Both the position numbers and the translations under genes were made by a program. A stretch of 64,000 bases of DNA from positions 69,578 through 133,577 of the forward strand of contig JAUWMZ010000003.1 in the NCBI GenBank assembly GCA_030612885.1, read 5' to 3'. Origin of the DNA: Candidatus Nealsonbacteria bacterium (GTDB lineage: Bacteria > Patescibacteriota > Minisyncoccia > Minisyncoccales > JAGMDC01). Within the stretch, counting starts at the first letter, position 1. Every line of letters begins with the position of its first letter. The notes beneath the pieces were generated by a model. It ran no database searches, was not told where the DNA came from, and saw only the letters and a program-made list of their open reading frames with translations. Positions 1 through 64,000 of this stretch are shown one piece after another.

Positions 1-835
1 CCACTATTAAGCCCTGTTTAATTTCTTTTACTTTTTCTAAGGCAGCGAACATTGCCGCTCCCGAAGACATACCGACAAAAATTCCTTCTTTTTTAACTAA
101 TAATCTAGCCATTTCAAAAGCATCTTTATCTTTAATGTTTATTTTCTCATCTAAATAGTCTTTATTAAAGATGCCTGGTTTATAGGCCTCTTTCATATTT
201 TTTAATCCTTGAATTTTGTGACCCAAAAATGGCTCTATACCTATAATTTGAATTTTGGAATTGTATTTTTTCAATCGTTTTGAGACTCCCATCAAGGTGC
301 CGCTTGTTCCCATACCTGCAATAAAGTGAGTGATTTTGCCGTGAGTATCTTGCCATATTTCTTCGGCCGTACCATAATAATGAGCTTTCCAGTTATCAGG
401 ATTATTAAATTGGTCAGCTAACCAATACTTTTTGTTTTTTCTCGCTATTTCATAAGCTTTTTCAATGGCTCCGTCAGTACCATCTTTAGCCGGGGTGAGT
501 AAGATTTCAGCGCCGAAAGCTTTTAAAATTTTCCTTCTTTCTAAACTTGCTGATTCTGGCATTGTTAAAAACAGTTTATATTTTTTTACCGCGCAAACTA
601 AAGCCAAACCAATTCCTGTATTTCCGCTTGTTCCCTCTAAAATAATCTTATTTTTGTTTAATTCTCCTCTCTTTTCTGCCCCTTCAATCATAGAGAGGGC
701 TACTCTGTCTTTGACTGAACCTCCTGGATTAAAAGACTCAAGTTTAGCAAAAATCCTTACTTTTTTATTAGGATTTAATTCTTTTATTTCCACCAAAGGA
801 GTATTACCAATTAAATTCAAAATATTGGAAGACAT
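1..835 (-). CDS. cysK: Cysteine synthase (PLP-dependent CysK/CysM family); the 3' end runs off the window
   Basis: Not in the ORF track because it is open at the window edge. Reverse-strand translation from the ATG at 835 gives MSSNILNLIGNTPLVEIKELNPNKKVRIFAKLESFNPGGSVKDRVALSMIEGAEKRGEL...LEGTSGNTGIGLALVCAVKKYKL... These are the GNTPL, NPxGSxKDR (PLP lysine) and SGNTG motifs. The listed + ORF 465..854 is its antisense shadow. Confidence 0.85.
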   Translation of the reverse strand, partial: MSSNILNLIGNTPLVEIKELNPNKKVRIFAKLESFNPGGSVKDRVALSMIEGAEKRGELNKNKIILEGTSGNTGIGLALVCAVKKYKLFLTMPESASLERRKILKAFGAEILLTPAKDGTDGAIEKAYEIARKNKKYWLADQFNNPDNWKAHYYGTAEEIWQDTHGKITHFIAGMGTSGTLMGVSKRLKKYNSKIQIIGIEPFLGHKIQGLKNMKEAYKPGIFNKDYLDEKINIKDKDAFEMARLLVKKEGIFVGMSSGAAMFAALEKVKEIKQGLIV

Positions 836-853
836 ACTTTTTTTTACTACTTG

Positions 854-925
854 AGGCCTGGGCGGGAATTGCACCCACGTGTAACTGTTTTGCAGACAGT
901 TGCCTTTCTACTTGGCTACCAGGCC
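854..925 (-). tRNA. tRNA-Cys (anticodon GCA)
   Basis: Reverse complement is GGCCTGG TA GCC..GGC ACTGT CTGCAAA ACAGT ... GTGGG TGCAATT CCCGC CCAGGCC T. It has a 7-bp acceptor stem and a 5-bp anticodon stem with loop CU-GCA-AA. The T-loop reads UGCAAUU, so position 55 is G rather than U. Confidence 0.75.
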
Positions 926-931
926 ATTTTT

Positions 932-1018
932 ATCCCGCACCTTTTGGAACATACCCGACGACTTACAAAGAAATAATCATTGGAAGGAGTTTAATACCCC
1001 TCCCAAAAGGTGCGGGAT
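932..1018. repeat. Palindromic element with 16-bp perfect terminal inverted repeats ATCCCGCACCTTTTGG / CCAAAAGGTGCGGGAT (family PE-2, copy 1)
   Basis: Arms lie at 932-947 and 1003-1018 with a 55-nt spacer. Related copies are at 44413-44480, 45528-45559 and 46401-46469. Confidence 0.8.
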
Positions 1019-1219
1019 TTATAAAAAAATCTCTTTTTGGAAAGAGATTGATTTGACTATTTATATTTATTTTATTCAAAGTTAAACCAGTCCCTTTCTT
1101 AAAGAGATTAAACAACAACAGCAACAAGTTTTTTCATTTTGATAAATCATGTTATATTCTTATAATATCAAACCATCAAACCTTGTCAAGCTCTGATAAC
1201 TTTGATAGTATGAAAGAAC

Positions 1220-1834
1220 ATGAAAAAGACAGATATATTGGCCTCAATTATTATTGCTGAGCTTGATGCTTGGTTAATTATTTTAATTATTAAGAATTTA
1301 GAGAAAGATATCGCTTTTCCGCCTTTAATTTCTCTGTTAATAAAATTCTCGCCTTTAATTCTGCCTGTTTTAGCTGTTTTGGGCCTTTTTGTCGCTTCCT
1401 GGCTAAGAAAGAAGGTTTTATCTCTTTTCCAGCTTTATAAGTTTGTTTTAGCCGGTTCATTGAACACTTTTATTGATATAGGGATTTTAAGCTTGTTAAT
1501 GTATGTTTTTGGAATTTATGCTGGTTTGGGATTTTCTCTTTTCAAAGCCGTTTCATTTATAACAGCAACTACTAATAGTTATCTTTGGAATAAGTTTTGG
1601 ACTTTTAGAAAACCAAAAACAGTTAAGCCAGAAAAAGAATTTTTCCAGTTTTTTATTATAAGTGTTTTTGGTTTTGCAATAAACTTAGGAACGGCTTCTG
1701 TGATAGTTAATGCTATCGGACCCCAATTTAGCTTTTCTCTAGCGGCCTGGGGAATTATTGGAGGAATTGCTGCTTCCTTTGTCGGACTAACCTGGAATTT
1801 TCTCGGCTATAAATTTATCGTTTTTAAAAAATAA
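1220..1834 (+). CDS. GtrA-like family membrane protein
   Basis: 204-aa ORF with multiple TM segments. NSYLWNKFWTFR and NFLGYKFIVF are typical GtrA-family signatures. Confidence 0.7.
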   Translation: MKKTDILASIIIAELDAWLIILIIKNLEKDIAFPPLISLLIKFSPLILPVLAVLGLFVASWLRKKVLSLFQLYKFVLAGSLNTFIDIGILSLLMYVFGIYAGLGFSLFKAVSFITATTNSYLWNKFWTFRKPKTVKPEKEFFQFFIISVFGFAINLGTASVIVNAIGPQFSFSLAAWGIIGGIAASFVGLTWNFLGYKFIVFKK

Positions 1835-1835
1835 A

Positions 1836-2954
1836 ATGAGCTTAGCTTTATATCGAAAATATAGGCCCCAGACCTTTAAAGAAATCGTTGGTCAGGAACA
1901 TATTGTAAAAACCTTAACCAATGCCATTGCTTCAGGAATGATTTCCCATGCTTATTTGTTTTCCGGACCACGCGGCTCTGGAAAAACTTCTATCGCCAGA
2001 ATTTTGGCAAAGGCAGTAAATTGTGAAAATAGAAAAAAAGAAAATTTTGAACCCTGCAATCAATGCTCTTCCTGTTTGGAAATCAAGCAAGGCAAAGCCA
2101 TAGACCTTATTGAGATTGATGCCGCTTCTAATCGAGGAATTGACGAAATGAGAGATTTAAGAGATGGTATCAAGTTCGGGCCGACTAAATCAAAATACAA
2201 AGTATTTATTATTGACGAGGCGCACCAATTAACGCGGGAAGCGGCAAATGCTTTATTAAAAACCTTGGAAGAACCGCCGTCTTACGCTATTTTTATTTTA
2301 GCTACCACAGAAATCCATAAAATGATTCCTACGATTATTTCCCGCTGCCAAAGATTTGATTTTCGCAAGTTAACCATAGAAGAAATTATCAAAAGATTAG
2401 AACTCATTTCTAAAAAAGAAGGCGCCAGGATTGAAAAACCAGCTTTAGAACTAATTGCCTTAAATTCTGAAGGAGCAATCAGGGATGCCGAGAGTTTATT
2501 AGACAGGGTTTTGACTTTTAAATTAGAAACAAAAGAAGAGATAAAAGCAAAAGAAATTAAAAATCTCTTAGGATTAGTAGAAATAAATCAAGTTAGTAAA
2601 TTTGTTGAACTTATCTTACAGAAAAAAGCGGGTGAAGCAGTGGATTTTTTAAACGATATCATTAACAGGGGACAGGATATTCAGGAATTCAGCAGGGCAT
2701 TAGTAAATTATTTAAGGCAGGCATTGATTTTAAAAATAAGCGGAGAAAGAGGAGAGAATAATTCTCTGATTACTGGCTTGACTAAAGAAGAAATCCAGAA
2801 CCTTGAAAAGCAAGCAGGAAAATTTACAGAGCAAGAGCTTCAAAAAATCATAAACCTTTTTTTACAGGCCGAAAACAGAATTAAATACTCATCCATACCC
2901 CAATTGCCCCTGGAATTAGCAATCGTAGAGATAGTCGGAGAAAAACAAAAATAA
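1836..2954 (+). CDS. dnaX: DNA polymerase III subunit gamma/tau (short, gamma-length)
   Basis: Walker A GPRGSGKTS, Walker B IIDEAHQL, Zn module CNQCSSC and sensor ISRCQRF; 372 aa. Confidence 0.95.
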   Translation: MSLALYRKYRPQTFKEIVGQEHIVKTLTNAIASGMISHAYLFSGPRGSGKTSIARILAKAVNCENRKKENFEPCNQCSSCLEIKQGKAIDLIEIDAASNRGIDEMRDLRDGIKFGPTKSKYKVFIIDEAHQLTREAANALLKTLEEPPSYAIFILATTEIHKMIPTIISRCQRFDFRKLTIEEIIKRLELISKKEGARIEKPALELIALNSEGAIRDAESLLDRVLTFKLETKEEIKAKEIKNLLGLVEINQVSKFVELILQKKAGEAVDFLNDIINRGQDIQEFSRALVNYLRQALILKISGERGENNSLITGLTKEEIQNLEKQAGKFTEQELQKIINLFLQAENRIKYSSIPQLPLELAIVEIVGEKQK

Positions 2955-2959
2955 AAGAT

Positions 2960-3033
2960 TGCCGGGTCGTCTAACGGTAGGACAACAGCCCTTGGAGCTG
3001 TCTATTTAGGTCCGAATCCTAACCCGGCAGCCA
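2960..3033 (+). tRNA. tRNA-Gln (anticodon UUG) with encoded CCA
   Basis: TGCCGGG TC GTCT AACGGTA GGAC A ACAGC CCTTGGA GCTGT CTAT TTAGG TCCGAAT CCTAA CCCGGCA G CCA. U1-A72 and G73 fit Gln identity. Positions 33 (C) and 55 (C) are non-canonical, hence the reduced confidence. Confidence 0.65.
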
Positions 3034-3152
3034 CGAAAAGTGGCTTCGCCACCCACGAAAAGGCCCGTGGCCCTCGTGGTTTTACGGGCTCGTGGCAAGC
3101 CGCTTTGAAGTGAGTCCCGAGATGAGCGAAGCGAATTTTTCGGGACTAATCT
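3034..3152. repeat. Cluster of GC-rich mini-hairpins immediately 3' of tRNA-Gln
   Basis: Contains GCCACgaaaaGTGGC, GTGGCttcGCCAC, CCACGaaaaggccCGTGG and GTCCCGA(gatgaGCGAAGCgaatttt)TCGGGAC at 3114-3146. The region is sharply more G+C-rich than its flanks and ends exactly where homology to the NUDIX gene begins. Confidence 0.75.
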
Positions 3153-3355
3153 ACATTGGAGAAACTTATAAATTTAAAGACAATAAAGTAAACAAAACCT
3201 GGATTATTCATCCTGTTTTAGCTGAACTAAAAGAATTACCTGATATAAGGCTAGATTGGGAACATACAGAATATAAATGGATTAAGCCGAAAGAGTTAAA
3301 GAAATTTGATATAGTTACTAATCTTGAAAAAAGTTACGAGAAGGCAATATTATAA
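3153..3355 (+). pseudogene. 3' fragment of a NUDIX hydrolase gene (paralogue of 25465..25965)
   Basis: Encodes ...IGETYKFKDNKVNKTWIIHPVLAELKELPDIRLDWEHTEYKWIKPKELKKFDIVTNLEKSYEKAIL. The full gene has ...IGETYKFIDSQINKTWIIYPVLVGLNRLPEIKLDWEHTEYKWIKPEQLKEFDIVTNLEKSFKKAAL. The two share several perfect 24-32 nt DNA blocks. The Nudix box is missing, and the N-terminus of ORF 3092..3355 is read out of the GC-rich hairpin cluster. Confidence 0.85.
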
Positions 3356-3380
3356 CGGTTGCGATTTTTTGTTTTCGGGC

Positions 3381-3409
3381 TTGACTTATTTTGTTTTTAA
3401 AGTTATTAT
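3381..3409 (+). promoter_or_regulatory. Sigma70-like promoter TTGACT-N17-TATTAT
   Basis: TTGACT at 3381-3386, a 17-nt spacer, TATTAT at 3404-3409. The surrounding 30 nt (gcgattttttgtttt...cttgacttattt) recurs at 21941-21970. Confidence 0.6.
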
Positions 3410-3450
3410 TGAAAATACAGCACAAAACATACAAAAAAAGAGGTGATAAG

Positions 3451-4110
3451 ATGATAAAAGAAATAGGAAAGTTTGTTTTTGGTGGATTGAAGATCGGGAT
3501 AGTAGTGTTTATTGTAATAGGACTGGTAGGTTGGATTATAGGCCTGTTATTAGTGGGGATTAATCTTTTTTTAAGATTTATCCCGAGCTGGCAAAATCAA
3601 GGTTTATTGATAAAAATAACCGTAGTATTTCTGGTTTTAATTACTGCGGGAACGGTTATAAACCTTCTATATCACCACCTAAGTACAAAAACAGATGAAA
3701 GAGAGTCAGTACTGATAGATTGGCTAAAAATTCTGTTTTCTTTCAGGCATATCTCTGAGAATACGAAAAAAGGCATACCCTGTACTGCTGAAATAGGAGG
3801 CGTCTATCTTGTAGGATTTGTTGATGAAGAGTATTTAGACGATCCCGATTTACAGAATGTTCCGGTGTTTGACCCTACTAGTCCAAATATAACTACAGGA
3901 ATTGGCCCGATGGTGCCTAAGGAAAAAATAAAAAAACTTGATATAACCAAAGCGGAGACAATGACTTATGATATGAGCGCAGGGTTTGGGAACACACGTA
4001 AAGTAATAAAAAGCATAAACGACAGCATTGAAGAGTATAAAAGACAGAAGAGTATAAAAGACAAAGAAATGCTTAGAATAAAAAATTCTAAGCTTATTTT
4101 TTTTGATTAA
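3451..4110 (+). CDS. Membrane protein, unknown function
   Basis: ATG at 3451 is preceded by AGGTGA. The TTG start listed at 3391 lies inside the promoter. Two long hydrophobic segments are followed by a soluble C-terminal domain. Confidence 0.55.
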   Translation: MIKEIGKFVFGGLKIGIVVFIVIGLVGWIIGLLLVGINLFLRFIPSWQNQGLLIKITVVFLVLITAGTVINLLYHHLSTKTDERESVLIDWLKILFSFRHISENTKKGIPCTAEIGGVYLVGFVDEEYLDDPDLQNVPVFDPTSPNITTGIGPMVPKEKIKKLDITKAETMTYDMSAGFGNTRKVIKSINDSIEEYKRQKSIKDKEMLRIKNSKLIFFD

Positions 4111-4232
4111 AATTATTAACAATTGACTTGACAGCTATCTCTTTATTTTGATATAGTTAAAATAACTTACTGCAATACAGCCGTCGCTTTTTCTCTGAAT
4201 ACAGCTATTTAAAATGAGAAGGAGTATTTTTA

Positions 4233-4970
4233 TTGGATCATTTTCGTTTACAATATAACTTGAATATGTTTTTTAAAAGAATCCCCAAATTTATCTTAGA
4301 GTGTCTGCCAATTATTTTATTAGCGGGGATATACTTAAATTTTGCTCGGCTGGTTGAATTTTTCAAAAGACCCGATTACGATTGGCTTTTAGCTTCTATT
4401 GATAAGTTTTTATTTCTTGGAGAACAGCCCAGTTTTCTTTTAGAAAAATTTATTTCGCCTTTTTTAACTGAATATATGAATTTCAGTTATGGATTTTATA
4501 TTTTTTTATTCCCTATTATTTTAGGGTTATTTTATTTCCAAAGAAAATATCAGGCGTTTTACTCTTTAAGAAGAGCTTTAATCATAGCCATAATGATCAG
4601 TTTTGCCTTTTATTTAGCAGTTCCTGCAGTTGGCCCATATATTGTTTTTGAGGATTTTTATTCAATTGAATTACAGGGCGGATACATTACTCAAGCCACT
4701 CAGAAATTATTAGATTTGTTTCTTTATAATAGAGGTGAATTTCCCAGCCTGCATGTTGCCCTTAGCGCAATTATTTTATTTTTCAGCTATAAATATTCCC
4801 GCAAGTTATTTATTTTTTATTTACCTTTGATACCCAGTCTTTGGTTTGCCACACTCTATCTTAGGCTTCATTATTTTGTTGATATAATAGCTGGATTTCT
4901 CTTAGCTTTTTTTGCTATCTGGTTAAGTTTAAAAATTCAAAATAGTGATAAAGTTAAAAGAAAAAAATAG
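4233..4970 (+). CDS. PAP2-superfamily (phosphatidic acid phosphatase type 2-like) membrane protein
   Basis: Polytopic membrane ORF with PSLHVA and LRLHYFVDIIAG, which are the C2/C3 PAP2 motifs SxH and RxxxxxHxxxD. Confidence 0.65.
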   Translation: MDHFRLQYNLNMFFKRIPKFILECLPIILLAGIYLNFARLVEFFKRPDYDWLLASIDKFLFLGEQPSFLLEKFISPFLTEYMNFSYGFYIFLFPIILGLFYFQRKYQAFYSLRRALIIAIMISFAFYLAVPAVGPYIVFEDFYSIELQGGYITQATQKLLDLFLYNRGEFPSLHVALSAIILFFSYKYSRKLFIFYLPLIPSLWFATLYLRLHYFVDIIAGFLLAFFAIWLSLKIQNSDKVKRKK

Positions 4971-5031
4971 GGTCAGTTCTATTTTTAAGAAGCAGTGAGT
5001 AATAAAATAAGCATACCTGAAAGGAACTTTT

Positions 5032-6585
5032 TTATTTTAAATAAAGATAATCTCTGTAATTTCCTAAATATTCCTTTAGGTTTTTGTTTTTAATCTCCCA
5101 AATTTTATTGCATGCTTCATTGAGAATATAACGATCATGAGAAACCAAAAGAATTGTGCCCTTATATTCTTTAAGCATATTAGTTACAACTTCTTTGCTT
5201 GGAAGGTCTAAATGATTTGTTGGCTCGTCTAATATAAGAAAATTTGATTTTTGCAGTACCAGTTCAGCCAAAGCCACTTTTGCTCGTTCTCCACCGCTTA
5301 ACTGATCGATTTTTTTAGCGGTTTCATCTTGTGTAAGCAAAAGACAACCCAAAACACTTCTAATTTTTTCTTCATTAGAAATTGTTTTAGACGCAACTTC
5401 TTCCAATATGCTTTTTTGGGGGTCTAATTCCTCGTGCGCTTGCGCGTAATAACCAATTTTCACCCCTTGTCCTATTCTTGCTTCCCTTGTAGTAAGTTGA
5501 TGTTTGTTTATGATAGTTTTTAGCAAAGTTGATTTTCCCGCTCCGTTATCGCCTATAATGCCGATTTTATCTCCCCAGTTTATCTCTATTCTGCCTTCTA
5601 TCTCAAATAAGGGCGATTGCTTGTCGCCAATTATTAAATCATTAATTTCTAAAACTTTTGTGCAAACTTTCTCTATATCATCAAAGGCGATTTTGATATT
5701 ACTGCCTGTTTTCGGATTTTCTAATCGTTCAACTTTTTTTAATTGCTTAATCCTGCCTTGAACTTGCCCGGCTATTGCCGCTTTATATCTGAAACGGTCA
5801 ATAAATTCCTGCTGCTTCTTGAAATGCTTTTGCTGATTTTTGTAATTTTTTTCTTGTATTTCAACGCATTTTTGTTTTTCTTTTATGTATTCAGAATAAT
5901 AGCAATAATATTTTTGCAATCCTTGTTTTGTCAGTTCAAAGGTCTTGTCGCACATTTTGTCCAAAAATAATCTATCGTGAGACACGCATATTATTGTTTT
6001 CTTCCAATTCAATAAAAACTGCTCCAGCCATTCTATTGTCCTTAAATCAAGATGATTTGTTGGTTCGTCTAAAATCAATAAATTTGGCTTAGATACTAAA
6101 ATTTTAGCCAGTGCTAGCTTTGTTCTTTCCCCGCCGCTTAATGTTTTAATTTTCCTTTGTAAAAATTGCTCCGGGAAACCGAAACTCTCTAAAAGATTTT
6201 TTACTAATCCTTCACGACGGCTGCTATTTAATTTTAATCTTTCCATATTGACCGAATATATTTCTTCTAAAAGCGTGCTTTGAAGAGATTTCCAATGAGT
6301 TTCCTGCGGCAGATATCCTATTTTGAGATTTTTGTTTTTGCTGATATATCCTTCGTCTGTTTCTTCTATTCCTATAATTATTTTCAAAAGCGCGCTTTTG
6401 CCTATTCCATTCGCTCCCACAATAGCGATTCTATCATTGGAATTTATTGTTAAATCAACACCTGAAAACAACTCCTCTGCTCCATAGGATTTTGAAATAT
6501 TGCGAGTAACCAATAAAGGGTTTTTAATTTTCTCTGATTGAATCTCGCAAAAAAATCTTGGAATTTTTATCTCATTTTTGTTCAT
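5032..6585 (-). CDS. ABC-F family ATPase (two ABC domains, no TM domain)
   Basis: GANGIGKS / LSGGERTKLALA / LLILDEPTNHLD and GDNGAGKS / LSGGERAKVALA / FLILDEPTNHLD, separated by a charged linker. Confidence 0.9.
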   Translation of the reverse strand: MNKNEIKIPRFFCEIQSEKIKNPLLVTRNISKSYGAEELFSGVDLTINSNDRIAIVGANGIGKSALLKIIIGIEETDEGYISKNKNLKIGYLPQETHWKSLQSTLLEEIYSVNMERLKLNSSRREGLVKNLLESFGFPEQFLQRKIKTLSGGERTKLALAKILVSKPNLLILDEPTNHLDLRTIEWLEQFLLNWKKTIICVSHDRLFLDKMCDKTFELTKQGLQKYYCYYSEYIKEKQKCVEIQEKNYKNQQKHFKKQQEFIDRFRYKAAIAGQVQGRIKQLKKVERLENPKTGSNIKIAFDDIEKVCTKVLEINDLIIGDKQSPLFEIEGRIEINWGDKIGIIGDNGAGKSTLLKTIINKHQLTTREARIGQGVKIGYYAQAHEELDPQKSILEEVASKTISNEEKIRSVLGCLLLTQDETAKKIDQLSGGERAKVALAELVLQKSNFLILDEPTNHLDLPSKEVVTNMLKEYKGTILLVSHDRYILNEACNKIWEIKNKNLKEYLGNYRDYLYLK

Positions 6586-6875
6586 AATTTTTCCGGTTTT
6601 TTTACAATAAAAAAAAACAGGGATTAAATAATTTAACGCGATACAAAAGTCAAAAACATAGTCGTTCTTGACTATTTATAGTTAATTATTTCCCTGCTAA
6701 CACGATCTCATGTATTCTATTGTTTGAACAAACATTTTCGTCACTGTCTACAATATAATACAAACCAAAAATTATGTCAATCGTAATTCTTTTTCTTGCT
6801 TTGAGGACTTTTCTCTCAGGGGCTTGAATTTTTTTCCTTCAAGCCTATACTATAATAAAAGATAAATCTATCCTT

Positions 6876-6916
6876 CCCGAGGCAGCGATATCGCTGCCTT
6901 GGGTTTTTATTTTTTA
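6876..6916 (+). terminator. Strong GC hairpin plus T-run (intrinsic-terminator-like) with no upstream + strand gene
   Basis: CCCGAGGCAGCGAT|ATCGCTGCCTTGGG followed by TTTTTATTTTTT. A possible promoter (TTGAAT 6824-6829, N16, TATACT 6846-6851) lies about 25 nt upstream. Confidence 0.5.
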
Positions 6917-6946
6917 TTGATAAAAACCCAAAAATGAGTTAAATTA
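6916..6946 (+). promoter_or_regulatory. Promoter module ATTGATAAAAACCCAAAAATGAGTTAAATTA (copy 1)
   Basis: TTGATA-N17-TAAATT. A 31-nt perfect duplicate lies at 9513-9543. Confidence 0.65.
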
Positions 6947-6964
6947 GAATAATAAAGAAAAAAT

Positions 6965-7087
6965 ATGACAAAATATTTAACACAGGAAGGTTTGAATAAA
7001 ATAAAAAAAGAGCTGGAGTACCTAGAAAAAGTTAGAAGAAAAGAGGTTTCAGAGGAGATAAAACATACTTCTTCTCAAGGTGATTGA
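6965..7087 (+). pseudogene. greA: N-terminal fragment of transcription elongation factor GreA (40 codons, then stop)
   Basis: MTKYLTQEGLNKIKKELEYLEKVRRKEVSEEIKHTSSQGD* matches the GreA N-terminal coiled coil up to the conserved GD. The usual LSENAEY continuation and the C-terminal domain are absent. Confidence 0.75.
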
Positions 7088-7171
7088 CATTGAATAGATT
7101 GGTGTGTGTTAGACATTGAGTGCTTAATAGGTGTTATCGCAAAAATGGCGGTTTTTTGGTAGAATAAAATA

Positions 7172-7459
7172 ATGAAAATTTACATAGAAAAAAATAAATT
7201 TAATGAAAATTTATATAGCTTTATGAGAGATTGCGGATATATGCCTTTTCATAACAGCTATATAAGGCCTTTGGCTCCAAGCGGTTATCCACGGTTCCAT
7301 ATTTATATAAGCGAAACAGATGAGAAATATATTTTCAATCTGCATCTTGACCAAAAAAAACCAAGTTATGGCAAAGAAAGCGCGCATAGCGGAGAATATG
7401 ACGGACAGGTTGTGGGACAAGAAGCAAGAAGAATACAAAACAACATTGACCAATCTTAA
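7172..7459 (+). CDS. Hypothetical protein (95 aa)
   Basis: ORF starts 6 nt after an extended -10 (TGGTAGAAT, 7158-7165), so it is probably leaderless. No motif recognised. Confidence 0.45.
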   Translation: MKIYIEKNKFNENLYSFMRDCGYMPFHNSYIRPLAPSGYPRFHIYISETDEKYIFNLHLDQKKPSYGKESAHSGEYDGQVVGQEARRIQNNIDQS

Positions 7460-7578
7460 AAATGTTTAAGGCCATGTCTTAAACTATTTAAATTTGACAA
7501 AATTGTACACAACTTGTTGACAACTTTGAATTTTGGGGATACAATAAAGTTGTCAACTAATGTAAAGGTTAAAAAAAT

Positions 7579-8610
7579 ATGGATATAAAAGCATTAATCT
7601 TAAAACACCTAAAAAAGAATAAGAAAGTTAAAGTTGCTGATATAGTTAAAGCAACTGGGTTTTCGCGCGCCTATATCAATAGATTCTTTAGGGAATTAGT
7701 AAATCAAGAAAAAATTGCTTTAATTGGAAAAGCAAACAGGGCTTATTATATTGAAGCTAAAAAGGGTGTTGTCCGAAAAACAAAAAGAGAAATTTTAAGT
7801 ATAAAACGGATTCTTAAGAACAAAAATCTTTCTGAATCTGATATTTTAGACCAAATTAAAAAAGATTGCGGGATATTTTTGGATTTACCAAAAAATATCG
7901 TTTCCATTTTGGATTACGCTTTTACTGAGATGTTAAACAATGCTATTGAACATTCTAATTCAAAAGAAATAGTTGTTATAATGGAAAAAAATAAACTTAG
8001 CGTCAATTTTGAAGTGATTGATTTTGGAATAGGTATTTTTAATAATTTGATGGCAAAAAGAGGATTAAAAAACGAATTAGAAGCAATTCAGGACCTTTTA
8101 AAAGGAAAACAAACCACTGTTCCTAAAGAACATACAGGCGAGGGCATTTTTTTTACTTCAAAAGTAGCTGACAGATTAATTATTAATAGCTCAACCAAGA
8201 AATTGATTATTGACAACCAGCTCAATGATATTTTTATTAAAGACATAAAAGCAATTAAAGGAACAAAAGTGCGGTTTGAAATTGGCAAAAAAGCTATGCA
8301 AAATTTAAATGCTGTATTTAGAAAATTTGCTGGAGATACATTTGAATTTAGTAAAACCGAAGTGACGGTCGACCTTTATCAGATGAATAATGTTTTCATT
8401 TCGCGTTCTCAAGCACGAAGAGTTCTTAGCGGATTGGACAAATTTAGAACAATAATTATTGATTTTAAGAATATTGAGGCCATTGGTCAATCTTTTGCTG
8501 ATGAAGTTTTTAGAGTTTGGCAAAGTCATCATTCAGGGATTGATATTAAGTATAAAAACGCTAATGAAAATGTGCTATTTATGATTAAACGAGCACAGGT
8601 TAAAAATTAA
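7579..8610 (+). CDS. Three-domain protein: N-terminal winged-HTH, GHKL (HATPase_c) ATPase, C-terminal STAS-like DUF4325
   Basis: wHTH: VKVADIVKATGFSRAYINRFFRELV. GHKL N box EMLNNAIEHS, G1 DFGIGIF, G2 GEGIFF. C-terminus SRSQARRVLSGLDKFRTIIIDFKNIEAIGQSFADEVFRVW is typical of DUF4325. Confidence 0.7.
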   Translation: MDIKALILKHLKKNKKVKVADIVKATGFSRAYINRFFRELVNQEKIALIGKANRAYYIEAKKGVVRKTKREILSIKRILKNKNLSESDILDQIKKDCGIFLDLPKNIVSILDYAFTEMLNNAIEHSNSKEIVVIMEKNKLSVNFEVIDFGIGIFNNLMAKRGLKNELEAIQDLLKGKQTTVPKEHTGEGIFFTSKVADRLIINSSTKKLIIDNQLNDIFIKDIKAIKGTKVRFEIGKKAMQNLNAVFRKFAGDTFEFSKTEVTVDLYQMNNVFISRSQARRVLSGLDKFRTIIIDFKNIEAIGQSFADEVFRVWQSHHSGIDIKYKNANENVLFMIKRAQVKN

Positions 8611-8614
8611 GAAC

Positions 8615-8663
8615 CTGCCTCGCTTTGCTCGGCAGAACCTTGATTTCTCGCTTCGCTCGAAAT
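8615..8663. repeat. Two adjacent hairpins with different stems but near-identical loops
   Basis: CTGCC(tcgctttgctc)GGCAG at 8615-8635 and ATTTC(tcgcttcgctc)GAAAT at 8643-8663. The second loop is the complement of GAGCGAAGCGA, which contains GCGAAGC. Confidence 0.75.
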
Positions 8664-8670
8664 TAAAATT

Positions 8671-9216
8671 ATGGAAAATCAAGAAAAAAGAATTTTTCTA
8701 ATCGGGATTTTAGGTGGAATAACGGGAGTGATTTTGGTTTTTGGCGGAATTTTTTTGTTTTTTATTTCAATGGAAAAGCTGCATACTATTCAAGTTAATT
8801 GTCTGCCTGAAAAATCAGTTGAGGCAAGAGATATTAGCTGCGAGATTTTAGAAGTTAAGGAAATGGGAAATATATTAAAAGCAGCAGAAATAGCGTCTCC
8901 GCCTGTTAATGAAGAGGAATTAAAAAGAATAAAGGATTTGAAAACAGAAGGAAAGTTTGTGAAAGTAAAAGTGAAAGTATTGAATAAAAGAAAAGATTCA
9001 ATTAATCTTTCAACTGTTTATTTTATTGACGGAGAAGGAAGAAAATTTATTGCTTCCTATAAGGCCAATTATTGGCTGTCGGAAGAAGAGAAGTTTAGCG
9101 GAAGCATTCTCCCTGATACGGAAAAAGAGTTTGCTAAAATTTTTGAAATTTCAGAAAATTCTGATTTAGCTAAGTTGAAAATAAAATTTCATCGCCAAAG
9201 TATAATATTTGATTAA
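8671..9216 (+). CDS. Membrane-anchored protein, DUF4352-like
   Basis: N-terminal TM helix, then a beta-rich domain (GKFVKVKVKVLNKRKDSINLS...FIDGEGRKF) resembling DUF4352. Confidence 0.45.
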   Translation: MENQEKRIFLIGILGGITGVILVFGGIFLFFISMEKLHTIQVNCLPEKSVEARDISCEILEVKEMGNILKAAEIASPPVNEEELKRIKDLKTEGKFVKVKVKVLNKRKDSINLSTVYFIDGEGRKFIASYKANYWLSEEEKFSGSILPDTEKEFAKIFEISENSDLAKLKIKFHRQSIIFD

Positions 9217-9224
9217 TCAAAAAA

Positions 9225-9455
9225 ATGCTGATTAAGGTCAAGGTTTTCCCAAATTCAAAAAAGAGAGAAATAATTAAAAAATTAGAGGATACTTTTGAGG
9301 TTAAAGTAAAGGAAAAACCAATAAAAGGACAGGCGAATAAAGCAGTAAAAGAAGTTTTAGCTTCTTACTTTAAGATTTCTAAATCAAGAATTAGGTTAAT
9401 TAAAGGGTTTAAGCAAAGAAACAAGGTTTTCTCGCTTTCTTCTAAAACCTTGTGA
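9225..9455 (+). CDS. DUF167 (YggU-like) family protein
   Basis: MLIKVKVFPNSKKREI...VKVKEKPIKGQANKAVKEVLASYFKISKSRIRLIKG matches the YggU/DUF167 pattern. The last 11 codons are read through a 10-bp-stem hairpin at 9421-9453. Confidence 0.8.
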   Translation: MLIKVKVFPNSKKREIIKKLEDTFEVKVKEKPIKGQANKAVKEVLASYFKISKSRIRLIKGFKQRNKVFSLSSKTL

Positions 9456-9474
9456 AAAAAGGAAAATTTCCTGG

Positions 9475-9501
9475 AGCGAAACTATTAAGTTTCGCTTTTT
9501 T
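9475..9501 (+). terminator. Rho-independent terminator
   Basis: AGCGAAAC-tattaa-GTTTCGCT followed by TTTTTTG. Confidence 0.7.
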
Positions 9502-9512
9502 GTTGTTAGAAA

Positions 9513-9543
9513 ATTGATAAAAACCCAAAAATGAGTTAAATTA
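9513..9543 (+). promoter_or_regulatory. Promoter module ATTGATAAAAACCCAAAAATGAGTTAAATTA (copy 2)
   Basis: Identical to 6916-6946. The -10 TAAATT ends 6 nt before the ATG at 9549, which implies a leaderless transcript. Confidence 0.65.
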
Positions 9544-9548
9544 AAGTA

Positions 9549-11363
9549 ATGGAGGAAAAGAAAAACAGAATAAAAGACTTACCTAAAATAGAACGACCTA
9601 GAGAAAAATTTCTCAAAAAAGGACCGGAGGCACTTTCAAAAAGTGATCTTTTAGCAATTTTGCTTGGAAGTGGAGTAAAGGGTAAAAATGTTCAAAAACT
9701 TGCGCAACAAATAATCAAAAAATTCGGCAAGGCTTTTTTGAACATTACAGTTGATGATTTGCTGAAAATTTCAGGTATTGGCCAAGTTAAAGCATTGCAA
9801 ATTGCATCAGCAATTTCTTTAGTAAAAAGATTTTATGAAGAAGAAAAAGGGAATGAAATTGTTATAAAAAATTCAAAGGATGTTATTTCTTTGACTTATG
9901 ATTTACGGGACAAGAAAAAGGAATATCTAATCTGTTTATATTTGAATGCAAGAAATGTTTTGATCAAAAAAGAAACAATATCAATCGGCACTCTTGATAA
10001 AAGTTTATTGCACCCAAGAGAGATTTTTTATCCAGCCGTTGAATTGAATTCCGCAAGTATTATTTTGGTACATAATCATCCCACAGGAGACCCAACTCCA
10101 AGCAAAGAAGACAACACAATTGTTGAAAAAATTGTTCAGGCCGGTGAAATAATGGGAATTTCTGTTATAGATTTTATTATTACTGCAAAGAACGGAAATT
10201 ATAGTTTTCATGAAGTCTTAAGAGGGGTTGATGAAAACATAGATTATGTTGCTGAAGGCGTTCAAGTAGGTTTGTTTGACTTTCTCGAAATCAAGAAACC
10301 AACATACGAAATAGATGCAAAAAAAATTAAGGAAAATTATTTTTATATTCCGCAAGTAAAACAAAATCATATTCAATTGCATAATCGTAGGTATATTGGC
10401 AGTAAACATAAATTAATAGAATGGATTTTTTCTGTTATCAATAAAGAGTGCGGAGGAGATTCTTTTGCTGATGTTTTTGCAGGAACGGGAATTGTGTCAG
10501 CTATAGCTACAAAACATTTTAAAAAAATTATACTAAACGATTTTCTTTATTCTAATTATGCAATATACCAAGCTTTTTTTGGAAATGGCGAATGGAATAA
10601 AAATAAAATAGACAACATTATCAAAGATTATAACAATATTTATGGAGAGGATTTAGAAGACAATTATTTTTCTAATTATTTTGGTGGTAAATATTTTAGC
10701 TATAATTCATCAAAAATTATTGGTTTCGTCAGGGAGAATATAGAGAAAAATAAAAATAATTTAACAAGCAGAGAATATTATATGCTTATTGCATCTTTGT
10801 TATATACGGTCGATAAAATTGCTAATACTGTCGGACATTACGATGCATATTTTAAAAAAGATTCTATAAATGATGATTTCTTTATGAAACCGATTGACCC
10901 TGTTAATGTTGATGAAATATCTATTTTTAGAGAAGATACGAACCTTTTGGTAAAAAAAATAAAAGCAGATGTAGTTTATATTGATCCGCCCTATAACTCC
11001 AGACAATATAGCCGGTTTTATCATGTACTTGAAACACTTACTAAATGGGATAAACCAAAATTACATGGAGTTGCATTAAAACCAGATCCAGAAAATATGA
11101 GTGATTATTGTAGAATCAATGCAAAGACTAGGTTTGCGGAACTTGTAAGGTATATTGATGCTCGGTATTTGGTTGTTTCATATAATAATACATATGACTC
11201 CAAAAGTAATTCATCAAAAAATAAAATTACGCTTCAAGAAATTGAAAAAATCTTACAGAGGAAAGGCAAAACTAAAGTCTTTGAAAAGGATTATAAGTAC
11301 TTTAACGCTGGAAACACAAATTTTAATAACCACAAAGAATATTTATTTGTCACTAAAGTTTAA
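9549..11363 (+). CDS. Fusion protein: full-length RadC-like JAB/MPN domain (about aa 1-225) plus a D12-class N6-adenine DNA methyltransferase
   Basis: RadC part: HhH ISGIGQVKALQI and JAMM motif LVHNHPTGDPTPSKED. MTase part: RRYIGSKHKL, FAGTGIVS (AdoMet site) and VVYIDPPYNSRQYSRFYH (DPPY catalytic motif). The frame is continuous across the junction. Confidence 0.8.
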   Translation: MEEKKNRIKDLPKIERPREKFLKKGPEALSKSDLLAILLGSGVKGKNVQKLAQQIIKKFGKAFLNITVDDLLKISGIGQVKALQIASAISLVKRFYEEEKGNEIVIKNSKDVISLTYDLRDKKKEYLICLYLNARNVLIKKETISIGTLDKSLLHPREIFYPAVELNSASIILVHNHPTGDPTPSKEDNTIVEKIVQAGEIMGISVIDFIITAKNGNYSFHEVLRGVDENIDYVAEGVQVGLFDFLEIKKPTYEIDAKKIKENYFYIPQVKQNHIQLHNRRYIGSKHKLIEWIFSVINKECGGDSFADVFAGTGIVSAIATKHFKKIILNDFLYSNYAIYQAFFGNGEWNKNKIDNIIKDYNNIYGEDLEDNYFSNYFGGKYFSYNSSKIIGFVRENIEKNKNNLTSREYYMLIASLLYTVDKIANTVGHYDAYFKKDSINDDFFMKPIDPVNVDEISIFREDTNLLVKKIKADVVYIDPPYNSRQYSRFYHVLETLTKWDKPKLHGVALKPDPENMSDYCRINAKTRFAELVRYIDARYLVVSYNNTYDSKSNSSKNKITLQEIEKILQRKGKTKVFEKDYKYFNAGNTNFNNHKEYLFVTKV

Positions 11364-11365
11364 AT

Positions 11366-12271
11366 ATGGATAGCAAAATCAAAAGATCCCCGCTATTCTA
11401 TGTCGGAGATAAATACAAGATAATGAGACAGATTAAAAATTTATTTCCTAAAGAAATAAATAATTTTTACGAGCCTTTTGTTGGTGGTGGTACTGTGTTT
11501 TTGAATATTGAGGCCAAAAAGTATTATCTAAATGATATAGATAAAAACCTTATTAATATACACAAGTTTTTAATTAAAAATTCAAGCAATCCAAATGAAT
11601 TTTTCAGAAGTATAAAAAAAATAATACGTAAATACAAATTATCTAGATCATATGAAGAGGATATAATTCCGGCTCGACTAAAGAAGAAATGGAAAAAAAC
11701 CTATTTTGCTAGATTCAACAAAGAAGGTTATGGAAAATTGAGGGAATGTGTCAATAAAAATAAAAAGAACGACCACTTAATTTTGTATGTTTTGCTTATC
11801 TACGGCTTTAATAGAATGCTGAGATTTAATGGCGGAGGTAAATTTAATCTTCCCGTGGGCAACGTTGATTTTAATAAAAACGTTGTTAATGCTCTAAATA
11901 ATTATTTTGATTTTGTGCATGGTAAAAAAATATCATTTTGCTCAAAAGATTTTAGAGGTTTTTTTTCTGGAAGAAAATACCTGAAAAACGATTTTGTTTA
12001 TTTGGATCCACCTTATTTAATTTCAGCAAGTGAATATAATAAATTTTGGGATAAAAAAGCTGAATATGATTTATTAAGTTCGATTGACGACTTGAATAAA
12101 AAAAGCGTTAAGTTTGCGTTGTCGAATATAACTCATTATAACGGGAATAAAAATAACTTGTTGATTAAATGGATGAAAAAATATAAAGCATATAAAATAA
12201 ATAGTAATTATATTAGCTATCACGACAATAAGAAAAAGAAAATCAAAGAGGTGTTAATTACTAATTCTTAA
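11366..12271 (+). CDS. Dam-family (D12 class) N6-adenine DNA methyltransferase
   Basis: FYVGDKYKIM..., FYEPFVGGGTVF (motif I) and FVYLDPPY (motif IV). Starts 2 nt after the preceding stop. Confidence 0.85.
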   Translation: MDSKIKRSPLFYVGDKYKIMRQIKNLFPKEINNFYEPFVGGGTVFLNIEAKKYYLNDIDKNLINIHKFLIKNSSNPNEFFRSIKKIIRKYKLSRSYEEDIIPARLKKKWKKTYFARFNKEGYGKLRECVNKNKKNDHLILYVLLIYGFNRMLRFNGGGKFNLPVGNVDFNKNVVNALNNYFDFVHGKKISFCSKDFRGFFSGRKYLKNDFVYLDPPYLISASEYNKFWDKKAEYDLLSSIDDLNKKSVKFALSNITHYNGNKNNLLIKWMKKYKAYKINSNYISYHDNKKKKIKEVLITNS

Positions 12272-12274
12272 CTT

Positions 12275-13813
12275 ATGGAGAAACGCCAGTCAGAATATAA
12301 GCCTTTATTATTCACAACGACACTTAGAAATCCCGAAAGATTGAAGTGGTTTTTAGGAGTGTTTAAAAATTATGATGGTAAAATTCTTACTAATGATTTA
12401 GCGAAAGAAATTGCTGGAGAAATAATAAGAATTGGATTGTATACTCCAACAAACTTGAGTGCATCTATAAAAAACAAAATAAAATCAAAAGAGCTTTTAA
12501 CTAATGAAGAAGTTTTAAAAGTTCTAAAAGATAATCCTCAAAATCATAAAGAAGCGGGTTTTAGCAAAGGATGGCCATCTAGATTTGATACTTGGTTCAA
12601 AATAGCAAAAGAATTGGGTTTCGTTTATTACAGGATTGGAGAAAAAATTAAATTTTCTGAGATTGGCTTAAAACTCATTAATAACAAGCATCCCGAATTT
12701 GAACAACAAGCATTCCTCAATGCTTTTGTAAAATATCAAAGCAATAATCCACTTAGACGCACATTAAATGAAAATGTCCCATTAATACTTCTACTTGAGG
12801 TAATTTCAAGATTGAATAAAGATAAAAATTTCAACGGAAGTGGTATCTCAAAATTAGAATTGCCATTAGTCATCTTTTGGAAAAATAATAATTCAGAAAA
12901 ATTATATCAATTAATAAAGGAGATAAGGAAAAAATACAGCTATAATCCAAGCTGGGAAGTAATCGTTGATATTTGTCTTAATCGAATCATGGAAGGTAAA
13001 TTTAAGAAATTCAATCATAAATCAATTATGATCGATTATCCGGATGAATTTATAAGAAAGATGAGACTCACGGGGTTAATTTCTTTAAGGGGCGGTGGTC
13101 GTTTTATTGATATCAACAAAAATGAACAGAAAAAAGTCAATTATGCTCTTAAAAATTATTCTAAATATAAGAAATACAAAACAGAAAAGGAATATTTTGT
13201 GTACATGGCAAGAATTGATAAGAGTTTGATTTTATCTGCAGCTAAGCCGGTAAGCGCGGATGAGAGAGACAAGTTTTTAGCTAAATGGATTAGTGTTTAT
13301 TCTTGGACTACGATTAAAGAAGAAATAATCAACTTGGCTAGAAAAAAATTAACAAAAGATGATATTCTAAAATATCTTTCAAATCCGATACGATTGGAAT
13401 TTCTTGTTGCCTTAGCAGTTAAATCCAAATTTTCAAATATAAAGGTTATACCTAATTATCCTTATGACGATGAGGGATTGCCGACCTCAACTGCTGGCGG
13501 TATAGGCGATAAAGGTGATATTGAATGCTACGAGGACATCAATAGAATTTTAATTGAGGTAACTATGTCCGAAGGAAGAACGCAAACAGTTATGGAGATA
13601 TGGCCCATAACCAGACATTTGGAAGAATTTAGTAAAAATAATGAGAACTCCATGTGTTATTTTGTTGCACCTAGTATATTTAAGGACTCGCAGAGACAAA
13701 TTGAATACGTGAAAGATAAAGAAAATCTTTTTATTCTGCCGAAAACTATTGAAGAATTTTTGAAACATATAAGTAACAGAGAAAAATTATTTTGTACCAT
13801 TAGTTCAAAATAA
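12275..13813 (+). CDS. Putative type II restriction endonuclease (possibly AlwI-like family)
   Basis: 512-aa ORF 3 nt downstream of two MTases. The C-terminal AGGIGDKGDIECYEDINRILIEVTMSEGRTQ has a D...E-x-T/K nuclease-like core. The AlwI-family assignment is from memory of the family pattern only. Confidence 0.5.
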   Translation: MEKRQSEYKPLLFTTTLRNPERLKWFLGVFKNYDGKILTNDLAKEIAGEIIRIGLYTPTNLSASIKNKIKSKELLTNEEVLKVLKDNPQNHKEAGFSKGWPSRFDTWFKIAKELGFVYYRIGEKIKFSEIGLKLINNKHPEFEQQAFLNAFVKYQSNNPLRRTLNENVPLILLLEVISRLNKDKNFNGSGISKLELPLVIFWKNNNSEKLYQLIKEIRKKYSYNPSWEVIVDICLNRIMEGKFKKFNHKSIMIDYPDEFIRKMRLTGLISLRGGGRFIDINKNEQKKVNYALKNYSKYKKYKTEKEYFVYMARIDKSLILSAAKPVSADERDKFLAKWISVYSWTTIKEEIINLARKKLTKDDILKYLSNPIRLEFLVALAVKSKFSNIKVIPNYPYDDEGLPTSTAGGIGDKGDIECYEDINRILIEVTMSEGRTQTVMEIWPITRHLEEFSKNNENSMCYFVAPSIFKDSQRQIEYVKDKENLFILPKTIEEFLKHISNREKLFCTISSK

Positions 13814-13861
13814 TTTTAAGGTATTATTTAAGCAATACAATTAAAATAAATTATCTTAAAA

Positions 13862-14725
13862 ATGTCATATCCTAAAACAATTAAAATTTATCTTGTTGAT
13901 GGTAAACCTGATGGAATTAAGACAGCAGAATTAAGTAATTGGGTGGGTAAAGCTATTGCTATACCGAGAAATAAGTTGAAAGATGTTAAAGAAAGAAAAG
14001 AATGTAATCAACCATCAATTTATTTTCTATTTGGTAAAGAAGACGAAAAATCTGTTTTGCCATATGTTTATATTGGTGAAGCTGAAATTTTATGGAAAAG
14101 ATTGATAACCCATGAAAGTAGCAAAGATTTTTGGCAAATGGCTGTTGCTTTTGTAAGTAAAGATAATAATTTAACTAAAGCTCATATTAAATATTTGGAG
14201 AGTTGTTGTTTGGGTATAGCAAAGTCAATATCTCGTTGTCTTTTGCAAAACACTTCTGAAAGTGCCTTGCCAAATCTTTCAGAATCCGACGTCTCTGAAA
14301 TGCAAGAATATTTGGATAATTTAAAAATCCTTTTAGCCAGTTTGGGATACCCTATTCTGCAAGAACCTGCGACAAGACAAGATAGAGACGTTGGAGTATT
14401 GCTTTATTGCCGAAGGAAAGGAGCCATAGGGATAGGTAGAATGACTAATGAGGGATTTATAGTTTATAAAAGTTCAACTGCCAGTACACAAATTAGTGAT
14501 GCTGTTAGAAAAAGAAATGAACACATTATTTCCTCTTTATTGCAATCCGGTCATATTAGTGAAATTTCAGATAAATTATTTAAGTTTGAAAAAGACTATC
14601 TTTTTAATAGTCCAAGTGCGGCTTCGGATTTAATAACGGGTAATTCTACGAGTGGCTGGGTATTATGGAAAACCAAACAAGGTAAAATTTTAAGGGAAGT
14701 AGAAAAGGATAAATTGAAAAATTAA
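13862..14725 (+). CDS. GIY-YIG nuclease domain protein with C-terminal DUF4357
   Basis: N-terminal SIYFLFG...YVYIGEAEILWKRL is GIY-YIG-like. C-terminal FNSPSAASDLITGNSTSGWVLWKT is typical of DUF4357. Confidence 0.7.
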   Translation: MSYPKTIKIYLVDGKPDGIKTAELSNWVGKAIAIPRNKLKDVKERKECNQPSIYFLFGKEDEKSVLPYVYIGEAEILWKRLITHESSKDFWQMAVAFVSKDNNLTKAHIKYLESCCLGIAKSISRCLLQNTSESALPNLSESDVSEMQEYLDNLKILLASLGYPILQEPATRQDRDVGVLLYCRRKGAIGIGRMTNEGFIVYKSSTASTQISDAVRKRNEHIISSLLQSGHISEISDKLFKFEKDYLFNSPSAASDLITGNSTSGWVLWKTKQGKILREVEKDKLKN

Positions 14726-14729
14726 AAAA

Positions 14730-14807
14730 ATTGACCAGTTAGTTTATAAACTTTATGGATTAACGAAAGAGGAGATTAAAATTGTTAGAAAAGAGTATGG
14801 TAAATAA
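14730..14807 (+). pseudogene. Remnant: last 25 codons of a type IIG / N6-MTase-type R-M gene
   Basis: IDQLVYKLYGLTKEEIKIVRKEYGK* is the stereotyped C-terminal tail (lVyxLYgLTeeEI) of Eco57I/TaqI-like and PglX-like enzymes. No upstream body is present. Confidence 0.6.
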
Positions 14808-15630
14808 AAAAACATATATCAATGAGCAGAAAATTTATTGGGACATTGAGGCCCCGATTCTTTATGATTATGTAAATTTTGCCAACCGACTACGGCCGTT
14901 ACAGATTCTTGATAATCAACATAAAAAGTATGGCATGCGGCAAGATGTCAAAAGAATGTATCTTGTGTTGTTTACCGAATTATATCAAAAGAGCCTTGAG
15001 GATTTAGCTGTTATTTTGCTCGCATTATACCGACGCTTTAATACTGATATGGCTTGTACATATCAGAAAAAGTTTAAGCAAAAAACTACGCCGGTTACTT
15101 ACACACTTATTAATTATAAAATAAAAGAAGCCACAATAAAAAATATTACTGATAAGTGTGTTTCAGAAAATGATTTTATTGGCAAACTACACATAGATGA
15201 TTTGGCTACACTTAATATAAATCTGTTATTGCCCCTTTTGGATATTCACGCATTTTACAGCGAACTTTATCAAAATATTCTCGCTTGGAAAAATGATCAA
15301 GAAAAGAGATTCCGAATTTATAACAAAATCAAACACGGAGCCGCTGTGGTGGGTAGTGCAAAAATTCTCAATAGTAAAAACGAGAATGCGCCAGCAGTAA
15401 TCTATGCGGATAAGGATGCGAATCTGACAGATCATCCGTTAATAGTTCATAGTCTTCATTTCATAAAAGACGAGTTTATTTTGCTCCAAAATGGGGTAGT
15501 GAAAGTCAGTGATTGTATTAGGGACCTTTTGGCTATTTATCTTTGCAAAAATTACCCAGACTTTTTAAAGAAACAAGGTTTTTCGTCGCCGTTGTTATTC
15601 TTTCAACAACGAAGACCATCTAATTCATAG
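14797..15630 (+). CDS. Hypothetical protein with a possible HEPN-like Rx6H motif
   Basis: ATG at 14797; the TTG start listed at 14782 overlaps the remnant. Contains KRFRIYNKIKHGAAV. No firm family assignment. Confidence 0.45.
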   Translation: MVNKKTYINEQKIYWDIEAPILYDYVNFANRLRPLQILDNQHKKYGMRQDVKRMYLVLFTELYQKSLEDLAVILLALYRRFNTDMACTYQKKFKQKTTPVTYTLINYKIKEATIKNITDKCVSENDFIGKLHIDDLATLNINLLLPLLDIHAFYSELYQNILAWKNDQEKRFRIYNKIKHGAAVVGSAKILNSKNENAPAVIYADKDANLTDHPLIVHSLHFIKDEFILLQNGVVKVSDCIRDLLAIYLCKNYPDFLKKQGFSSPLLFFQQRRPSNS

Positions 15631-15746
15631 AGGGAGGGAAAAAATATATTGGATTAATTCTATTTTCTGACACCACCCGAATTGAATCTGAGGGAATTTT
15701 AACTAAGTAATCAATTTTAGATAAAGCATTTAAAAAAATAAAAAAT

Positions 15747-16520
15747 ATGAGTCCTAATATTTTAATGGCTATAGCTACTGGAGTTATGGCGATATTTACA
15801 GTTTTAACTTTTTATTTAAATTATTGGCAACAGAAACAATTTAAAAATCCTGTTCCTCAAATTTATTTTTCAGAACCCCAAATAATGGCTATTTCCAAAA
15901 CGGAAGATAAAAAGATTTTAATAAATTTTCTAGTTTATTTTCTTAATTCAGGAACATCACCAATTATAGGATCTGGAATCGAGCATAGAATTAGCAATAT
16001 AGAAACTGGAGAAAAGTATAAATTTGGCAAAACAAGATTTTTCGGAGACCAAGATAAACCTTTCGGCGTGACAATTCCAGAACTTTATAAGCTCTTACCG
16101 AGAATTAAAAAAATCCAAGATTTTTATGGCTTTGAGCAAATGTTTAAAATTTTTTATGGGGAAATTATGGAAAAATACGGTATCGAAATATTTAGTCCAT
16201 ATCCTATGCAAAAAGTCGAAGATTTATGGTCACTAAAGGGACAAACCCTGAAAGAAGATTATATTTCAGAAACAGAACTAGATTCTTATTGGGTGATCTC
16301 GCCGTACAAATTAAAGATAAAAAGGTATTATATTAAAGTGCCGTATAGTAAAGAAAAATATTACTCTTTCAAAGTAAAATTAATACTACATTATTATTGC
16401 GGAAGTAAAGCAAACGAAATTTTGAGATCTAAAGAATTTAAAATTAAACCAGTGATAATTGGTAAAAGTTTATGTTTTTATGAAAATGAACTAAAAACAA
16501 GGAAAGTATCTCACGAGTAA
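15747..16520 (+). CDS. Hypothetical protein with an N-terminal TM helix
   Basis: MSPNILMAIATGVMAIFTVLTFYL is followed by a soluble domain. No motif recognised. Confidence 0.45.
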   Translation: MSPNILMAIATGVMAIFTVLTFYLNYWQQKQFKNPVPQIYFSEPQIMAISKTEDKKILINFLVYFLNSGTSPIIGSGIEHRISNIETGEKYKFGKTRFFGDQDKPFGVTIPELYKLLPRIKKIQDFYGFEQMFKIFYGEIMEKYGIEIFSPYPMQKVEDLWSLKGQTLKEDYISETELDSYWVISPYKLKIKRYYIKVPYSKEKYYSFKVKLILHYYCGSKANEILRSKEFKIKPVIIGKSLCFYENELKTRKVSHE

Positions 16521-16619
16521 TAAATTTTAACCAATCAATTTTAGCTAAAGTGAAAAAAATAGTGTCAACTCTATTTTTAGAAGTCAAATAAAAGGTCAAA
16601 GAAATAATTAAATAAAATT

Positions 16620-17102
16620 ATGGAGAAAGCAGAATTTATATTAGCAGTGAAAAATATATTCAATAGTTGCCGGAATCTATCTAAACTTTCGGGCGGGGTA
16701 CGCAAATTTACTCCTGACGGCAGGATGGTTGGTGATATCGGAGAGGTAATAGCTAGTGTTTTTTATCGAGTTAACTTACATAACGTGGGTCGTCATGATT
16801 GGGATGGTGTCTATAACAGTAAAAACGTACAGATAAAAGCAACTGGTGGAGATAGTACATATCTTAGAGAACCGCCTAAAGATGGTTTTGCTGATGGTTT
16901 ATTGATGGTATTTAAGATTGATCGAGAAAGTGGTAAATATGAACTTATTTACAACGGGGATATTCAACGCGTTTGGGATGCGTTAAATAGCATAAATACC
17001 GATAGGACTGGCTCTAAGATGATTTCGTTAAATCGTCTTAGAAAATTACAAAAATTTGTCTATCCTGAAAATATTATTCCAGTCAGGCAAAAAATGGGTT
17101 AA
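16620..17102 (+). CDS. Small PD-(D/E)xK-like (restriction-endonuclease-fold, DUF6998-like) protein
   Basis: GDIGEVIA ... HDWDG ... VQIKAT resembles an E / D / (E/Q)xK arrangement. The gene is visibly more G+C-rich than its neighbours. Confidence 0.4.
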   Translation: MEKAEFILAVKNIFNSCRNLSKLSGGVRKFTPDGRMVGDIGEVIASVFYRVNLHNVGRHDWDGVYNSKNVQIKATGGDSTYLREPPKDGFADGLLMVFKIDRESGKYELIYNGDIQRVWDALNSINTDRTGSKMISLNRLRKLQKFVYPENIIPVRQKMG

Positions 17103-17202
17103 TGGGGTCAGGAGCCTTTTTATAAATTAATGGATGCTAAAGAGTTAAAAGCCAAACAAAAAGTCGAAAAATTAATTGAGAAATAATAAATATAAATAAT
17201 TT

Positions 17203-17643
17203 ATGGCTCAAGATATACATATTTGGGAAAAAGAAATATATGATTGGGGAGAGTTAATGAAATTAAATCGCAGAGAAGGTGAGATTAAAAATAATAAAGA
17301 AGAATTTTATCCTTTTGGTAACTTCTCTCAACTTGAGGGAAGTTTGGCACACACAGAAGATTTTGAATTAAAATACTGGATTTTTCAGAAAAATAAAAAT
17401 GCATGTCATGATGAAAAGAAACAGAAAAAATCTACAGAGTATACCTTTCTTATAAAAGGTAGGGTTAAGGGATGGATAAAAAATAAGGTAGGAAAGAAAG
17501 AGGAAATTAATATGAATTCAGGGGATTGTATAATAATAAAACCTGGTTATTGTAGTAATTTAGTAGAAGAGGTTATAGAGGATTCTGAAGGAGTTACAAT
17601 AAAAGTTCCTAGTGACCCTAAAGATACTAAGAGACCGTGTTGA
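17203..17643 (+). CDS. Hypothetical protein, possibly cupin-like
   Basis: 146-aa ORF. Beta-rich C-terminal half (YTFLIKGRVKGWI...GDCIIIKPGY...GVTIKVP). Confidence 0.4.
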   Translation: MAQDIHIWEKEIYDWGELMKLNRREGEIKNNKEEFYPFGNFSQLEGSLAHTEDFELKYWIFQKNKNACHDEKKQKKSTEYTFLIKGRVKGWIKNKVGKKEEINMNSGDCIIIKPGYCSNLVEEVIEDSEGVTIKVPSDPKDTKRPC

Positions 17644-17725
17644 GAAAAAATAGGAGTCAGCTCTGTTTTTACAAACAGAAAGTTGAACTCTCTTTCGTTG
17701 AAACTACGGACGGGCAGGGGATTAA
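17644..17725 (+). repeat. Intergenic module, copy 1 (left block GAAAAAATAGGAGTCAGCTCTGTTTTT, right block AAACTACGGACGGGCAGGGGATTAA)
   Basis: The same two blocks, with a different 27-31 nt centre, recur at 18534-18609. The right block ends 4-6 nt before an ATG in both copies. Confidence 0.85.
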
Positions 17726-17731
17726 TTAATA

Positions 17732-17911
17732 ATGGAAAATAAACAATATAAATGTAAAAAATGTGGTTGCAAAATGAAAAAGAGTGGCCCTTATTTGCCA
17801 CGGAAAGAAGAGGGCGAACCAGCGCATAAAGGACATTTACCAGTTTATTATTGTTGTATGAATGAAAATTGCGATAATTTTATGAAAAGCATTGGAGTAT
17901 TAGAGAAATAA
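17732..17911 (+). CDS. Small zinc-ribbon protein (59 aa; below the ORF-track cutoff)
   Basis: MENKQYKCKKCGCKMKKSGPYLPRKEEGEPAHKGHLPVYYCCMNENCDNFMKSIGVLEK* with CxxC ... CxxxxC. GGGGA lies 11 nt upstream. Confidence 0.5.
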   Translation: MENKQYKCKKCGCKMKKSGPYLPRKEEGEPAHKGHLPVYYCCMNENCDNFMKSIGVLEK

Positions 17912-17915
17912 ATCT

Positions 17916-18533
17916 ATGAAAGAAAAAATCAAGAGATGGTTTAGTTGGCTTTGGAAAAAATTTTTGGGGAAAAAGGAAATTAAGAAATTATCAAATGAAG
18001 AATTCAAGCTTCTTGTTGGTACTTTAAGCTTTACTTATCGGCAATTCTGTTTTAATAAAATTGGGCATAAAAAAATTGACGATAAACCTTGGGAAAATTT
18101 TAAAGACATATGGAGTCATATTCTTATTAGTTGGCGACATTACTATTTAATAAATTTAGCAAAAATTTTTGATAAAAAATCCTATAATACGAGGAATGGC
18201 AAGAAAATCACTCTTTCTATTTTTCGTGCTATACCCAAATCTAAATTTAGTGCAGACGATAAGGAAACTATTAAAAAAATTATGCGAGTTCGGAATGAAA
18301 TGTTAGCTCATCTTGAAGCAGAAAAAGTATTACAGGGAAAAAGGAACGAAGAAGCTTACGGATTGGACTTTGAAGGCAAGCAGATTGAATCTCTAATTGG
18401 CAACACTTTTAAATTGCTTAATCAGATAAGATGGGATTATGGCTTTCCTTATGAATTAAATCAACGCCAACAAAAAAATGATGCTGAAAAAGAATTTGAT
18501 AAGTGGTATAAGGTTTTTAAAGAAGCACAATAG
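17916..18533 (+). CDS. HEPN-like (AbiU2-type) protein candidate
   Basis: MRVRNEMLAHLE contains the Rx4-6H HEPN signature (R-N-x-x-x-A-H). Alpha-helical, 205 aa. Confidence 0.4.
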   Translation: MKEKIKRWFSWLWKKFLGKKEIKKLSNEEFKLLVGTLSFTYRQFCFNKIGHKKIDDKPWENFKDIWSHILISWRHYYLINLAKIFDKKSYNTRNGKKITLSIFRAIPKSKFSADDKETIKKIMRVRNEMLAHLEAEKVLQGKRNEEAYGLDFEGKQIESLIGNTFKLLNQIRWDYGFPYELNQRQQKNDAEKEFDKWYKVFKEAQ

Positions 18534-18609
18534 GAAAATAGGAGTCAGCTCTGTTTTTTAGAGCAAATCAAACCCCAGTAGTATAAACTACGGACGGGCA
18601 GGGGATTAA
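18534..18609 (+). repeat. Intergenic module, copy 2
   Basis: GAAAATAGGAGTCAGCTCTGTTTTTT ... AAACTACGGACGGGCAGGGGATTAA; see copy 1. Confidence 0.85.
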
Positions 18610-18613
18610 AATT

Positions 18614-19339
18614 ATGGAAAACAAAAAGAATTTATTAAAGAATTTGTTAGGGTTGTTTATTGGATTTTTGGTTGTTTTATTTTATCTGTTTGGAGTAGAT
18701 TTTTATCAGGACCAGTCATATACTTTGGAGACAGAAGAGGTTGAAGTCCAGGTAGAAAGAGTAATTGACGGAGACACAATCCAAGTTAGGGAACTTCAAA
18801 GTGATGAGGTTTTTAATGTTCGCTATTTGGGAATTGATACTCCAGAGCTTGAGGGTCAGGATTATGAATCTTGCTTTGCGTCACAGGCGACAGAGAGAAA
18901 TGAGGACCTGGTTTTAGATAAAAAAGTGATTTTGGAATTTGATATTGATAAATATGATAGATTTGGCAGAACCCTGGCTTATGTTTATACTTTAGATGAA
19001 TTTGGCGAAAAGCAAACCTTTGTTAATCTTGAACTTTTGCAAGAAGGTTATGCCAGATTTTATCTTGATAAACAAAATACTCTTTATCAGGATGAATTTG
19101 TTCAAGCAGTTCTCACAGCTCAGGAAGATTTTTTAGGGATTTGGGGTTCTTGCGGGGAAGCAAGTTTTGACGTAAAATGTATGATTAAGGGTAATATAGA
19201 TCGTCTGGGTCAAAAATATTATCATCTTCCTGGAGATAAATATTATTCTTCTACCAAAATTAATCCCCTTAAAGAGGACCACTGGCTCTGTACCATTGAA
19301 GAGGCAGAGGCCAAAAACTTCCATAGAGCCCTTCAATGA
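18614..19339 (+). CDS. Membrane-anchored thermonuclease (SNase/micrococcal nuclease family)
   Basis: N-terminal TM helix. VIDGDTIQV, YLGIDTPE and DRFGRTLAYVY are SNase motifs. The C-terminal CMIKGNIDRLGQKYYHLPGDKYYSSTKI...WLCTIEEAEAKNF is the conserved Cys-containing tail. Confidence 0.9.
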   Translation: MENKKNLLKNLLGLFIGFLVVLFYLFGVDFYQDQSYTLETEEVEVQVERVIDGDTIQVRELQSDEVFNVRYLGIDTPELEGQDYESCFASQATERNEDLVLDKKVILEFDIDKYDRFGRTLAYVYTLDEFGEKQTFVNLELLQEGYARFYLDKQNTLYQDEFVQAVLTAQEDFLGIWGSCGEASFDVKCMIKGNIDRLGQKYYHLPGDKYYSSTKINPLKEDHWLCTIEEAEAKNFHRALQ

Positions 19340-19500
19340 GGAAAATAGAAAGAAAATAGTGTTAAATATATGTCTTTTCTATTTAAAAGAATAAAAATTA
19401 AGTGGTGGCTGGCAATTTTGATTTACCTTCTTTTTACTAGTTTAATTATTTTATTAGAAGTTTTGATAATAAAATAATTGAGAATTTTAACTAAAAAAAT

Positions 19501-19992
19501 ATGAACAAAAATATTATAATAATCATAGTAATTATTGCTGTTGCAGGCGCTGGCTTTTGGTTTTATAACTGGCAGAGTCAGGACGAAAATCAGAGCCAAA
19601 ACCAGGATCAGAATCAGAACCAAGAGACAGAAGAAGAGCAAAACGAAACAAAAGAGGAAGGGGAAAAAGGACAACTCAAAATAGAGATTTTAGAACAAGG
19701 AACCGGCGAATTAGCTGATGTTGGCAATACAGTAGCTGTTCATTATACAGGCACATTTGAGGATGGAACAAAGTTTGATTCAAGTTTGGACAGAGGACAG
19801 CCGTTTATTTTTAAATTGGGACAAGGACAAGTGATAAAGGGCTGGGAGCAGGGGATTTTAGGAATGAAAGTCGGCGAAAATAGAAAATTAACAATTGGTC
19901 CGGATTTAGCTTACGGAGAGATGGGAATACCAGGAGCGATATTGCCAAATGCAGTTTTAATCTTTGAAGTAGAGCTTTTAGAAATTCAATAA
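19501..19992 (+). CDS. FKBP-type peptidyl-prolyl cis-trans isomerase, membrane anchored
   Basis: TM helix, Q/N/D/E-rich linker, then [16 protein letters not shown]...[18 protein letters not shown]...LIFEVELL. Confidence 0.9.
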
Positions 19993-19994
19993 TT

Positions 19995-20846
19995 ATGAAA
20001 AAATCTATTTATGTAATTAATTTCAGAGGGGAAAGAAAGCCGTTTTCTTTAAGGAAAGTTTACCGGGGAGCCAGGAAAGTGGGCGCTTCAAAGAAATTGG
20101 CTCAAGAGATTAGCCAAGTTATTCAAATGGAGGCCTATCCCGGTATCAAAACCTTAGAGATTTTTAAGAGGATAAAAGAACTTTTAAATCGCGAATCCCT
20201 TAAATTAGGAATAAAATTTTCTTTAAAAGAAGGAATGAAAAAATTGGGGCCCAGCGGTTTTCCCTTTGAGAAATTTATTGGAGAAATTTTCTTCAGACAG
20301 GGATATGAGGTTAAATTAAATCAATATCTTCAGGGCGATTGCTTGAAATATGAAATTGATTTTTTAGCCAAAAAAGGAAATTTGCTTTATGTCGGCGAGT
20401 GCAAATTCAGACATTTATTGGAAGAAGGGCGGGTTCATTCAGAAACTGCTTTGGCTTATTTGGCTAAAACTTTAGATATAAGGAAAGGAAATGTACTTAA
20501 GAGAAAAGAGTTTAATGGCTTTGATGTAAGGCCTATTTTGGTTACTAACGCTAAATTTACCAAGTCAGCGGCTAAATATTCAAGATGCGCAGGGATTGAG
20601 CTTCTGGGCTGGAAATGTCCTAAATCAGGAGGCCTGGAATATATAATTGATAAAAACGGTTTTTATCCTATAACTATTTTGCCTTCTTTAAAGAAAGATT
20701 TAGCTGAGGTTTTTATCAAGAGAAAAATGGTTTTAGCAAAAGATGTTTTAAAAATTAATCCTCAAAAATTTTCAGAGCAAACAGGAATCCCTGAAAAAAA
20801 CTTAAATTCTTTAATAAAAGAAGCTAAAATTTTATTTGAAGCATAA
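19995..20846 (+). CDS. ATP-cone domain fused to an Mrr-like restriction endonuclease domain
   Basis: N-terminal ATP-cone-like YVINFRGERKPFSLRKVYRGARKVG. Centre GFPFEKFIGEIFFRQGYEV...YEIDFLAKKGNLLYVGECKFR is a D...E-x-K core. Confidence 0.65.
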   Translation: MKKSIYVINFRGERKPFSLRKVYRGARKVGASKKLAQEISQVIQMEAYPGIKTLEIFKRIKELLNRESLKLGIKFSLKEGMKKLGPSGFPFEKFIGEIFFRQGYEVKLNQYLQGDCLKYEIDFLAKKGNLLYVGECKFRHLLEEGRVHSETALAYLAKTLDIRKGNVLKRKEFNGFDVRPILVTNAKFTKSAAKYSRCAGIELLGWKCPKSGGLEYIIDKNGFYPITILPSLKKDLAEVFIKRKMVLAKDVLKINPQKFSEQTGIPEKNLNSLIKEAKILFEA

Positions 20847-20856
20847 TTAAAAATAT

Positions 20857-21876
20857 ATGGAGGAACAACAAAGAATTCAAAGGTTTTTACAAGAATTTTC
20901 TAAAAAATTAGCAGAAAAATTTAATAAAGATTTGGATTTTATTTTGCTGTTTGGCAGTGCGGCAAGAGGGGAGTGGAAAAGAGGAATAAGCGATGTGGAC
21001 TTGATAATTCAGGTCAAAAAACTGGAATCAGTGAAAGAGGTAAAAGAATATACAGACAAGATATTTTGGAAATTAGATGAGAAATATGATACTAAACTCA
21101 AAGAATCCTGCTCTGTAGGCGATAAAAAAGATGAAGTTAAAAAGGTATTAGAAAAGACCAAACTTTATGTCCCATATGAAATTTTCGGGCCAGCAGACAT
21201 AGATTGGGTAAACGGCAAAATAAAGAGGAAGGACTTATCACTGGGAGCAAAGTTAGTGGCTCCCCAATCTATGCTCTTTAAGAAAATGAAATACGAGGGC
21301 AAGATTTTATGGGGAAGGGATGTAAGAAAAATAATTCAGGCTAAGGCAAACTGGTGGGAGAAATTCAAAGCCATTTTAATACCATACCATATCGCCCTTT
21401 CTTCTGTTTTAGGGGCTTTATTTGTTCCAAAAATTTGCTTGAAAATGGCTGATAAAGCGGCTATTTACTCCATAGAATCTGTTTTGTTCTTTTTAGACAA
21501 ACCAATTGGAGGGGGCATAAAAAAAGCTACAGAAAAAATAGAAAAAGAAATAAAGAGAAAAGTTAGATATAGGCATAGTTTCTTGGGAACTATGGAAATT
21601 GATTTAGTATTAAATTTTGATTATCAAAAATTATTGAATTTTAATTTTGCAAAAGAAGCTATAGAGCTTAAATACAACTGGGTAGAGCAATCCAAAAAAT
21701 TTGACAGATGGAAAACCTTGAAATTTTGCTGCAGGTCTCTGCTTTTCGTGAATACTATGAACTGGTATGCTATATTCAAAGCAGACAGACATCGTATAAC
21801 CTTAAAGCTGTTATTTGTTTTTAGGACAATCCTATTGTTTTTAATAATCTGGTTGTATTTTCGTTATTTTAGATAA
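20857..21876 (+). CDS. Minimal (MNT/KNTase-type) nucleotidyltransferase with a helical, membrane-associated C-terminal region
   Basis: LLFGSAARGEWKRGISDVDLII has the GS...RG...DxD polymerase-beta NTase motif. The C-terminus has hydrophobic helices (LLFVFRTILLFLIIWLYF). Confidence 0.7.
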   Translation: MEEQQRIQRFLQEFSKKLAEKFNKDLDFILLFGSAARGEWKRGISDVDLIIQVKKLESVKEVKEYTDKIFWKLDEKYDTKLKESCSVGDKKDEVKKVLEKTKLYVPYEIFGPADIDWVNGKIKRKDLSLGAKLVAPQSMLFKKMKYEGKILWGRDVRKIIQAKANWWEKFKAILIPYHIALSSVLGALFVPKICLKMADKAAIYSIESVLFFLDKPIGGGIKKATEKIEKEIKRKVRYRHSFLGTMEIDLVLNFDYQKLLNFNFAKEAIELKYNWVEQSKKFDRWKTLKFCCRSLLFVNTMNWYAIFKADRHRITLKLLFVFRTILLFLIIWLYFRYFR

Positions 21877-21927
21877 TCACGGTAAAATAAAATGGGGTCA
21901 ACTCTGAATTCAAAAACAATTTTAAAT

Positions 21928-21955
21928 AATCGCCAAAGAGGCGATTTTTTGTTTT
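21928..21955 (+). terminator. Rho-independent terminator
   Basis: AATCGCC-aaaga-GGCGATT followed by TTTTTGTTTT. Confidence 0.7.
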
Positions 21956-21958
21956 GCC

Positions 21959-21986
21959 TTGACTTATTTAAACAGCATTGTAGGAT
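21959..21986 (+). promoter_or_regulatory. Putative promoter TTGACT-N16-TAGGAT
   Basis: The same cttgacttattt block occurs at 3380-3391. Confidence 0.45.
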
Positions 21987-22015
21987 ATTATATTACAAGT
22001 TCTTTTAGAAAATTT

Positions 22016-22080
22016 AGGTATCCCAATGTGTTTGTCAGTCCTTCAATAAACTCAGGATTGGCAGATAGATTGGAATACCT
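22016..22080 (+). ncRNA. Structured 5' leader (long irregular hairpin) upstream of the radical-SAM operon
   Basis: Outer stem AGGTATCCCAAT / ATTGGAATACCT (12 bp, one mismatch). Inner stem TGTCAGTCCT / AGGATTGGCA (10 bp with two G-U pairs), 11-nt loop. It lies between the promoter and the AGGAGG RBS at 22108. Confidence 0.45.
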
Positions 22081-22122
22081 AAAAAATAATGGTAGACCAC
22101 TAAAAAAAGGAGGTAAAGAAAG

Positions 22123-23076
22123 ATGGATGTGATATGGAATTTGACGAAAGTTTGTCCATGGGATTGTGTAGTCTGTTCTGTCTCCGCTCTCCATGTTTGT
22201 GATACAACTGCGGACTATGTCTATTTAAAGCAGAAAGAAGAGGGTAAAGAACTTACTCTTGCCGAAAAGCTAATAGTGTTGAAATCCTTAGTTGATAGGG
22301 ATTTTAGCATCGATTTTTCCGGTGGGGATCCATTGTATTATAATGAGGATTTTCGAATAGTAGAACAAGCTACTCGTTGGTTGCCATCGCAAAAAATCAG
22401 TGTTAGTATGACAGGTAGTAATCTTACCGATGCCAAGTTAGAACTTCTAAAGAAAGTTGGTGCAGTAGAGTTTACCTTGGATAACCTTTTAGGAACAGAG
22501 AACCCTTTTCGGCCTCGCGGGTATAATCTTGCCTCAATGATGGCAATGAAAAAGTGTATTGCAGTAGGAATAAAAGTTCGAGCCATTACAGTTCTCTATC
22601 AAACTACAATATCTCAAGAGAATCTTGAAGATGTATACCATTGGTTATGTGAAAGTGCCATTTCAGAATGGGAACTATTGAGATTTTATCCAGTGGGAAG
22701 GAGCGTTGAACTTTCAAGACTTACTCCTTCTAATTCAGAATATCTGAGTACAATGAAGTTTTTGCGAGGATTACATGGATCTACTAAAATTTTCTTCCAG
22801 CATTCACTTAGAATACTAAAAGAAGGTATAAAATGTCCTGCAGTTGTAGAATCTATTGGCATTCTTCCGGGCGGAGAAGTAACGGCTTGTGCTTGGGCGA
22901 TGGATGATAATACGCGACCATTTAAAGAATTTTATCTTGGTAAATTACCGGAGGATGATTTAGGTGAAATTATTGATAGAGCACGGAGAATTCCAGAATA
23001 TTCTGAGAGAGTAAAATTTTGTCGAACAATTGCATATATTGAGAAAAAACACAAGAAAAGGGAGGGAACAATATGA
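22123..23076 (+). CDS. Radical SAM enzyme with a Cys-containing C-terminal (SPASM/twitch-like) region
   Basis: CPWDCVVC (CX3CX2C), FSGGDPL, C-terminal CPAVVES...VTACAWA. Visibly more G+C-rich than the surroundings. Confidence 0.75.
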   Translation: MDVIWNLTKVCPWDCVVCSVSALHVCDTTADYVYLKQKEEGKELTLAEKLIVLKSLVDRDFSIDFSGGDPLYYNEDFRIVEQATRWLPSQKISVSMTGSNLTDAKLELLKKVGAVEFTLDNLLGTENPFRPRGYNLASMMAMKKCIAVGIKVRAITVLYQTTISQENLEDVYHWLCESAISEWELLRFYPVGRSVELSRLTPSNSEYLSTMKFLRGLHGSTKIFFQHSLRILKEGIKCPAVVESIGILPGGEVTACAWAMDDNTRPFKEFYLGKLPEDDLGEIIDRARRIPEYSERVKFCRTIAYIEKKHKKREGTI

Positions 23077-23873
23077 AAATCAAAACAATACAATGTAAAA
23101 GCCTTTTAGGTAAGAGTAGATTACCAGAAGCAGATTATTGCATTAATCCCTACATAGGTTGTCTACACGGCTGTATCTATTGTTATTCTCGGTTTATGAA
23201 GCGATTTACGGGTCATACTGAAAGATGGGGTGAGTTTGTGGATGTGAAAATAAATGCTCCAGAAATTTTAGAGAAAGAACTATTACGAGGTTCCAAGAAA
23301 GGCATGGTGGTATTATCAAGCGTAACAGATCCATACCAGCAAGTTGAAGAAAAATATAAGATTACACGAGGTATCCTAGAAATTCTATTGAAACACGATT
23401 TTCCAATTTCCATTCTCACCAAATCAGATTTAGTGCTCAGAGATATAGACCTGTTGAAACAATTTAGTGATTGCGAAGTTGGGCTCACAATTACAACTCT
23501 AGACGAGAGGGTGGCAAGAGATTTTGAACCTCATTCTTCGTTTCCTCAGCAGAGAGTAAACGCTCTTGAAACACTTCACAAAGAAGGAATAAGGACATAT
23601 GGTTTTATTGGACCCATTCTTCCGAGATTGACCGAACTTCAGCCAATTTTCGCTGCTTTACAAGGAAAAGTCGATTTTGTGATGGCAGAAAATCTTAATA
23701 TGAAATGTGGAAATTGGAGAGATATTCAAGAGGTTCTAGGAAAAAACTACCCCTATTTATTGCCACTCTATCGTGCCAGATTCGATCAAAAATATTGGAA
23801 TACGGTGGAGAAAGAATTAGAAAGACTGACTGAGGAATTCAATATACCGCTGAAAGGATTCTATCAACATTAA
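23073..23873 (+). CDS. Radical SAM enzyme, SplB/COG1533-like (DNA photolyase-like family)
   Basis: CINPYIGCLHGCIYCYSRFM is the CX3CX2C with context typical of the SPL-family group. A 4-nt ATGA overlap with the upstream gene suggests translational coupling. Confidence 0.7.
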   Translation: MKIKTIQCKSLLGKSRLPEADYCINPYIGCLHGCIYCYSRFMKRFTGHTERWGEFVDVKINAPEILEKELLRGSKKGMVVLSSVTDPYQQVEEKYKITRGILEILLKHDFPISILTKSDLVLRDIDLLKQFSDCEVGLTITTLDERVARDFEPHSSFPQQRVNALETLHKEGIRTYGFIGPILPRLTELQPIFAALQGKVDFVMAENLNMKCGNWRDIQEVLGKNYPYLLPLYRARFDQKYWNTVEKELERLTEEFNIPLKGFYQH

Positions 23874-23992
23874 TAGAGAGCAAAAATAAATTTATACTGC
23901 TGACTGTTTAACTAAGTTAGCAGATTTTTTTTCTTTACAAGAATAGTAATATTTGATATTTTTAATATAGGAGTAATTAAAACATTTTTATT

Positions 23993-24457
23993 ATGTATAC
24001 AAAACAGTTAGACAAATTTTTAGTAAAAGCAAAGATTAATACCTATGCTTCGGTTGGAGAAAAAAAAGAGAAAATTCTGGCTGATGGAAGCAAGGAATTA
24101 ATCTTTCAAGAAAAAGAATTTAAATACAGAGATAGGTATTTTGGTTTTAATCCTTTTATTGGTCAAGAAATTGTTTTCCATAATGAAAAGACGATCTGGG
24201 GGATGAATTATTACGGAAAGGTTGTTTCAGAAGTTATTCCAGCAAAAAAGATTTATCAATTTCTTCAAGAGGCGTTAAGAAAAGTAACTGAAGATAAGCC
24301 ATTTAGAGGACAGGATAGTTTCAGAAAAGATGATTTTGAATACGTAAATAATGTAAATGGAAAAATCAAAGGATTTGAGGGGTATGAAACTATTTTTTAC
24401 AAAAAGGAATTAGTATATAAACTGAATTATCATGGTGGATTAGTGGCAATTTCTTAA
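23993..24457 (+). CDS. DUF5680-like hypothetical protein
   Basis: FLVKAKINTYAS...YRDRYFGFNPFIGQEIV...WGMNYYG pattern. Assigned from memory of the family. Confidence 0.45.
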   Translation: MYTKQLDKFLVKAKINTYASVGEKKEKILADGSKELIFQEKEFKYRDRYFGFNPFIGQEIVFHNEKTIWGMNYYGKVVSEVIPAKKIYQFLQEALRKVTEDKPFRGQDSFRKDDFEYVNNVNGKIKGFEGYETIFYKKELVYKLNYHGGLVAIS

Positions 24458-24657
24458 CCAAATAATAGGTCTAATGGGCAGATTGTAAGATATCCAGAAA
24501 TAGTGAGTAGTAGGGTAGAATCTGATATAATAATTTTAGGTTTGTGGCCTTAAATCTGTGATGTAAATATATTTATTTGACTGTTGAATTATGATTCCAA
24601 TATTGTTCATGATGGTCTGTTTCTTTTAGCGCAGTTCGAGAGGCCAATTCGTATAAC

Positions 24658-24687
24658 GAAAAAGACCTTAAATTTAAGGTCTTTTTC
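24658..24687. terminator. Bidirectional hairpin terminator
   Basis: GAAAAAGACCTTAAATTTAAGGTCTTTTTC is a perfect palindrome with A-run and T-run flanks. Confidence 0.65.
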
Positions 24688-24714
24688 GTTGAATCCTTAG
24701 ATGTCTACTTAACT

Positions 24715-24890
24715 GGATAAACTTGTTCTCCGGCTATGATTAGTTTTTCTAATTCCCAACTTTTTGAGTCAGCATCGTCTCCTCCTAGATATTTTAACAC
24801 CGCAGTATAATCGTTTCTAATCATTGCTCCAAAACTATTTTGAGAATCTACATAAGAATTAATTTGATGTTTCAAAAAACTTGTTGATGT
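24715..24890 (-). pseudogene. Possible C-terminal gene fragment
   Basis: The reverse frame reads ...LKHQINSYVDSQNSFGAMIRNDYTAVLKYLGGDDADSKSWELEKLIIAGEQVYPVK*. An in-frame TGA lies just upstream and no credible start exists. It sits in an otherwise non-coding 600-bp gap. Confidence 0.3.
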
Positions 24891-25073
24891 TTGATATCAA
24901 CAAGTCTTATCGCCACCTTGGTGATTTTTTATTTGACAAAATTTATTAGTATGATATGATATTATTAGTTCGTTGAAAGATTTGGATGGCCTAATTTGTT
25001 TATCAAAAAATAGTAGATAAATTAGGCTATCCAAAGGATAGACCGAATAGAATAGGAAAAGAGGTGAACGAAT

Positions 25074-25346
25074 ATGCCAAATGTAGAAATTCACGGAGAA
25101 GCCCCGTGGAAAGCGGAAGACTTAAGCAAGGAAATTTTTGAATTGTTTGCAGACAAGCCCTATGTCGAAGAAATGGTTGTGACTATTTACGGAACCATTG
25201 TAACGGATTTTAAGGGGAATATCCAGCCATTTATTAGGCTTGTTAACTCTTGCCAAGAACACTCGGAGGAGATAATTGAAAGACTGAAAATTTTAGGGAT
25301 AGATATTGAACATCTCAAAATGGAGTCTTTTATTCCGAAAGAGTAA
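25074..25346 (+). CDS. Hypothetical protein, possibly tautomerase-like (N-terminal Met-Pro)
   Basis: 90 aa beginning MPNVEIHG. RBS GAGGTGA lies 6 nt upstream. Confidence 0.4.
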   Translation: MPNVEIHGEAPWKAEDLSKEIFELFADKPYVEEMVVTIYGTIVTDFKGNIQPFIRLVNSCQEHSEEIIERLKILGIDIEHLKMESFIPKE

Positions 25347-25464
25347 CAGCTGTTGCAGACAGATTGAGTGTTTTCGTTCAAATTTTGAAAGCCGAAAAGT
25401 ATTTATACCAAGTAGGCGTTTTTTTTATTTCCAAAACAACGGTTTTTTGGTAGAATAAGATAAT

Positions 25465-25965
25465 ATGTATAGCAAAGAAGAAAAAATTTTAAACACAATC
25501 AGAGAATTTGCTGAAAAGTTGCCAAAGTTTCAAGACGGAAGAATTGATTATTCAAATTCTGATATTGCTCCAGTGATAACTGTTTTTATAAAGTATGAAT
25601 ATAAAATTCTTTTATTGAAGCGAAGCAATAAAGTCAGAACTTATCAAAGAAAGTGGAATGCTATTGCTGGTTATTTAGACGAATTAAAACCAATTCGTGA
25701 AAAAGCGATAGAAGAAATTCAAGAAGAAACGCAAATCAACAGAGATAATATTTTATCCTTTCACATTGGAGAAACTTATAAATTTATAGATTCTCAAATA
25801 AATAAAACTTGGATTATCTATCCTGTTTTAGTTGGATTAAATAGGTTGCCAGAGATAAAATTAGATTGGGAACATACAGAATATAAATGGATTAAACCAG
25901 AACAATTAAAAGAATTTGATATAGTTACTAATCTTGAAAAAAGTTTTAAAAAAGCAGCACTATAA
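25465..25965 (+). CDS. NUDIX hydrolase
   Basis: AGYLDELKPIREKAIEEIQEETQI is a Nudix-box-like segment. Extended -10 TGGTAGAAT lies at 25449-25456. Confidence 0.7.
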   Translation: MYSKEEKILNTIREFAEKLPKFQDGRIDYSNSDIAPVITVFIKYEYKILLLKRSNKVRTYQRKWNAIAGYLDELKPIREKAIEEIQEETQINRDNILSFHIGETYKFIDSQINKTWIIYPVLVGLNRLPEIKLDWEHTEYKWIKPEQLKEFDIVTNLEKSFKKAAL

Positions 25966-25967
25966 AA

Positions 25968-27095
25968 ATGGAACCTTTAGCTTCAAAAATACGGCCAAAA
26001 ACATTAGAGGAATTTGTCGGGCAGGAACATTTAGTAAGGGAAGGAAAACCCTTAAATGCTGCTATAAAACAAAAGCATCTGTTTTCTTTTATTCTTTGGG
26101 GTCCTCCGGGAACAGGGAAGACTACTTTAGCAAAAATATATGCTAATAGTGTAAGGGCACGTTTTTACGAGCTATCTGCTGTTTCTGCTGGAAAAGCAGA
26201 TATTAGAAAGATAATAGTTGAAGATGCTGGAGAGGAATCCAAAATTTTATTTTTAGATGAAATTCACCGTTTCAACAAATCCCAGCAGGACTTCCTGCTT
26301 CCGCTTATAGAAAGAGGAGAGATAACCCTTATCGGAGCTACTACAGAAAACCCAAGTTTTGAAATAATTCCGCCCCTGCTTTCACGCTGTAGAGTTTTTG
26401 TTTTAAATGAGCTTTCAGAAAAAGAAATGATAGCTATTATTAAACGAACTGGATTTAAAATAGACAAAAAAGCAAAGGACTGGCTGGTTGCTATGGCAAA
26501 TGGAGATGCAAGACAGGCCATTACAATGTTAGAAAGCGCGTCCCAGCTTTATAATGAAATTACCATAGAAAGTTTGAAAAACACTCTTCAGTCAAAGTTT
26601 TTAAGGTATGATAAGAAAGGAGAAGAACATTACAATACTATTTCAGCTTTTATTAAAAGCATGAGAGCTTCCCAGCCAGATGCTGCTTTGTATTATCTGG
26701 CTAGGATGATTGATTCTGGAGAGGATCCTAAATTTATAGCAAGAAGAATGGTTATTTTTGCTTCTGAAGACATCGGGGTAGCTCAGCCAACAGCTTTAGT
26801 GGTGGCGAATGACGTATTTAGGGCAGTAGAGACAATTGGACTGCCAGAGTGCGGTATTAATTTAGCTCATGGCGCAGTGTATTTGTCTAAAAGCAAGAAA
26901 GACAGAAGTGCTTATAGCGCTTATGTATCTGCAATGGAAGATGTAAAGAAATATGGAAACCTGCCAATCCCTTTATCTTTGCGAAATGCTCCGACAAAGT
27001 TTATGAAAAAATTGAATTATGGAAAAGGATATGAGAGGTACACTAAAGAAGATTTACTTCCAGATAAATTAAAGGGGAAGAAATATCTAAAGTAA
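25968..27095 (+). CDS. rarA: Replication-associated recombination protein A (RarA/MgsA)
   Basis: GPPGTGKTTLA, LFLDEIHRFNK, TENPSFEIIPPLLSRC and the C-terminal MgsA domain (DALYYLARMI, GEDPKFIARR). Confidence 0.95.
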   Translation: MEPLASKIRPKTLEEFVGQEHLVREGKPLNAAIKQKHLFSFILWGPPGTGKTTLAKIYANSVRARFYELSAVSAGKADIRKIIVEDAGEESKILFLDEIHRFNKSQQDFLLPLIERGEITLIGATTENPSFEIIPPLLSRCRVFVLNELSEKEMIAIIKRTGFKIDKKAKDWLVAMANGDARQAITMLESASQLYNEITIESLKNTLQSKFLRYDKKGEEHYNTISAFIKSMRASQPDAALYYLARMIDSGEDPKFIARRMVIFASEDIGVAQPTALVVANDVFRAVETIGLPECGINLAHGAVYLSKSKKDRSAYSAYVSAMEDVKKYGNLPIPLSLRNAPTKFMKKLNYGKGYERYTKEDLLPDKLKGKKYLK

Positions 27096-27109
27096 TTGGA
27101 AATAAAATA

Positions 27110-30070
27110 ATGGCATTGGATTTAGAAAAATTAAACAAGGAGCAGAGAGAAGCTGTGGTTCATGGCAATGGGCCGCTTTTGATTGTTGCTGGCGCTGGAA
27201 CAGGAAAAACAACTGTTATTACCCAGAGAATTGTTTATCTAATAGAAAAAGGGAAAGCTAAGGCAGAAGAAATCCTGGCTGTCACTTTTACCGAAAAAGC
27301 AGCCGAGGAGATGGAAGAAAGGGTTGATAAACTTCTGCCTTACGGTTATGTGGACTTATGGATTTCCACTTTTCATTCTTTCTGTGAAAGAGTTTTAAGA
27401 GACCACGCCTTGGATATCGGCTTGCCTGCTGATTTTAAAATTTTAGACAATACAGCCGGTTGGCTTTTGGTTTATCGAAATTTAGACAAATTTGAGCTGG
27501 ATTATTACAAGCCCTTGGGCAACCCGACAAAATTTATCAGGGCGCTGATGTCTCATTTTTCTCATTGTAAAGACCAGGCAATCTACCCGGAAGATTATTT
27601 AAAATACGCCGAGGAGCTGAAAACTAACCTTACTGACTTGCCGGAAGATAATGAATCGGAAAGAATAAAAGAAGTCGCTAATGCATATCATATTTATCAG
27701 CGCTTGCTTTTAGAAAACAGTTCACTGGATTTTGGCGATTTGATTAATTATTGCTTAAAGCTTTTTCAGAAAAGGCCGCTAATTTTGAAAAAATACAGGG
27801 AAAAATTCAAATACATTTTAGTTGATGAATTTCAGGATACCAATTTTGCGCAGTATGAGCTGATTAAAATTCTGGCAGCACCGAAAAATAATTTAACCGT
27901 TACGGCTGACGATGACCAAGCTATCTATTTATGGCGTTCGGCCTCTTTCAACAACATAATTCAATTTAGCAAAGATTTTCCAAAAGCTGAAGAAATTTCT
28001 TTAGTTAAAAATTACAGATCTAGCCAGAACATTTTAGACTTGGCTCACAAATTCATAAAAGCCAACGATCCTGACCGGCTTGAATATGTAAATAAAATTA
28101 ATAAAAAACTGATTGCCCAGAAAAAAGAAAGCGGAACAATTGAACACATTTTTGCCAAAAGTTTGGACCAAGAAGTTGAAAAAACAGTAAAGAAAATTTT
28201 AGAGATTCTTAAAATGGATAGGGACGCTGCCTATAACGATTTCGCGATTTTAGTAAGGGCAAATAATGCGGCAAATCTTTTTACCAAGGCGTTGGAGCGC
28301 GCTGGTTTGCCCTATCAATTTTTAGCTTCAAAGGGACTTTATTCCAAGCCAGTGATTTTAGACATTATTTCGTATTTTAAGCTTTTGGATAATTACCACG
28401 AAAGCACGGCTCTTTACAGAATTTTGAATATGCCGTTTTTGGAAATCTTGCCGCAAGATATAATAAAACTTACGCAATACAGTCATAAAAAGACAAAATC
28501 GCTCTATGAAGCGATGGAAGAGCTTCCTTTAATTCCAGGAATTTCCCAAAAGACGCAGGAAAAAATCGCTTTTGTTTTGAGTTTAATTAAAAAACACAGT
28601 GTCCTTGCGCAGAAAAAAACGGTTTCAGAAATACTGGTGGCTTTTCTTGAAGATTCAGGTTATCTGAAATATTTAGTGAACAAAGAAAACAAAGAACAGC
28701 TTGATTTCCTTAATCAATTTTATAAAAAAGTAAAGAATTTTGAAGAAACAACAATAGAGCCGTCTTTAAATAATTTTATGCTGGAAATAAATCTGGAAAT
28801 AGAATCAGGTGAAGAAGGAAAGCTTGAATTTGATCCGGAACAGGGCCCTGATATGATAAAAGTGATGACTATTCACGGAGCCAAGGGCTTGGAATTCAAA
28901 TATGTCTTTTTAGTTAATATGGTAGATAAAAGATTTCCGACTATTGAAAGGAAAGATTTGATTGAACTTCCCGAAAATTTGATTAAAGATATAAAGCCCT
29001 CTGGCGATATCCATCTGCAGGAAGAAAGGCGTATCTGTTATGTGGCAATGACCAGGGCTAAAAAAGGTCTTTATTTCTTTTCAGCCGAAAATTACGGAGG
29101 AACGAGAAAAAAGAAATTGTCGCGCTTTTTAACAGAAATGGGCTATAAAGATAAACCCGAAATCCGAAGCCCGAAATCCGAAAACGGTTTGCTTACGGAA
29201 AAACCTGTTTTCATTAAAACTTCGGCGAATGGGAAAATTATTAAACATTTGCCAGAACATTTTTCTTTTTCGCAATTGGCTGCTTTCAAAAAATGCCCTC
29301 TGCAGTATAAATTCGCTTTTATCTTAAAAATTCCTATAAGAGGCAAGGCAATGTTTTCATTCGGAAAAACAATGCACAACACTTTATATGCTTTTTTAAA
29401 ACAAGCAAATGAAAACAATAAAAGCAAGCAAAGCAATTTATTGGAATTTGCCGTCTCTTCCGCTGGAGAGACGAGCCTCCAACCCGAAATACAAGGGGAA
29501 AATAAGTTGGGTTTGGACGATTTGATGGAAATTTACAAAAAAAACTGGATTGACGAATGGTATGAAAATAAAAAACAGAAACAGGAATATTACAAGCTCG
29601 GCAAAAAAATAGTTAAAGATTTTTATAGCGAATTTTCTAAAAATCCGCCGAAGGTTTTAAAAATCAACAATGTTTTGGCTTTGGAAATTCCGTTTAGTTT
29701 AAAAATAGGGGATAATATTTTACGCGGCAGGATAGACAGAATTGATGAAAAACAAGGGGGAATAGTGATTATTGATTACAAAACAGGAAATTCAAAAGAA
29801 AAATTAGCTTTAGATGATAAAGAGCAACTATTAATTTATCAGATAGCAGCTGAAGAGATTTTCAAAATAAATCCAAAAGAACTGGTCTATCATTATCTAA
29901 ACAACAACAAAAAAGCGTCTTTTCTTGGTTCTGAAAAAGAAAAAAACAAAATGAAAGAAAAAATAATTCAGGAAATTGAGGAAATAAAAAAGAGCGATTT
30001 TAAGCCAACGCCCGGCTGGCAATGCGCTTTTTGCGACTTCAAAGACATCTGCGAATTCGCCCAGAGATAA
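27110..30070 (+). CDS. UvrD/PcrA-type superfamily 1 helicase fused to a C-terminal Cas4/AddB-like PD-(D/E)xK nuclease with a Cys cluster
   Basis: GAGTGKT, VDEFQDTN, NYRSSQNIL, TIHGAKGLEF, VAMTRAKKGL. Nuclease part: FKKCPLQYKF, GRIDRID, IIDYKTG, CAFCDFKDIC. Confidence 0.9.
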   Translation: MALDLEKLNKEQREAVVHGNGPLLIVAGAGTGKTTVITQRIVYLIEKGKAKAEEILAVTFTEKAAEEMEERVDKLLPYGYVDLWISTFHSFCERVLRDHALDIGLPADFKILDNTAGWLLVYRNLDKFELDYYKPLGNPTKFIRALMSHFSHCKDQAIYPEDYLKYAEELKTNLTDLPEDNESERIKEVANAYHIYQRLLLENSSLDFGDLINYCLKLFQKRPLILKKYREKFKYILVDEFQDTNFAQYELIKILAAPKNNLTVTADDDQAIYLWRSASFNNIIQFSKDFPKAEEISLVKNYRSSQNILDLAHKFIKANDPDRLEYVNKINKKLIAQKKESGTIEHIFAKSLDQEVEKTVKKILEILKMDRDAAYNDFAILVRANNAANLFTKALERAGLPYQFLASKGLYSKPVILDIISYFKLLDNYHESTALYRILNMPFLEILPQDIIKLTQYSHKKTKSLYEAMEELPLIPGISQKTQEKIAFVLSLIKKHSVLAQKKTVSEILVAFLEDSGYLKYLVNKENKEQLDFLNQFYKKVKNFEETTIEPSLNNFMLEINLEIESGEEGKLEFDPEQGPDMIKVMTIHGAKGLEFKYVFLVNMVDKRFPTIERKDLIELPENLIKDIKPSGDIHLQEERRICYVAMTRAKKGLYFFSAENYGGTRKKKLSRFLTEMGYKDKPEIRSPKSENGLLTEKPVFIKTSANGKIIKHLPEHFSFSQLAAFKKCPLQYKFAFILKIPIRGKAMFSFGKTMHNTLYAFLKQANENNKSKQSNLLEFAVSSAGETSLQPEIQGENKLGLDDLMEIYKKNWIDEWYENKKQKQEYYKLGKKIVKDFYSEFSKNPPKVLKINNVLALEIPFSLKIGDNILRGRIDRIDEKQGGIVIIDYKTGNSKEKLALDDKEQLLIYQIAAEEIFKINPKELVYHYLNNNKKASFLGSEKEKNKMKEKIIQEIEEIKKSDFKPTPGWQCAFCDFKDICEFAQR

Positions 30071-30155
30071 AAAAGGAAAATTTGGCTTGATTTTTTTTCG
30101 GCATTAGAAAACCTGCGTTTACAAAAAATTTACAAAATGGTATTATTAAACAGCA

Positions 30156-30692
30156 ATGGAACAGATTCAATTATTTATCATTAATATTATTAAAACCTAC
30201 GGAATAAGCGTTATTTGGATTCTGGTCTTGTTTTTTGGAGCCAGAATTGTTTTGAAAAGGATAGTCAAGAGGATGATTGGGTTGGTTAAAGACGAAGATA
30301 AAGAAAAGAAATCAGATTTGGAAAAGAGAGCCCAGACCCTGGGAGGTATCATTGTTACCACCGGTAATATTATCATCTACATCGTTGTTCTTTTAATGGT
30401 TTTAAGGCTTTTTGGCGTAGATATCACGCCAATTTTAGCTGGCGTAGGAATTATTGGCTTGGCAGTGGGTTTTGGCGCCCAATCTCTGGTTAAGGATTTT
30501 GTTTCGGGATTATTTATCTTAATTGAAAACCAGTATAGTATCGGAGACAAAGTAAAAATAGGAAGCTTTGAGGGTCGGGTAAAAAAAATCACAATGCGTT
30601 CTACTATTCTTCAAGACGATGAAGGTAAAACTTTTCATATCTCTAACGGTTTAATTAAGGATGTAGTGAATTTTTCTCAGAGGAAGCAATGA
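30156..30692 (+). CDS. Small mechanosensitive channel (MscS family)
   Basis: TM helices plus GAQSLVKDFVSGLFILIENQYSIGDKVKIG, the MscS pore and beta-domain signature. Confidence 0.8.
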   Translation: MEQIQLFIINIIKTYGISVIWILVLFFGARIVLKRIVKRMIGLVKDEDKEKKSDLEKRAQTLGGIIVTTGNIIIYIVVLLMVLRLFGVDITPILAGVGIIGLAVGFGAQSLVKDFVSGLFILIENQYSIGDKVKIGSFEGRVKKITMRSTILQDDEGKTFHISNGLIKDVVNFSQRKQ

Positions 30693-30721
30693 AAATAAAG
30701 AAGTGACAAAAAGAAAAAAAA

Positions 30722-30745
30722 CAGAGAATGATTCTCTGCTTTTTT
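30722..30745. terminator. Bidirectional terminator between convergent mscS and efp
   Basis: CAGAGAA-tga-TTCTCTG with an A-run before and a T-run after. Confidence 0.7.
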
Positions 30746-30760
30746 GTTTATTTAAATCTT

Positions 30761-31330
30761 TTACTCTTTTCCTACTCTTTGGACATATTTGCCTGTTTTA
30801 GTGTTTATCACAATTACATCTCCTTCTTTAATAAATAAGGGAGTACTAACTTTTGCTTTAGTCTCTAATATTACTGTTTTTGTGCCTGGTTGGGAGCGGC
30901 TGCCTTGAACTCCGGGAGGCGCCTCAATTACTTTCAAATTCAGTTTTATAGGTAAAGAGATATTGATAACTTTATCTTGAAACAATAAGGCCTCAATAAT
31001 TGTTTGGTGTGTCAAAAATTTACTGCTTTCTCCGATATTTTTTTCTATCAGAGAAAATCTAAAAGAGGGGTCATTTTCTTTGGTAAAGAAAAACTGGTCG
31101 CGGTGAGAAAACAAAAATTTTGCTTTAAATATTTTAATCTCGACTTCTTCAAATGTATCTGAAGGATGAAACGTCTTTGGAACAATAGCTCCGGTAATCA
31201 GGTTTTTTATTTTCACCTGTAAAACAGACTGGCCTCTTCCTTTGAAAAGGTGAAAGGACTCTAAGACTTCATACGGTTGCTTGTCTATAATAATATTTGT
31301 TCCTTTTTCTAATTCATTAAAATTAAGCAT
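30761..31330 (-). CDS. efp: Elongation factor P
   Basis: Start trimmed to the ATG at 31330 (MLNFNELEKGTNIIIDKQPYEVLE...). The longer listed ORF overlaps the upstream gene. The loop reads FKGRGQSV, with Arg where Lys34 normally sits. Confidence 0.88.
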   Translation of the reverse strand: MLNFNELEKGTNIIIDKQPYEVLESFHLFKGRGQSVLQVKIKNLITGAIVPKTFHPSDTFEEVEIKIFKAKFLFSHRDQFFFTKENDPSFRFSLIEKNIGESSKFLTHQTIIEALLFQDKVINISLPIKLNLKVIEAPPGVQGSRSQPGTKTVILETKAKVSTPLFIKEGDVIVINTKTGKYVQRVGKE

Positions 31331-31331
31331 A

Positions 31332-32000
31332 TCATTTAACAATTTTCCACTCAATTTTTGATTCTTTATCAGCAAACTCCAGCCATTGGCCGTCTTTGTC
31401 AATAACATACCATTTTCTTTTTGACGCTGACCAGACCATTGGGTCGTCTCTGTAAAACGGTTTTTTAACAACCTCTTTTGGCTTTAACTTATCTAATTCC
31501 AGCCATTTCTTAAATACTGTCTCAATGGCATAATCCAGATTTCTGGATTTTGCCCATTCAGCGACCGTAGAAATGGCTTTTTTCGCTTTTTCCATTGAAC
31601 CGGCTAAGTCCAGAAGCTGTTTTGCCGGCTTGGTAAACCTGGAATAAACAATCTTTCTTTTTTTAGCATTTCGTTTGAGCTCGCCTAAGCTTAGCCCTTT
31701 GGTCTGAAAGTAATAAGTAACAATCTGGCGGACAGCAGTTTCTTGTTTTAATTTCTCATAGTATTTAATCTTGCCTTTTTTTAGATATTCTTCAATTTTA
31801 TCGGCAATACTTTTTCCAACGCCTTGGATTTCTTTCAAGCCATTGACGCCTTTTTCCTTGTAAATATCAGCTATATCCTCTTTTAAATTTTCCAGAGTTA
31901 AAGCGGCTCTATGATAAGCACTCGGTTTAAAAGACACCCCTTTTATTTTCAATAATTCCTCTATTTCGTATAATATTTTAGCGATTTTTTGATTTGTCAT
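31332..32000 (-). CDS. Helix-hairpin-helix protein resembling the N-terminal region of family X DNA polymerases, with an unknown C-terminal domain
   Basis: IAKILYEIEELLKIKGVSFKPSAYHRAALTLENL...LKEIQGVGKSIADKIEEYLKKGK matches the Pol X 8-kDa/HhH pattern. No polymerase catalytic domain is present. Confidence 0.55.
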   Translation of the reverse strand: MTNQKIAKILYEIEELLKIKGVSFKPSAYHRAALTLENLKEDIADIYKEKGVNGLKEIQGVGKSIADKIEEYLKKGKIKYYEKLKQETAVRQIVTYYFQTKGLSLGELKRNAKKRKIVYSRFTKPAKQLLDLAGSMEKAKKAISTVAEWAKSRNLDYAIETVFKKWLELDKLKPKEVVKKPFYRDDPMVWSASKRKWYVIDKDGQWLEFADKESKIEWKIVK

Positions 32001-32009
32001 TTCAAAATT

Positions 32010-32040
32010 GGGCGAAGTCCGTCCTCGCCCAATTTGGGCG
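32010..32040. repeat. REP-like GC hairpin, copy A (GGGCGAAG-TCCGT-CCTCGCCC plus AATTTGGGCG tail)
   Basis: The stem extends to AAATTGGGCGAAG / CCTCGCCCAATTT. Same family as 44588, 60086, 60672, 60909 and 61993. Confidence 0.85.
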
Positions 32041-32065
32041 AGGTTGGGTCTTTTTTGGTTTTTGG

Positions 32066-32647
32066 CTATCGCTCAAATTTTTCAACTGTAAATTTGTAAA
32101 TTATTATTTTTTCTGTATCAGGGTTAATATTTCCTTTCTGGCAGGCAATGGAGATTTGCTTTTCAACAGTATCCACTCCTTCTAAATCAGGCAAAAGCAG
32201 TCCTGATTTAAAATGAGTTCTTAGCGCAGGTTCAAAAATAACGTCAGAGCCGGGAGAAAAGGACTGGGATTTTACAAGGATGCCGTATTTTTTCGGATCT
32301 AATTCTTTTGTGCTCTTTATTTGTTCTGGTTTATTTAAAACATACACAGTATAAGAAAGCTCGGGAAGTTCCTGTTTCTGAATAGGGGAGAAGCGATAAT
32401 CCTCAGTTGCCGCGGCAATGGCATTATGAATAATTTCCTGGGCAATATTTTCTTTTGTCGGCAAGTAAGTACCAATACAGCCACGAAGTTTTCCTTGATT
32501 TTCAATAGTAACAAAAACACCTGCTTTACGAAAAAACTCTTTAGTTAGATTTTCAGGGGCGGAAATCATCCTTCCTTCTTTAAGATATACTTCCACCGCC
32601 TTTTTAGCAAGTGAGCTATATTGGTTCATAAAAAGTGTATTAAACAC
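32066..32647 (-). CDS. AMMECR1 domain protein (AmmeMemoRadiSam system protein A-like)
   Basis: LRGCIGTYLPTKENIAQEIIHNAIAAATEDYRFSPI is the canonical AMMECR1 core. Confidence 0.88.
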   Translation of the reverse strand: MFNTLFMNQYSSLAKKAVEVYLKEGRMISAPENLTKEFFRKAGVFVTIENQGKLRGCIGTYLPTKENIAQEIIHNAIAAATEDYRFSPIQKQELPELSYTVYVLNKPEQIKSTKELDPKKYGILVKSQSFSPGSDVIFEPALRTHFKSGLLLPDLEGVDTVEKQISIACQKGNINPDTEKIIIYKFTVEKFER

Positions 32648-32988
32648 CTGTAAATTCTTGCCTCTGGTTTTATTCTACAATGATTTGAGCAATAAAAAAA
32701 GAGGAGAAATTGTTCTCCTCGTCATATGTTTTCTGAAGAATATAGTTTTCTAGACAGATACCGATTTGTCAGAAGAAAGAAAGTAAATGGGGCGATAAAT
32801 ACTACGATAGCAAAGTAGACGAGAGAATCTGAATTACAAATCAATCCAGTTGCTGCAAACATTAATCCAAATAGTATTCCAATTATATCGGTATTCCTGT
32901 TATACTTTTTTTGGATTCTTCAAGTATTCTTTCCATTTTTTTATTTCACGTCCTAAACATTTTGTAAAACAACTATAAAAGAATTGTG

Positions 32989-33051
32989 TGCTCGAGGAGG
33001 AAATCCTCCACTTCTACCTGGTTGAGCAGCGTGCGCTTACACCGTCGAGCA
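32989..33051. repeat. GC-rich 63-nt structured element in an AT-rich gap
   Basis: Outer stem TGCTCGA / TCGAGCA encloses GGAGGAaaTCCTCC and a GC-rich segment (gagcagcgtgcgcttacacc). It is too short and irregular to be a tRNA. Confidence 0.5.
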
Positions 33052-33091
33052 TTATTAAAGATAGCAATTTGCGTTATTTTTGTCAAGAAAA

Positions 33092-33703
33092 TTATCCTAA
33101 TTTGAAATTTACGACTAAATAGCCGACACCAAAGGGGTATTCGTAGGATAGAATCTCTGGCTGCCAGTCAATACCTGAAGCGTCTAAAATTCCTAAAAGA
33201 AAAGAAAAAGAACGCAGACCGCATTCGCCGGCTTCAGGAAAATATTCGTCTAATTTCAAAAAGTTTTTAATATCCTTTTTCTTTAGATATTCAATCAATG
33301 CCTTGTCAAATTTCGGACCGTCAGGATGAAGACCATAAGGACCGTCTTCTTTTAAGCAGTGAGACATATCACCAGAAGCGATCAAGGCATATCTCTTTTC
33401 TTTTTCCAATTTATTAGAAAACTTTTTTCCCCGCTGAAAATAAAAATCCGGGCTTTTATCAGGAATAAGTAATTGCCGGTTTGGAATACGTTGTTCAGGA
33501 TCCAAAAAATAAAGTGGAACATTAAAACCCCAATCAGGATGAGGAGAAGAAATAATAATATTGTCAGGATTAGATTCCTTTAATTTCTTTCCTAAAAATT
33601 CCAAATTTTCAATTGTTTTTTTAACTTTCTCTCTATCCTCTGAAGAGCCAACTTCAGGCAAAAGCAAGGGAGGATGAGGAGAGAAGCAAGCGAAAGAAAT
33701 CAT
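33092..33703 (-). CDS. Class III extradiol dioxygenase subunit B-like (LigB/Memo-fold) protein
   Basis: MISFACFSPHPPLLLPEVGS...IIISSPHPDW...ASGDMSHCL shows the His-rich pattern of the LigB/Memo superfamily. It sits between the AMMECR1 and radical-SAM genes. Confidence 0.6.
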   Translation of the reverse strand: MISFACFSPHPPLLLPEVGSSEDREKVKKTIENLEFLGKKLKESNPDNIIISSPHPDWGFNVPLYFLDPEQRIPNRQLLIPDKSPDFYFQRGKKFSNKLEKEKRYALIASGDMSHCLKEDGPYGLHPDGPKFDKALIEYLKKKDIKNFLKLDEYFPEAGECGLRSFSFLLGILDASGIDWQPEILSYEYPFGVGYLVVNFKLG

Positions 33704-33704
33704 T

Positions 33705-34739
33705 TTAACATATTAACATTTTAACATTTTGTATGATATCAATTTTTTCATTACATTTTGGGCATTTGCCGTTTTTGTCAAAACGTTTGATAGTGTAGCC
33801 GAGCCGCTCAATTGCTAAGGTCCCGCATTTTGGGCAATAAGTGTTTTCGCTTTCTAATCCAGGCACATTGCCAGTATAAACATATTTTAAGCCGGCTTTT
33901 TTACCAATTTCATAAGCCATTTTTAAGGTCTTGACCGGTGTATCAGGCAAGTGCTGTAATTTCCAGGAAATTGCTCCGGAAAATTGAGAAATATGCCAGG
34001 GTGTTTCAGCTCCTAAGTCCTGCTTAATAAAATTAGCAATATTTTCAAACATTTTTTTAGAATCAGTTAAACCAGGAATGGCTAAGGTGGTTACTTCCAG
34101 CCAAATTTTCGCTTTTTTTATTCGTTTTAAAGTATCTAAAACCGGTTGGACACGGCCGCCGCAGTATTTTCTGTAAAATGCGTCATCAAAACTTTTTAAG
34201 TCAATATTAGCAGCATCTAAATAGGGTGAGATTAAGTCAAAAAGTTCTTTTGACCAAAAACCATTGCTAACCCAGACATTTTTTATGCCTTGTTTTTTGG
34301 CTAATTTCATTGTATCTAAAGCGTATTCAGAAAAAATAGTAGGTGAAGTATAGGTATAAGCAATAGAGGGTAAATTATTCTCTTTGGCAATTTTAACAAT
34401 TTCTTCTGGAGGTAAATCTTCTCCTTCAATTTTTCCGGTTAGTTGGGGCACTTGAGAAATATCATAGTTTTGGCAATTTGCGCATCTAAAATTACAGCCA
34501 ACTGTGGCAATAGATAGGGATTGAGTGCCGGGCAGAAAATGAAAAAATGGCTTTTTCTCAATAGGGTCAATATTACAGGCAATTGCTTTTCCATAATTTA
34601 GAGCATAAAGTTTTCCATCAATATTTTCTCGGACCCCGCAAATTCCTCTTTTCCCTTGTTCAATAACACAATGATGAGCGCAATTCTGGCACTGAACTTT
34701 TTTTTCCGCAAGTTTTTTGTATAATATGGCTTCTTTCAC
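33705..34739 (-). CDS. AmmeMemoRadiSam-system radical SAM enzyme (PflA-like activase family)
   Basis: N-terminal Cys cluster CQNCAHHCVI...GICGVREN and radical-SAM CNFRCANCQN. C-terminal Zn ribbon CPKCG...CPKC. Confidence 0.85.
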   Translation of the reverse strand: MKEAILYKKLAEKKVQCQNCAHHCVIEQGKRGICGVRENIDGKLYALNYGKAIACNIDPIEKKPFFHFLPGTQSLSIATVGCNFRCANCQNYDISQVPQLTGKIEGEDLPPEEIVKIAKENNLPSIAYTYTSPTIFSEYALDTMKLAKKQGIKNVWVSNGFWSKELFDLISPYLDAANIDLKSFDDAFYRKYCGGRVQPVLDTLKRIKKAKIWLEVTTLAIPGLTDSKKMFENIANFIKQDLGAETPWHISQFSGAISWKLQHLPDTPVKTLKMAYEIGKKAGLKYVYTGNVPGLESENTYCPKCGTLAIERLGYTIKRFDKNGKCPKCNEKIDIIQNVKMLIC

Positions 34740-34744
34740 TATTT

Positions 34745-35104
34745 TTATCTTATCATTATCTTAAAGAATAAAAAAGAGGGGCGGAGATACCCCTTTTGAA
34801 TAAACTTTGTTTTTTTCTCTCTTTTTTCTGCTTTTTCTAATAATGACTTTTCTGCTTTTATCCTCTTTTCTTCAGTAATTATCAGATTATTGGGTCTTTG
34901 ATGATTATTAGCTCTCTGCAAAATCCTATTATAGACATGTTCCAATTCTTTTTTTGTTTTGATTTCTTTAGTTTTTTCTTCGGACAAAAAATGAGCAAAA
35001 TGCTCACTTCTTAATATGCGCCGAAGAACTTCCGCATTTTGTTCTGACGTAAACCCAGAGTAATAAAATTCTTCAAAACTCAAACTCAAAGATTCTTCAG
35101 CCAT
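34745..35104 (-). CDS. Hypothetical charged protein (119 aa)
   Basis: ORF with upstream TTGACA-N17-TAATAT on the minus strand (about 35165-35193). Its C-terminus is read through the hairpin AGGGGtatctccgCCCCT. Confidence 0.4.
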   Translation of the reverse strand: MAEESLSLSFEEFYYSGFTSEQNAEVLRRILRSEHFAHFLSEEKTKEIKTKKELEHVYNRILQRANNHQRPNNLIITEEKRIKAEKSLLEKAEKREKKTKFIQKGYLRPSFLFFKIMIR

Positions 35105-35270
35105 ATCTTTCTTGCCTCCTTTTTTTACTTTTTCTTTCCGCCTTTTATAAAAAGAACTATATTAAAATATTACAACAAAAAAATAATTTTGTCAAAAAAA
35201 ATAGAGGAAATTAATCCTCATTTTTGTTTTTTGTCCAGAATTATAAAAGAAATATATCTATGTTCAACTC

Positions 35271-36164
35271 CTACAATTCTCTACACCTATTCCTAATTGT
35301 AACCTCGGTCACACCAGTAATCTTAGATATTTCTCTTTGTTTTCGCCATACACCGCCTGCTATCGCAGCGATATAAATAGCTGCAGCCGCTATTCCTATC
35401 GGTCCTCGCCCGTTGGTTAGTTCCGCTTCTTCTGCTTTTATTGTAATCTCTATTGCTTTTTGTCTTATACTATCATTTAATCCAAGTTCAGAACAGAAAC
35501 GCGGTATGTAATCAACAGGAGAGGCAGGTGAAACTTTCAAATCAAGGTCTCTGATTAGAAATTTTCTAGCTCTACTTATTTCTTTTTCTCCAACTCTTGA
35601 TACGTCTCTCATTTCTTCCAGTGTTCGTGATACGCCATATTGTCTGCAGGTAATATACAATAGCGCGGTAGTTATACCCTCTATGCTACGCCCGCGGATT
35701 AGCCGCTTATCCATTGCTTCGCGGTATAATATAGACGCTGCCTCCCTGATATTCACAGGCAGTTTAAGCGCGGATGCCATCCGATCAATCTCGGAGAGCG
35801 CGAAGATGAAACTCCTTTCGGTTGTGCTTACAATGTGAGTCCGCCGTTGCCATTTCTGTAATTTATATTCTCCCGAACTCCGACCTGAACCTGACGAGAT
35901 AACTGTACTCAAACCTTTGTCGTGTATTCGATAAGTCATTGGTGCACCCGTCCTCGCTTTAGCGGCCGCTTGCCCAGGGTCAAAAGCGCGCCATTCAGGA
36001 CCAAGGTCAACAATTTTCTCATCTATTACCATACCGCAATCAGCGCAGTAAATTTCCGCTTTACCATAATCACATATCAAACATTTAGAGCCGCATTCTG
36101 GACATTTTGTTATTTCTTCAGTTTTTAATGGACAATTATTTTCTTTTTCTTTCATTTTTCCCAT
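35271..36164 (-). CDS. tfb: Archaeal-type transcription initiation factor B (TFB/TFIIB homologue), full length
   Basis: Zn ribbon CPECGS-x15-CADCG, B-reader/linker DLGPEWRAFD, two cyclin-like repeats (ALKLPVNIREAASILYREA...IRGRSIEGITTALLYITCRQ and ELGLNDSIRQKAIEITIKA...GRGPIGIAAAAIYIAA) and a C-terminal HTH ISKITGVTEVTIRNRCREL. The gene is markedly more G+C-rich than its flanks. Confidence 0.9.
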   Translation of the reverse strand: MGKMKEKENNCPLKTEEITKCPECGSKCLICDYGKAEIYCADCGMVIDEKIVDLGPEWRAFDPGQAAAKARTGAPMTYRIHDKGLSTVISSGSGRSSGEYKLQKWQRRTHIVSTTERSFIFALSEIDRMASALKLPVNIREAASILYREAMDKRLIRGRSIEGITTALLYITCRQYGVSRTLEEMRDVSRVGEKEISRARKFLIRDLDLKVSPASPVDYIPRFCSELGLNDSIRQKAIEITIKAEEAELTNGRGPIGIAAAAIYIAAIAGGVWRKQREISKITGVTEVTIRNRCREL

Positions 36165-36205
36165 TTCCAGTTTTTAAATAACTGTTGATTTATCTAACCA
36201 GTTTA

Positions 36206-36234
36206 TTGATAAAAAGTCAATGTTTTGCTATGCT
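36206..36234 (+). promoter_or_regulatory. Promoter TTGATA-N17-TATGCT for thpR (leaderless arrangement)
   Basis: The -10 ends 6 nt before the ATG at 36241. Confidence 0.5.
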
Positions 36235-36240
36235 AAACTA

Positions 36241-36804
36241 ATGATGAAAAGGATTTTTATTGCTGTAAATCTGCCTGAAAGAATAAAAGAAGAACTTCTA
36301 CTTTATCATGAAAAATGGCCAGATTTACCTATTAAATGGGTAAAGCCGGATAATCTTCATATTACTCTAATTTTTCTTGGCAATATCAACGACCAGGAGA
36401 TTTTAGAGATTGATAGGGCTGTTAAAGAAATTACTGCGCGATATCAATCCTTTTCAATAAATTTGAATAGAATTTGCTACGCTCCTCCTAAAAAAATACC
36501 ACCGCGAATGGTCTGGGCAGAAGGACAAAAAGTAGAAAAATTAGCTAATCTAAAACAGGATTTAGAAAAATCTTTAATTAATTCTGGGATTAACTTCTCT
36601 TTGGAAAACAGGGATTTTAGGCCGCATATTACTTTAGGTAGAATTAAAGCTTGGGAATGGAAAAAAATAGAACCAGAAGAAAGACCGGAAATAAATGAAG
36701 ATATTTCCTTATCTTTTAATGTAAATTCAATTGAAGTAATGGAAAGCGAATTAAAACGTGCAGGTCCTAAATATACTGTATTAGAATCAATATCATTAAA
36801 ATGA
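36241..36804 (+). CDS. thpR: RNA 2',3'-cyclic phosphodiesterase (2H family, ThpR/LigT)
   Basis: Two HxT motifs: LHITLIFLG and PHITLGRI. The start at 36241 (MMKRIFIAVNLPE) is preferred over 36220, which lies inside the promoter. Confidence 0.88.
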   Translation: MMKRIFIAVNLPERIKEELLLYHEKWPDLPIKWVKPDNLHITLIFLGNINDQEILEIDRAVKEITARYQSFSINLNRICYAPPKKIPPRMVWAEGQKVEKLANLKQDLEKSLINSGINFSLENRDFRPHITLGRIKAWEWKKIEPEERPEINEDISLSFNVNSIEVMESELKRAGPKYTVLESISLK

Positions 36805-38162
36805 AAATTCACTTTATCGGAATTGGCGGGATTGGCGTTTCTGCTTTAGCTCAATATTATTTAGCAAAAGGCGAGCAAGTTTCTGGCTCTGATTTAGCAT
36901 CTTCTGAAATCACAGAATTACTTAAAAGAAAGGGTGCTAAAATTATTATAGACCAAAACGCAAAAAATATAACCAAAAATATAGATTTAGTAATTTATAG
37001 TCCGGCAGTCAAAGAAGATAATCCGGAATTAAAAGAAGCGAAAAATTTAGGTATTAAATGTTTGTCTTATCCAGAGGTATTAGGAGAATTGACAAAAAAA
37101 TACTTTACTATTGCCATAACCGGCACTCATGGTAAAAGCACAACCACAGCAATGGTTGCTCTGCTCTTAATAAAAGCCGGTTTTGACCCGACAGTAATTG
37201 TCGGAACAAAATTAAAAGAATTCAATAATTCAAACTTCAGAATGGGCAAAAGCAAATACTTAATTATTGAGGCCTGCGAGCATGAAGAATCATTTTTAAA
37301 TTATTGGCCTAAGGCTGCTGTTATTACTAATATTGAGAAAGACCATCTTGATTATTATAAAAATTTGAATAATATTTTGAAAGCATTTAAAAAGTTTATT
37401 TCGCATTTGCCAAAAAATGGAGTGTTGATAACTAACAAAGATGACAAAAATATTGCTCAAATTTTAATATCCAAGGCCAAAAAATACACAGGTCAGACCT
37501 GTGTATTTTCGTTAAATCAAAAGAGAGAGGCAGAGAAATTAAGAAAGATTCTAAGAATTCCTGGAGAGCATAATATTTATAATGCTTTGGCAGCATTAAC
37601 AGTAGCCAGGGTCTTGAAAATTCCAGATAAGATTAGTTTTAAGGCATTATCAGAATACAAAGGCGTTTGGCGTCGTTTTGAAATAAAAAAGTCAATAGTT
37701 AATGGTCAACAGTTAATAGTAATTTCGGATTATGCTCATCATCCAACAGAAGTAAAAGCAACATTAAAAGCTAGTAGAGAAAAATTTGCGAGGCAAAAAA
37801 TCTGGTGTGTTTTTCAGCCGCATCAATATCAAAGAACATATTATTTATTTAATGATTTCGTCAAAGTTTTTAAAGAGGCATTAGACGAGAACTGGATTGA
37901 TAAGTTAATTATTACTGATATTTATGATGTGGCTGGCAGGGAAGATAAAGAGATTAAAAAGAAAGTAAGTTCTAAAAAGCTAATTAAAGAAATAAAAGAA
38001 AACTTGAAAAATTTTGCTATGGCAAGAAATGTCAAACATATTTCATCTATTAAGCAAACAGCAAATTATTTAAAGAAAAATCTGGAGGACAAAGAAATTC
38101 TAATTATAATGGGAGCAGGGGATATCTATAAATTAAGTTTTCCACAGGTAGCTATTGTTTGA
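36801..38162 (+). CDS. murC: UDP-N-acetylmuramate--L-alanine ligase
   Basis: HFIGIGGIGVSALA, ITGTHGKSTTT and the Mur ligase middle and C-terminal domains. A 4-nt overlap with thpR. Confidence 0.92.
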   Translation: MKIHFIGIGGIGVSALAQYYLAKGEQVSGSDLASSEITELLKRKGAKIIIDQNAKNITKNIDLVIYSPAVKEDNPELKEAKNLGIKCLSYPEVLGELTKKYFTIAITGTHGKSTTTAMVALLLIKAGFDPTVIVGTKLKEFNNSNFRMGKSKYLIIEACEHEESFLNYWPKAAVITNIEKDHLDYYKNLNNILKAFKKFISHLPKNGVLITNKDDKNIAQILISKAKKYTGQTCVFSLNQKREAEKLRKILRIPGEHNIYNALAALTVARVLKIPDKISFKALSEYKGVWRRFEIKKSIVNGQQLIVISDYAHHPTEVKATLKASREKFARQKIWCVFQPHQYQRTYYLFNDFVKVFKEALDENWIDKLIITDIYDVAGREDKEIKKKVSSKKLIKEIKENLKNFAMARNVKHISSIKQTANYLKKNLEDKEILIIMGAGDIYKLSFPQVAIV

Positions 38163-38267
38163 CAAGCTGGTATGGTGTTATAATAGGATAATAAAATAAT
38201 TGATTTGGGCAGATAGGGAAGCCCTTAAAAAGGTCGTCGAGTTTATTAAATAACGAGCTTAATTAAT

Positions 38268-38411
38268 ATGGAAATACTTATTTTGATAATTTTGATTCTT
38301 GTAGTAGTAGCAGCTGCCGGAGTTGTTTTAATGAAAAAAAAGAAAGGCGGAGGTTTACCTCAAAAACCTATAAGCGGTCCAGAAGGCGGTTCATCAACTC
38401 CTGAAGTGTAA
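38268..38411 (+). CDS. Small membrane protein (47 aa; below the ORF-track cutoff)
   Basis: MEILILIILILVVVAAAGVVLMKKKKGGGLPQKPISGPEGGSSTPEV*. A terminator follows. Confidence 0.45.
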   Translation: MEILILIILILVVVAAAGVVLMKKKKGGGLPQKPISGPEGGSSTPEV

Positions 38412-38431
38412 ATTTTAGTCAGAACTCTCTT

Positions 38432-38464
38432 AAAGCCCTGCTTGAAAGGCAGGGCTTTAATTTT
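38432..38464 (+). terminator. Rho-independent terminator
   Basis: AAAGCCCTGC-ttgaaag-GCAGGGCTTT followed by AATTTT. Confidence 0.7.
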
Positions 38465-38506
38465 AATAATAAATCTGATATAGTAAAAAATGTTTAAGTG
38501 GAAAAG

Positions 38507-38529
38507 CTGTTGATGTCAAACATCAACAG
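38507..38529. promoter_or_regulatory. Palindrome CTGTTGATG-tcaaa-CATCAACAG, 8 nt upstream of the ABC exporter ATG
   Basis: 9-bp perfect stem. A related GATGTCAGACATC-centred palindrome lies at 43872-43898. Confidence 0.4.
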
Positions 38530-38537
38530 TCCATAAT

Positions 38538-40271
38538 ATGGAAATTATACAGGAATTCAAAATTATTTGGGGATATTTAAGAAAATATAAAAAAACAGTT
38601 ATAAAAACTGCTGTTTTAGCTATGGTCGGCGCAACTATTACTGCCATTATTCCCTATATTTATGGACGGTTAGTAGATGCTGTTTCTATTGAAGTATTTA
38701 GTTTGGATTTTGTTTTGGCGCTTTTAGGAATTTGGGTTTTGATGAGTTTATGTTCTGCTATCTTAAAAAGAATGATTTCTGTAAGCGCGAGCTTCACATC
38801 TATTAATGTTTCTAATGATTTAATGTGTGAAAGCTCTGAGCATATTATAAATCTTCCATTAAGTTTTCATAAGGAGAAAAAGGTTGGTGAAATTTTGTCT
38901 AAAATCGTTCGCGCAGGCGAACGTTTACGAGAGATTATTGGGTATATGGCTTTTTGGGTACTTCCACAATTTTTTACCGTTCTTGTAGGAATAACTATTT
39001 TATTTTTTGTGGATTGGCGCTTATCTTTTGGAGCATTAATTATTTTTCTTGCTTCTGTGGTAATTACTATTTATAGAACACCTTTAATTTTAGAATCCTC
39101 AAAAAAATTAAATGAAAAATTTGACAAAGGTTTAGGAGTTTTAAGTGACTCTTTATTGAATGTTCAAGCAATTAAATCGTGTGCAGCAGAAAAATTCCAG
39201 CAAGAGAAAATTGATTTCTCGTATAGGAAAGAAGTTGCTTTGGCTTTTAGAAAAATTATTATTCTCTGGCATAATACTACTTTATTTCAACAAACAATTC
39301 TCTCTTTAGGTTTTTTGATAATTTTTGGTTATGCAATTTTTCTTTTGAAAATTAATCAAATTTCAAGCGGTGAACTGATAATGTTTTTAGGATATTTAAA
39401 CCTTGTTCAAGCACCTTTATCCGACCTTCTTTATCAATGGATTTCTTTTCAACAAGGAATGACTATTATTAAAAGAGTGAGAGAACTTTTAGCAATAAAA
39501 CCGGAAAATTATAATCCATCAGGCGAAATATTAAAAGAGACAAAAGGAGAAGTAGAATTTAAAAATATTAGTTTTGGATATAAAAAGAAGAATTTGATTT
39601 TGACAGATATTAATTTCTCTGTTCCTGCCGGTCAGAAAATCGCTATTGTCGGCGGAAGCGGAGAAGGAAAAACAACTCTGGTTGATTTGATTTCTTTATA
39701 TTTTATTCCTACTCAAGGCAAAATTTTGGTTGACGGCGTAGATATTAAAAAATTAAATCTTTCGTTTTTAAGAAGAATTATTGCTTATGTGCCGCAAGAA
39801 ATAATTTTATTTAATGACACGATTAAAAACAATATTCAATATGGAAAACCAGACGCAACTGACCAAGAAATTATAGAAGCAGCCACAGCTGCTAATGCCC
39901 ACCCATTTATAGAGAGCTTTCCTAAAAAATATGAGCAATTAGTAGGGGAACGGGGGATAAAACTTTCTACTGGCCAGAAACAGCGGCTGGCTATTGCCCG
40001 GGCTTTGATTCGCGACCCTAAAATTTTGATTTTAGATGAAGCCACCTCCTCATTAGATACAGAGTCAGAAAGATTAGTCCAAAAAGCATTGGAAAAGTTG
40101 ATAAAAAATCGAACGACTTTTATTATTGCCCATCGCTTGAGCACTGTCCGAAATGCTGATAAAATTCTGGTTTTAGAAAAAGGAAAAATTATTGAACAGG
40201 GAACCCATAAGGAGCTTATCGCCAAAAAAGGCGCTTATCACAAGTTTTATTCGCTTCAATTTCGGAAATGA
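38538..40271 (+). CDS. ABC exporter, fused permease/ATPase (MsbA-like, type I)
   Basis: Six-TM N-terminal domain, then GGSGEGKTT, LSTGQKQRLAIARAL and ILILDEATSSLD. Confidence 0.92.
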   Translation: MEIIQEFKIIWGYLRKYKKTVIKTAVLAMVGATITAIIPYIYGRLVDAVSIEVFSLDFVLALLGIWVLMSLCSAILKRMISVSASFTSINVSNDLMCESSEHIINLPLSFHKEKKVGEILSKIVRAGERLREIIGYMAFWVLPQFFTVLVGITILFFVDWRLSFGALIIFLASVVITIYRTPLILESSKKLNEKFDKGLGVLSDSLLNVQAIKSCAAEKFQQEKIDFSYRKEVALAFRKIIILWHNTTLFQQTILSLGFLIIFGYAIFLLKINQISSGELIMFLGYLNLVQAPLSDLLYQWISFQQGMTIIKRVRELLAIKPENYNPSGEILKETKGEVEFKNISFGYKKKNLILTDINFSVPAGQKIAIVGGSGEGKTTLVDLISLYFIPTQGKILVDGVDIKKLNLSFLRRIIAYVPQEIILFNDTIKNNIQYGKPDATDQEIIEAATAANAHPFIESFPKKYEQLVGERGIKLSTGQKQRLAIARALIRDPKILILDEATSSLDTESERLVQKALEKLIKNRTTFIIAHRLSTVRNADKILVLEKGKIIEQGTHKELIAKKGAYHKFYSLQFRK

Positions 40272-40273
40272 GG

Positions 40274-40320
40274 TATAGCAAATCAGAGATTTGGTATATC
40301 AGACTAAAGTCTGTTATAAT
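40274..40320 (+). promoter_or_regulatory. Stereotyped promoter module, copy 1 (TATAGCAAATCAGAGATTTGGTATATCAGACTAAAGTCTGTTATAAT)
   Basis: TTGGTA-N18-TATAAT. Near-identical copies lie at 44337-44383 and, for the 3' 32 nt, at 47761-47792. Confidence 0.65.
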
Positions 40321-40353
40321 AAAATAAAGTTAAAAATTTAGAAAATTTATTAA

Positions 40354-41742
40354 ATGAAAAGAATACTATCTATCGATACAACAAAATACATCGGCGAGCA
40401 AGTTAAGTTAGCCGGTTGGATTAACTCGCGGAGAGACCACGGCAAGATTATTTTTATTGACCTCCGGGACAGCTCGGGATTAATACAAATGGTATTTGGA
40501 CAGGAATTTGAAAAAGACATTGTAGCTCAAGAAATGAGGCCGGAATGGATAATTGAAATAGAGGGCATTGTAAGTAAAAGACCAAAAGGAATGGTAAATC
40601 CTAAACTGGCTACTGGAAATATAGAAATAAAAGTAAAAAAATTAAAAGTTTTATCTAAGGCAAAAACCCTGCCTTTTTCTATTGAAAATGACGGCTATGA
40701 AATAAATGAAGAAAAGCGGTTAAAATACCGTTATTTGGATTTAAGGAGAGAACGATTACAGAATAATTTAAAAACTCGCCAAAAAGTAATTCATTTTATG
40801 AGAAATTATCTTATAGAACAAGGTTTTACAGAGATTGAGACACCGCTTTTAACAAAATCAACACCAGAAGGAGCCAGGGATTTTTTGGTGCCGGCTCGCT
40901 TACAGCCCGGAAAATTTTATGCTTTGCCTCAAAGTCCTCAGCAGTATAAGCAGCTTTTAATGGTAGCAGGAATTGAAAAATATTTTCAAATCGCCAGATG
41001 TTTAAGAGATGAAGACCAAAGAGCAGACAGGCAGGCAGAACATACTCAATTGGATATTGAAATGGCATTTACTAATCAGGAAGAAATTTTAAATTTAATA
41101 GAAAAGCTATATATTGACTTAATTAAAAAAATGTTTCCGGAAAAAAGAATTACTAAAATTCCTTTTATTAAAATGACTTATAAGAAAGCGATGGAAAAAT
41201 ACAAAACTGACAAGCCAGACCTTCGGAGGAATAAAAAAAACCCGGATGAATTAGCTTTTGCTTTTATCACTGACTTTCCAATGTTTGAATGGCACCCAGA
41301 GAATAAAACCTGGGGAGCCCAGCATCATCCTTTTACCAAGCCACAGACAGAAGATATCAAAAAAATAAAAAATAATCCAGAGAAAATTTTAGCTTTTCAA
41401 TATGATTTTGTGTTGAATGGCTATGAGATTGGCGGAGGAAGTATCAGAACCACAGATTTAGATATTTTAACTGCTGTTTTTGAAGTTTTAGGTCATAAAA
41501 AACCAGAAATTAAAAAGAAATTCAAAAATTATTTTGAGGCATTTAGCTATGGAGTGCCGCCTCATGGAGGAATTGCTCCAGGAATTGACAGATTCTTGGC
41601 AGTGGTTTTAGACGAACCAAATATTCGGGAAGTAATAGCTTTTCCCAAAACAGGCGATAATCGTGATTTAATGATGGATATTCCCAGCGATGTTACTAAT
41701 GAACAGTTAAAAGAACTACATATTAAAACAACAAAAAAATAA
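40354..41742 (+). CDS. aspS: Aspartate--tRNA ligase, bacterial-type sequence without the GAD insertion domain
   Basis: RRDHGKIIFIDLRDSSGLIQMVF, QSPQQYKQLLMVAGIEKYFQIARCLRDEDQRADRQAEHTQLDIEMAF and GGGSIR...GIDR. Only 462 aa. Confidence 0.92.
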   Translation: MKRILSIDTTKYIGEQVKLAGWINSRRDHGKIIFIDLRDSSGLIQMVFGQEFEKDIVAQEMRPEWIIEIEGIVSKRPKGMVNPKLATGNIEIKVKKLKVLSKAKTLPFSIENDGYEINEEKRLKYRYLDLRRERLQNNLKTRQKVIHFMRNYLIEQGFTEIETPLLTKSTPEGARDFLVPARLQPGKFYALPQSPQQYKQLLMVAGIEKYFQIARCLRDEDQRADRQAEHTQLDIEMAFTNQEEILNLIEKLYIDLIKKMFPEKRITKIPFIKMTYKKAMEKYKTDKPDLRRNKKNPDELAFAFITDFPMFEWHPENKTWGAQHHPFTKPQTEDIKKIKNNPEKILAFQYDFVLNGYEIGGGSIRTTDLDILTAVFEVLGHKKPEIKKKFKNYFEAFSYGVPPHGGIAPGIDRFLAVVLDEPNIREVIAFPKTGDNRDLMMDIPSDVTNEQLKELHIKTTKK

Positions 41743-42791
41743 TGAAACTAAAAATCTTTTTAATATCACTTTTGTTGAGTCTGCCTTTTTGGTGGGGGAT
41801 AAATGTTTTAGCAGGAAATTTAGAAAATGTTTTTTTCTTGGAATTTACTAAAAATAATCCTGAACTTTATATTGCCCAGGTATCTCAATATCCTCCTCAA
41901 GACATAGAAAGAGAAAATGAGAAATTACCAGAACAAGAACCAAAAGAAGAATTATCAGAAAACGAGGAATTATTGAAACAAGAATCAGAAAATTCAGAGA
42001 TTAGCGCTCAATCAATTATCTCTGTTTTAACTGACTCTCAAGGCATGGAAGAAATCATTTTTGAAAAAGATGTTTCTAAAAAACTACCCATTGCCAGTTT
42101 AACTAAATTAATGACTGCTTTAATAGTTTTGGAAACCTATGATATGGACCAAGAGGTAATAATAAGCAAAAAAGCAATGGAACAGCCGGAAGAAAAAGGA
42201 ATGTTAAGCCCGGGAGAAAATCTTTCAGTAGAGAATCTTTTACATATTATGCTCATTGAATCAAGCAATGACGCTGCCTATGCTTTAGCTGAAGGAAGCA
42301 TTGTGGGCCAAGAAAAATATATAGGAGAAGAAAAATTTGTGGAAATGATGAATCTCAAAGCAAAGGATTTATGCCTTGAAAATACTAATTTTTTTAATCC
42401 CACTGGCATAGACGAAGACAAACCGGAAAATTATTCAAAACACTATTCCACCAGTCAAGATTTGGTAAAGCTGTCTAAATATATATTTAACAATTATCCC
42501 CGAATTTTTGAAATAAGCAGAAAACAATCTTATGAAGTTTTAAATTCCGATGGTTCTATCCATCATTTTATCGCGTCTAATACTAATAAGCTTTTAGACC
42601 TTCCTACCAAAGAATGGTGGGGGATAGAGATAATTGGCTGTAAAACCGGCTGGACTCCGGAAGCTCAGGGCTGTCTTCTTTTAGTGATGGAAAAAGAAAA
42701 TCAAGATGGTTATTTAATTAATGTAATCTTAGGTTCAGAAGACAGGTTTGAAGAAATGAAAAAATTAATATATCAAACAGTTTCTCTATGA
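41742..42791 (+). CDS. D-alanyl-D-alanine carboxypeptidase (S11, PBP5/6-like)
   Basis: SxxK ASLTK, SxN ESSND, KTG CKTGWT. N-terminal signal/TM segment. Confidence 0.88.
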   Translation: MKLKIFLISLLLSLPFWWGINVLAGNLENVFFLEFTKNNPELYIAQVSQYPPQDIERENEKLPEQEPKEELSENEELLKQESENSEISAQSIISVLTDSQGMEEIIFEKDVSKKLPIASLTKLMTALIVLETYDMDQEVIISKKAMEQPEEKGMLSPGENLSVENLLHIMLIESSNDAAYALAEGSIVGQEKYIGEEKFVEMMNLKAKDLCLENTNFFNPTGIDEDKPENYSKHYSTSQDLVKLSKYIFNNYPRIFEISRKQSYEVLNSDGSIHHFIASNTNKLLDLPTKEWWGIEIIGCKTGWTPEAQGCLLLVMEKENQDGYLINVILGSEDRFEEMKKLIYQTVSL

Positions 42792-43849
42792 CTCTTTTTA
42801 CTTTCAGTGTAGTTAAAATTTTTCTTATCTCCTCGTTCACAGCAATTATTGCCATTTTTTTGGCTCCTTTTTTAATTAAATTTCTATACAAAATCAAATT
42901 TTGGAAAAAAGAAGCCAGAACTAAAACTATCACCGGAGATAAGGCAGAAGTTTTTTATTCCCTGCATAAGGATAGGGAAGTGAGCGTACCCAGGGGCGGC
43001 GGTTTGATAATTTGGTTCTCGGTTTTAATCGTAATTCTTATCTTTTATTTAGTGAGCAAATTCTCTGACATCTGGTGGCTGAAATCCCTCAATTTTTTAT
43101 CACGAGGGGAAACCTGGCTGCCTCTGTTTACTTTAATAACCGCTTCTTTAGTTGGCTTAACAGATGACATTTTACAGGTTTTTGGAAAAGGGAAGTATAT
43201 TGCCGGCGGTCTGGCTTTTAAAAAACGAATGCTGATGGTGATTTTAATTGGAACAATCGGCGCTTGGTGGTTCTATGGCAAGCTGGGCTGGGATTCTATG
43301 CATATTCCTTTAGTGGGCGATTTTTCTTTAGGAATTTGGTATGTTCTTTTGTTTATTATCACTATGTTGGCTTGCTGGAGCAGCGGAGTGGTTGACGGAA
43401 TAGACGGTTTGGCTGGCGGGGTTTTTGCTTCCATTTTTGGCGCTTTTGCCATTATTGCTTTTTCACAAGGAAGAGTAGATTTAGCTGCTTTTTGTATTGC
43501 TATTACCGGAACATTGTTTGCATTTTTATGGTTTAATATCCCGCCAGCCAAATTCTATATGGGAGAAACAGGAATATTGGGCTTAACCACTACTTTAACT
43601 GTTGTCGCTTTTCTGACTGACTCTTTAATTGTCCTGCCGATAATTGGAGGTCTTTTGGTAATTGAATCCGGTTCTGTTATTTTACAGCTTTTGTCCAAAA
43701 AATTTCGAAAAAAGAAAATCTGGCTATGCACTCCAATTCATCATCACTTTGAAGCAAAAGGCTGGCCGCCTTATCGAGTGACAATGCGTTTTTGGATTAT
43801 CGGAGTTGTTTTAGCAATCATCGGCACTGCCATCCGATTACTGGGCTAA
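42788..43849 (+). CDS. mraY: Phospho-N-acetylmuramoyl-pentapeptide transferase
   Basis: GLTDDILQV, VVDGIDGLAGG, NIPPAKFYMGETG, PIHHHFE. Confidence 0.92.
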   Translation: MTLFTFSVVKIFLISSFTAIIAIFLAPFLIKFLYKIKFWKKEARTKTITGDKAEVFYSLHKDREVSVPRGGGLIIWFSVLIVILIFYLVSKFSDIWWLKSLNFLSRGETWLPLFTLITASLVGLTDDILQVFGKGKYIAGGLAFKKRMLMVILIGTIGAWWFYGKLGWDSMHIPLVGDFSLGIWYVLLFIITMLACWSSGVVDGIDGLAGGVFASIFGAFAIIAFSQGRVDLAAFCIAITGTLFAFLWFNIPPAKFYMGETGILGLTTTLTVVAFLTDSLIVLPIIGGLLVIESGSVILQLLSKKFRKKKIWLCTPIHHHFEAKGWPPYRVTMRFWIIGVVLAIIGTAIRLLG

Positions 43850-43871
43850 TCATCCTATCAAAGGGACGTAG

Positions 43872-43898
43872 ATGTGTAGATGTCAGACATCTACACAT
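43872..43898. repeat. Palindrome ATGTGTAGATG-tcaga-CATCTACACAT
   Basis: 11-bp perfect stem immediately downstream of mraY. Confidence 0.6.
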
Positions 43899-43979
43899 AA
43901 CTATTGATTAATTCTCCAAGATTTGCTAAAAAGAAAACAACGATGAGAAAATCTCATCAACTTAAAAAAAGAATAGGGG

Positions 43980-44237
43980 GTGATTATTGTGAAATATGAA
44001 GTACTTTTAGAAGAACAAGGGAGCAAGAAAACATTACAAATTGAAGCTAAAGACGATATCGATTTATTTAAAGTTTTGGTAGACCAAACAAATCCATTTT
44101 TTCCACCAGTGATAAAAGCTTGGTGTGTTATTGACAAGAAGAAAAGAGAAATTCCACCAGAATCAATTGAATGGTTACATCAAGTATTCGATAATGCCCA
44201 TTACGAGAGTCAATATGCAGCTATAGGAAGTATTTAA
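43980..44237 (+). CDS. Hypothetical protein (85 aa) inserted in the mur/dcw cluster
   Basis: GTG start preceded by GGGGG. A hairpin plus T-run follows at 44283-44316. No motif recognised. Confidence 0.35.
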   Translation: MIIVKYEVLLEEQGSKKTLQIEAKDDIDLFKVLVDQTNPFFPPVIKAWCVIDKKKREIPPESIEWLHQVFDNAHYESQYAAIGSI

Positions 44238-44282
44238 TAATCGGGTAGCATTTGCGCGAGCAAAAAATCAAATAGAAATCAA

Positions 44283-44316
44283 GCTGGGTTGGTTCAATCC
44301 AGCCATTTTTTTTTTG
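44283..44316 (+). terminator. Terminator-like hairpin plus long T-run
   Basis: GCTGG-gttggttcaat-CCAGC followed by CATTTTTTTTTTG. Confidence 0.55.
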
Positions 44317-44336
44317 ATTTCAGGCGAATTTTAGAA

Positions 44337-44383
44337 TATAGCAAATCAGAGATTTGATATATTAAACTAAAGTTTGTTATAAT
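44337..44383 (+). promoter_or_regulatory. Stereotyped promoter module, copy 2
   Basis: TATAGCAAATCAGAGATTTGATATATTAAACTAAAGTTTGTTATAAT. The TATAAT ends 8 nt before the ATG at 44392. Confidence 0.65.
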
Positions 44384-44391
44384 AAAAAAAC

Positions 44392-46104
44392 ATGAAAAAA
44401 GTTGATAGTTTACCCCGCACCTTTTCTGGACAGAAGCCGAAGGCTTCAAAAATGCAAAAAAGTGCAGAAAAGGTGCGGGGTTTAAGAAAAAAATATCCGA
44501 AATTTGTTTACGAAAGTTATTTTTACGAAATCTTTAAAAATGATTTAAAGATTTCTTTTGATTTTAAGATATACACAAAAGGAGATAGGGCGAGGACGGA
44601 CTTCGCCCAATCTCACATTATTCATTTTCAACCAAAAATTGTAATAAAAAACATTGATAAAAAACGATTAGCAGAAATAGGCCCGCCTGCATCGGCTACG
44701 CCTGCTCGCAGCGATGCAGCAACTTCGGGCAAGCCGAAGGCGTTGCGGGCAGGGGACAGGGTATTAGATAATCTTGTTTTTCATTTGGGTTTAATGGAAA
44801 TTCCCAGTTATTGGAAAACGACTTGTTCGCCAGAAATTGAAATCAAAGCCGGATATTTAGATAAACAGCAAATAAAATGGTGGAAAGATTTTATCCTTAA
44901 TGGAATGGGTCAATTCTTTTATGAAAATAAAATTGATTTTACTAAATCAAATTTTCTAAAAATTACTTCAGTAGCGGAGAACAGTTCTCCGCTAAAATTG
45001 GCGGAGAACAGTTCTCCGCAATCTTTAACAAAGAATTTTTTAATCCCAATGGGCGAGGGCAAGGATTCAATTGTTACTTTAGAGTTGCTCAAAAAATTTG
45101 ACAAGATTAGCGTAGGCAAAAAAAGTCAAATAGATTGCTTTGTTGTTAATCCCACGAAAGAGCATTTTAAAATTTTAAAGATTGCTAAAATTAAAAATCC
45201 AATCATTGCCCAAAGAAAGATAGATCCTGTTTTATTAGAATTAAACCGAAAAGGATCCTACCCTGCCTGCCCTGAGCGAAGTCGAAGGGAGCTCGCCGAA
45301 GGGTTTTTGAATGGACACACGCCAATTACAGCTGTAATTTCTAATTTAGCAGTTTTTTGTGCGGTTTTATTTGGGTTTAAGAGTGTAGTTATGTCCTGTG
45401 AAAGAAGCTCAAATGAAGGCAATGTGAGGTATTTAAAAAAAACAATAAACCATCAGTGGTCAAAAAGTTTTGAATTTGAAAACAAATACAGAAATTATGT
45501 TAAAAAATATTTAGTTAAAGACATAAACCCCGCACCTTTTATGCACAGAAGGTGCGTGGTAAACTATTTTAGTTTTCTAAGGCCTTTGTATGAAATCCAG
45601 ATTGCTAAAATTTTTTCCAAATTTTCAGAATATTTTCCTGTATTTTTAAGCTGTAATGAAGCAAGAAAAACAAATTCCTGGACTAAAAAACCAACAGGCA
45701 AATGGTGCGGGAGATGCTCAAAATGCCTGTTTATTTGGACAATTTTATATCCTTTTGTAAAAGAAAAAGAATTAATAAAAATCTTTGGCAAAAATCTTTT
45801 TAAAGATAAAAAACTAATTCCAATAATGAAAGAACTAATAGGAAATGATAAATATAAGCCATTTGAATGCGTTGGCACTAAAAAAGAAACTCTGATTGCT
45901 TTTTACTTGTCATACAAAATTTACATAGGTGACACCTATGTAAATTTACCGCTTTTATTGAGGTATTTTGAAAAAAAAGTTTTGCCAAAATACTCAAAAT
46001 TAAAATTAGAGCAGGACTCAAAAAAGATATTAAGCTCATGGAATAAGCAAAATAACTTACCAAAAGAATTTGACAAAGCTTTAAGAAAGTTATATTTTAA
46101 ATAA
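44392..46104 (+). CDS. Uncharacterised dcw-cluster protein with a PP-loop-like GEGKDS motif and C-terminal CGRCSKC (possible MurL-type epimerase), carrying six in-frame GC-rich palindromic insertions
   Basis: Continuous 570-aa frame located between mraY and murD. The MurL assignment rests only on position next to murD and vague recall of the family. Insertions are listed as separate repeat features. Confidence 0.6.
   Translation: MKKVDSLPRTFSGQKPKASKMQKSAEKVRGLRKKYPKFVYESYFYEIFKNDLKISFDFKIYTKGDRARTDFAQSHIIHFQPKIVIKNIDKKRLAEIGPPASATPARSDAATSGKPKALRAGDRVLDNLVFHLGLMEIPSYWKTTCSPEIEIKAGYLDKQQIKWWKDFILNGMGQFFYENKIDFTKSNFLKITSVAENSSPLKLAENSSPQSLTKNFLIPMGEGKDSIVTLELLKKFDKISVGKKSQIDCFVVNPTKEHFKILKIAKIKNPIIAQRKIDPVLLELNRKGSYPACPERSRRELAEGFLNGHTPITAVISNLAVFCAVLFGFKSVVMSCERSSNEGNVRYLKKTINHQWSKSFEFENKYRNYVKKYLVKDINPAPFMHRRCVVNYFSFLRPLYEIQIAKIFSKFSEYFPVFLSCNEARKTNSWTKKPTGKWCGRCSKCLFIWTILYPFVKEKELIKIFGKNLFKDKKLIPIMKELIGNDKYKPFECVGTKKETLIAFYLSYKIYIGDTYVNLPLLLRYFEKKVLPKYSKLKLEQDSKKILSSWNKQNNLPKEFDKALRKLYFK
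44413..44480. repeat. PE-2 family palindromic element, copy 2, in frame inside the CDS
   Basis: CCCCGCACCTTTTCTG ... CAGAAAAGGTGCGGGG (16-bp perfect arms). It encodes LPRTFSGQKPKASKMQKSAEKVRGL. Confidence 0.85.
44588..44608. repeat. REP-like GC hairpin, copy B, in frame inside the CDS
   Basis: GGGCGAGG-ACGGA-CTTCGCCC is 21 nt (7 codons) and encodes (D)RARTDFAQ. Confidence 0.85.
44681..44750. repeat. 70-nt GC-rich two-hairpin element closed by an outer stem, in frame inside the CDS
   Basis: GCCCGC [CTGCATCG..17 nt..CGATGCAG] caa [CTTCGGgcaagCCGAAG] gcgtt GCGGGC. It encodes PPASATPARSDAATSGKPKALRAG. Confidence 0.8.
44974..45019. repeat. Tandem pair of the 19-nt palindrome GCGGAGAACAGTTCTCCGC (27-nt period), in frame inside the CDS
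   Basis: Copies lie at 44974-44992 and 45001-45019 and encode AENSSPLKL-AENSSPQSL. Confidence 0.85.
45253..45303. repeat. GC-rich insertion with CCCT(GAGCGAAGTCGA)AGGG hairpin and CGAAGGG direct repeat, in frame inside the CDS
   Basis: Encodes GSYPACPERSRRELAEG. The loop is related to the GAGCGAAGCGA loops at 3124-3134 and 8648-8658. Confidence 0.75.
45528..45559. repeat. PE-2 family short hairpin, copy 3, in frame inside the CDS
   Basis: CCCCGCACCTT-ttatgcacag-AAGGTGCGTGG encodes NPAPFMHRRCVV. Confidence 0.8.
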
Positions 46105-46118
46105 AAGAGGTGATAGAA

Positions 46119-46352
46119 ATGGGAGAAGAAGTAAAGATAGCAACAAAAGACCGAATAAAAAGGCAAATACTGCAAACTCTGAATTTGTTAGAAATATATG
46201 GAGCTAATAATATTGCTGAAGTTATAGAATGGGCCCACAGGGAAGACTTATTAAATCTTGAACTGAGAGTTGGTCTAATTGGCGAATTTCCAATGCTTAC
46301 AGACAAAGGCAGGGAGTGGTTAGAAAAGCAAAAAATAAAAGATGGGAACTAA
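46119..46352 (+). CDS. Small hypothetical protein (about 77 aa), possibly wHTH-like
   Basis: ATG at 46119 is preceded by AGAGGTGA. KRQILQTLNLLEIYGANNIAEVIEWA resembles a winged-helix core. It sits between the MurL-like ORF and murD. Confidence 0.4.
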   Translation: MGEEVKIATKDRIKRQILQTLNLLEIYGANNIAEVIEWAHREDLLNLELRVGLIGEFPMLTDKGREWLEKQKIKDGN

Positions 46353-46400
46353 ATAGTTCCTCTTTTTTTTGACCTTTGGGTGATTTTGGGGTATGATAAA

Positions 46401-46469
46401 TCCAGCACCTTTTTGATAGGATATTAAACCCCACCAAGGAAAGGTAGATTATTCTAAAAAGGTGCTGGA
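46401..46469. repeat. PE-2 family palindromic element, copy 4 (variant arms TCCAGCACCTTTTT / AAAAAGGTGCTGGA)
   Basis: It lies directly upstream of murD. The listed GTG start at 46462 falls inside its right arm. Confidence 0.8.
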
Positions 46470-46476
46470 TAAAAAA

Positions 46477-47766
46477 ATGAAGTTAGAAGAATTAAAAAAC
46501 AAAAAAATACTTATTTTAGGTTTAGGGAAAGAGGGAATGGATAACTTCAAATTTTTGAGAAGGCTATTTCCGAATAAAGTTTTGGGATTGGCTGACAGAA
46601 AAGAATTTTCAAAACTAATAAAAAAAGATAAGAAAATTAGATTACATTTGGGAAAAAATTACCTCAAAGCCATAAAAAAATACGATGTAATAATAAAATC
46701 TCCTGGCATTCCTATTCTTTTGCCAGAGGTTGAAAGGGCTTTAAAACAAGGAAAGATAACTTCGCAGACAAAAATATTTTTTGAAAATTGTCCTGGAACA
46801 ATTATTGGTATCACTGGCACAAAAGGGAAAAGCACTACTGCTGCCTTAATTTACAAAATACTAAAAGACGCTAAATTAAAAACTCATTTAATTGGAAATA
46901 TTGGAAAACCAGTTTTATCTTATTTGGGCAACCCATTCGACAAACTCAGGGCGAGAGCAAAAGAAAATGATATTTTTGTCTATGAATTATCCTGCCATCA
47001 ATTATACAATCTTAAAAAACCTGCCGGCAGGCAGGCAGGAGTCCCTTATATTGCTGTTCTCTTAAATATCTATCCTGAACATCTTGATTATTACAAAAGT
47101 TTTAAAGAATATATAAAAGCAAAAGCAAATATCACTCGCTGGCAAACCAAAAATGATTATTTAATTTTTAATTCCCAGGATAAAATTGTCAGAGAAATTG
47201 CTAAAAACACAAAGGCAAAAAAAATTCCGATTAAAGGAAAATTTAATCTCTTAAATGTATCTGCTGCCAAAGAAGTAGGAAAAATATTCAAGATTTCTTC
47301 TAAAGAAATTGCCAAGTCAATTAAAAGCTTTAAACCTTTGCCGCACCGATTAGAGTTTGTTGGTATCTATAAAGAAATCAAATTTTACAATGATTCTTTG
47401 TCTACTATTCCAGAAACCACTATTGCTGCCTTAGACGCTTTAGGGAAAGATGTTCAGACATTAATTTTGGGCGGCTATGATAGGGGATTGGATTTTAAAA
47501 AACTGGGCAAAAGAATAGCGAGAAGTAAAGTAAAAACATTGATTTTATTTCCAGAAACCGGTAAAAAAATTTGGATTTCTGTTACTTCTAAAAAACGATT
47601 TAAAGCTTTTTTTGTGAATAATATGAAAGAAGCAATAAAATTTGCCTATCAGCACACTGAAAAAGGAAAAATTTGTTTATTATCGCCGGCTTCACCAAGT
47701 TTTGGTATTTTTAAAGATTATAAGGAAAGAGGAAATTTATTTAAAAAGTACATTTCAGGAATTTGA
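46477..47766 (+). CDS. murD: UDP-N-acetylmuramoyl-L-alanine--D-glutamate ligase (MurD family)
   Basis: ATG at 46477 ([20 protein letters not shown]). [10 protein letters not shown] and Mur ligase domains. Two short GC-rich in-frame patches lie at 46926-46957 and 47010-47028. Confidence 0.88.
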
Positions 47767-47792
47767 TATATTAGACTAAAATTTGCTATAAT
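47761..47792 (+). promoter_or_regulatory. Stereotyped promoter module, copy 3 (overlaps the murD stop)
   Basis: ATTTGATATATTAGACTAAAATTTGCTATAAT. The TATAAT ends 7 nt before the ftsW ATG at 47800. Confidence 0.6.
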
Positions 47793-47799
47793 AACAATA

Positions 47800-48939
47800 A
47801 TGAAAGAGGGTAATATCCAACGTCCTGATTATATTCTTTTGGGAACAATAATTACTTTAATAACTTTAGGAATTTTAATTCTGGCTGATATTTCCGCTTC
47901 TCTTTCTCAAGAAAGATTTGGCAATAGTACCTATTATTTAATTCATCAAATCAAATATGGATTAATACCGGGAATTATATTGGGTTTCTTAGCTTATAAG
48001 GTTTCTTTATCTTTTTTAAGAAAATGGTCCTTGGCTCTGCTTTTGTTAAATTTAATCTTTTTAGGATTAGTTTTCCTGCCAGGAATCGGCTCTAATATAA
48101 GTGGAGCCTCCCGCTGGGTAAATTTAGGATTCATTTCTTTCCAGCCATCAGAATTTTTAAAGGTGAGTTTTATCATCTACCTGGCTGCCTGGTTAAGCCG
48201 TTCTGGTATTAAAACAGAATATCAAAAAAAGAAAACAAAAAAAATAATTAGTGAGAAAATATCCGAAAGATTAGCTCCTTTTTCAATAATTATTGGTTTG
48301 ATAAGCTTATTCTTAATCCTTCAACCAGATATAAGCACTTTAGGTATTATTGTTTTAGCGGCTATTATAATGTATTTCTCTATAGGAACCCCTTTTTGGC
48401 ACAGTGTTTTTATAGTTTTGGCTGGTTTATCGGCTTTAGCGCTTTTAATAAAAACAGCTCCTTATAGGTTTAATCGAATTTTAGCTTTTTTAAAGCCAGA
48501 GATAGATCCTATGGGAATAAGCTATCAAATAAAACAATCCCTGATAGCTATTGGCTCTGGAGGAATATTCGGATTAGGCCTGGCAATGTCTTATCAGAAG
48601 TTCGGATTTCTGCCTCAATCAATGTCAGATTCAATCTTTTCCATATATGCTGAAGAAACCGGTTTGATTGGAAGTTTATTTTTGATTCTCCTTTTCTTAT
48701 TTTTCTTTTGGCAAGGATGCAGGCTTTTCAAAAAAAACTCAGATGATTTTTCCCGGCTTTTAACTTTAGGAATTTGTTCCTGGATCAGTATTCAGGCCTT
48801 GATTCATATCAGCTCAATGATTGCTGTTTTTCCTTTAACTGGCATTCCTTTGCCTTTTATAAGTTACGGCGGTTCACATCTTCTGGCTGAAATGATTGGA
48901 GTAGGACTGCTGTTAAATATTTCTAAAAATACATTATGA
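47800..48939 (+). CDS. ftsW: SEDS-family peptidoglycan polymerase FtsW/RodA
   Basis: Ten-TM ORF with SRWVNLGFISFQPSEFLK and PLTGIPLPFISYGGS. Confidence 0.9.
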   Translation: MKEGNIQRPDYILLGTIITLITLGILILADISASLSQERFGNSTYYLIHQIKYGLIPGIILGFLAYKVSLSFLRKWSLALLLLNLIFLGLVFLPGIGSNISGASRWVNLGFISFQPSEFLKVSFIIYLAAWLSRSGIKTEYQKKKTKKIISEKISERLAPFSIIIGLISLFLILQPDISTLGIIVLAAIIMYFSIGTPFWHSVFIVLAGLSALALLIKTAPYRFNRILAFLKPEIDPMGISYQIKQSLIAIGSGGIFGLGLAMSYQKFGFLPQSMSDSIFSIYAEETGLIGSLFLILLFLFFFWQGCRLFKKNSDDFSRLLTLGICSWISIQALIHISSMIAVFPLTGIPLPFISYGGSHLLAEMIGVGLLLNISKNTL

Positions 48940-50066
48940 AGATACTCTTTACTGGTGGTGGCACTGGAGGTCATATTTTTCCAATAATTGCCATTACTAG
49001 AGAAATTAAAAAAGTCCACAGGAATGAAAAATTAACTTTTCATTACATTGGTCCAAAAGATGATTTTGGTTTCTCTTTGCTTGCCAAAGAAGGAATTCAA
49101 GTCAAGACCATAACGGCTGGCAAAATTAGAAGATATATAGGAATAAAAAGTTTTTTTCAAAACATAATAGACGTTTTATTTAAAATTCCTATTGGAATTT
49201 TTCAGTCATTTTGGTATATTTTTATTCTTGCTCCCGACCTTATTTTTAGCAAGGGCGGCTACGGCTCAATTCCTGGAGTATTTGCCGGTTGGTTTTTGCG
49301 AGTACCGATTTTTCTACACGAATCTGATATAGCAGCCGGGCTAGCTAATCGAATCTTAAGTAGATTTTCTTTGGAAATCTTTGTTTCTTTTCCAGTTAAA
49401 AAAACCAAACCTTTTCCTAAAGAAAAAATGATTTCAGTTGGAAATCCTGTTAGAACTGAAATTTTAGAAGGAAAAAAAGAAGAAGCAGAAAAATCATTAA
49501 GGCTAAGCGGGACAAAACCAGTGGTTCTAATTGTGGGCGGTTCCCAGGGAGCTCAAAGAATTAATGATAAAATTTTACAAATTTTGGCTGACCTTTTAAG
49601 AAATTTTGAAATTATTCATCAAACCGGTTCTAAAAATTTCAAAACTGTTCAATCTGAATCTAAGGTAGTAATTCCTAAAGGATTAGAAAAATATTATCAT
49701 CCTTTGCCTGTTTTAGATGAAAAAACCCTGAAAAGCGCTTATGCCGCTTCAGATTTTATTGTTTCCAGAGCTGGCTCTGGTTCTATCTTTGAAATTGCCG
49801 CTTTAGGGAAACCTTCCATTTTAATCCCTTTGCCGGAAGCAGCTCAAGACCATCAACTCAAAAATGCTTATTGTTTTGCTGAAAGCGGCGCTTCTATTGT
49901 TATAGAAGAATCAAATTTCACACCCCATTTCTTTTTGGAAAAATTAAAATATTTATTTTTTCAAAGACAGGATATAAAAGATATGGCTGAGAAAGCAAAA
50001 AAATTCTCTAAACCAAAAGCAGCCAGAATCATTGCCGAATATCTTGTGGAGTATTTAAAACAGTAA
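48936..50066 (+). CDS. murG: Undecaprenyldiphospho-muramoylpentapeptide beta-N-acetylglucosaminyltransferase
   Basis: TGGGTGGHIFP, GGSQGA, RAGSGSIFE. A 4-nt overlap with ftsW. Confidence 0.92.
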   Translation: MKILFTGGGTGGHIFPIIAITREIKKVHRNEKLTFHYIGPKDDFGFSLLAKEGIQVKTITAGKIRRYIGIKSFFQNIIDVLFKIPIGIFQSFWYIFILAPDLIFSKGGYGSIPGVFAGWFLRVPIFLHESDIAAGLANRILSRFSLEIFVSFPVKKTKPFPKEKMISVGNPVRTEILEGKKEEAEKSLRLSGTKPVVLIVGGSQGAQRINDKILQILADLLRNFEIIHQTGSKNFKTVQSESKVVIPKGLEKYYHPLPVLDEKTLKSAYAASDFIVSRAGSGSIFEIAALGKPSILIPLPEAAQDHQLKNAYCFAESGASIVIEESNFTPHFFLEKLKYLFFQRQDIKDMAEKAKKFSKPKAARIIAEYLVEYLKQ

Positions 50067-50076
50067 TTAATGATTA

Positions 50077-51621
50077 ATGATTAATAGTCAATCAAATAAA
50101 ATCCGTGTTCGTATAGCTCCTTCGCCAACAGGTCTTTTGCATATCGGCACTACCAGAACTGCTCTTTTTAATTATATTTTCGCTAAGAAATTTCAGGGAA
50201 ACTTCATTTTAAGAATTGAAGACACTGATTTAGAAAGGTCAAAAAAAGAATATGAAAAAGATATTGTGGAAAGTCTGGACTGGTTAGGAATAAAATGGGA
50301 TGAATATTATAAACAAAGTGAGCGAATGGATATTTACGAGAAATATATTAAAAAACTGTTAAAGGAAGATAAGGCATATTACTGCTTTTGCACAGAAGAA
50401 GAATTAGAAGCCCAAAAACAATACCAAATTTCTATTGGTCAAGCAGCTCATTATTCAGGCAAGTGCAGGGGACTGTCTAAAGATGAAATCAATGAAAATT
50501 TAAAAGAAAAAAAACCTTTTGTTATTAGGTTTAAAATTCCTGATTCTTCTAAGAAAATAGTCTTTGATGATTTAATCAGAGGAAAAATTGAATTTGACCC
50601 CGAGTTAATTGGGGATTTCATTATTAGCAAGGGCCTAAAAAAACCTTTTTATAATTTTGCTGCTGCTGTAGATGATTTTGAAATGAAAATTTCTCATGTC
50701 ATAAGAGGAGAAGATCATATTTCCAATACACCCAAACAAATTCTCATTCAAGAGGCCTTAGGATTTTCCCAACCAAAATATGCTCATTTGCCTCTAGTCT
50801 TAGGTCCAGACAAGAGTAAATTAAGCAAAAGGCATGGAGCAACCGCTATTTCCGAGTATATAGAGAAAGGTTATCTGCCAGAGACCTTAATTAATTTTAT
50901 GGCTTTTTTGGGCTGGAACCCTGGCACAGAAAGAGAAATATATAATATTGTTTCTTTAATTAAAGAATTTTCTTTAGAAAATATTCAAAAAGGAGGGGCG
51001 GTTTTTAACGTCAAACGGTTAGATTATTTAAACGGCTTTTACATCCGCCAGAAATCAGATAAAAAAATAACAGAATTATGTATTCCATATTTAATAAAAG
51101 CTGATTTAATAGAGCCGCTCAATGGTGATTGTCCGGATGGAGTTCATTGTCCTGAAACCGTTTCTTTGTTTGAAGAAGAAAAGCCGGAATTCAAAATAAA
51201 GGAAAGCAATGAAATCATTGATTTTGATTATTTAAAGAAAGTTGTAAAAACGTATCAGGAGCGATTAAGATATTTATCAGAGATTGCTGAATTAACTGAT
51301 TTCTTTTTTAAAGCTCAATTAGAGTATGATAAAGATTTATTAAAATGGAAAGATATGGATGATAAGCAAGTTTTTGATACTCTTGACAAATTAGAGAAAA
51401 TATTGTCTAAAACAGAATCTAAAGATTTTAATAAAGAAAACTTAGAAAAGGTTTTAATGCTTGAAGCCGGAAAAGCAGGGGATAGAGGAAAGCTTTTATG
51501 GCCGTTGAGAGTGGCTCTGACCGGCAAAAAGGCCTCTGCCGGGCCTTTTGAAATAGCAGAAATTTTAGGCAAAGAAAAGTGCCTTAAAAGAATAGGGGAA
51601 GCAAAGGAATTAATGAAATAA
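50077..51621 (+). CDS. gltX: Glutamate--tRNA ligase
   Basis: RIAPSPTGLLHIGT (HIGH) and KLSKRHG (KMSKS). Confidence 0.95.
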   Translation: MINSQSNKIRVRIAPSPTGLLHIGTTRTALFNYIFAKKFQGNFILRIEDTDLERSKKEYEKDIVESLDWLGIKWDEYYKQSERMDIYEKYIKKLLKEDKAYYCFCTEEELEAQKQYQISIGQAAHYSGKCRGLSKDEINENLKEKKPFVIRFKIPDSSKKIVFDDLIRGKIEFDPELIGDFIISKGLKKPFYNFAAAVDDFEMKISHVIRGEDHISNTPKQILIQEALGFSQPKYAHLPLVLGPDKSKLSKRHGATAISEYIEKGYLPETLINFMAFLGWNPGTEREIYNIVSLIKEFSLENIQKGGAVFNVKRLDYLNGFYIRQKSDKKITELCIPYLIKADLIEPLNGDCPDGVHCPETVSLFEEEKPEFKIKESNEIIDFDYLKKVVKTYQERLRYLSEIAELTDFFFKAQLEYDKDLLKWKDMDDKQVFDTLDKLEKILSKTESKDFNKENLEKVLMLEAGKAGDRGKLLWPLRVALTGKKASAGPFEIAEILGKEKCLKRIGEAKELMK

Positions 51622-51647
51622 AAAAGAGAGGACTTAAAAAAGTGTCC

Positions 51648-51908
51648 TCATAAACTTTTATTATTTTTTATCGTCTGAAGTAGAAATATACTACATGCTA
51701 TTGCTACAAGTGCACCTATAACAATAGTTATTACTCCAATAGTCATTACTCCTATAAATATTTTAAGTCCCATAGCGTCACTTACACTTATCTGTATTAT
51801 CTTCATTCCTATGTAGCAAAACACCATGCCAGCGATTGCTGCGAATGAAAATACAATCACTAATAGTCCTTTTATTATTCTATCCAGCATATATTCTTTT
51901 TCTGTCAT
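51648..51908 (-). CDS. Small membrane protein (86 aa)
   Basis: Three hydrophobic helices. A strong RBS AGGAGGTG lies 5 nt upstream. Confidence 0.5.
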   Translation of the reverse strand: MTEKEYMLDRIIKGLLVIVFSFAAIAGMVFCYIGMKIIQISVSDAMGLKIFIGVMTIGVITIVIGALVAIACSIFLLQTIKNNKSL

Positions 51909-51918
51909 TTTTCACCTC

Positions 51919-52050
51919 CTAACAGAGTTTGATATAGCCCATTGTTGCTAAAACTATAACAATGATTGCAATGGCTATACTTATCATTATACTTACTATA
52001 CTTCCTCTTATACTTCCTTTTCTTCCGTTTCTATCTTCTTCTGTTTCCAT
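51919..52050 (-). CDS. Small membrane protein (43 aa; below the ORF-track cutoff)
   Basis: METEEDRNGRKGSIRGSIVSIMISIAIAIIVIVLATMGYIKLC*. RBS AGGAGA upstream. Directly upstream of 51648..51908 on the same strand. Confidence 0.4.
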   Translation of the reverse strand: METEEDRNGRKGSIRGSIVSIMISIAIAIIVIVLATMGYIKLC

Positions 52051-52072
52051 TTTTTTTACATTCATCTCCTAA

Positions 52073-52591
52073 ATGAACTACTTAAGATTATACAAAACTA
52101 TAATGATATTGTCAAGTCTTGTAGTGATAAGCGGCTTGATTTTGCCAAGTTTTTGTTTTGCCCAGACAGGAGTTGAAGTTCCGAGTACTTTTGGAGAAGC
52201 AAAAGATTTTATAATAAGATTGGTTAAACCCTTGCCTAATATAATGAAGGATATCTGGCAAAACGAAGTTTTACCTTTTTGGCGGCAAATGGCAGAAAAA
52301 GTATCTAATTGGTGGAAAACATCGGTTTTGCCATGGCTAAAGAGTATTTTTTCCACCCTTAAATCCTGGTTTAATGAGGCAGTAGACTGGTTTTCAGGTA
52401 TTTGGTATGAAACTATTAAACCCTGGATTAGCAATTTATTGGATAAAATAAAAGGTCTCTTGGGTCAAGAAATTACAGAAAGAAAACCAGTTATTGAACA
52501 AGAATTTGAAAAAGAAAAACAAGAAATGAAACAAGAAATCCCTGAAGTTAGCAAAGGATTATGGCAAAAACTTAAAGAGCTTTTTAAGTAG
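52073..52591 (+). CDS. Secreted hypothetical protein, Trp-rich helical repeats
   Basis: Signal peptide ...LILPSFCFAQTG, then a repeated W-containing helical pattern (WxxxVLPWLKS, WFNEAVDWF, WYETIKPWI). Confidence 0.5.
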   Translation: MNYLRLYKTIMILSSLVVISGLILPSFCFAQTGVEVPSTFGEAKDFIIRLVKPLPNIMKDIWQNEVLPFWRQMAEKVSNWWKTSVLPWLKSIFSTLKSWFNEAVDWFSGIWYETIKPWISNLLDKIKGLLGQEITERKPVIEQEFEKEKQEMKQEIPEVSKGLWQKLKELFK

Positions 52592-52705
52592 CTAATAAGA
52601 CATAAATATCCACAGGGGGAGGATTGACACAGCTATTTGGCTGTTATATTATTAATATAGGAAAGTTCGCATAATTATACTTAAGAGTTTATTAATATAA
52701 CAAAC

Positions 52706-53662
52706 ATGGAGAAAAGCTCAATACCAATAATTCAATATTTACCAGATTTCTTGGATTGGCTTGATATAGAAAAAGGATTATCATCTAAATCTCAAGAAAA
52801 TTATACAAGATTTCTAAAAAAATTTTGGGATTGGCTTAAAATAAATAAATTAGAAAATATAAAACCTTATGAACTTACTCCGGACCATATTTGGAAATAT
52901 CGTGTCTTTCTTTCTAGACAATATATTTCAAAAAGAAAAAAAACATTAAAAAAATCTACCCAGAATTATTATTTAATAGCTCTTAGATCTCTTTTAAACT
53001 ATTTTGCCGAGCGTGATATTCTGTCTTTGCCGGCAGAAAAAATAAAATTAGCAAAAAATAAAGAGGAAACACAAGTCCGCTTTCTTACATTAGAACAGTT
53101 AGAAAAGTTATTCTCCATACCTAATATATCTAAAGATCAAGGTTTACGTGATAGAGCTATTTTAGAAGTGCTTTTTTCTACTGGAATGAGAATAGCAGAA
53201 TTAGTCGCTCTTGATAGAAATCAGATTAAAATAAAAACTGGCATGAAAGAATTAGAACTTGGAATTGTTGGCAAAGGAGAAAGGGCTCGAACAGTTTATT
53301 TCTCAGAAAGAACATTGTTCTGGTTAGATAAATATCTTAAAAATCGTAATGATAAAGCAGATGCTTTGTTTATTAATTATCGTAGAAAAAAAGGGACGTC
53401 TTCACGATTGACCGCTCGTTCAATAGAAAAAAAAATAAAGAAGCACGCCCTACTTGCTGGTCTACCAATAACAACTACGCCACATGTAATGCGACACAGT
53501 TTTGCCACAGATTTGCTTAACCAAGGAGTCGATTTAAGAACAATCCAAGAATTTTTAGGACATAAGAGTATTAGCGCTACTCAAATATACGCTCACGTTA
53601 CTTCAAAAAAACTTCGTGAAATTCATCGCCAATTTCACAGTGGTAAAAGACTAAAAGAATAA
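52706..53662 (+). CDS. Tyrosine recombinase XerC/XerD family
   Basis: RDRAILEVLFSTGMRIAEL, HVMRHSFATDLL, LGHKSISATQIYAHV (R-H-R-Y catalytic set). Confidence 0.9.
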   Translation: MEKSSIPIIQYLPDFLDWLDIEKGLSSKSQENYTRFLKKFWDWLKINKLENIKPYELTPDHIWKYRVFLSRQYISKRKKTLKKSTQNYYLIALRSLLNYFAERDILSLPAEKIKLAKNKEETQVRFLTLEQLEKLFSIPNISKDQGLRDRAILEVLFSTGMRIAELVALDRNQIKIKTGMKELELGIVGKGERARTVYFSERTLFWLDKYLKNRNDKADALFINYRRKKGTSSRLTARSIEKKIKKHALLAGLPITTTPHVMRHSFATDLLNQGVDLRTIQEFLGHKSISATQIYAHVTSKKLREIHRQFHSGKRLKE

Positions 53663-53745
53663 AAAAAACAAGGGCTAAATCCCCTGTTTTTTTATTTTAA
53701 ACCCGTCACAAAATAGAACGATCGTACTGATTTGTAGTGAAACAT

Positions 53746-54417
53746 TCATTTTCCGAAGCGGCGAAGGTGATTAGAATATTCATTAAGGGCTTTGTCTAAC
53801 TCCTTTTCAGTAAAATCAGGCCAATATTTATCAAAAAAGAAAATTTCAGAATAGGCTGCCTGCCAAATTAAAAAATTAGAAATCCGTTTTTCCTTGCCGG
53901 TCCTGATGATTAAGTCAAGATCAGATGTCCAAAGATTTTTGGAAATTACATCTTCATTAATCTTTTTTAAAGAAATTTTCTTTTTAATTATATTTTTTAT
54001 TGCTTCAACAATTTCCGCTCTGCCGCCATAGCTTAAAGCAATATTTAAAATCATTGCTTTATTATTTTTAGTCCTATTTTCAACGTCTTTTATCGCCTTT
54101 TGAACGTCTCTATATAATCTGTCCCTTTGACCAATAATTATAACCCTAATTCCGTATTTGTCAAACTCCGCAATATCCTTAATGCTTTTAATAAGATCCA
54201 TTAAATAATTAATTTCTTTTTTTGTTCTTTTCCAGTTTTCAGTGGAAAAAACAAATAATGTTAAAACTTTTATTCCTCTTTTTTTACAGGCCTTAATAAT
54301 TTTTTTCACCTTTTCCATGCCCTTTTTATGGCCCTCAAAAACAGGCAGGTTTTTTTCTTTTGCCCATCTTCTATTTCCATCTAAAATAATGCCTAAATGA
54401 TTTGGTATATTTTTCAT
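53746..54417 (-). CDS. uppS: Isoprenyl transferase (undecaprenyl diphosphate synthase)
   Basis: HLGIILDGNRRWA, FSTENWKR, RTGKEKRISNFLIWQAAYSE. Confidence 0.95.
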   Translation of the reverse strand: MKNIPNHLGIILDGNRRWAKEKNLPVFEGHKKGMEKVKKIIKACKKRGIKVLTLFVFSTENWKRTKKEINYLMDLIKSIKDIAEFDKYGIRVIIIGQRDRLYRDVQKAIKDVENRTKNNKAMILNIALSYGGRAEIVEAIKNIIKKKISLKKINEDVISKNLWTSDLDLIIRTGKEKRISNFLIWQAAYSEIFFFDKYWPDFTEKELDKALNEYSNHLRRFGK

Positions 54418-54432
54418 AATCTGACTATTTTT

Positions 54433-55365
54433 TTAAAATAAAAAATCCCCTTCTATCTTATTCTCTTTTGGCAGAAGCCAGGGAAAATTTTTTCCAGAGA
54501 AATAAACTGTTTTTTTAACTATTTTTGAAAAAATAGTCTTTGGCAGGAAAAATTTATTGACTTCCTTTTTATATTTTATAAAATCTGGAAAATTTTTCAA
54601 GAGAATATCAGCTGATATTAAAGACCATATCACTCCCCCGCCGGACCAGGGTTTGGTAAGGCCGGCTGCATCGCCGCAAAGAGTGATTTTAGAATTTTTA
54701 GGAATTATCGGTATTAAGGTTTGAGGAATTACAGCTGTTTTTTTTCTTAGAAGATAAATTTTCTTTTCTTTTAAAAATCTATCAAAATAATTCTTTGCTT
54801 TTTTAAAATCCTCCATTATCCCATATTCTATATTTTCTCCTCGAGGAATTCTCCAAATAAAACCAGAATCAGTTGCCCATGTTTCTATATGATTAGAATT
54901 ATCTTCTTTCTCTAAAAATCCTTGAATAGCTAAGAAAAATCGCGGTTCTGAAAGGTTAAGCTTCTTTCTAATAACAGAATTTGCTCCGTCGCAGCCAATA
55001 AGCTTATCAAATTCTTTTGGAAAATTATCTATCTTATGGTTTAAAATAATTTTCGCTCCTGAATTTTGAGCTAGATGGGCCACTAAATTATCTAATTTAT
55101 AATGATCTATTACGAAAAAACTTTTTTTAAAAATAATCTTTGAAGTTTTTCTGGGAAAGTGAATCAATACTTCTTTGATTTCATTTTGAATTAATTTCTT
55201 GCTTTCTGGAATAAAGTCAAGGATTCTTTCGCTAAAAAGGCCTGAACAGGCTTCTTTTCCTATTTTTCCTTTTTTTTCAAAAACAGTTACCTCCTCGCCT
55301 TTTTGAGAAAATTTCCAGGCAAGATATAATCCTGCAATACCTGCTCCAACAATGACAATTCTCAT
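54433..55365 (-). CDS. FAD-dependent oxidoreductase (geranylgeranyl-reductase-like)
   Basis: MRIVIVGAGIAGLYLA...VTVFEK dinucleotide-binding motif and CGDAAG. Confidence 0.75.
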   Translation of the reverse strand: MRIVIVGAGIAGLYLAWKFSQKGEEVTVFEKKGKIGKEACSGLFSERILDFIPESKKLIQNEIKEVLIHFPRKTSKIIFKKSFFVIDHYKLDNLVAHLAQNSGAKIILNHKIDNFPKEFDKLIGCDGANSVIRKKLNLSEPRFFLAIQGFLEKEDNSNHIETWATDSGFIWRIPRGENIEYGIMEDFKKAKNYFDRFLKEKKIYLLRKKTAVIPQTLIPIIPKNSKITLCGDAAGLTKPWSGGGVIWSLISADILLKNFPDFIKYKKEVNKFFLPKTIFSKIVKKTVYFSGKNFPWLLPKENKIEGDFLF

Positions 55366-55556
55366 AAGTTATTATTAGTTTTTATTTGTTCAAACTGAAT
55401 TGGTTCTTTTTCTTGTTGTTGAGCTATTATGTATCCCATAGCAAAAGAAAGTAAAGAAATTAAGATAACACCAATGAGGAGAACCATATCTTCTTTGTCA
55501 ATCTTGAGCTTGCCGAATGGATTGACAAACTGTGATAATTTTGATAGCATATACAA
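55362..55556 (-). CDS. Small membrane protein (64 aa)
   Basis: One TM helix. A 4-nt overlap with the downstream reductase gene. Confidence 0.4.
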   Translation of the reverse strand: MYMLSKLSQFVNPFGKLKIDKEDMVLLIGVILISLLSFAMGYIIAQQQEKEPIQFEQIKTNNNL

Positions 55557-55561
55557 TCATA

Positions 55562-55624
55562 CTAAACATATTAACATACTAACATACTAACAAAAGATAA
55601 AATCAAAAATGTTAATATGTTTAG
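55562..55624. promoter_or_regulatory. 16-bp perfect inverted repeat in the rpmA leader
   Basis: CTAAACATATTAACAT (55562-55577) and ATGTTAATATGTTTAG (55609-55624). The right arm abuts or overlaps the AGGTG Shine-Dalgarno of rpmA. Confidence 0.55.
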
Positions 55625-55640
55625 GTGTTTAAATGATTTC

Positions 55641-55919
55641 ATGGCAAAGACAAAAGCTACTGGCGCAACAAAATTAGGAAGGGACTCCCAACCAAAATAT
55701 TTAGGAGTTAAGCTAACAGATGGTCAAAAAGTAAAAGTAGGAAATATTATCATCCGTCAACGCGGAACAAAGTTTCTTCCTGGAAAAAATGTTAAAAAAG
55801 GTAAAGATGATACTCTCTATGCTTTAAAAGAAGGGATTATTAAGTTTGCTACAAGAAGAAAAAGAAAATTCGACAAAAGCCAAAGAATCGCTAAAGTCGT
55901 TAATGTAGAGATGCCTTAA
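55641..55919 (+). CDS. rpmA: 50S ribosomal protein L27
   Basis: ATG at 55641: [51 protein letters not shown]. The last 20 nt overlap the convergent pyrG. Confidence 0.9.
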
Positions 55920-57519
55920 TAAACTCTTTAAATAAAGGATGAGGTTTTAAAAACCTTGACTTAAATTCTGGATGAAACTGCACCCCGATAAAGAAAGGGT
56001 GTTTTTTTAGTTCTATAATCTCTACCAAATCCTTTTCTGGGTTTATACCAGCTATTATCATACCTTTATCTTCTAAAACATTCCTAAACTCATTATTTAG
56101 CTCGTAGCGGTGCCTATGACGCTCAAAGGTAATTTTATTCCTTCCGTATGCCCTCCAGCTCTTAGTACCTGTTTTCAGCTCACATTTATAGGCACCCAGT
56201 CGCATGGTTCCGCCGTATTTTTTTTCTTTCAAAAGAGCTTTTTGTTCCGGCATTACATCAATTACTGGTATTCGACAATTGGCTGAAAATTCAGTGGAGT
56301 TAGCTTTTTTTAAACCGCAAACATTCCTGGCAAATTCAATCACAGCCAACTGCATACCGAGGCAAAGTCCTAAAAAAGGAATTTTTTCTTCTCGGCAAAA
56401 TTGGATAGCTTTTATTTTTCCTTCCACTCCCCTGTTCCCAAAGCCACCAGGAACAATAATACCATCATAATCTTTCAACTCTTTTAGAAATCGAGAATCC
56501 TTCTCAAATTTTCCTGCTGATAACCAATAAATCTCTGGCTTCTTTTTATAAAACCAAGCAGCGTGCTTAACTGCTTCAATTACTGAAATATATGAATCCA
56601 TTAAAGTAAATTTTCCTGTTTCAAAGTATTTTCCTACGATACCAATTCTAATCGGCTTTTTTTTCTTTTTTATTACCTTTACCAACTTTTCCCATTTTTC
56701 TAAATTGCTTTTTTTTGAATTCAAGTCAAATTTTTTCAAAATTCGGTTGCCTAAATTTTCTTTCTCAAAATTAATCGGAACTTCATAAATGGATTTAATA
56801 TCAGGGGCAGAAATAATATCTCTAATATTTACATTACAGAAAATAGAAATTTTCTTTTTTCTTGGTCTATCTAAAAGAGAGGAAGAACGACCTAAAATAA
56901 TATCTGGTTGAATTCCTGCCTCATTTAACATTCTCACCGCATTTTGGGTTGGTTTTGTCTTCATTTCACCAATCATTTTAGGAACTGGTAAATAACTCAC
57001 CAAAATAAAAAGAACATCTCCTGGATATCTAATCTTCATCATTCTGGCTGCTTCCAAAAACAACATATTCTGATACTCACCTACTGTTCCGCCTATCTCA
57101 ATTAAAACAAAATCAGCTCTATTTTTTTTAGCTGATTTTAATATTCTGGCAATTGCCTCATCAGGAATATCAGGAACAACTTCTACGCATCTTCCTCCAT
57201 ATCCCAAATTTCTTTCTCTGTTTATTACTGCCTGATATACTCGGCCAGTGGTAATGTAATTAATGGTTGATAAACTTTCATCTAAAAATCTTTCATAGTT
57301 TCCAAGGTCTTGGTCACATTCTACTCCGTCATCGGTAACAAAAACTTCTCCATGCTCAATGGGATTCATAGTCCCGGCATCAACATTAATATAAGGGTCG
57401 ATTTTGACTGCTGTTATTTTAAATCCTTTGCTCTGTAATATTTTTCCTATTGAGGCGGTAGCTACTCCTTTGCCGATACCAGACATTACGCCACCAGCAA
57501 CAAAGATAAATTTTGGCAT
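55900..57519 (-). CDS. pyrG: CTP synthase
   Basis: [20 protein letters not shown] (Cys nucleophile), HRHRYE. Confidence 0.95.
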
Positions 57520-57523
57520 ATTA

Positions 57524-57970
57524 CTACTTTTCTTCCGTTACTATTACTCTTACTTCTGCTTCTAAATTATGTTCAAATTTTATTTTTATCGGAAATTCAC
57601 CAGTTTCTTTAATTGGTTCATTTAAATCAATTTGTGTTTTTTTAATTTCAAAACCAAATTCTTTTAATTTTTCAGAAATTTTCTGAGAAGCTATTGATTC
57701 AAAAAGCTGTCCTTCTTTGCCAATTTTAACTGGAATACTTAATTCTAACCCATCTATTTTTGTAGCTATATCTTGAATATCTTTTAAATCTTTTTCTGAT
57801 TCTTTCTTTATTGTCTCTTTTTGATTTTCCAGCCACTTAAGATTTTTTTCTGTTGCTATCTTAACCAAATCTTTAGGAATAAGAAAATTCCTGGCATAGC
57901 CATCAGATACATCCTTAATGTCATGCTTTTTCCCAAGTTTATCTATGTCTTGTAAGAGTATTATACGCAT
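57524..57970 (-). CDS. rplI: 50S ribosomal protein L9
   Basis: MRIILLQDIDKLGKKHDIKDVSDGYARNFLIP. Confidence 0.9.
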   Translation of the reverse strand: MRIILLQDIDKLGKKHDIKDVSDGYARNFLIPKDLVKIATEKNLKWLENQKETIKKESEKDLKDIQDIATKIDGLELSIPVKIGKEGQLFESIASQKISEKLKEFGFEIKKTQIDLNEPIKETGEFPIKIKFEHNLEAEVRVIVTEEK

Positions 57971-57983
57971 ATTAATTATTATA

Positions 57984-59174
57984 CTACATTTCCTTTAAAA
58001 TTTCAATTGCTTTTTCTAATTGAGGATCTTTTTCTTTTTCATAATCTTCTTTGGTCATCTCTATCTCAATATCCGGCTCTAAACCTTTATTGTTTAAAAC
58101 TTCACCATTTGGAGTTAACCAATTAGCTATGGTAATTTTTAAACTGCCTTCTCGTAATTCTTCTAATACTTGAACTGTTCCTTTTCCAAATGACCTTTCA
58201 CCGATTAATTTCACTCCCCTATTGTCTCTTAAAGCACCAGCCAAAATTTCAGAGCCAGAAGCTGAACCCTGATTAATTAAAACTACCACTGGATAGGATA
58301 AAAATTTCTCTGTACCTCTTGCTTTGTAAAATTCTTGTTCTTTGTTTTCGCCGAAATCTTCAATAGCTACAATTTGTCCTTTTTCCAAAAACCATCCAGC
58401 GATATTCTGAGCTACTCCTAAATAACCGCCGGGATTATTTCTCAAGTCCAGAATTATTTTTTCCGCAGATGAATTTAAAATTTCCTCGGAAGCTGTTTTA
58501 AAATCAAAACTTGCTTTCTCAGAAAACTGATAAAGTTTGATGTAAGCAATGTCATCATCCAGTAATTCCCAATCTAATGAAGGTATTTCTATTACGCCTC
58601 TAATAATTTTTATTTCTTTTGTCTCTTTCCAATCTTCTCTATAAATAGTAAGGGAGACCTCTGTTCCTTTGGGACCTCTGATAAGTTTTACTGCTTCATC
58701 TATGCTTATATCAACAGTTAAAGTATCATCTATTTTCATAATCTTATCTCCGGCTCTTAATCCTGCTTTTTGGGCAGGAGTTTCTTCTAAAGGCGCGATA
58801 ACAGTTAGCTGTCCGCTTCTTAATCCTATTTCCATGCCTACTCCTTCAAATACTCCTTTGACATCCTCTTCAAATATTTTTGCTTCTTCAGGATCAAAAA
58901 AAACAGTATAAGGATCTTCTAAACTTTCCACCATCCCGGATATGGCTCCGTAAATTATTTTTTGAGAATCAAAATCTTCTGGATGAACATACTTTTCTTG
59001 AAGAGTGTGATAGACCTCCCAAAATAAAGAAAAATCTAATTCATTAGAAGGAGAAACCATTCTCTTTCCTTCAATTTCGCCAAAATAATATCCAAACCCA
59101 AAACCAATCAATACAGCAATGATTAACAAAAAAAGAATTATTGATTTTCTAATTCCTGATTTTAAAAAAAACAT
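57984..59174 (-). CDS. ctp: S41-family carboxy-terminal processing peptidase with PDZ domain
   Basis: TM anchor, PDZ GLRAGDKIMKIDD, LINQGSASGSEILAGAL (Ser nucleophile) and GTVQ. Confidence 0.9.
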   Translation of the reverse strand: MFFLKSGIRKSIILFLLIIAVLIGFGFGYYFGEIEGKRMVSPSNELDFSLFWEVYHTLQEKYVHPEDFDSQKIIYGAISGMVESLEDPYTVFFDPEEAKIFEEDVKGVFEGVGMEIGLRSGQLTVIAPLEETPAQKAGLRAGDKIMKIDDTLTVDISIDEAVKLIRGPKGTEVSLTIYREDWKETKEIKIIRGVIEIPSLDWELLDDDIAYIKLYQFSEKASFDFKTASEEILNSSAEKIILDLRNNPGGYLGVAQNIAGWFLEKGQIVAIEDFGENKEQEFYKARGTEKFLSYPVVVLINQGSASGSEILAGALRDNRGVKLIGERSFGKGTVQVLEELREGSLKITIANWLTPNGEVLNNKGLEPDIEIEMTKEDYEKEKDPQLEKAIEILKEM

Positions 59175-59221
59175 AATTCCAATAATATTGTATCAAATTT
59201 TTCAAAAAAAATCCACCTCTA

Positions 59222-59506
59222 TTATTCAAATTTGAACTTTTTCCGTATAGCTAATATCACAAACCCATATTTATCTATTTCTTTCTTTGTATGAAATTTA
59301 TTCATCTTTTTTGTATTGAATTTGTACAACACCTCACATTTTGCTTCTTTGCCAGTAAGTTTTTTTGTTCCTTGTTTCTGCTCTTTCAATACAAGAATAT
59401 CACCAGGTTTGCATTTAAAATCCGCTAATCGAACCTCAAAACGCTTTTTGCCTTCTGTCACTGCCTTGAAATATTCCTGTTGAACTTTCTTTTTAATTAT
59501 CGCCAT
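59222..59506 (-). CDS. ASCH/DUF3850-like small protein
   Basis: YFKAVTEGKKRFEVRLADFKCKPGDILVLKE fits the DUF3850 (ASCH-fold) pattern. Confidence 0.6.
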   Translation of the reverse strand: MAIIKKKVQQEYFKAVTEGKKRFEVRLADFKCKPGDILVLKEQKQGTKKLTGKEAKCEVLYKFNTKKMNKFHTKKEIDKYGFVILAIRKKFKFE

Positions 59507-60074
59507 ATTTTTCCAATTCTTTTTTTAGCCAAACAATTGCTTTTTTAACATAATATTCCTTGTCCTGCTCAACTTTTTTGAGAATTTTCTTAATATTTTT
59601 TTTGAGGTTTTTATCCTTCTTAAAGTTTATCAACAAAACCAACCCGAACCGTCTCTGCCAAAAATTTTTAGATAAAACTAATTTTTTAGATAATTCAAAA
59701 ATTTCTTTTTGTTTAATTTTAGTGATTTTTCTTATTCCTTGGGTAGCTAAAGTATCACAAACTGCCCAGTCAGAAATATCCTTGCTAAATTTTTTAATTA
59801 ACTTTAGTGTTTTTTCTGCATCTTTTTTGCAAATTCTGCCTAAAATTTTTGTTGCTAATAATCTTTCTTCAAAAACTCCACTTTTCCATAACTTTTCAAC
59901 CAAATCAAAATCCGGCTCTTTAATCCTTTTAGCAATATCATTCAACGTTGGAACCTTCACTCCATAAATTCTTTGAGATGAAGGCACAAATTTTTGATAA
60001 TTTTCTTTTACTTTTTCCTTTATTTCCCTTTTGAATATTTTCCGAATTTCCAAAATTTCCATAAGCAAGTACAT
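59493..60074 (-). CDS. DNA alkylation repair protein (AlkD/AlkC-like HEAT-repeat family)
   Basis: VPTLNDIAKRI...EERLLATKILG...ISDWAVCDTLA...FWQRRFGLVLL. The start is trimmed to 60074 or 60062 because the listed N-terminus (to 60131) is read through REP copy C. Confidence 0.75.
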   Translation of the reverse strand: MYLLMEILEIRKIFKREIKEKVKENYQKFVPSSQRIYGVKVPTLNDIAKRIKEPDFDLVEKLWKSGVFEERLLATKILGRICKKDAEKTLKLIKKFSKDISDWAVCDTLATQGIRKITKIKQKEIFELSKKLVLSKNFWQRRFGLVLLINFKKDKNLKKNIKKILKKVEQDKEYYVKKAIVWLKKELEKYGDN

Positions 60075-60085
60075 TGGATGAAGCT

Positions 60086-60116
60086 GGGCGAAGACGGACT
60101 TCGCCCAAATTTGGGC
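60086..60116. repeat. REP-like GC hairpin, copy C (GGGCGAAG-ACGGA-CTTCGCCC plus AAATTTGGGC)
   Basis: 3' flank of the RAYT-like gene. Its loop is in the opposite orientation to copy E on the 5' flank. Confidence 0.9.
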
Positions 60117-60155
60117 AAAATCCGCCCTCACTTTTTTATCTATTTTTTTATTCTT

Positions 60156-60899
60156 TTACTCTAAAACAAAATTGGAAAATTTTTTTATTTCTCCTTTGTA
60201 TTTTACCCAATTTTCAATAAAATCTTTACATCCCTGTTCTCCTCCCATTGCTTTTAGCATGGAGTTCCTTTCGGTCACTGAAGGAAAATTCTTTTTTCCG
60301 AGATAATCAGAATAACTAGACCATTTATAATTTTTTAAAAACTCAATTACTTTTTCCATATTCTTTATACCTATTTCTTTCCATTTTGGCTCTATAAGAG
60401 ATATAGGATTAGTATGGATATAGACAAATACAATTTTTAATTGTCTATCGGTTTTGATATGAATTGTCTTAAATCGTCCTTGAAAAAGGTAGCCCTTCCG
60501 ATTATATTTTTTATTGAAATAATTAGCATATCCTGTACCGAACTTTCTCATAAATTTAGTGATTCCTTCATCTTTAGTTTGTTTAATTAATAAATGGATA
60601 TGATTCGGCATAAAACAAAAAGTAAAGATTTCTACTAATAAATCTCTTTTGTCAGGAATATTAACTGAAATAGGCGAAGACGGACTTCGCCCGGCTTGTT
60701 CTCTGGATAATTTTTTTATGGTTTGAATCTCACGACGTCTTTTACCAATATTTACTGAATTAATATTATTAAATTCATAAAGAGAAAAAATGCCTCTATA
60801 GTAATCGTTAATGTCTTTGAAAATTAAGGAATCGCCAACTCCTCTGAGCACAATATGATAGATTTCGTTATTTATTAATTCTTGTTGTCTAATGGGCAT
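60156..60899 (-). mobile_element. IS200/IS605-family Y1 HUH transposase homologue of the REP-associated (RAYT-like) type
   Basis: HUH motif FMPNHIHLLIK, GYLFQGRFK, catalytic-Tyr motif VYIHTNPIS, KWSSYSDYLG. There is no TnpB partner, and it is flanked by inverted REP-like hairpins. Confidence 0.8.
60672..60692. repeat. REP-like GC hairpin, copy D, in frame inside the RAYT-like gene
   Basis: AGGCGAAG-ACGGA-CTTCGCCC encodes (E)QAGRSPSSP on the minus strand. Confidence 0.85.
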
Positions 60900-60908
60900 A
60901 ATTTAGCC

Positions 60909-60952
60909 GGGCGAAGTCCGTCTTCGCCTGATTTTATCTTCGCCTGATTTTA
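60909..60952. repeat. REP-like GC hairpin, copy E, followed by a 16-bp perfect tandem duplication of its 3' half
   Basis: GGGCGAAG-TCCGT-CTTCGCC, then TCTTCGCCTGATTTTA twice (60921-60936 and 60937-60952). Confidence 0.9.
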
Positions 60953-61374
60953 CTTAAATCCCCGTAAAGAACAATGGGACTCATAGCCTCTATTTCTTCC
61001 TTATAATTTATGCCAGGAATGGGATTTAATAAAAATATCTTTTTACCTAAAACATAAGCAAATCCCATTTCTAAAAAAGTATTGCCTCCAATATAATTTT
61101 TGATGTCATTTTTATCAAAATTCAAAACTAAAACTGCATCACTATTCTTTATTCTTTCTATATGTTCATCAATCAATGATTTCTTGAGTTTCAATAAATC
61201 TTCTGTGAGATCGTTTTTTCTCATTGCGTGAAAATCCTTCATAGATACAGTATCACCCTTCACTCCAATTTCTGGTGACCAGATAAAAACAAGATGGTTT
61301 TTTCTTTCTAATTCTTTCTTGATTTCATAACATTCTTTTGTAAAAAATGCTGATGAACAAATTGTTATTTTCAT
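60934..61374 (-). CDS. Nucleoside 2-deoxyribosyltransferase-like protein
   Basis: Start at 61374 (MKITICSSAFF...). Contains SDAVLVLNFDKNDIKNYIGGNTFLEMGFAYVLGKKIFLL. The last codons (KIRRR*) are read from the duplicated REP half-site. Confidence 0.5.
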   Translation of the reverse strand: MKITICSSAFFTKECYEIKKELERKNHLVFIWSPEIGVKGDTVSMKDFHAMRKNDLTEDLLKLKKSLIDEHIERIKNSDAVLVLNFDKNDIKNYIGGNTFLEMGFAYVLGKKIFLLNPIPGINYKEEIEAMSPIVLYGDLSKIRRR

Positions 61375-61384
61375 AATTAAAGAT

Positions 61385-61972
61385 TTAAACTTCCTTTTTA
61401 TAGCCGATTTCAGGAAACATTTCAACTATTGTTTCCAAGGGAATACCTCCTAAAAGATTGTAATAACTTCCTTCTATTCTTTTAACAAATGACGAACTGG
61501 AATGCCTTAAAGGGTCATAACCCAAAGCAAAGGTATTGAAACGAGGATCTTCGTCAAGATATTTCTCAATTTCTTTATCTGAAAGTTTTCTCATAAATAC
61601 CTCTGTTTTGACAACTTTTGAAACTACTTTATCCAAAGATGTATTAATCATATAAATTCCTGTATAAAATTGATGGTTATTTCCTGAAAGAGATTGTAGT
61701 CGCTGAAATTCCTCTTCTTTTGATTTTGGCTTTTCCAGAATTTGATTATTAAAATACCCGACTGAATCCATCCCAATTACAATAGCATCAGAATAATTTT
61801 TGGCAACTGCTTCAGCTTTTAATTTTGATAGTGTTTTAACTAATTCTTCGGGATTATTTCTCTCTACTTGAGATTCATTAACATTACTCCCTTCTATTTC
61901 AAAATCAATTCCTAAACATCCAAATGCTTCTTTGCGATAAGGAGAGGTTGTAGCTAAAATTATTTTAGTCAT
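61385..61972 (-). CDS. maf: Maf-like nucleoside triphosphate pyrophosphatase
   Basis: IILATTSPYRKEAF..., VIGMDSV, GAFALGYDPL-type motifs. Confidence 0.8.
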   Translation of the reverse strand: MTKIILATTSPYRKEAFGCLGIDFEIEGSNVNESQVERNNPEELVKTLSKLKAEAVAKNYSDAIVIGMDSVGYFNNQILEKPKSKEEEFQRLQSLSGNNHQFYTGIYMINTSLDKVVSKVVKTEVFMRKLSDKEIEKYLDEDPRFNTFALGYDPLRHSSSSFVKRIEGSYYNLLGGIPLETIVEMFPEIGYKKEV

Positions 61973-61992
61973 AAAAATAAATTGGTGAGATT

Positions 61993-62010
61993 GGGCGAAG
62001 TCCGTCTTCG
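61993..62010. repeat. REP-like GC hairpin, copy F (3' truncated)
   Basis: GGGCGAAG-TCCGT-CTTCG then diverges. It is intergenic. Confidence 0.75.
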
Positions 62011-62020
62011 TATATTTATT

Positions 62021-63070
62021 TTATCTAAAATTTTTCAGGAGAGTGATGAATTTTTGAAGAATTGTTCCTATTTTTTCGGTTAAAGTTTTTATCTCAAAGT
62101 GAATCAGTAAAAGAATGCCTAATCCAGCCATAATTAAACTAAAACATCTTACTATCAAACTAAAAGCAATCCCTGTATTTAAATTTAAACCAAAAATATC
62201 AAAAATCAATGCCTGGCTCCATTCAAAACTTCCTAAGGCAGCTGGAATAGGTATAAAATAAACCAAATCTATTAAAGCATTTATTGAAATAATCTCTCCA
62301 ATGCCCAATTTATCGCCTAAAAATAATATTATCAGCCAATAAGATAAAATTAAAAGTAAAATCTCGAGCAGGGTTAAAAAAGAAACTATTATTAATTTAG
62401 CTTTTTGATGTTTGAAAAAATAAAAAATTTCTGTTTCAATGTCAGCAATCTTTGTTTTCACTCCATTTATTAGACCTAGTCTATCTAAACGGAGGAACTC
62501 AATAAAGAATGTGAAAAATCCCTTTTTATCCGGAGATTTTCTAATTATGCGGGAATAAAAAAGACAAAATATAAGGAAGCAAAAAAAAGTTATTCCAGAA
62601 ATTATAATTTCAAAAATAAAAGGTAAATTAAAAGAAAGAAATAAAAACAATACCCCTAAAACAATAAAGAAAAATAATATACTTAGAAAAACAGCTTCGC
62701 TTATAATAATGGAAATAATAATTTTATCTAAAGAGGCCTTTGTTCTTTCTTTAATAATATATGCTTTAAACGGCTGGCCTCCGGCAAAAATAATCGGAGT
62801 CAAATAATTAATAGCAAAACCAACAGTTCGAGCTATTAAAACATCTAAAAAGGAAATTTTTTCAGATAATTGAGTTTTTAATATAATTTTTAGCCGCAGA
62901 GTCCCAGCTAAAAAACTAAAGACAATAACTCCAAACACAAAAAAGAACTGTGTTATTGAAATATTGGAAAGAGCAGAAACTATATTTTCAAGCCCTATTT
63001 TTTTAAAGGCAATAAAAAAAAGGATTAAACCTATTAATAAAGATAAAGAGAAAAATATAATCTTTCTCAT
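62021..63070 (-). CDS. Polytopic membrane protein, lysylphosphatidylglycerol-synthase-TM-region/flippase-like (UPF0104)
   Basis: 349 aa and about 8 TM helices, with the N-terminal pattern typical of UPF0104. Confidence 0.5.
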   Translation of the reverse strand: MRKIIFFSLSLLIGLILFFIAFKKIGLENIVSALSNISITQFFFVFGVIVFSFLAGTLRLKIILKTQLSEKISFLDVLIARTVGFAINYLTPIIFAGGQPFKAYIIKERTKASLDKIIISIIISEAVFLSILFFFIVLGVLFLFLSFNLPFIFEIIISGITFFCFLIFCLFYSRIIRKSPDKKGFFTFFIEFLRLDRLGLINGVKTKIADIETEIFYFFKHQKAKLIIVSFLTLLEILLLILSYWLIILFLGDKLGIGEIISINALIDLVYFIPIPAALGSFEWSQALIFDIFGLNLNTGIAFSLIVRCFSLIMAGLGILLLIHFEIKTLTEKIGTILQKFITLLKNFR

Positions 63071-63084
63071 AAAGCTAAGAGAGT

Positions 63085-63972
63085 TTATTCAAAAAATATT
63101 TTCTTGATTTTATTCTGATAAACTTTTATTCTATTCTCGTAAATCACATTCGGTAAAAGCAACCCTTCCATAAATCTGTCTTTGATTTTCTCTTTTCCAA
63201 GCTGCCTGATTAATTTAAACGGAAGCCACCAAAATATTAAAAGTAATAAAGCAGAATAAAAAAACCACAGTTGAGCATTTGAATAATATTTCAATATTAT
63301 TATTTCAAACAATAATAAAGCAATAATTAAAAAAATAAACAGTAATAAATAACTTCTTTTCTTGCCGATTTTAATCACAGTTGTCTTTGTATTGCCTAAA
63401 TCTTCTTCATAATCCATTATTTGATGCGCTAAAAGAACATTGGCGCTCAATATAGTGAACAAAAATGAAATTGCCAATAAAGGCATACTAATCATTTCTT
63501 GAGACAGGAACACTCCGGTTAAAAAAAGAAAAGGGCCGAATACAACGCCATGGCTTACTATATCAACAATATTTCTTTCTTTAAGACGGATATAAGACAT
63601 TGAATAAAGAGTAGCGCCAAAAATAGATAATAAAACAAAAATAAATCCAATAAAATTCATAAATAAGGATAAAGAAATAGGAATGAGCAATAATATTCCT
63701 GAAAGAGTTAAAACACCTTTCTTGGTCACAAGTCCTTGAGCCAATGGATTGCTTTTTGAATTGATTTTCTTTGAATTTTTCTTATCTATTTCTACGTCAA
63801 AATAATTATTTATTACAAAAGCATAAGAAACAGTGCAGAAAGAAATAACAGCAATGAGAACAAAATTATTTAAAGAAACATTGGTTAATATTGCTCCAGC
63901 AAGCGGAATCCAGAAAAAAAATTTAACCGTATCTTTAATTCTTAACATTTTAAAATAGTTGGAGTTTTTCAT
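63085..63972 (-). CDS. UbiA-family prenyltransferase
   Basis: Asp-rich motif NNYFDVEIDKKN (NxxxDxxxD) and a second motif HQIMDYEED. Nine TM helices. Confidence 0.8.
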   Translation of the reverse strand: MKNSNYFKMLRIKDTVKFFFWIPLAGAILTNVSLNNFVLIAVISFCTVSYAFVINNYFDVEIDKKNSKKINSKSNPLAQGLVTKKGVLTLSGILLLIPISLSLFMNFIGFIFVLLSIFGATLYSMSYIRLKERNIVDIVSHGVVFGPFLFLTGVFLSQEMISMPLLAISFLFTILSANVLLAHQIMDYEEDLGNTKTTVIKIGKKRSYLLLFIFLIIALLLFEIIILKYYSNAQLWFFYSALLLLIFWWLPFKLIRQLGKEKIKDRFMEGLLLPNVIYENRIKVYQNKIKKIFFE

Positions 63973-64000
63973 TTTTGATTTAAAATTTGTGATTTATAGC

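Follow-up and report, generated by a model that had tools for sequence, protein, structure and literature searches.

Does a streamlined bacterial genome host an enzyme that propagates its own DNA hairpin? Patescibacteria (CPR) genomes measure about 1 Mb, are rich in AT and would not be expected to carry repeats. The question is raised by a 64,000-nucleotide stretch of such DNA (the window), in which a gene for a transposase-like HUH protein has a GC-rich hairpin beyond each end and a third inside its own reading frame. The initial annotation took this arrangement for a RAYT/REP system, a reading that holds in one respect and fails in another: the locus is REPtron-like, but it is not canonical, since its protein falls below the family cut-off, a conserved GT[AG]G foot is missing from its hairpins and few copies are dispersed. 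We consider it probable that the locus is a REPtron-like unit whose enzyme, from a Patescibacteria-specific clade of RAYT-like class-2 Y1 HUH endonucleases, copies its own hairpin. The features concerned are as follows.

60156–60899, minus strand: Y1 HUH endonuclease gene, RAYT-like class-2 TnpA_Y1, 247 aa (Pfam, NCBIfam, AF2)
60909–60928, unstranded: upstream cognate hairpin GGGCGAAGTCCGTCTTCGCC, ending 9 nt 5′ of the ATG
60672–60692, unstranded: internal cognate hairpin AGGCGAAGACGGACTTCGCCC, in frame within the Y1 ORF
60086–60106, unstranded: downstream cognate hairpin GGGCGAAGACGGACTTCGCCC, 49 nt 3′ of the stop codon
60113–60131, unstranded: decayed inverted second copy GGGCAAAATCCGCCCTCAC, adjoining the downstream hairpin (compared with the ortholog L080)
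60921–60952, unstranded: perfect 16-nt tandem duplication, TCTTCGCCTGATTTTA twice (copies 60921–60936 and 60937–60952)
61993–62012, unstranded: dispersed copy with one degenerate arm, intergenic, between two minus-strand genes
32010–32043, unstranded: dispersed intergenic copy (hairpin 32010–32030), overlapping a second palindrome, CCTCGCCCAATTTGGGCGAGG
44588–44608, unstranded: dispersed copy GGGCGAGGACGGACTTCGCCC, in frame within MurL (ORF 44392–46104), peptide DRARTDFAQ

The Y1 protein and its hairpins

The protein matches Y1_Tnp (PF01797) in Pfam with an E value of 1.4e-10, and both motifs read in the initial annotation are present. The HUH motif is N99-H100-I101-H102 (read NHIHLL) and the catalytic tyrosine is Y160, within YIHTNP; H100, H102, Y160, H162 and N164 are invariant across 120 homologs, and a KWSSY motif is conserved in the C-terminal tail. 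Pfam shows no HTH or Bac_DnaA_C domain. As also annotated, no TnpB adjoins the gene, its neighbors being an ORF weakly resembling Nuc_deoxyrib_tr and a DNA_alkylation gene. Against the NCBIfam equivalog REP_Tyr_transpos (NF047646), the protein scores 41.5 bits, under the cut-off of 80, with a match confined to residues 88–166, and against the IS200 model (NF033573) it scores 14.9 bits, under the cut-off of 55. Alignment to E. coli RayT with hhalign brings the HUH, (W/F)Q-RF and Y..NP motifs into register with a probability of 17%, a weak similarity.

Structure prediction depended on alignment depth: the AF2 model from a 120-sequence alignment reached a pLDDT of 71, whereas that from 23 sequences (pLDDT of 43) was unusable. 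Fold comparison of the former returned 4ER8_A, E. coli TnpA_REP bound to a REP hairpin, as the top PDB match (E = 6e-6), followed by the IS608 and ISDra2 TnpA proteins; a profile search of PDB sequences found ISDra2 TnpA alone (E = 0.03), so that 4ER8 emerged by fold comparison only. Because of the Y..NP motif, the low IS200 score, the absence of TnpB and the best structural match, these data support a RAYT-like Y1 HUH enzyme rather than an ordinary IS200 TnpA.

The 21-nt hairpin GGGCGAAG-ACGGA-CTTCGCCC occurs upstream of the ORF, in frame within it and downstream of it, at the positions originally annotated for all three copies. The upstream copy reads GGCGAAG-ACGGA-CTTCGCCC on the gene strand. 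The internal copy encodes ..EQAGRSPSSPIS.., contributing G-R-S-P-S-S-P at residues about 70–76, and in the AF2 model it forms a low-confidence loop between an extra helix (51–68) and strand β2 (89–96), upstream of the HUH motif. The copies have a common stem and a reverse-complemented loop. The flanking pair had been read as inverted copies in the classic RAYT/REP arrangement, but inversion does not define the layout. We rejected loop orientation as a sign of inverted insertion because the stems are perfect palindromes, so that only the loop can be oriented, and because this orientation varies by locus and flips between orthologs that are 85% identical. The decayed copy, the downstream hairpin and the AAATTT spacer together make up a REPIN-like doublet, and an intact doublet of the same hairpin family is present in the related locus L157.

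Six sites in the window lie within three mismatches of the hairpin, compared with 0.00 expected from 100 shuffles. As single-stranded DNA, the hairpins fold with −8 to −15 kcal/mol (z of about −3.6 to −4.1). None of the window copies has GTAG or GTGG at its foot, and Rfam offers no credible family for them. A metagenome scan with the exact hairpin gave 74 loci, none encoding a Y1 homolog; 71 of them lie on contigs with a GC content of at least 45%, which makes them almost certainly chance matches.

The 16-nt duplication was proposed as a footprint of recent activity. It is indeed perfect, contains one hairpin arm and provides the stop codon for the upstream ORF 60934–61425 (minus strand). A 99% identical strain (L161) also has the duplication, the 85% ortholog L080 does not, and nothing in these comparisons supports a tie to transposase action.

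Layout and hairpin turnover in Parcubacteria

The Y1 family is abundant in Parcubacteria, with 2216 protein matches and 360 stretches among GTDB species genomes. RAYT-like genes in general are not mainly proteobacterial (Quentin 2018, PMC6006769), contrary to what the initial annotation assumed. Words of at least 12 nt were common to the upstream and downstream flanks at 63 of 78 evaluable loci (control, 0), to the upstream flank and the internal linker at 48 of 78 (control, 1) and to the linker and the downstream flank at 52 of 78 (control, 1); at 42 of the 78, a word was common to all three positions. Hairpins were found at the upstream position in 59 of 81 related loci and in the internal linker in 48 of 81, compared with 0–6 loci for the remaining gene segments. 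Perfect hairpins numbered 7.1 per kb upstream, 3.9 in the linker and 6.8 downstream, as opposed to 0–0.46 in the rest of the gene and a background of 0.74. They are placed about 5–40 nt 5′ of the ATG, at +183 to +231 nt within the gene and about 3–60 nt 3′ of the stop codon. The triple-hairpin layout is family-wide, with a different hairpin from locus to locus. Across 186 hairpin instances, we detected no conserved guide or cleavage motif beside the hairpin, whether as a flank position or as a tetranucleotide; AGCT had seemed a candidate on inspection, but only 25 of them have it within 9 nt.

Thirteen assemblies contain 2–6 Y1 paralogs that are 50–76% identical, each with its own distinct hairpin. 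The longest shared hairpin word reached at least 11 nt in 86% of pairs with protein identities of at least 80% and in 1–2% of pairs below 60%, and the observed correlation between hairpin and protein similarity was attained in 0 of 500 permutations. The hairpins are locus- and paralog-specific and track protein relatedness, a co-divergence that is partly expected from the shared descent of orthologous loci. These observations bear on the idea that the hairpins are generic palindromes, unrelated to the Y1 protein, that were spread by another mechanism or by replication errors and gathered here by chance or target preference. These genomes are fairly rich in perfect GC-containing hairpins, at the background density given above, and MurL also holds in-frame palindromes of other families, for which no cognate gene lies in the window. 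Nonetheless, hairpins that are specific to locus and paralog, that recur unchanged at all three positions in 42 of the 78 loci (0–1 in controls) and that follow protein identity make this reading disfavored and, in our estimation, highly improbable.

Close orthologs reveal turnover of the hairpins within loci. Between the window and L080 (88% nucleotide identity), the internal hairpin has kept its codon position but its loop is flipped, and an A/G stem variant is common to several copies within one locus. Between loci L003 and L005 (89% nucleotide identity), the upstream stems differ by a compensatory change from A-T to G-C; in L003 the internal hairpin is of the downstream type, and in L005 it is of the upstream type, including the G-C pair specific to the L005 lineage. 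Flipped loops, compensated stems and an internal copy exchanged for a flank type argue that copying is ongoing, although flips of the loop could also arise without an enzyme, through template switching within any palindrome. A screen for N- and C-terminal modules swapped at the internal hairpin gave no clear outliers, the N-terminal part being short.

Several of these features would also fit an autonomous IS200-like insertion sequence, in which the flanking hairpins are left and right ends, the hairpin–gene–hairpin unit transposes, and lone hairpins and doublets either mark excision junctions or derive from the unit by deletion, as PATE/MITE-like elements. Hairpins lie just beyond both gene ends in most loci, neighboring genes are not conserved (the largest neighbor family is found in 6 of 81 loci), some genomes hold 2–6 copies, and the structural matches to IS608 and ISDra2 TnpA are strong. 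Moreover, the gene is polymorphic at a syntenic site, as L158 and L159, two related loci that retain downstream synteny, have no Y1 unit upstream of DNA_alkylation. We nevertheless regard this alternative as unlikely. Copies within a genome have different hairpins and are at most 76% identical, with no near-identical pair seen, although metagenome assemblies can collapse identical repeats; the tyrosine motif is the class-2 Y..NP and not Y...Q (PMC6006769); the IS200 score is far below its cut-off; and the protein, of about 240 aa, has a conserved tail and no TnpB.

Dispersed copies and the internal hairpin

Beyond the locus, the 64-kb window has three extra copies of its hairpin, and 26 dispersed copies were counted in 959 kb of flanks. 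The density of dispersed copies is about 0.06–0.3 per 10 kb, the value for other loci within one genome being 0.06, and extrapolation of these flank densities from partial genomes points to at most tens of copies in each genome. Rather than a proliferating REP population, the hairpins resemble a feature local to the Y1 gene. One family lies in frame in different MurL loops of two genomes, at 44588 in the window and as an inverted doublet in L157, and most MurL homologs are without the insert found at 44588–44608. Because the same family has entered different loops of one protein, comparison of the genomes indicates that the dispersed hairpins are mobile, and insertion polymorphism is seen for the hairpins as well as for the Y1 gene. 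The suggestion that this system also accounts for the other GC-rich insertions of the window applies to only one of them, which is this hairpin; the others, including further families in frame in MurL, are different palindromes for which the window holds no cognate gene, and a second Y1 paralog that might serve another hairpin family was not found within the 64 kb.

In the REPtron-like unit that we favor, the Y1 enzyme would recognize its cognate palindromic hairpin in single-stranded DNA, and would cut and rejoin the DNA beside it through the HUH–metal site and Tyr160. The hairpin would thereby be continually copied or converted, mostly inside its own locus: at the 5′ flank, in a permissive surface loop of the protein itself and at the 3′ flank. 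Occasionally it would be exported as a singleton or an inverted doublet, including in frame into tolerant loops such as those of MurL. We infer that this Y1 protein is an active enzyme and that binding, cleavage and copying of the hairpin are its work rather than that of some other enzyme; single-stranded DNA would be its substrate. Mismatches in the stems point to DNA rather than sense RNA: on the sense strand G:T and A:C occur equally (21 and 21), with no G:U bias.

The internal copy may persist because its site is a disordered linker, leading from helix αA and the extra helix to strand β2. A more far-reaching, tentative possibility is that it is a working part of the system, a built-in self-recognition site that about two thirds of lineages keep in frame at one fixed linker and that the flanks continually renew. 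This site might, for example, mediate negative feedback by binding or cleaving its own single-stranded gene, or act as a third 'end' that yields hairpin-only doublets; such a self-targeting control circuit is not described for HUH transposases.

A related reading makes the three hairpins operator or autoregulatory sites for their own product, or barriers to transcription or translation, kept identical by a protein that binds all three, with dispersal being incidental. The strong concentration of hairpins at the gene, their low genome-wide copy number, their stereotyped positions before, within and after the gene, and an internal copy that is renewed instead of decaying all agree with it. The balanced stem mismatches leave a role for RNA structure unsupported, however, and hairpin copies, which differ between genomes, occur in unrelated genes. 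We give this reading little probability as a full account; it is compatible with the REPtron-like unit and would be an added layer more than an alternative. A consensus scan of 59800–62200 found five terminator-like sites (1.0 expected), four of them on hairpin copies, yet a terminator role is not convincing, as three of these four are on the opposite strand and the fourth, the internal copy, has a weak T-tail on the gene strand.

These findings extend REP/RAYT-type systems to Patescibacteria (CPR), a link for which we found no paper in the literature searched. With GC hairpins set in AT-rich DNA and up to six enzyme–hairpin pairs per genome, the pairing is easily read across a large family, which makes it a good natural data set on the co-evolution of specificity between HUH enzymes and DNA hairpins. 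A fixed in-ORF copy renewed from the flanks raises the question of self-regulation or self-targeting. In-frame hairpins in essential genes such as MurL bear on annotation of and structural work on CPR proteins, and the dispersed hairpins are markers for strain-level population studies.

Comparison with known systems

Class-2 TnpA_Y1/RAYT genes (Quentin 2018; Bertels 2017) are recognized by several features, many of which are found here: a Y1_Tnp core with HuH and Y---NP, a flanking repeat of its own and, in the 13 assemblies with paralogs, low copy number, low within-genome identity and a separate repeat family for each copy. An NF047646 score above the cut-off and a 5′ GT[AG]G at the hairpin foot are not. 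High repeat numbers (more than about 50–100 copies) compare with the 3 extra copies in 64 kb and 26 in 959 kb, counts that come from partial genomes.

The closest relatives are the REPtrons (E. coli RayT, 4ER8, and Pseudomonas RAYTs, with their REPs and REPINs), which have in common with our locus a Y1 HUH enzyme with Y..NP, flanking palindromic hairpins of its own, diverged paralogs per genome with their own hairpin families, inverted doublets and the best structural match. Here, in contrast, the palindromes are short, nearly perfect and without the GT[AG]G foot; copies number tens per genome at most, by extrapolation from flank densities, instead of hundreds; the protein of about 240 aa has an extra helix–loop insert before β2 and a long tail and falls below the NCBIfam equivalog cut-off; and the host belongs to Patescibacteria.

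RAYT genes with an in-frame REP of their own are already known: in subclass 2.4 TnpA_Y1 (Bertels group 4), REPs lie in frame within the tnpA_REP gene (Quentin 2018, PMC6006769). As there, the cognate repeat leaves the frame intact, sits in a peripheral variable region and accompanies flanking repeats. Its position here differs, however, as it precedes the HuH motif (99–102), in the αA:β2 linker at residues about 70–78. Subclass 2.4 also has WQ, YIxNNP and long or 'double foot' GTAG REPs (PMC6006769), whereas our protein has FQ and YIHTNP and the hairpins lack GTAG. TIRtrons/TIRYTs and subclass 2.1 (Di Nocera 2013, PMC3733652; Quentin 2018, PMC6006769) are similar in protein length (about 238 aa), in their NH[VYF]H, FQ and Y[IV]HLNP-like motifs, in a tail with a conserved serine and in inverted repeats on either side, some of them self-complementary and few or moderately abundant in the genome. 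Their TIR consensus is GGGGWSAS; the hairpins read here change in sequence from locus to locus. They differ in the C-terminal HTH or Bac_DnaA_C-like domain that Pfam does not find here, and in that subclass 2.1 is reported without REP-like hairpins and with no internal copy described, both of which are present here.

IS200/IS605 TnpA proteins and their PATE/MITE derivatives resemble the locus in the Y1 fold, in subterminal hairpins at both gene ends and in possible hairpin-only derivatives. Those of subclass 1.1, however, have Y---Q, consist of a core of about 150 aa, occur as near-identical multiple copies and often pair with TnpB, in contrast to Y..NP, 247 aa, a maximum identity of 76% and no TnpB here. 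Palindromes set in frame, singly or as dimers, in tolerant loops of functional genes (MurL here) also recall Rickettsia palindromic elements (RPEs) and intragenic REPs. RPEs span 100–150 bp and have no known cognate enzyme, whereas the elements described here span 19–45 nt, with a Y1 gene linked to one family. Rather than a canonical RAYT/REP system, the locus is a CPR variant and a new branch of the REPtron/RAYT systems.

Hairpin copies and the Y1 protein

The Y1 gene (ORF 60156-60899, minus strand) encodes a 247-residue RAYT-like protein and has a GC-rich palindrome, its cognate hairpin, on both sides and in frame within it. Every sequence statement of the initial annotation was borne out on reading 59700-61300, the source of the three cognate copies and the tandem duplication below; the further sites come from a search allowing up to 3 mismatches.

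32010-32030, further hairpin site
44588-44608, further hairpin site
60086-60106, cognate hairpin downstream of the Y1 gene, GGGCGAAGACGGACTTCGCCC
60113-60131, decayed inverted second copy beside the downstream hairpin
60672-60692, cognate hairpin internal to the Y1 gene, AGGCGAAGACGGACTTCGCCC
60909-60928, cognate hairpin upstream of the Y1 gene, GGGCGAAGTCCGTCTTCGCC
60921-60952, perfect tandem duplication, TCTTCGCCTGATTTTA x2
61993-62012, further hairpin site

The six hairpin sites compare with 0.00 expected at this stringency (100 shuffles). Because a decayed inverted copy adjoins the downstream hairpin, that site is a doublet; the internal copy is translated through as ..EQAGRSPSSPIS.. Folding energies of the hairpins as single-stranded DNA range from -8 to -15 kcal/mol, with z between about -3.6 and -4.1. 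Sense-strand stem mismatches are equally often G:T (21) and A:C (21) and give no sign of selection for a sense RNA fold. An Rfam search returned no credible family, and a terminator scan flagged four hairpin copies, three of them on the strand opposite the gene; the gene-strand site is the internal copy, whose T-tail is weak. No conserved tetranucleotide was found flanking the hairpins, which therefore lack the GT[AG]G tag of canonical REPs. The upstream neighbor, ORF 60934-61425 (minus strand; weak Nuc_deoxyrib_tr match), ends in ..SKIRRR*, with its final four residues (IRRR) and stop codon supplied by the duplicated stretch containing a hairpin arm; its ortholog in the related locus L080 ends in ..SKIEES*. 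The window also holds a 203-nt direct repeat (3153-3355 and 25763-25965; 81% identity, 22.6 kb apart) and a GC-rich, strongly structured segment at 3047-3105 (-29.6 kcal/mol).

The Y1 protein matches Pfam Y1_Tnp over residues 88-163 only (E=1.4e-10) and falls below the NCBIfam cut-offs for both REP_Tyr_transpos (41.5 bits; cut-off 80) and IS200 (14.9 bits; cut-off 55). It has 2216 database homologs, the best 120 of which are 59-85% identical over their full length (228-286 aa); the few of these 120 that bear source names are from Parcubacteria. H100, H102, Y160, H162 and N164 are invariant in 120 homologs. Comparing profiles gives only a weak match to E. coli RayT (probability 17%) but aligns the motifs PxH-H, (W/F)Q-RF and Y..NP. 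The AF2 model from a 120-sequence alignment (pLDDT 71, pTM 0.71) comprises beta1 (13-20), alphaA (30-42), an extra helix (51-68), a low-confidence loop (69-88), beta2 (89-96), beta3 with the HUH motif (100-107) and alphaD with Y160 (151-163). The PDB structure closest to the model is 4ER8 (E=6e-6), the E. coli TnpA_REP in complex with a REP hairpin, followed by IS608 and ISDra2 TnpA. The peptide encoded by the internal hairpin (about residues 70-76) maps to the low-confidence loop preceding beta2.

Triple-hairpin layout across relatives

From 360 relatives found by scanning a single genome for each GTDB species, we analyzed the best 79 loci. They lie in 59 assemblies, of which all or nearly all are Patescibacteria and 13 carry 2-6 Y1 copies. 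In one locus after another, a scan for perfect, GC-containing hairpins recovered three occurrences of a single hairpin, whose sequence varies between loci: one about 5-40 nt ahead of the ATG, one within the gene at +183 to +231 nt and one about 3-60 nt past the stop. Among 78 evaluable loci, words of at least 12 nt are shared between the upstream and downstream flanks in 63 (control 0), between the upstream flank and the internal linker, the gene segment before beta2, in 48 (control 1), between linker and downstream flank in 52 (control 1) and among all three in 42. Perfect hairpins occur at 7.1 per kb upstream, 3.9 in the linker and 6.8 downstream, versus 0-0.46 in other gene segments and 0.74 in the background. 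The peptides encoded by internal hairpins are highly varied (GRSPSSP, NKEQFSD and others) but the palindrome is retained; maintenance therefore acts on the nucleic-acid structure and not on the peptide.

Orthologous loci reveal turnover of these copies. L080 (protein 85% identical, same neighbors, 88% nucleotide identity in the alignment) has its internal hairpin at the same codon position as the window with the loop flipped (GGGCGAGG-ACGGA-CTTCGCCC versus GGGCGAAG-TCCGT-CTTCGCCT), and within each locus several copies have an A/G stem variant in common. Relative to L080, the window has a rearranged spacer ahead of the upstream hairpin, with ~22 nt lost, by alignment, and the 16-nt duplication gained; the proposal that this duplication is a footprint of activity found no support. 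Comparison of the orthologs L003 and L005 (89% nucleotide identity) shows a compensatory A-T to G-C change in the upstream stem, and an internal hairpin that is of the downstream type in L003 and of the upstream type, new G-C pair included, in L005. The internal copy has therefore been re-copied or converted from the flanks. Loop orientation varies from locus to locus and, because the stems are perfect palindromes, is uninformative on the mode of insertion. In L003, L011 and L057, each flank has a different hairpin type and the internal copy resembles one of them, which suggests a hairpin-type switch within the locus.

Y1 paralogs of one genome (50-76% identity) each have a different hairpin. 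Hairpin similarity tracks protein identity, with the observed correlation reached by 0 of 500 permutations: the longest shared hairpin word is at least 11 nt in 86% of pairs at ≥80% protein identity and in 1-2% of pairs at <60%. This co-variation stems in part from the common descent of orthologous loci. We infer an enzyme–hairpin reaction for the Y1 protein; a role for the internal copy would be an inference as well. New here is that a large clade of Parcubacteria conserves the triple-hairpin layout and keeps renewing it, each paralog having its own hairpin.

Polymorphism, dispersal and inserts in MurL

Y1 gene presence is polymorphic. The gene is found in L161 (a 99% strain) and L080; L158 and L159 have neither the gene nor the GC hairpin on the upstream side of DNA_alkylation. 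DNA_alkylation followed by DUF3850 is kept at all four loci; L158 and L159 additionally have CtpB further downstream, and L159 keeps UbiA and LPG_synthase upstream. Apart from this DNA_alkylation-side synteny, the family shows no conservation of Y1 gene neighbors. L158 (2745-2775) and L159 (4808-4838) have an AT-rich palindrome with ~13-nt arms (CTATTCTAATGTTCTCAAGAACATTAGAATAG) immediately before the start codon of DNA_alkylation.

The hairpin copies move. Dispersed cognate copies are few, the flanks yielding 26 over 959 kb (0.27 per 10 kb) and most loci having none; at other loci they occur at 0.06 per 10 kb in the same genome versus 0.014 in other genomes. In the window, ORF 44392-46104 (plus strand) encodes MurL (PF26299/PF26298), which exceeds most homologs in length by about 70-110 aa and aligns with six in-frame GC-rich palindromic inserts absent from most of them.

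44407-44481, insert with third-family palindrome
44584-44610, cognate hairpin copy
44680-44754, GC-rich insert encoding ..GPPASATPARSDAATSGKPKALRAG..
44974-45018 (44972-45019), tandem doublet of the second hairpin family, GCGGAGAACAGTTCTCCGC x2
45256-45300, GC-rich insert encoding ..PACPERSRRELAEG..
45526-45561, insert with third-family palindrome

The second-family doublet folds as single-stranded DNA at -21.8 kcal/mol (z -9). No Y1 gene matching this family is present in the window; its cognate gene may lie elsewhere in the genome. The type is also the cognate hairpin of Y1 paralogs at L031, L036 and L069 in other genomes. In L157, from another genome, MurL is 61% identical to that of the window and carries the first hairpin family as an inverted doublet in the loop occupied here by the second. 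MurL contains two in-frame occurrences of the third palindrome family (arms CCCCGCACCTTTTCTG / CAGAAAAGGTGCGGGG, and a shorter relative), for which the window has no cognate gene. A 65%-identical MurL homolog, P0122, shares the inserts at 45256-45300 and 44680-44754, the first nearly complete (TCPACPERSRREPAEG) and the second shorter (GPPASLR...EALRAGD); both are therefore older than the hairpin copies. A conserved, promoter-like element of ~45-75 nt, ATAGCAAATCAGAGATTTGRTATATYARAC..GTTATAATAA, recurs upstream of genes (40274-40349, 44337-44412, 47755-47797) and, in another genome, ahead of a Y1 gene (L007, about 9905-9950); it may be a shared Parcubacteria promoter or operator.

Comparison with known systems

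The initial annotation proposed a classic RAYT/REP arrangement. It is largely right in that a RAYT-like enzyme has a hairpin of its own flanking its gene and lying within it, but the system is not a canonical RAYT/REP one, given the below-cut-off profile score, the missing GTAG and the low copy number. The literature searched yielded no paper linking RAYT/REP with Patescibacteria. That hairpins follow proteins was the original foundation of the RAYT-REP link (PMC6006769 section 12). TnpA_Y1 proteins form 12 subclasses (Quentin et al. 2018, PMC6006769); class 2 is marked by Y---NP, low copy number and low within-genome identity between copies, and five of its subclasses have the REPtron arrangement (PMC6006769). 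RPEs and intragenic REPs are known cases of in-frame palindromes within genes, and the MurL insert set resembles RPE-type decoration, here in an essential cell-wall gene. A cognate REP within an ORF is likewise already known, but the Patescibacteria copy precedes the HuH motif and belongs to a different sequence family, distinguished by FQ, YIHTNP, a KWSSY tail and a length of about 240 aa. In motifs and length the Y1 family looks closer to subclass 2.1 or the TIRYTs, which are reported without REPs. Flanking-16-mer counts are low (12-14) in groups 1 and 4 of Bertels et al. 2017, and the copy number of the Y1 hairpins is of the same order.
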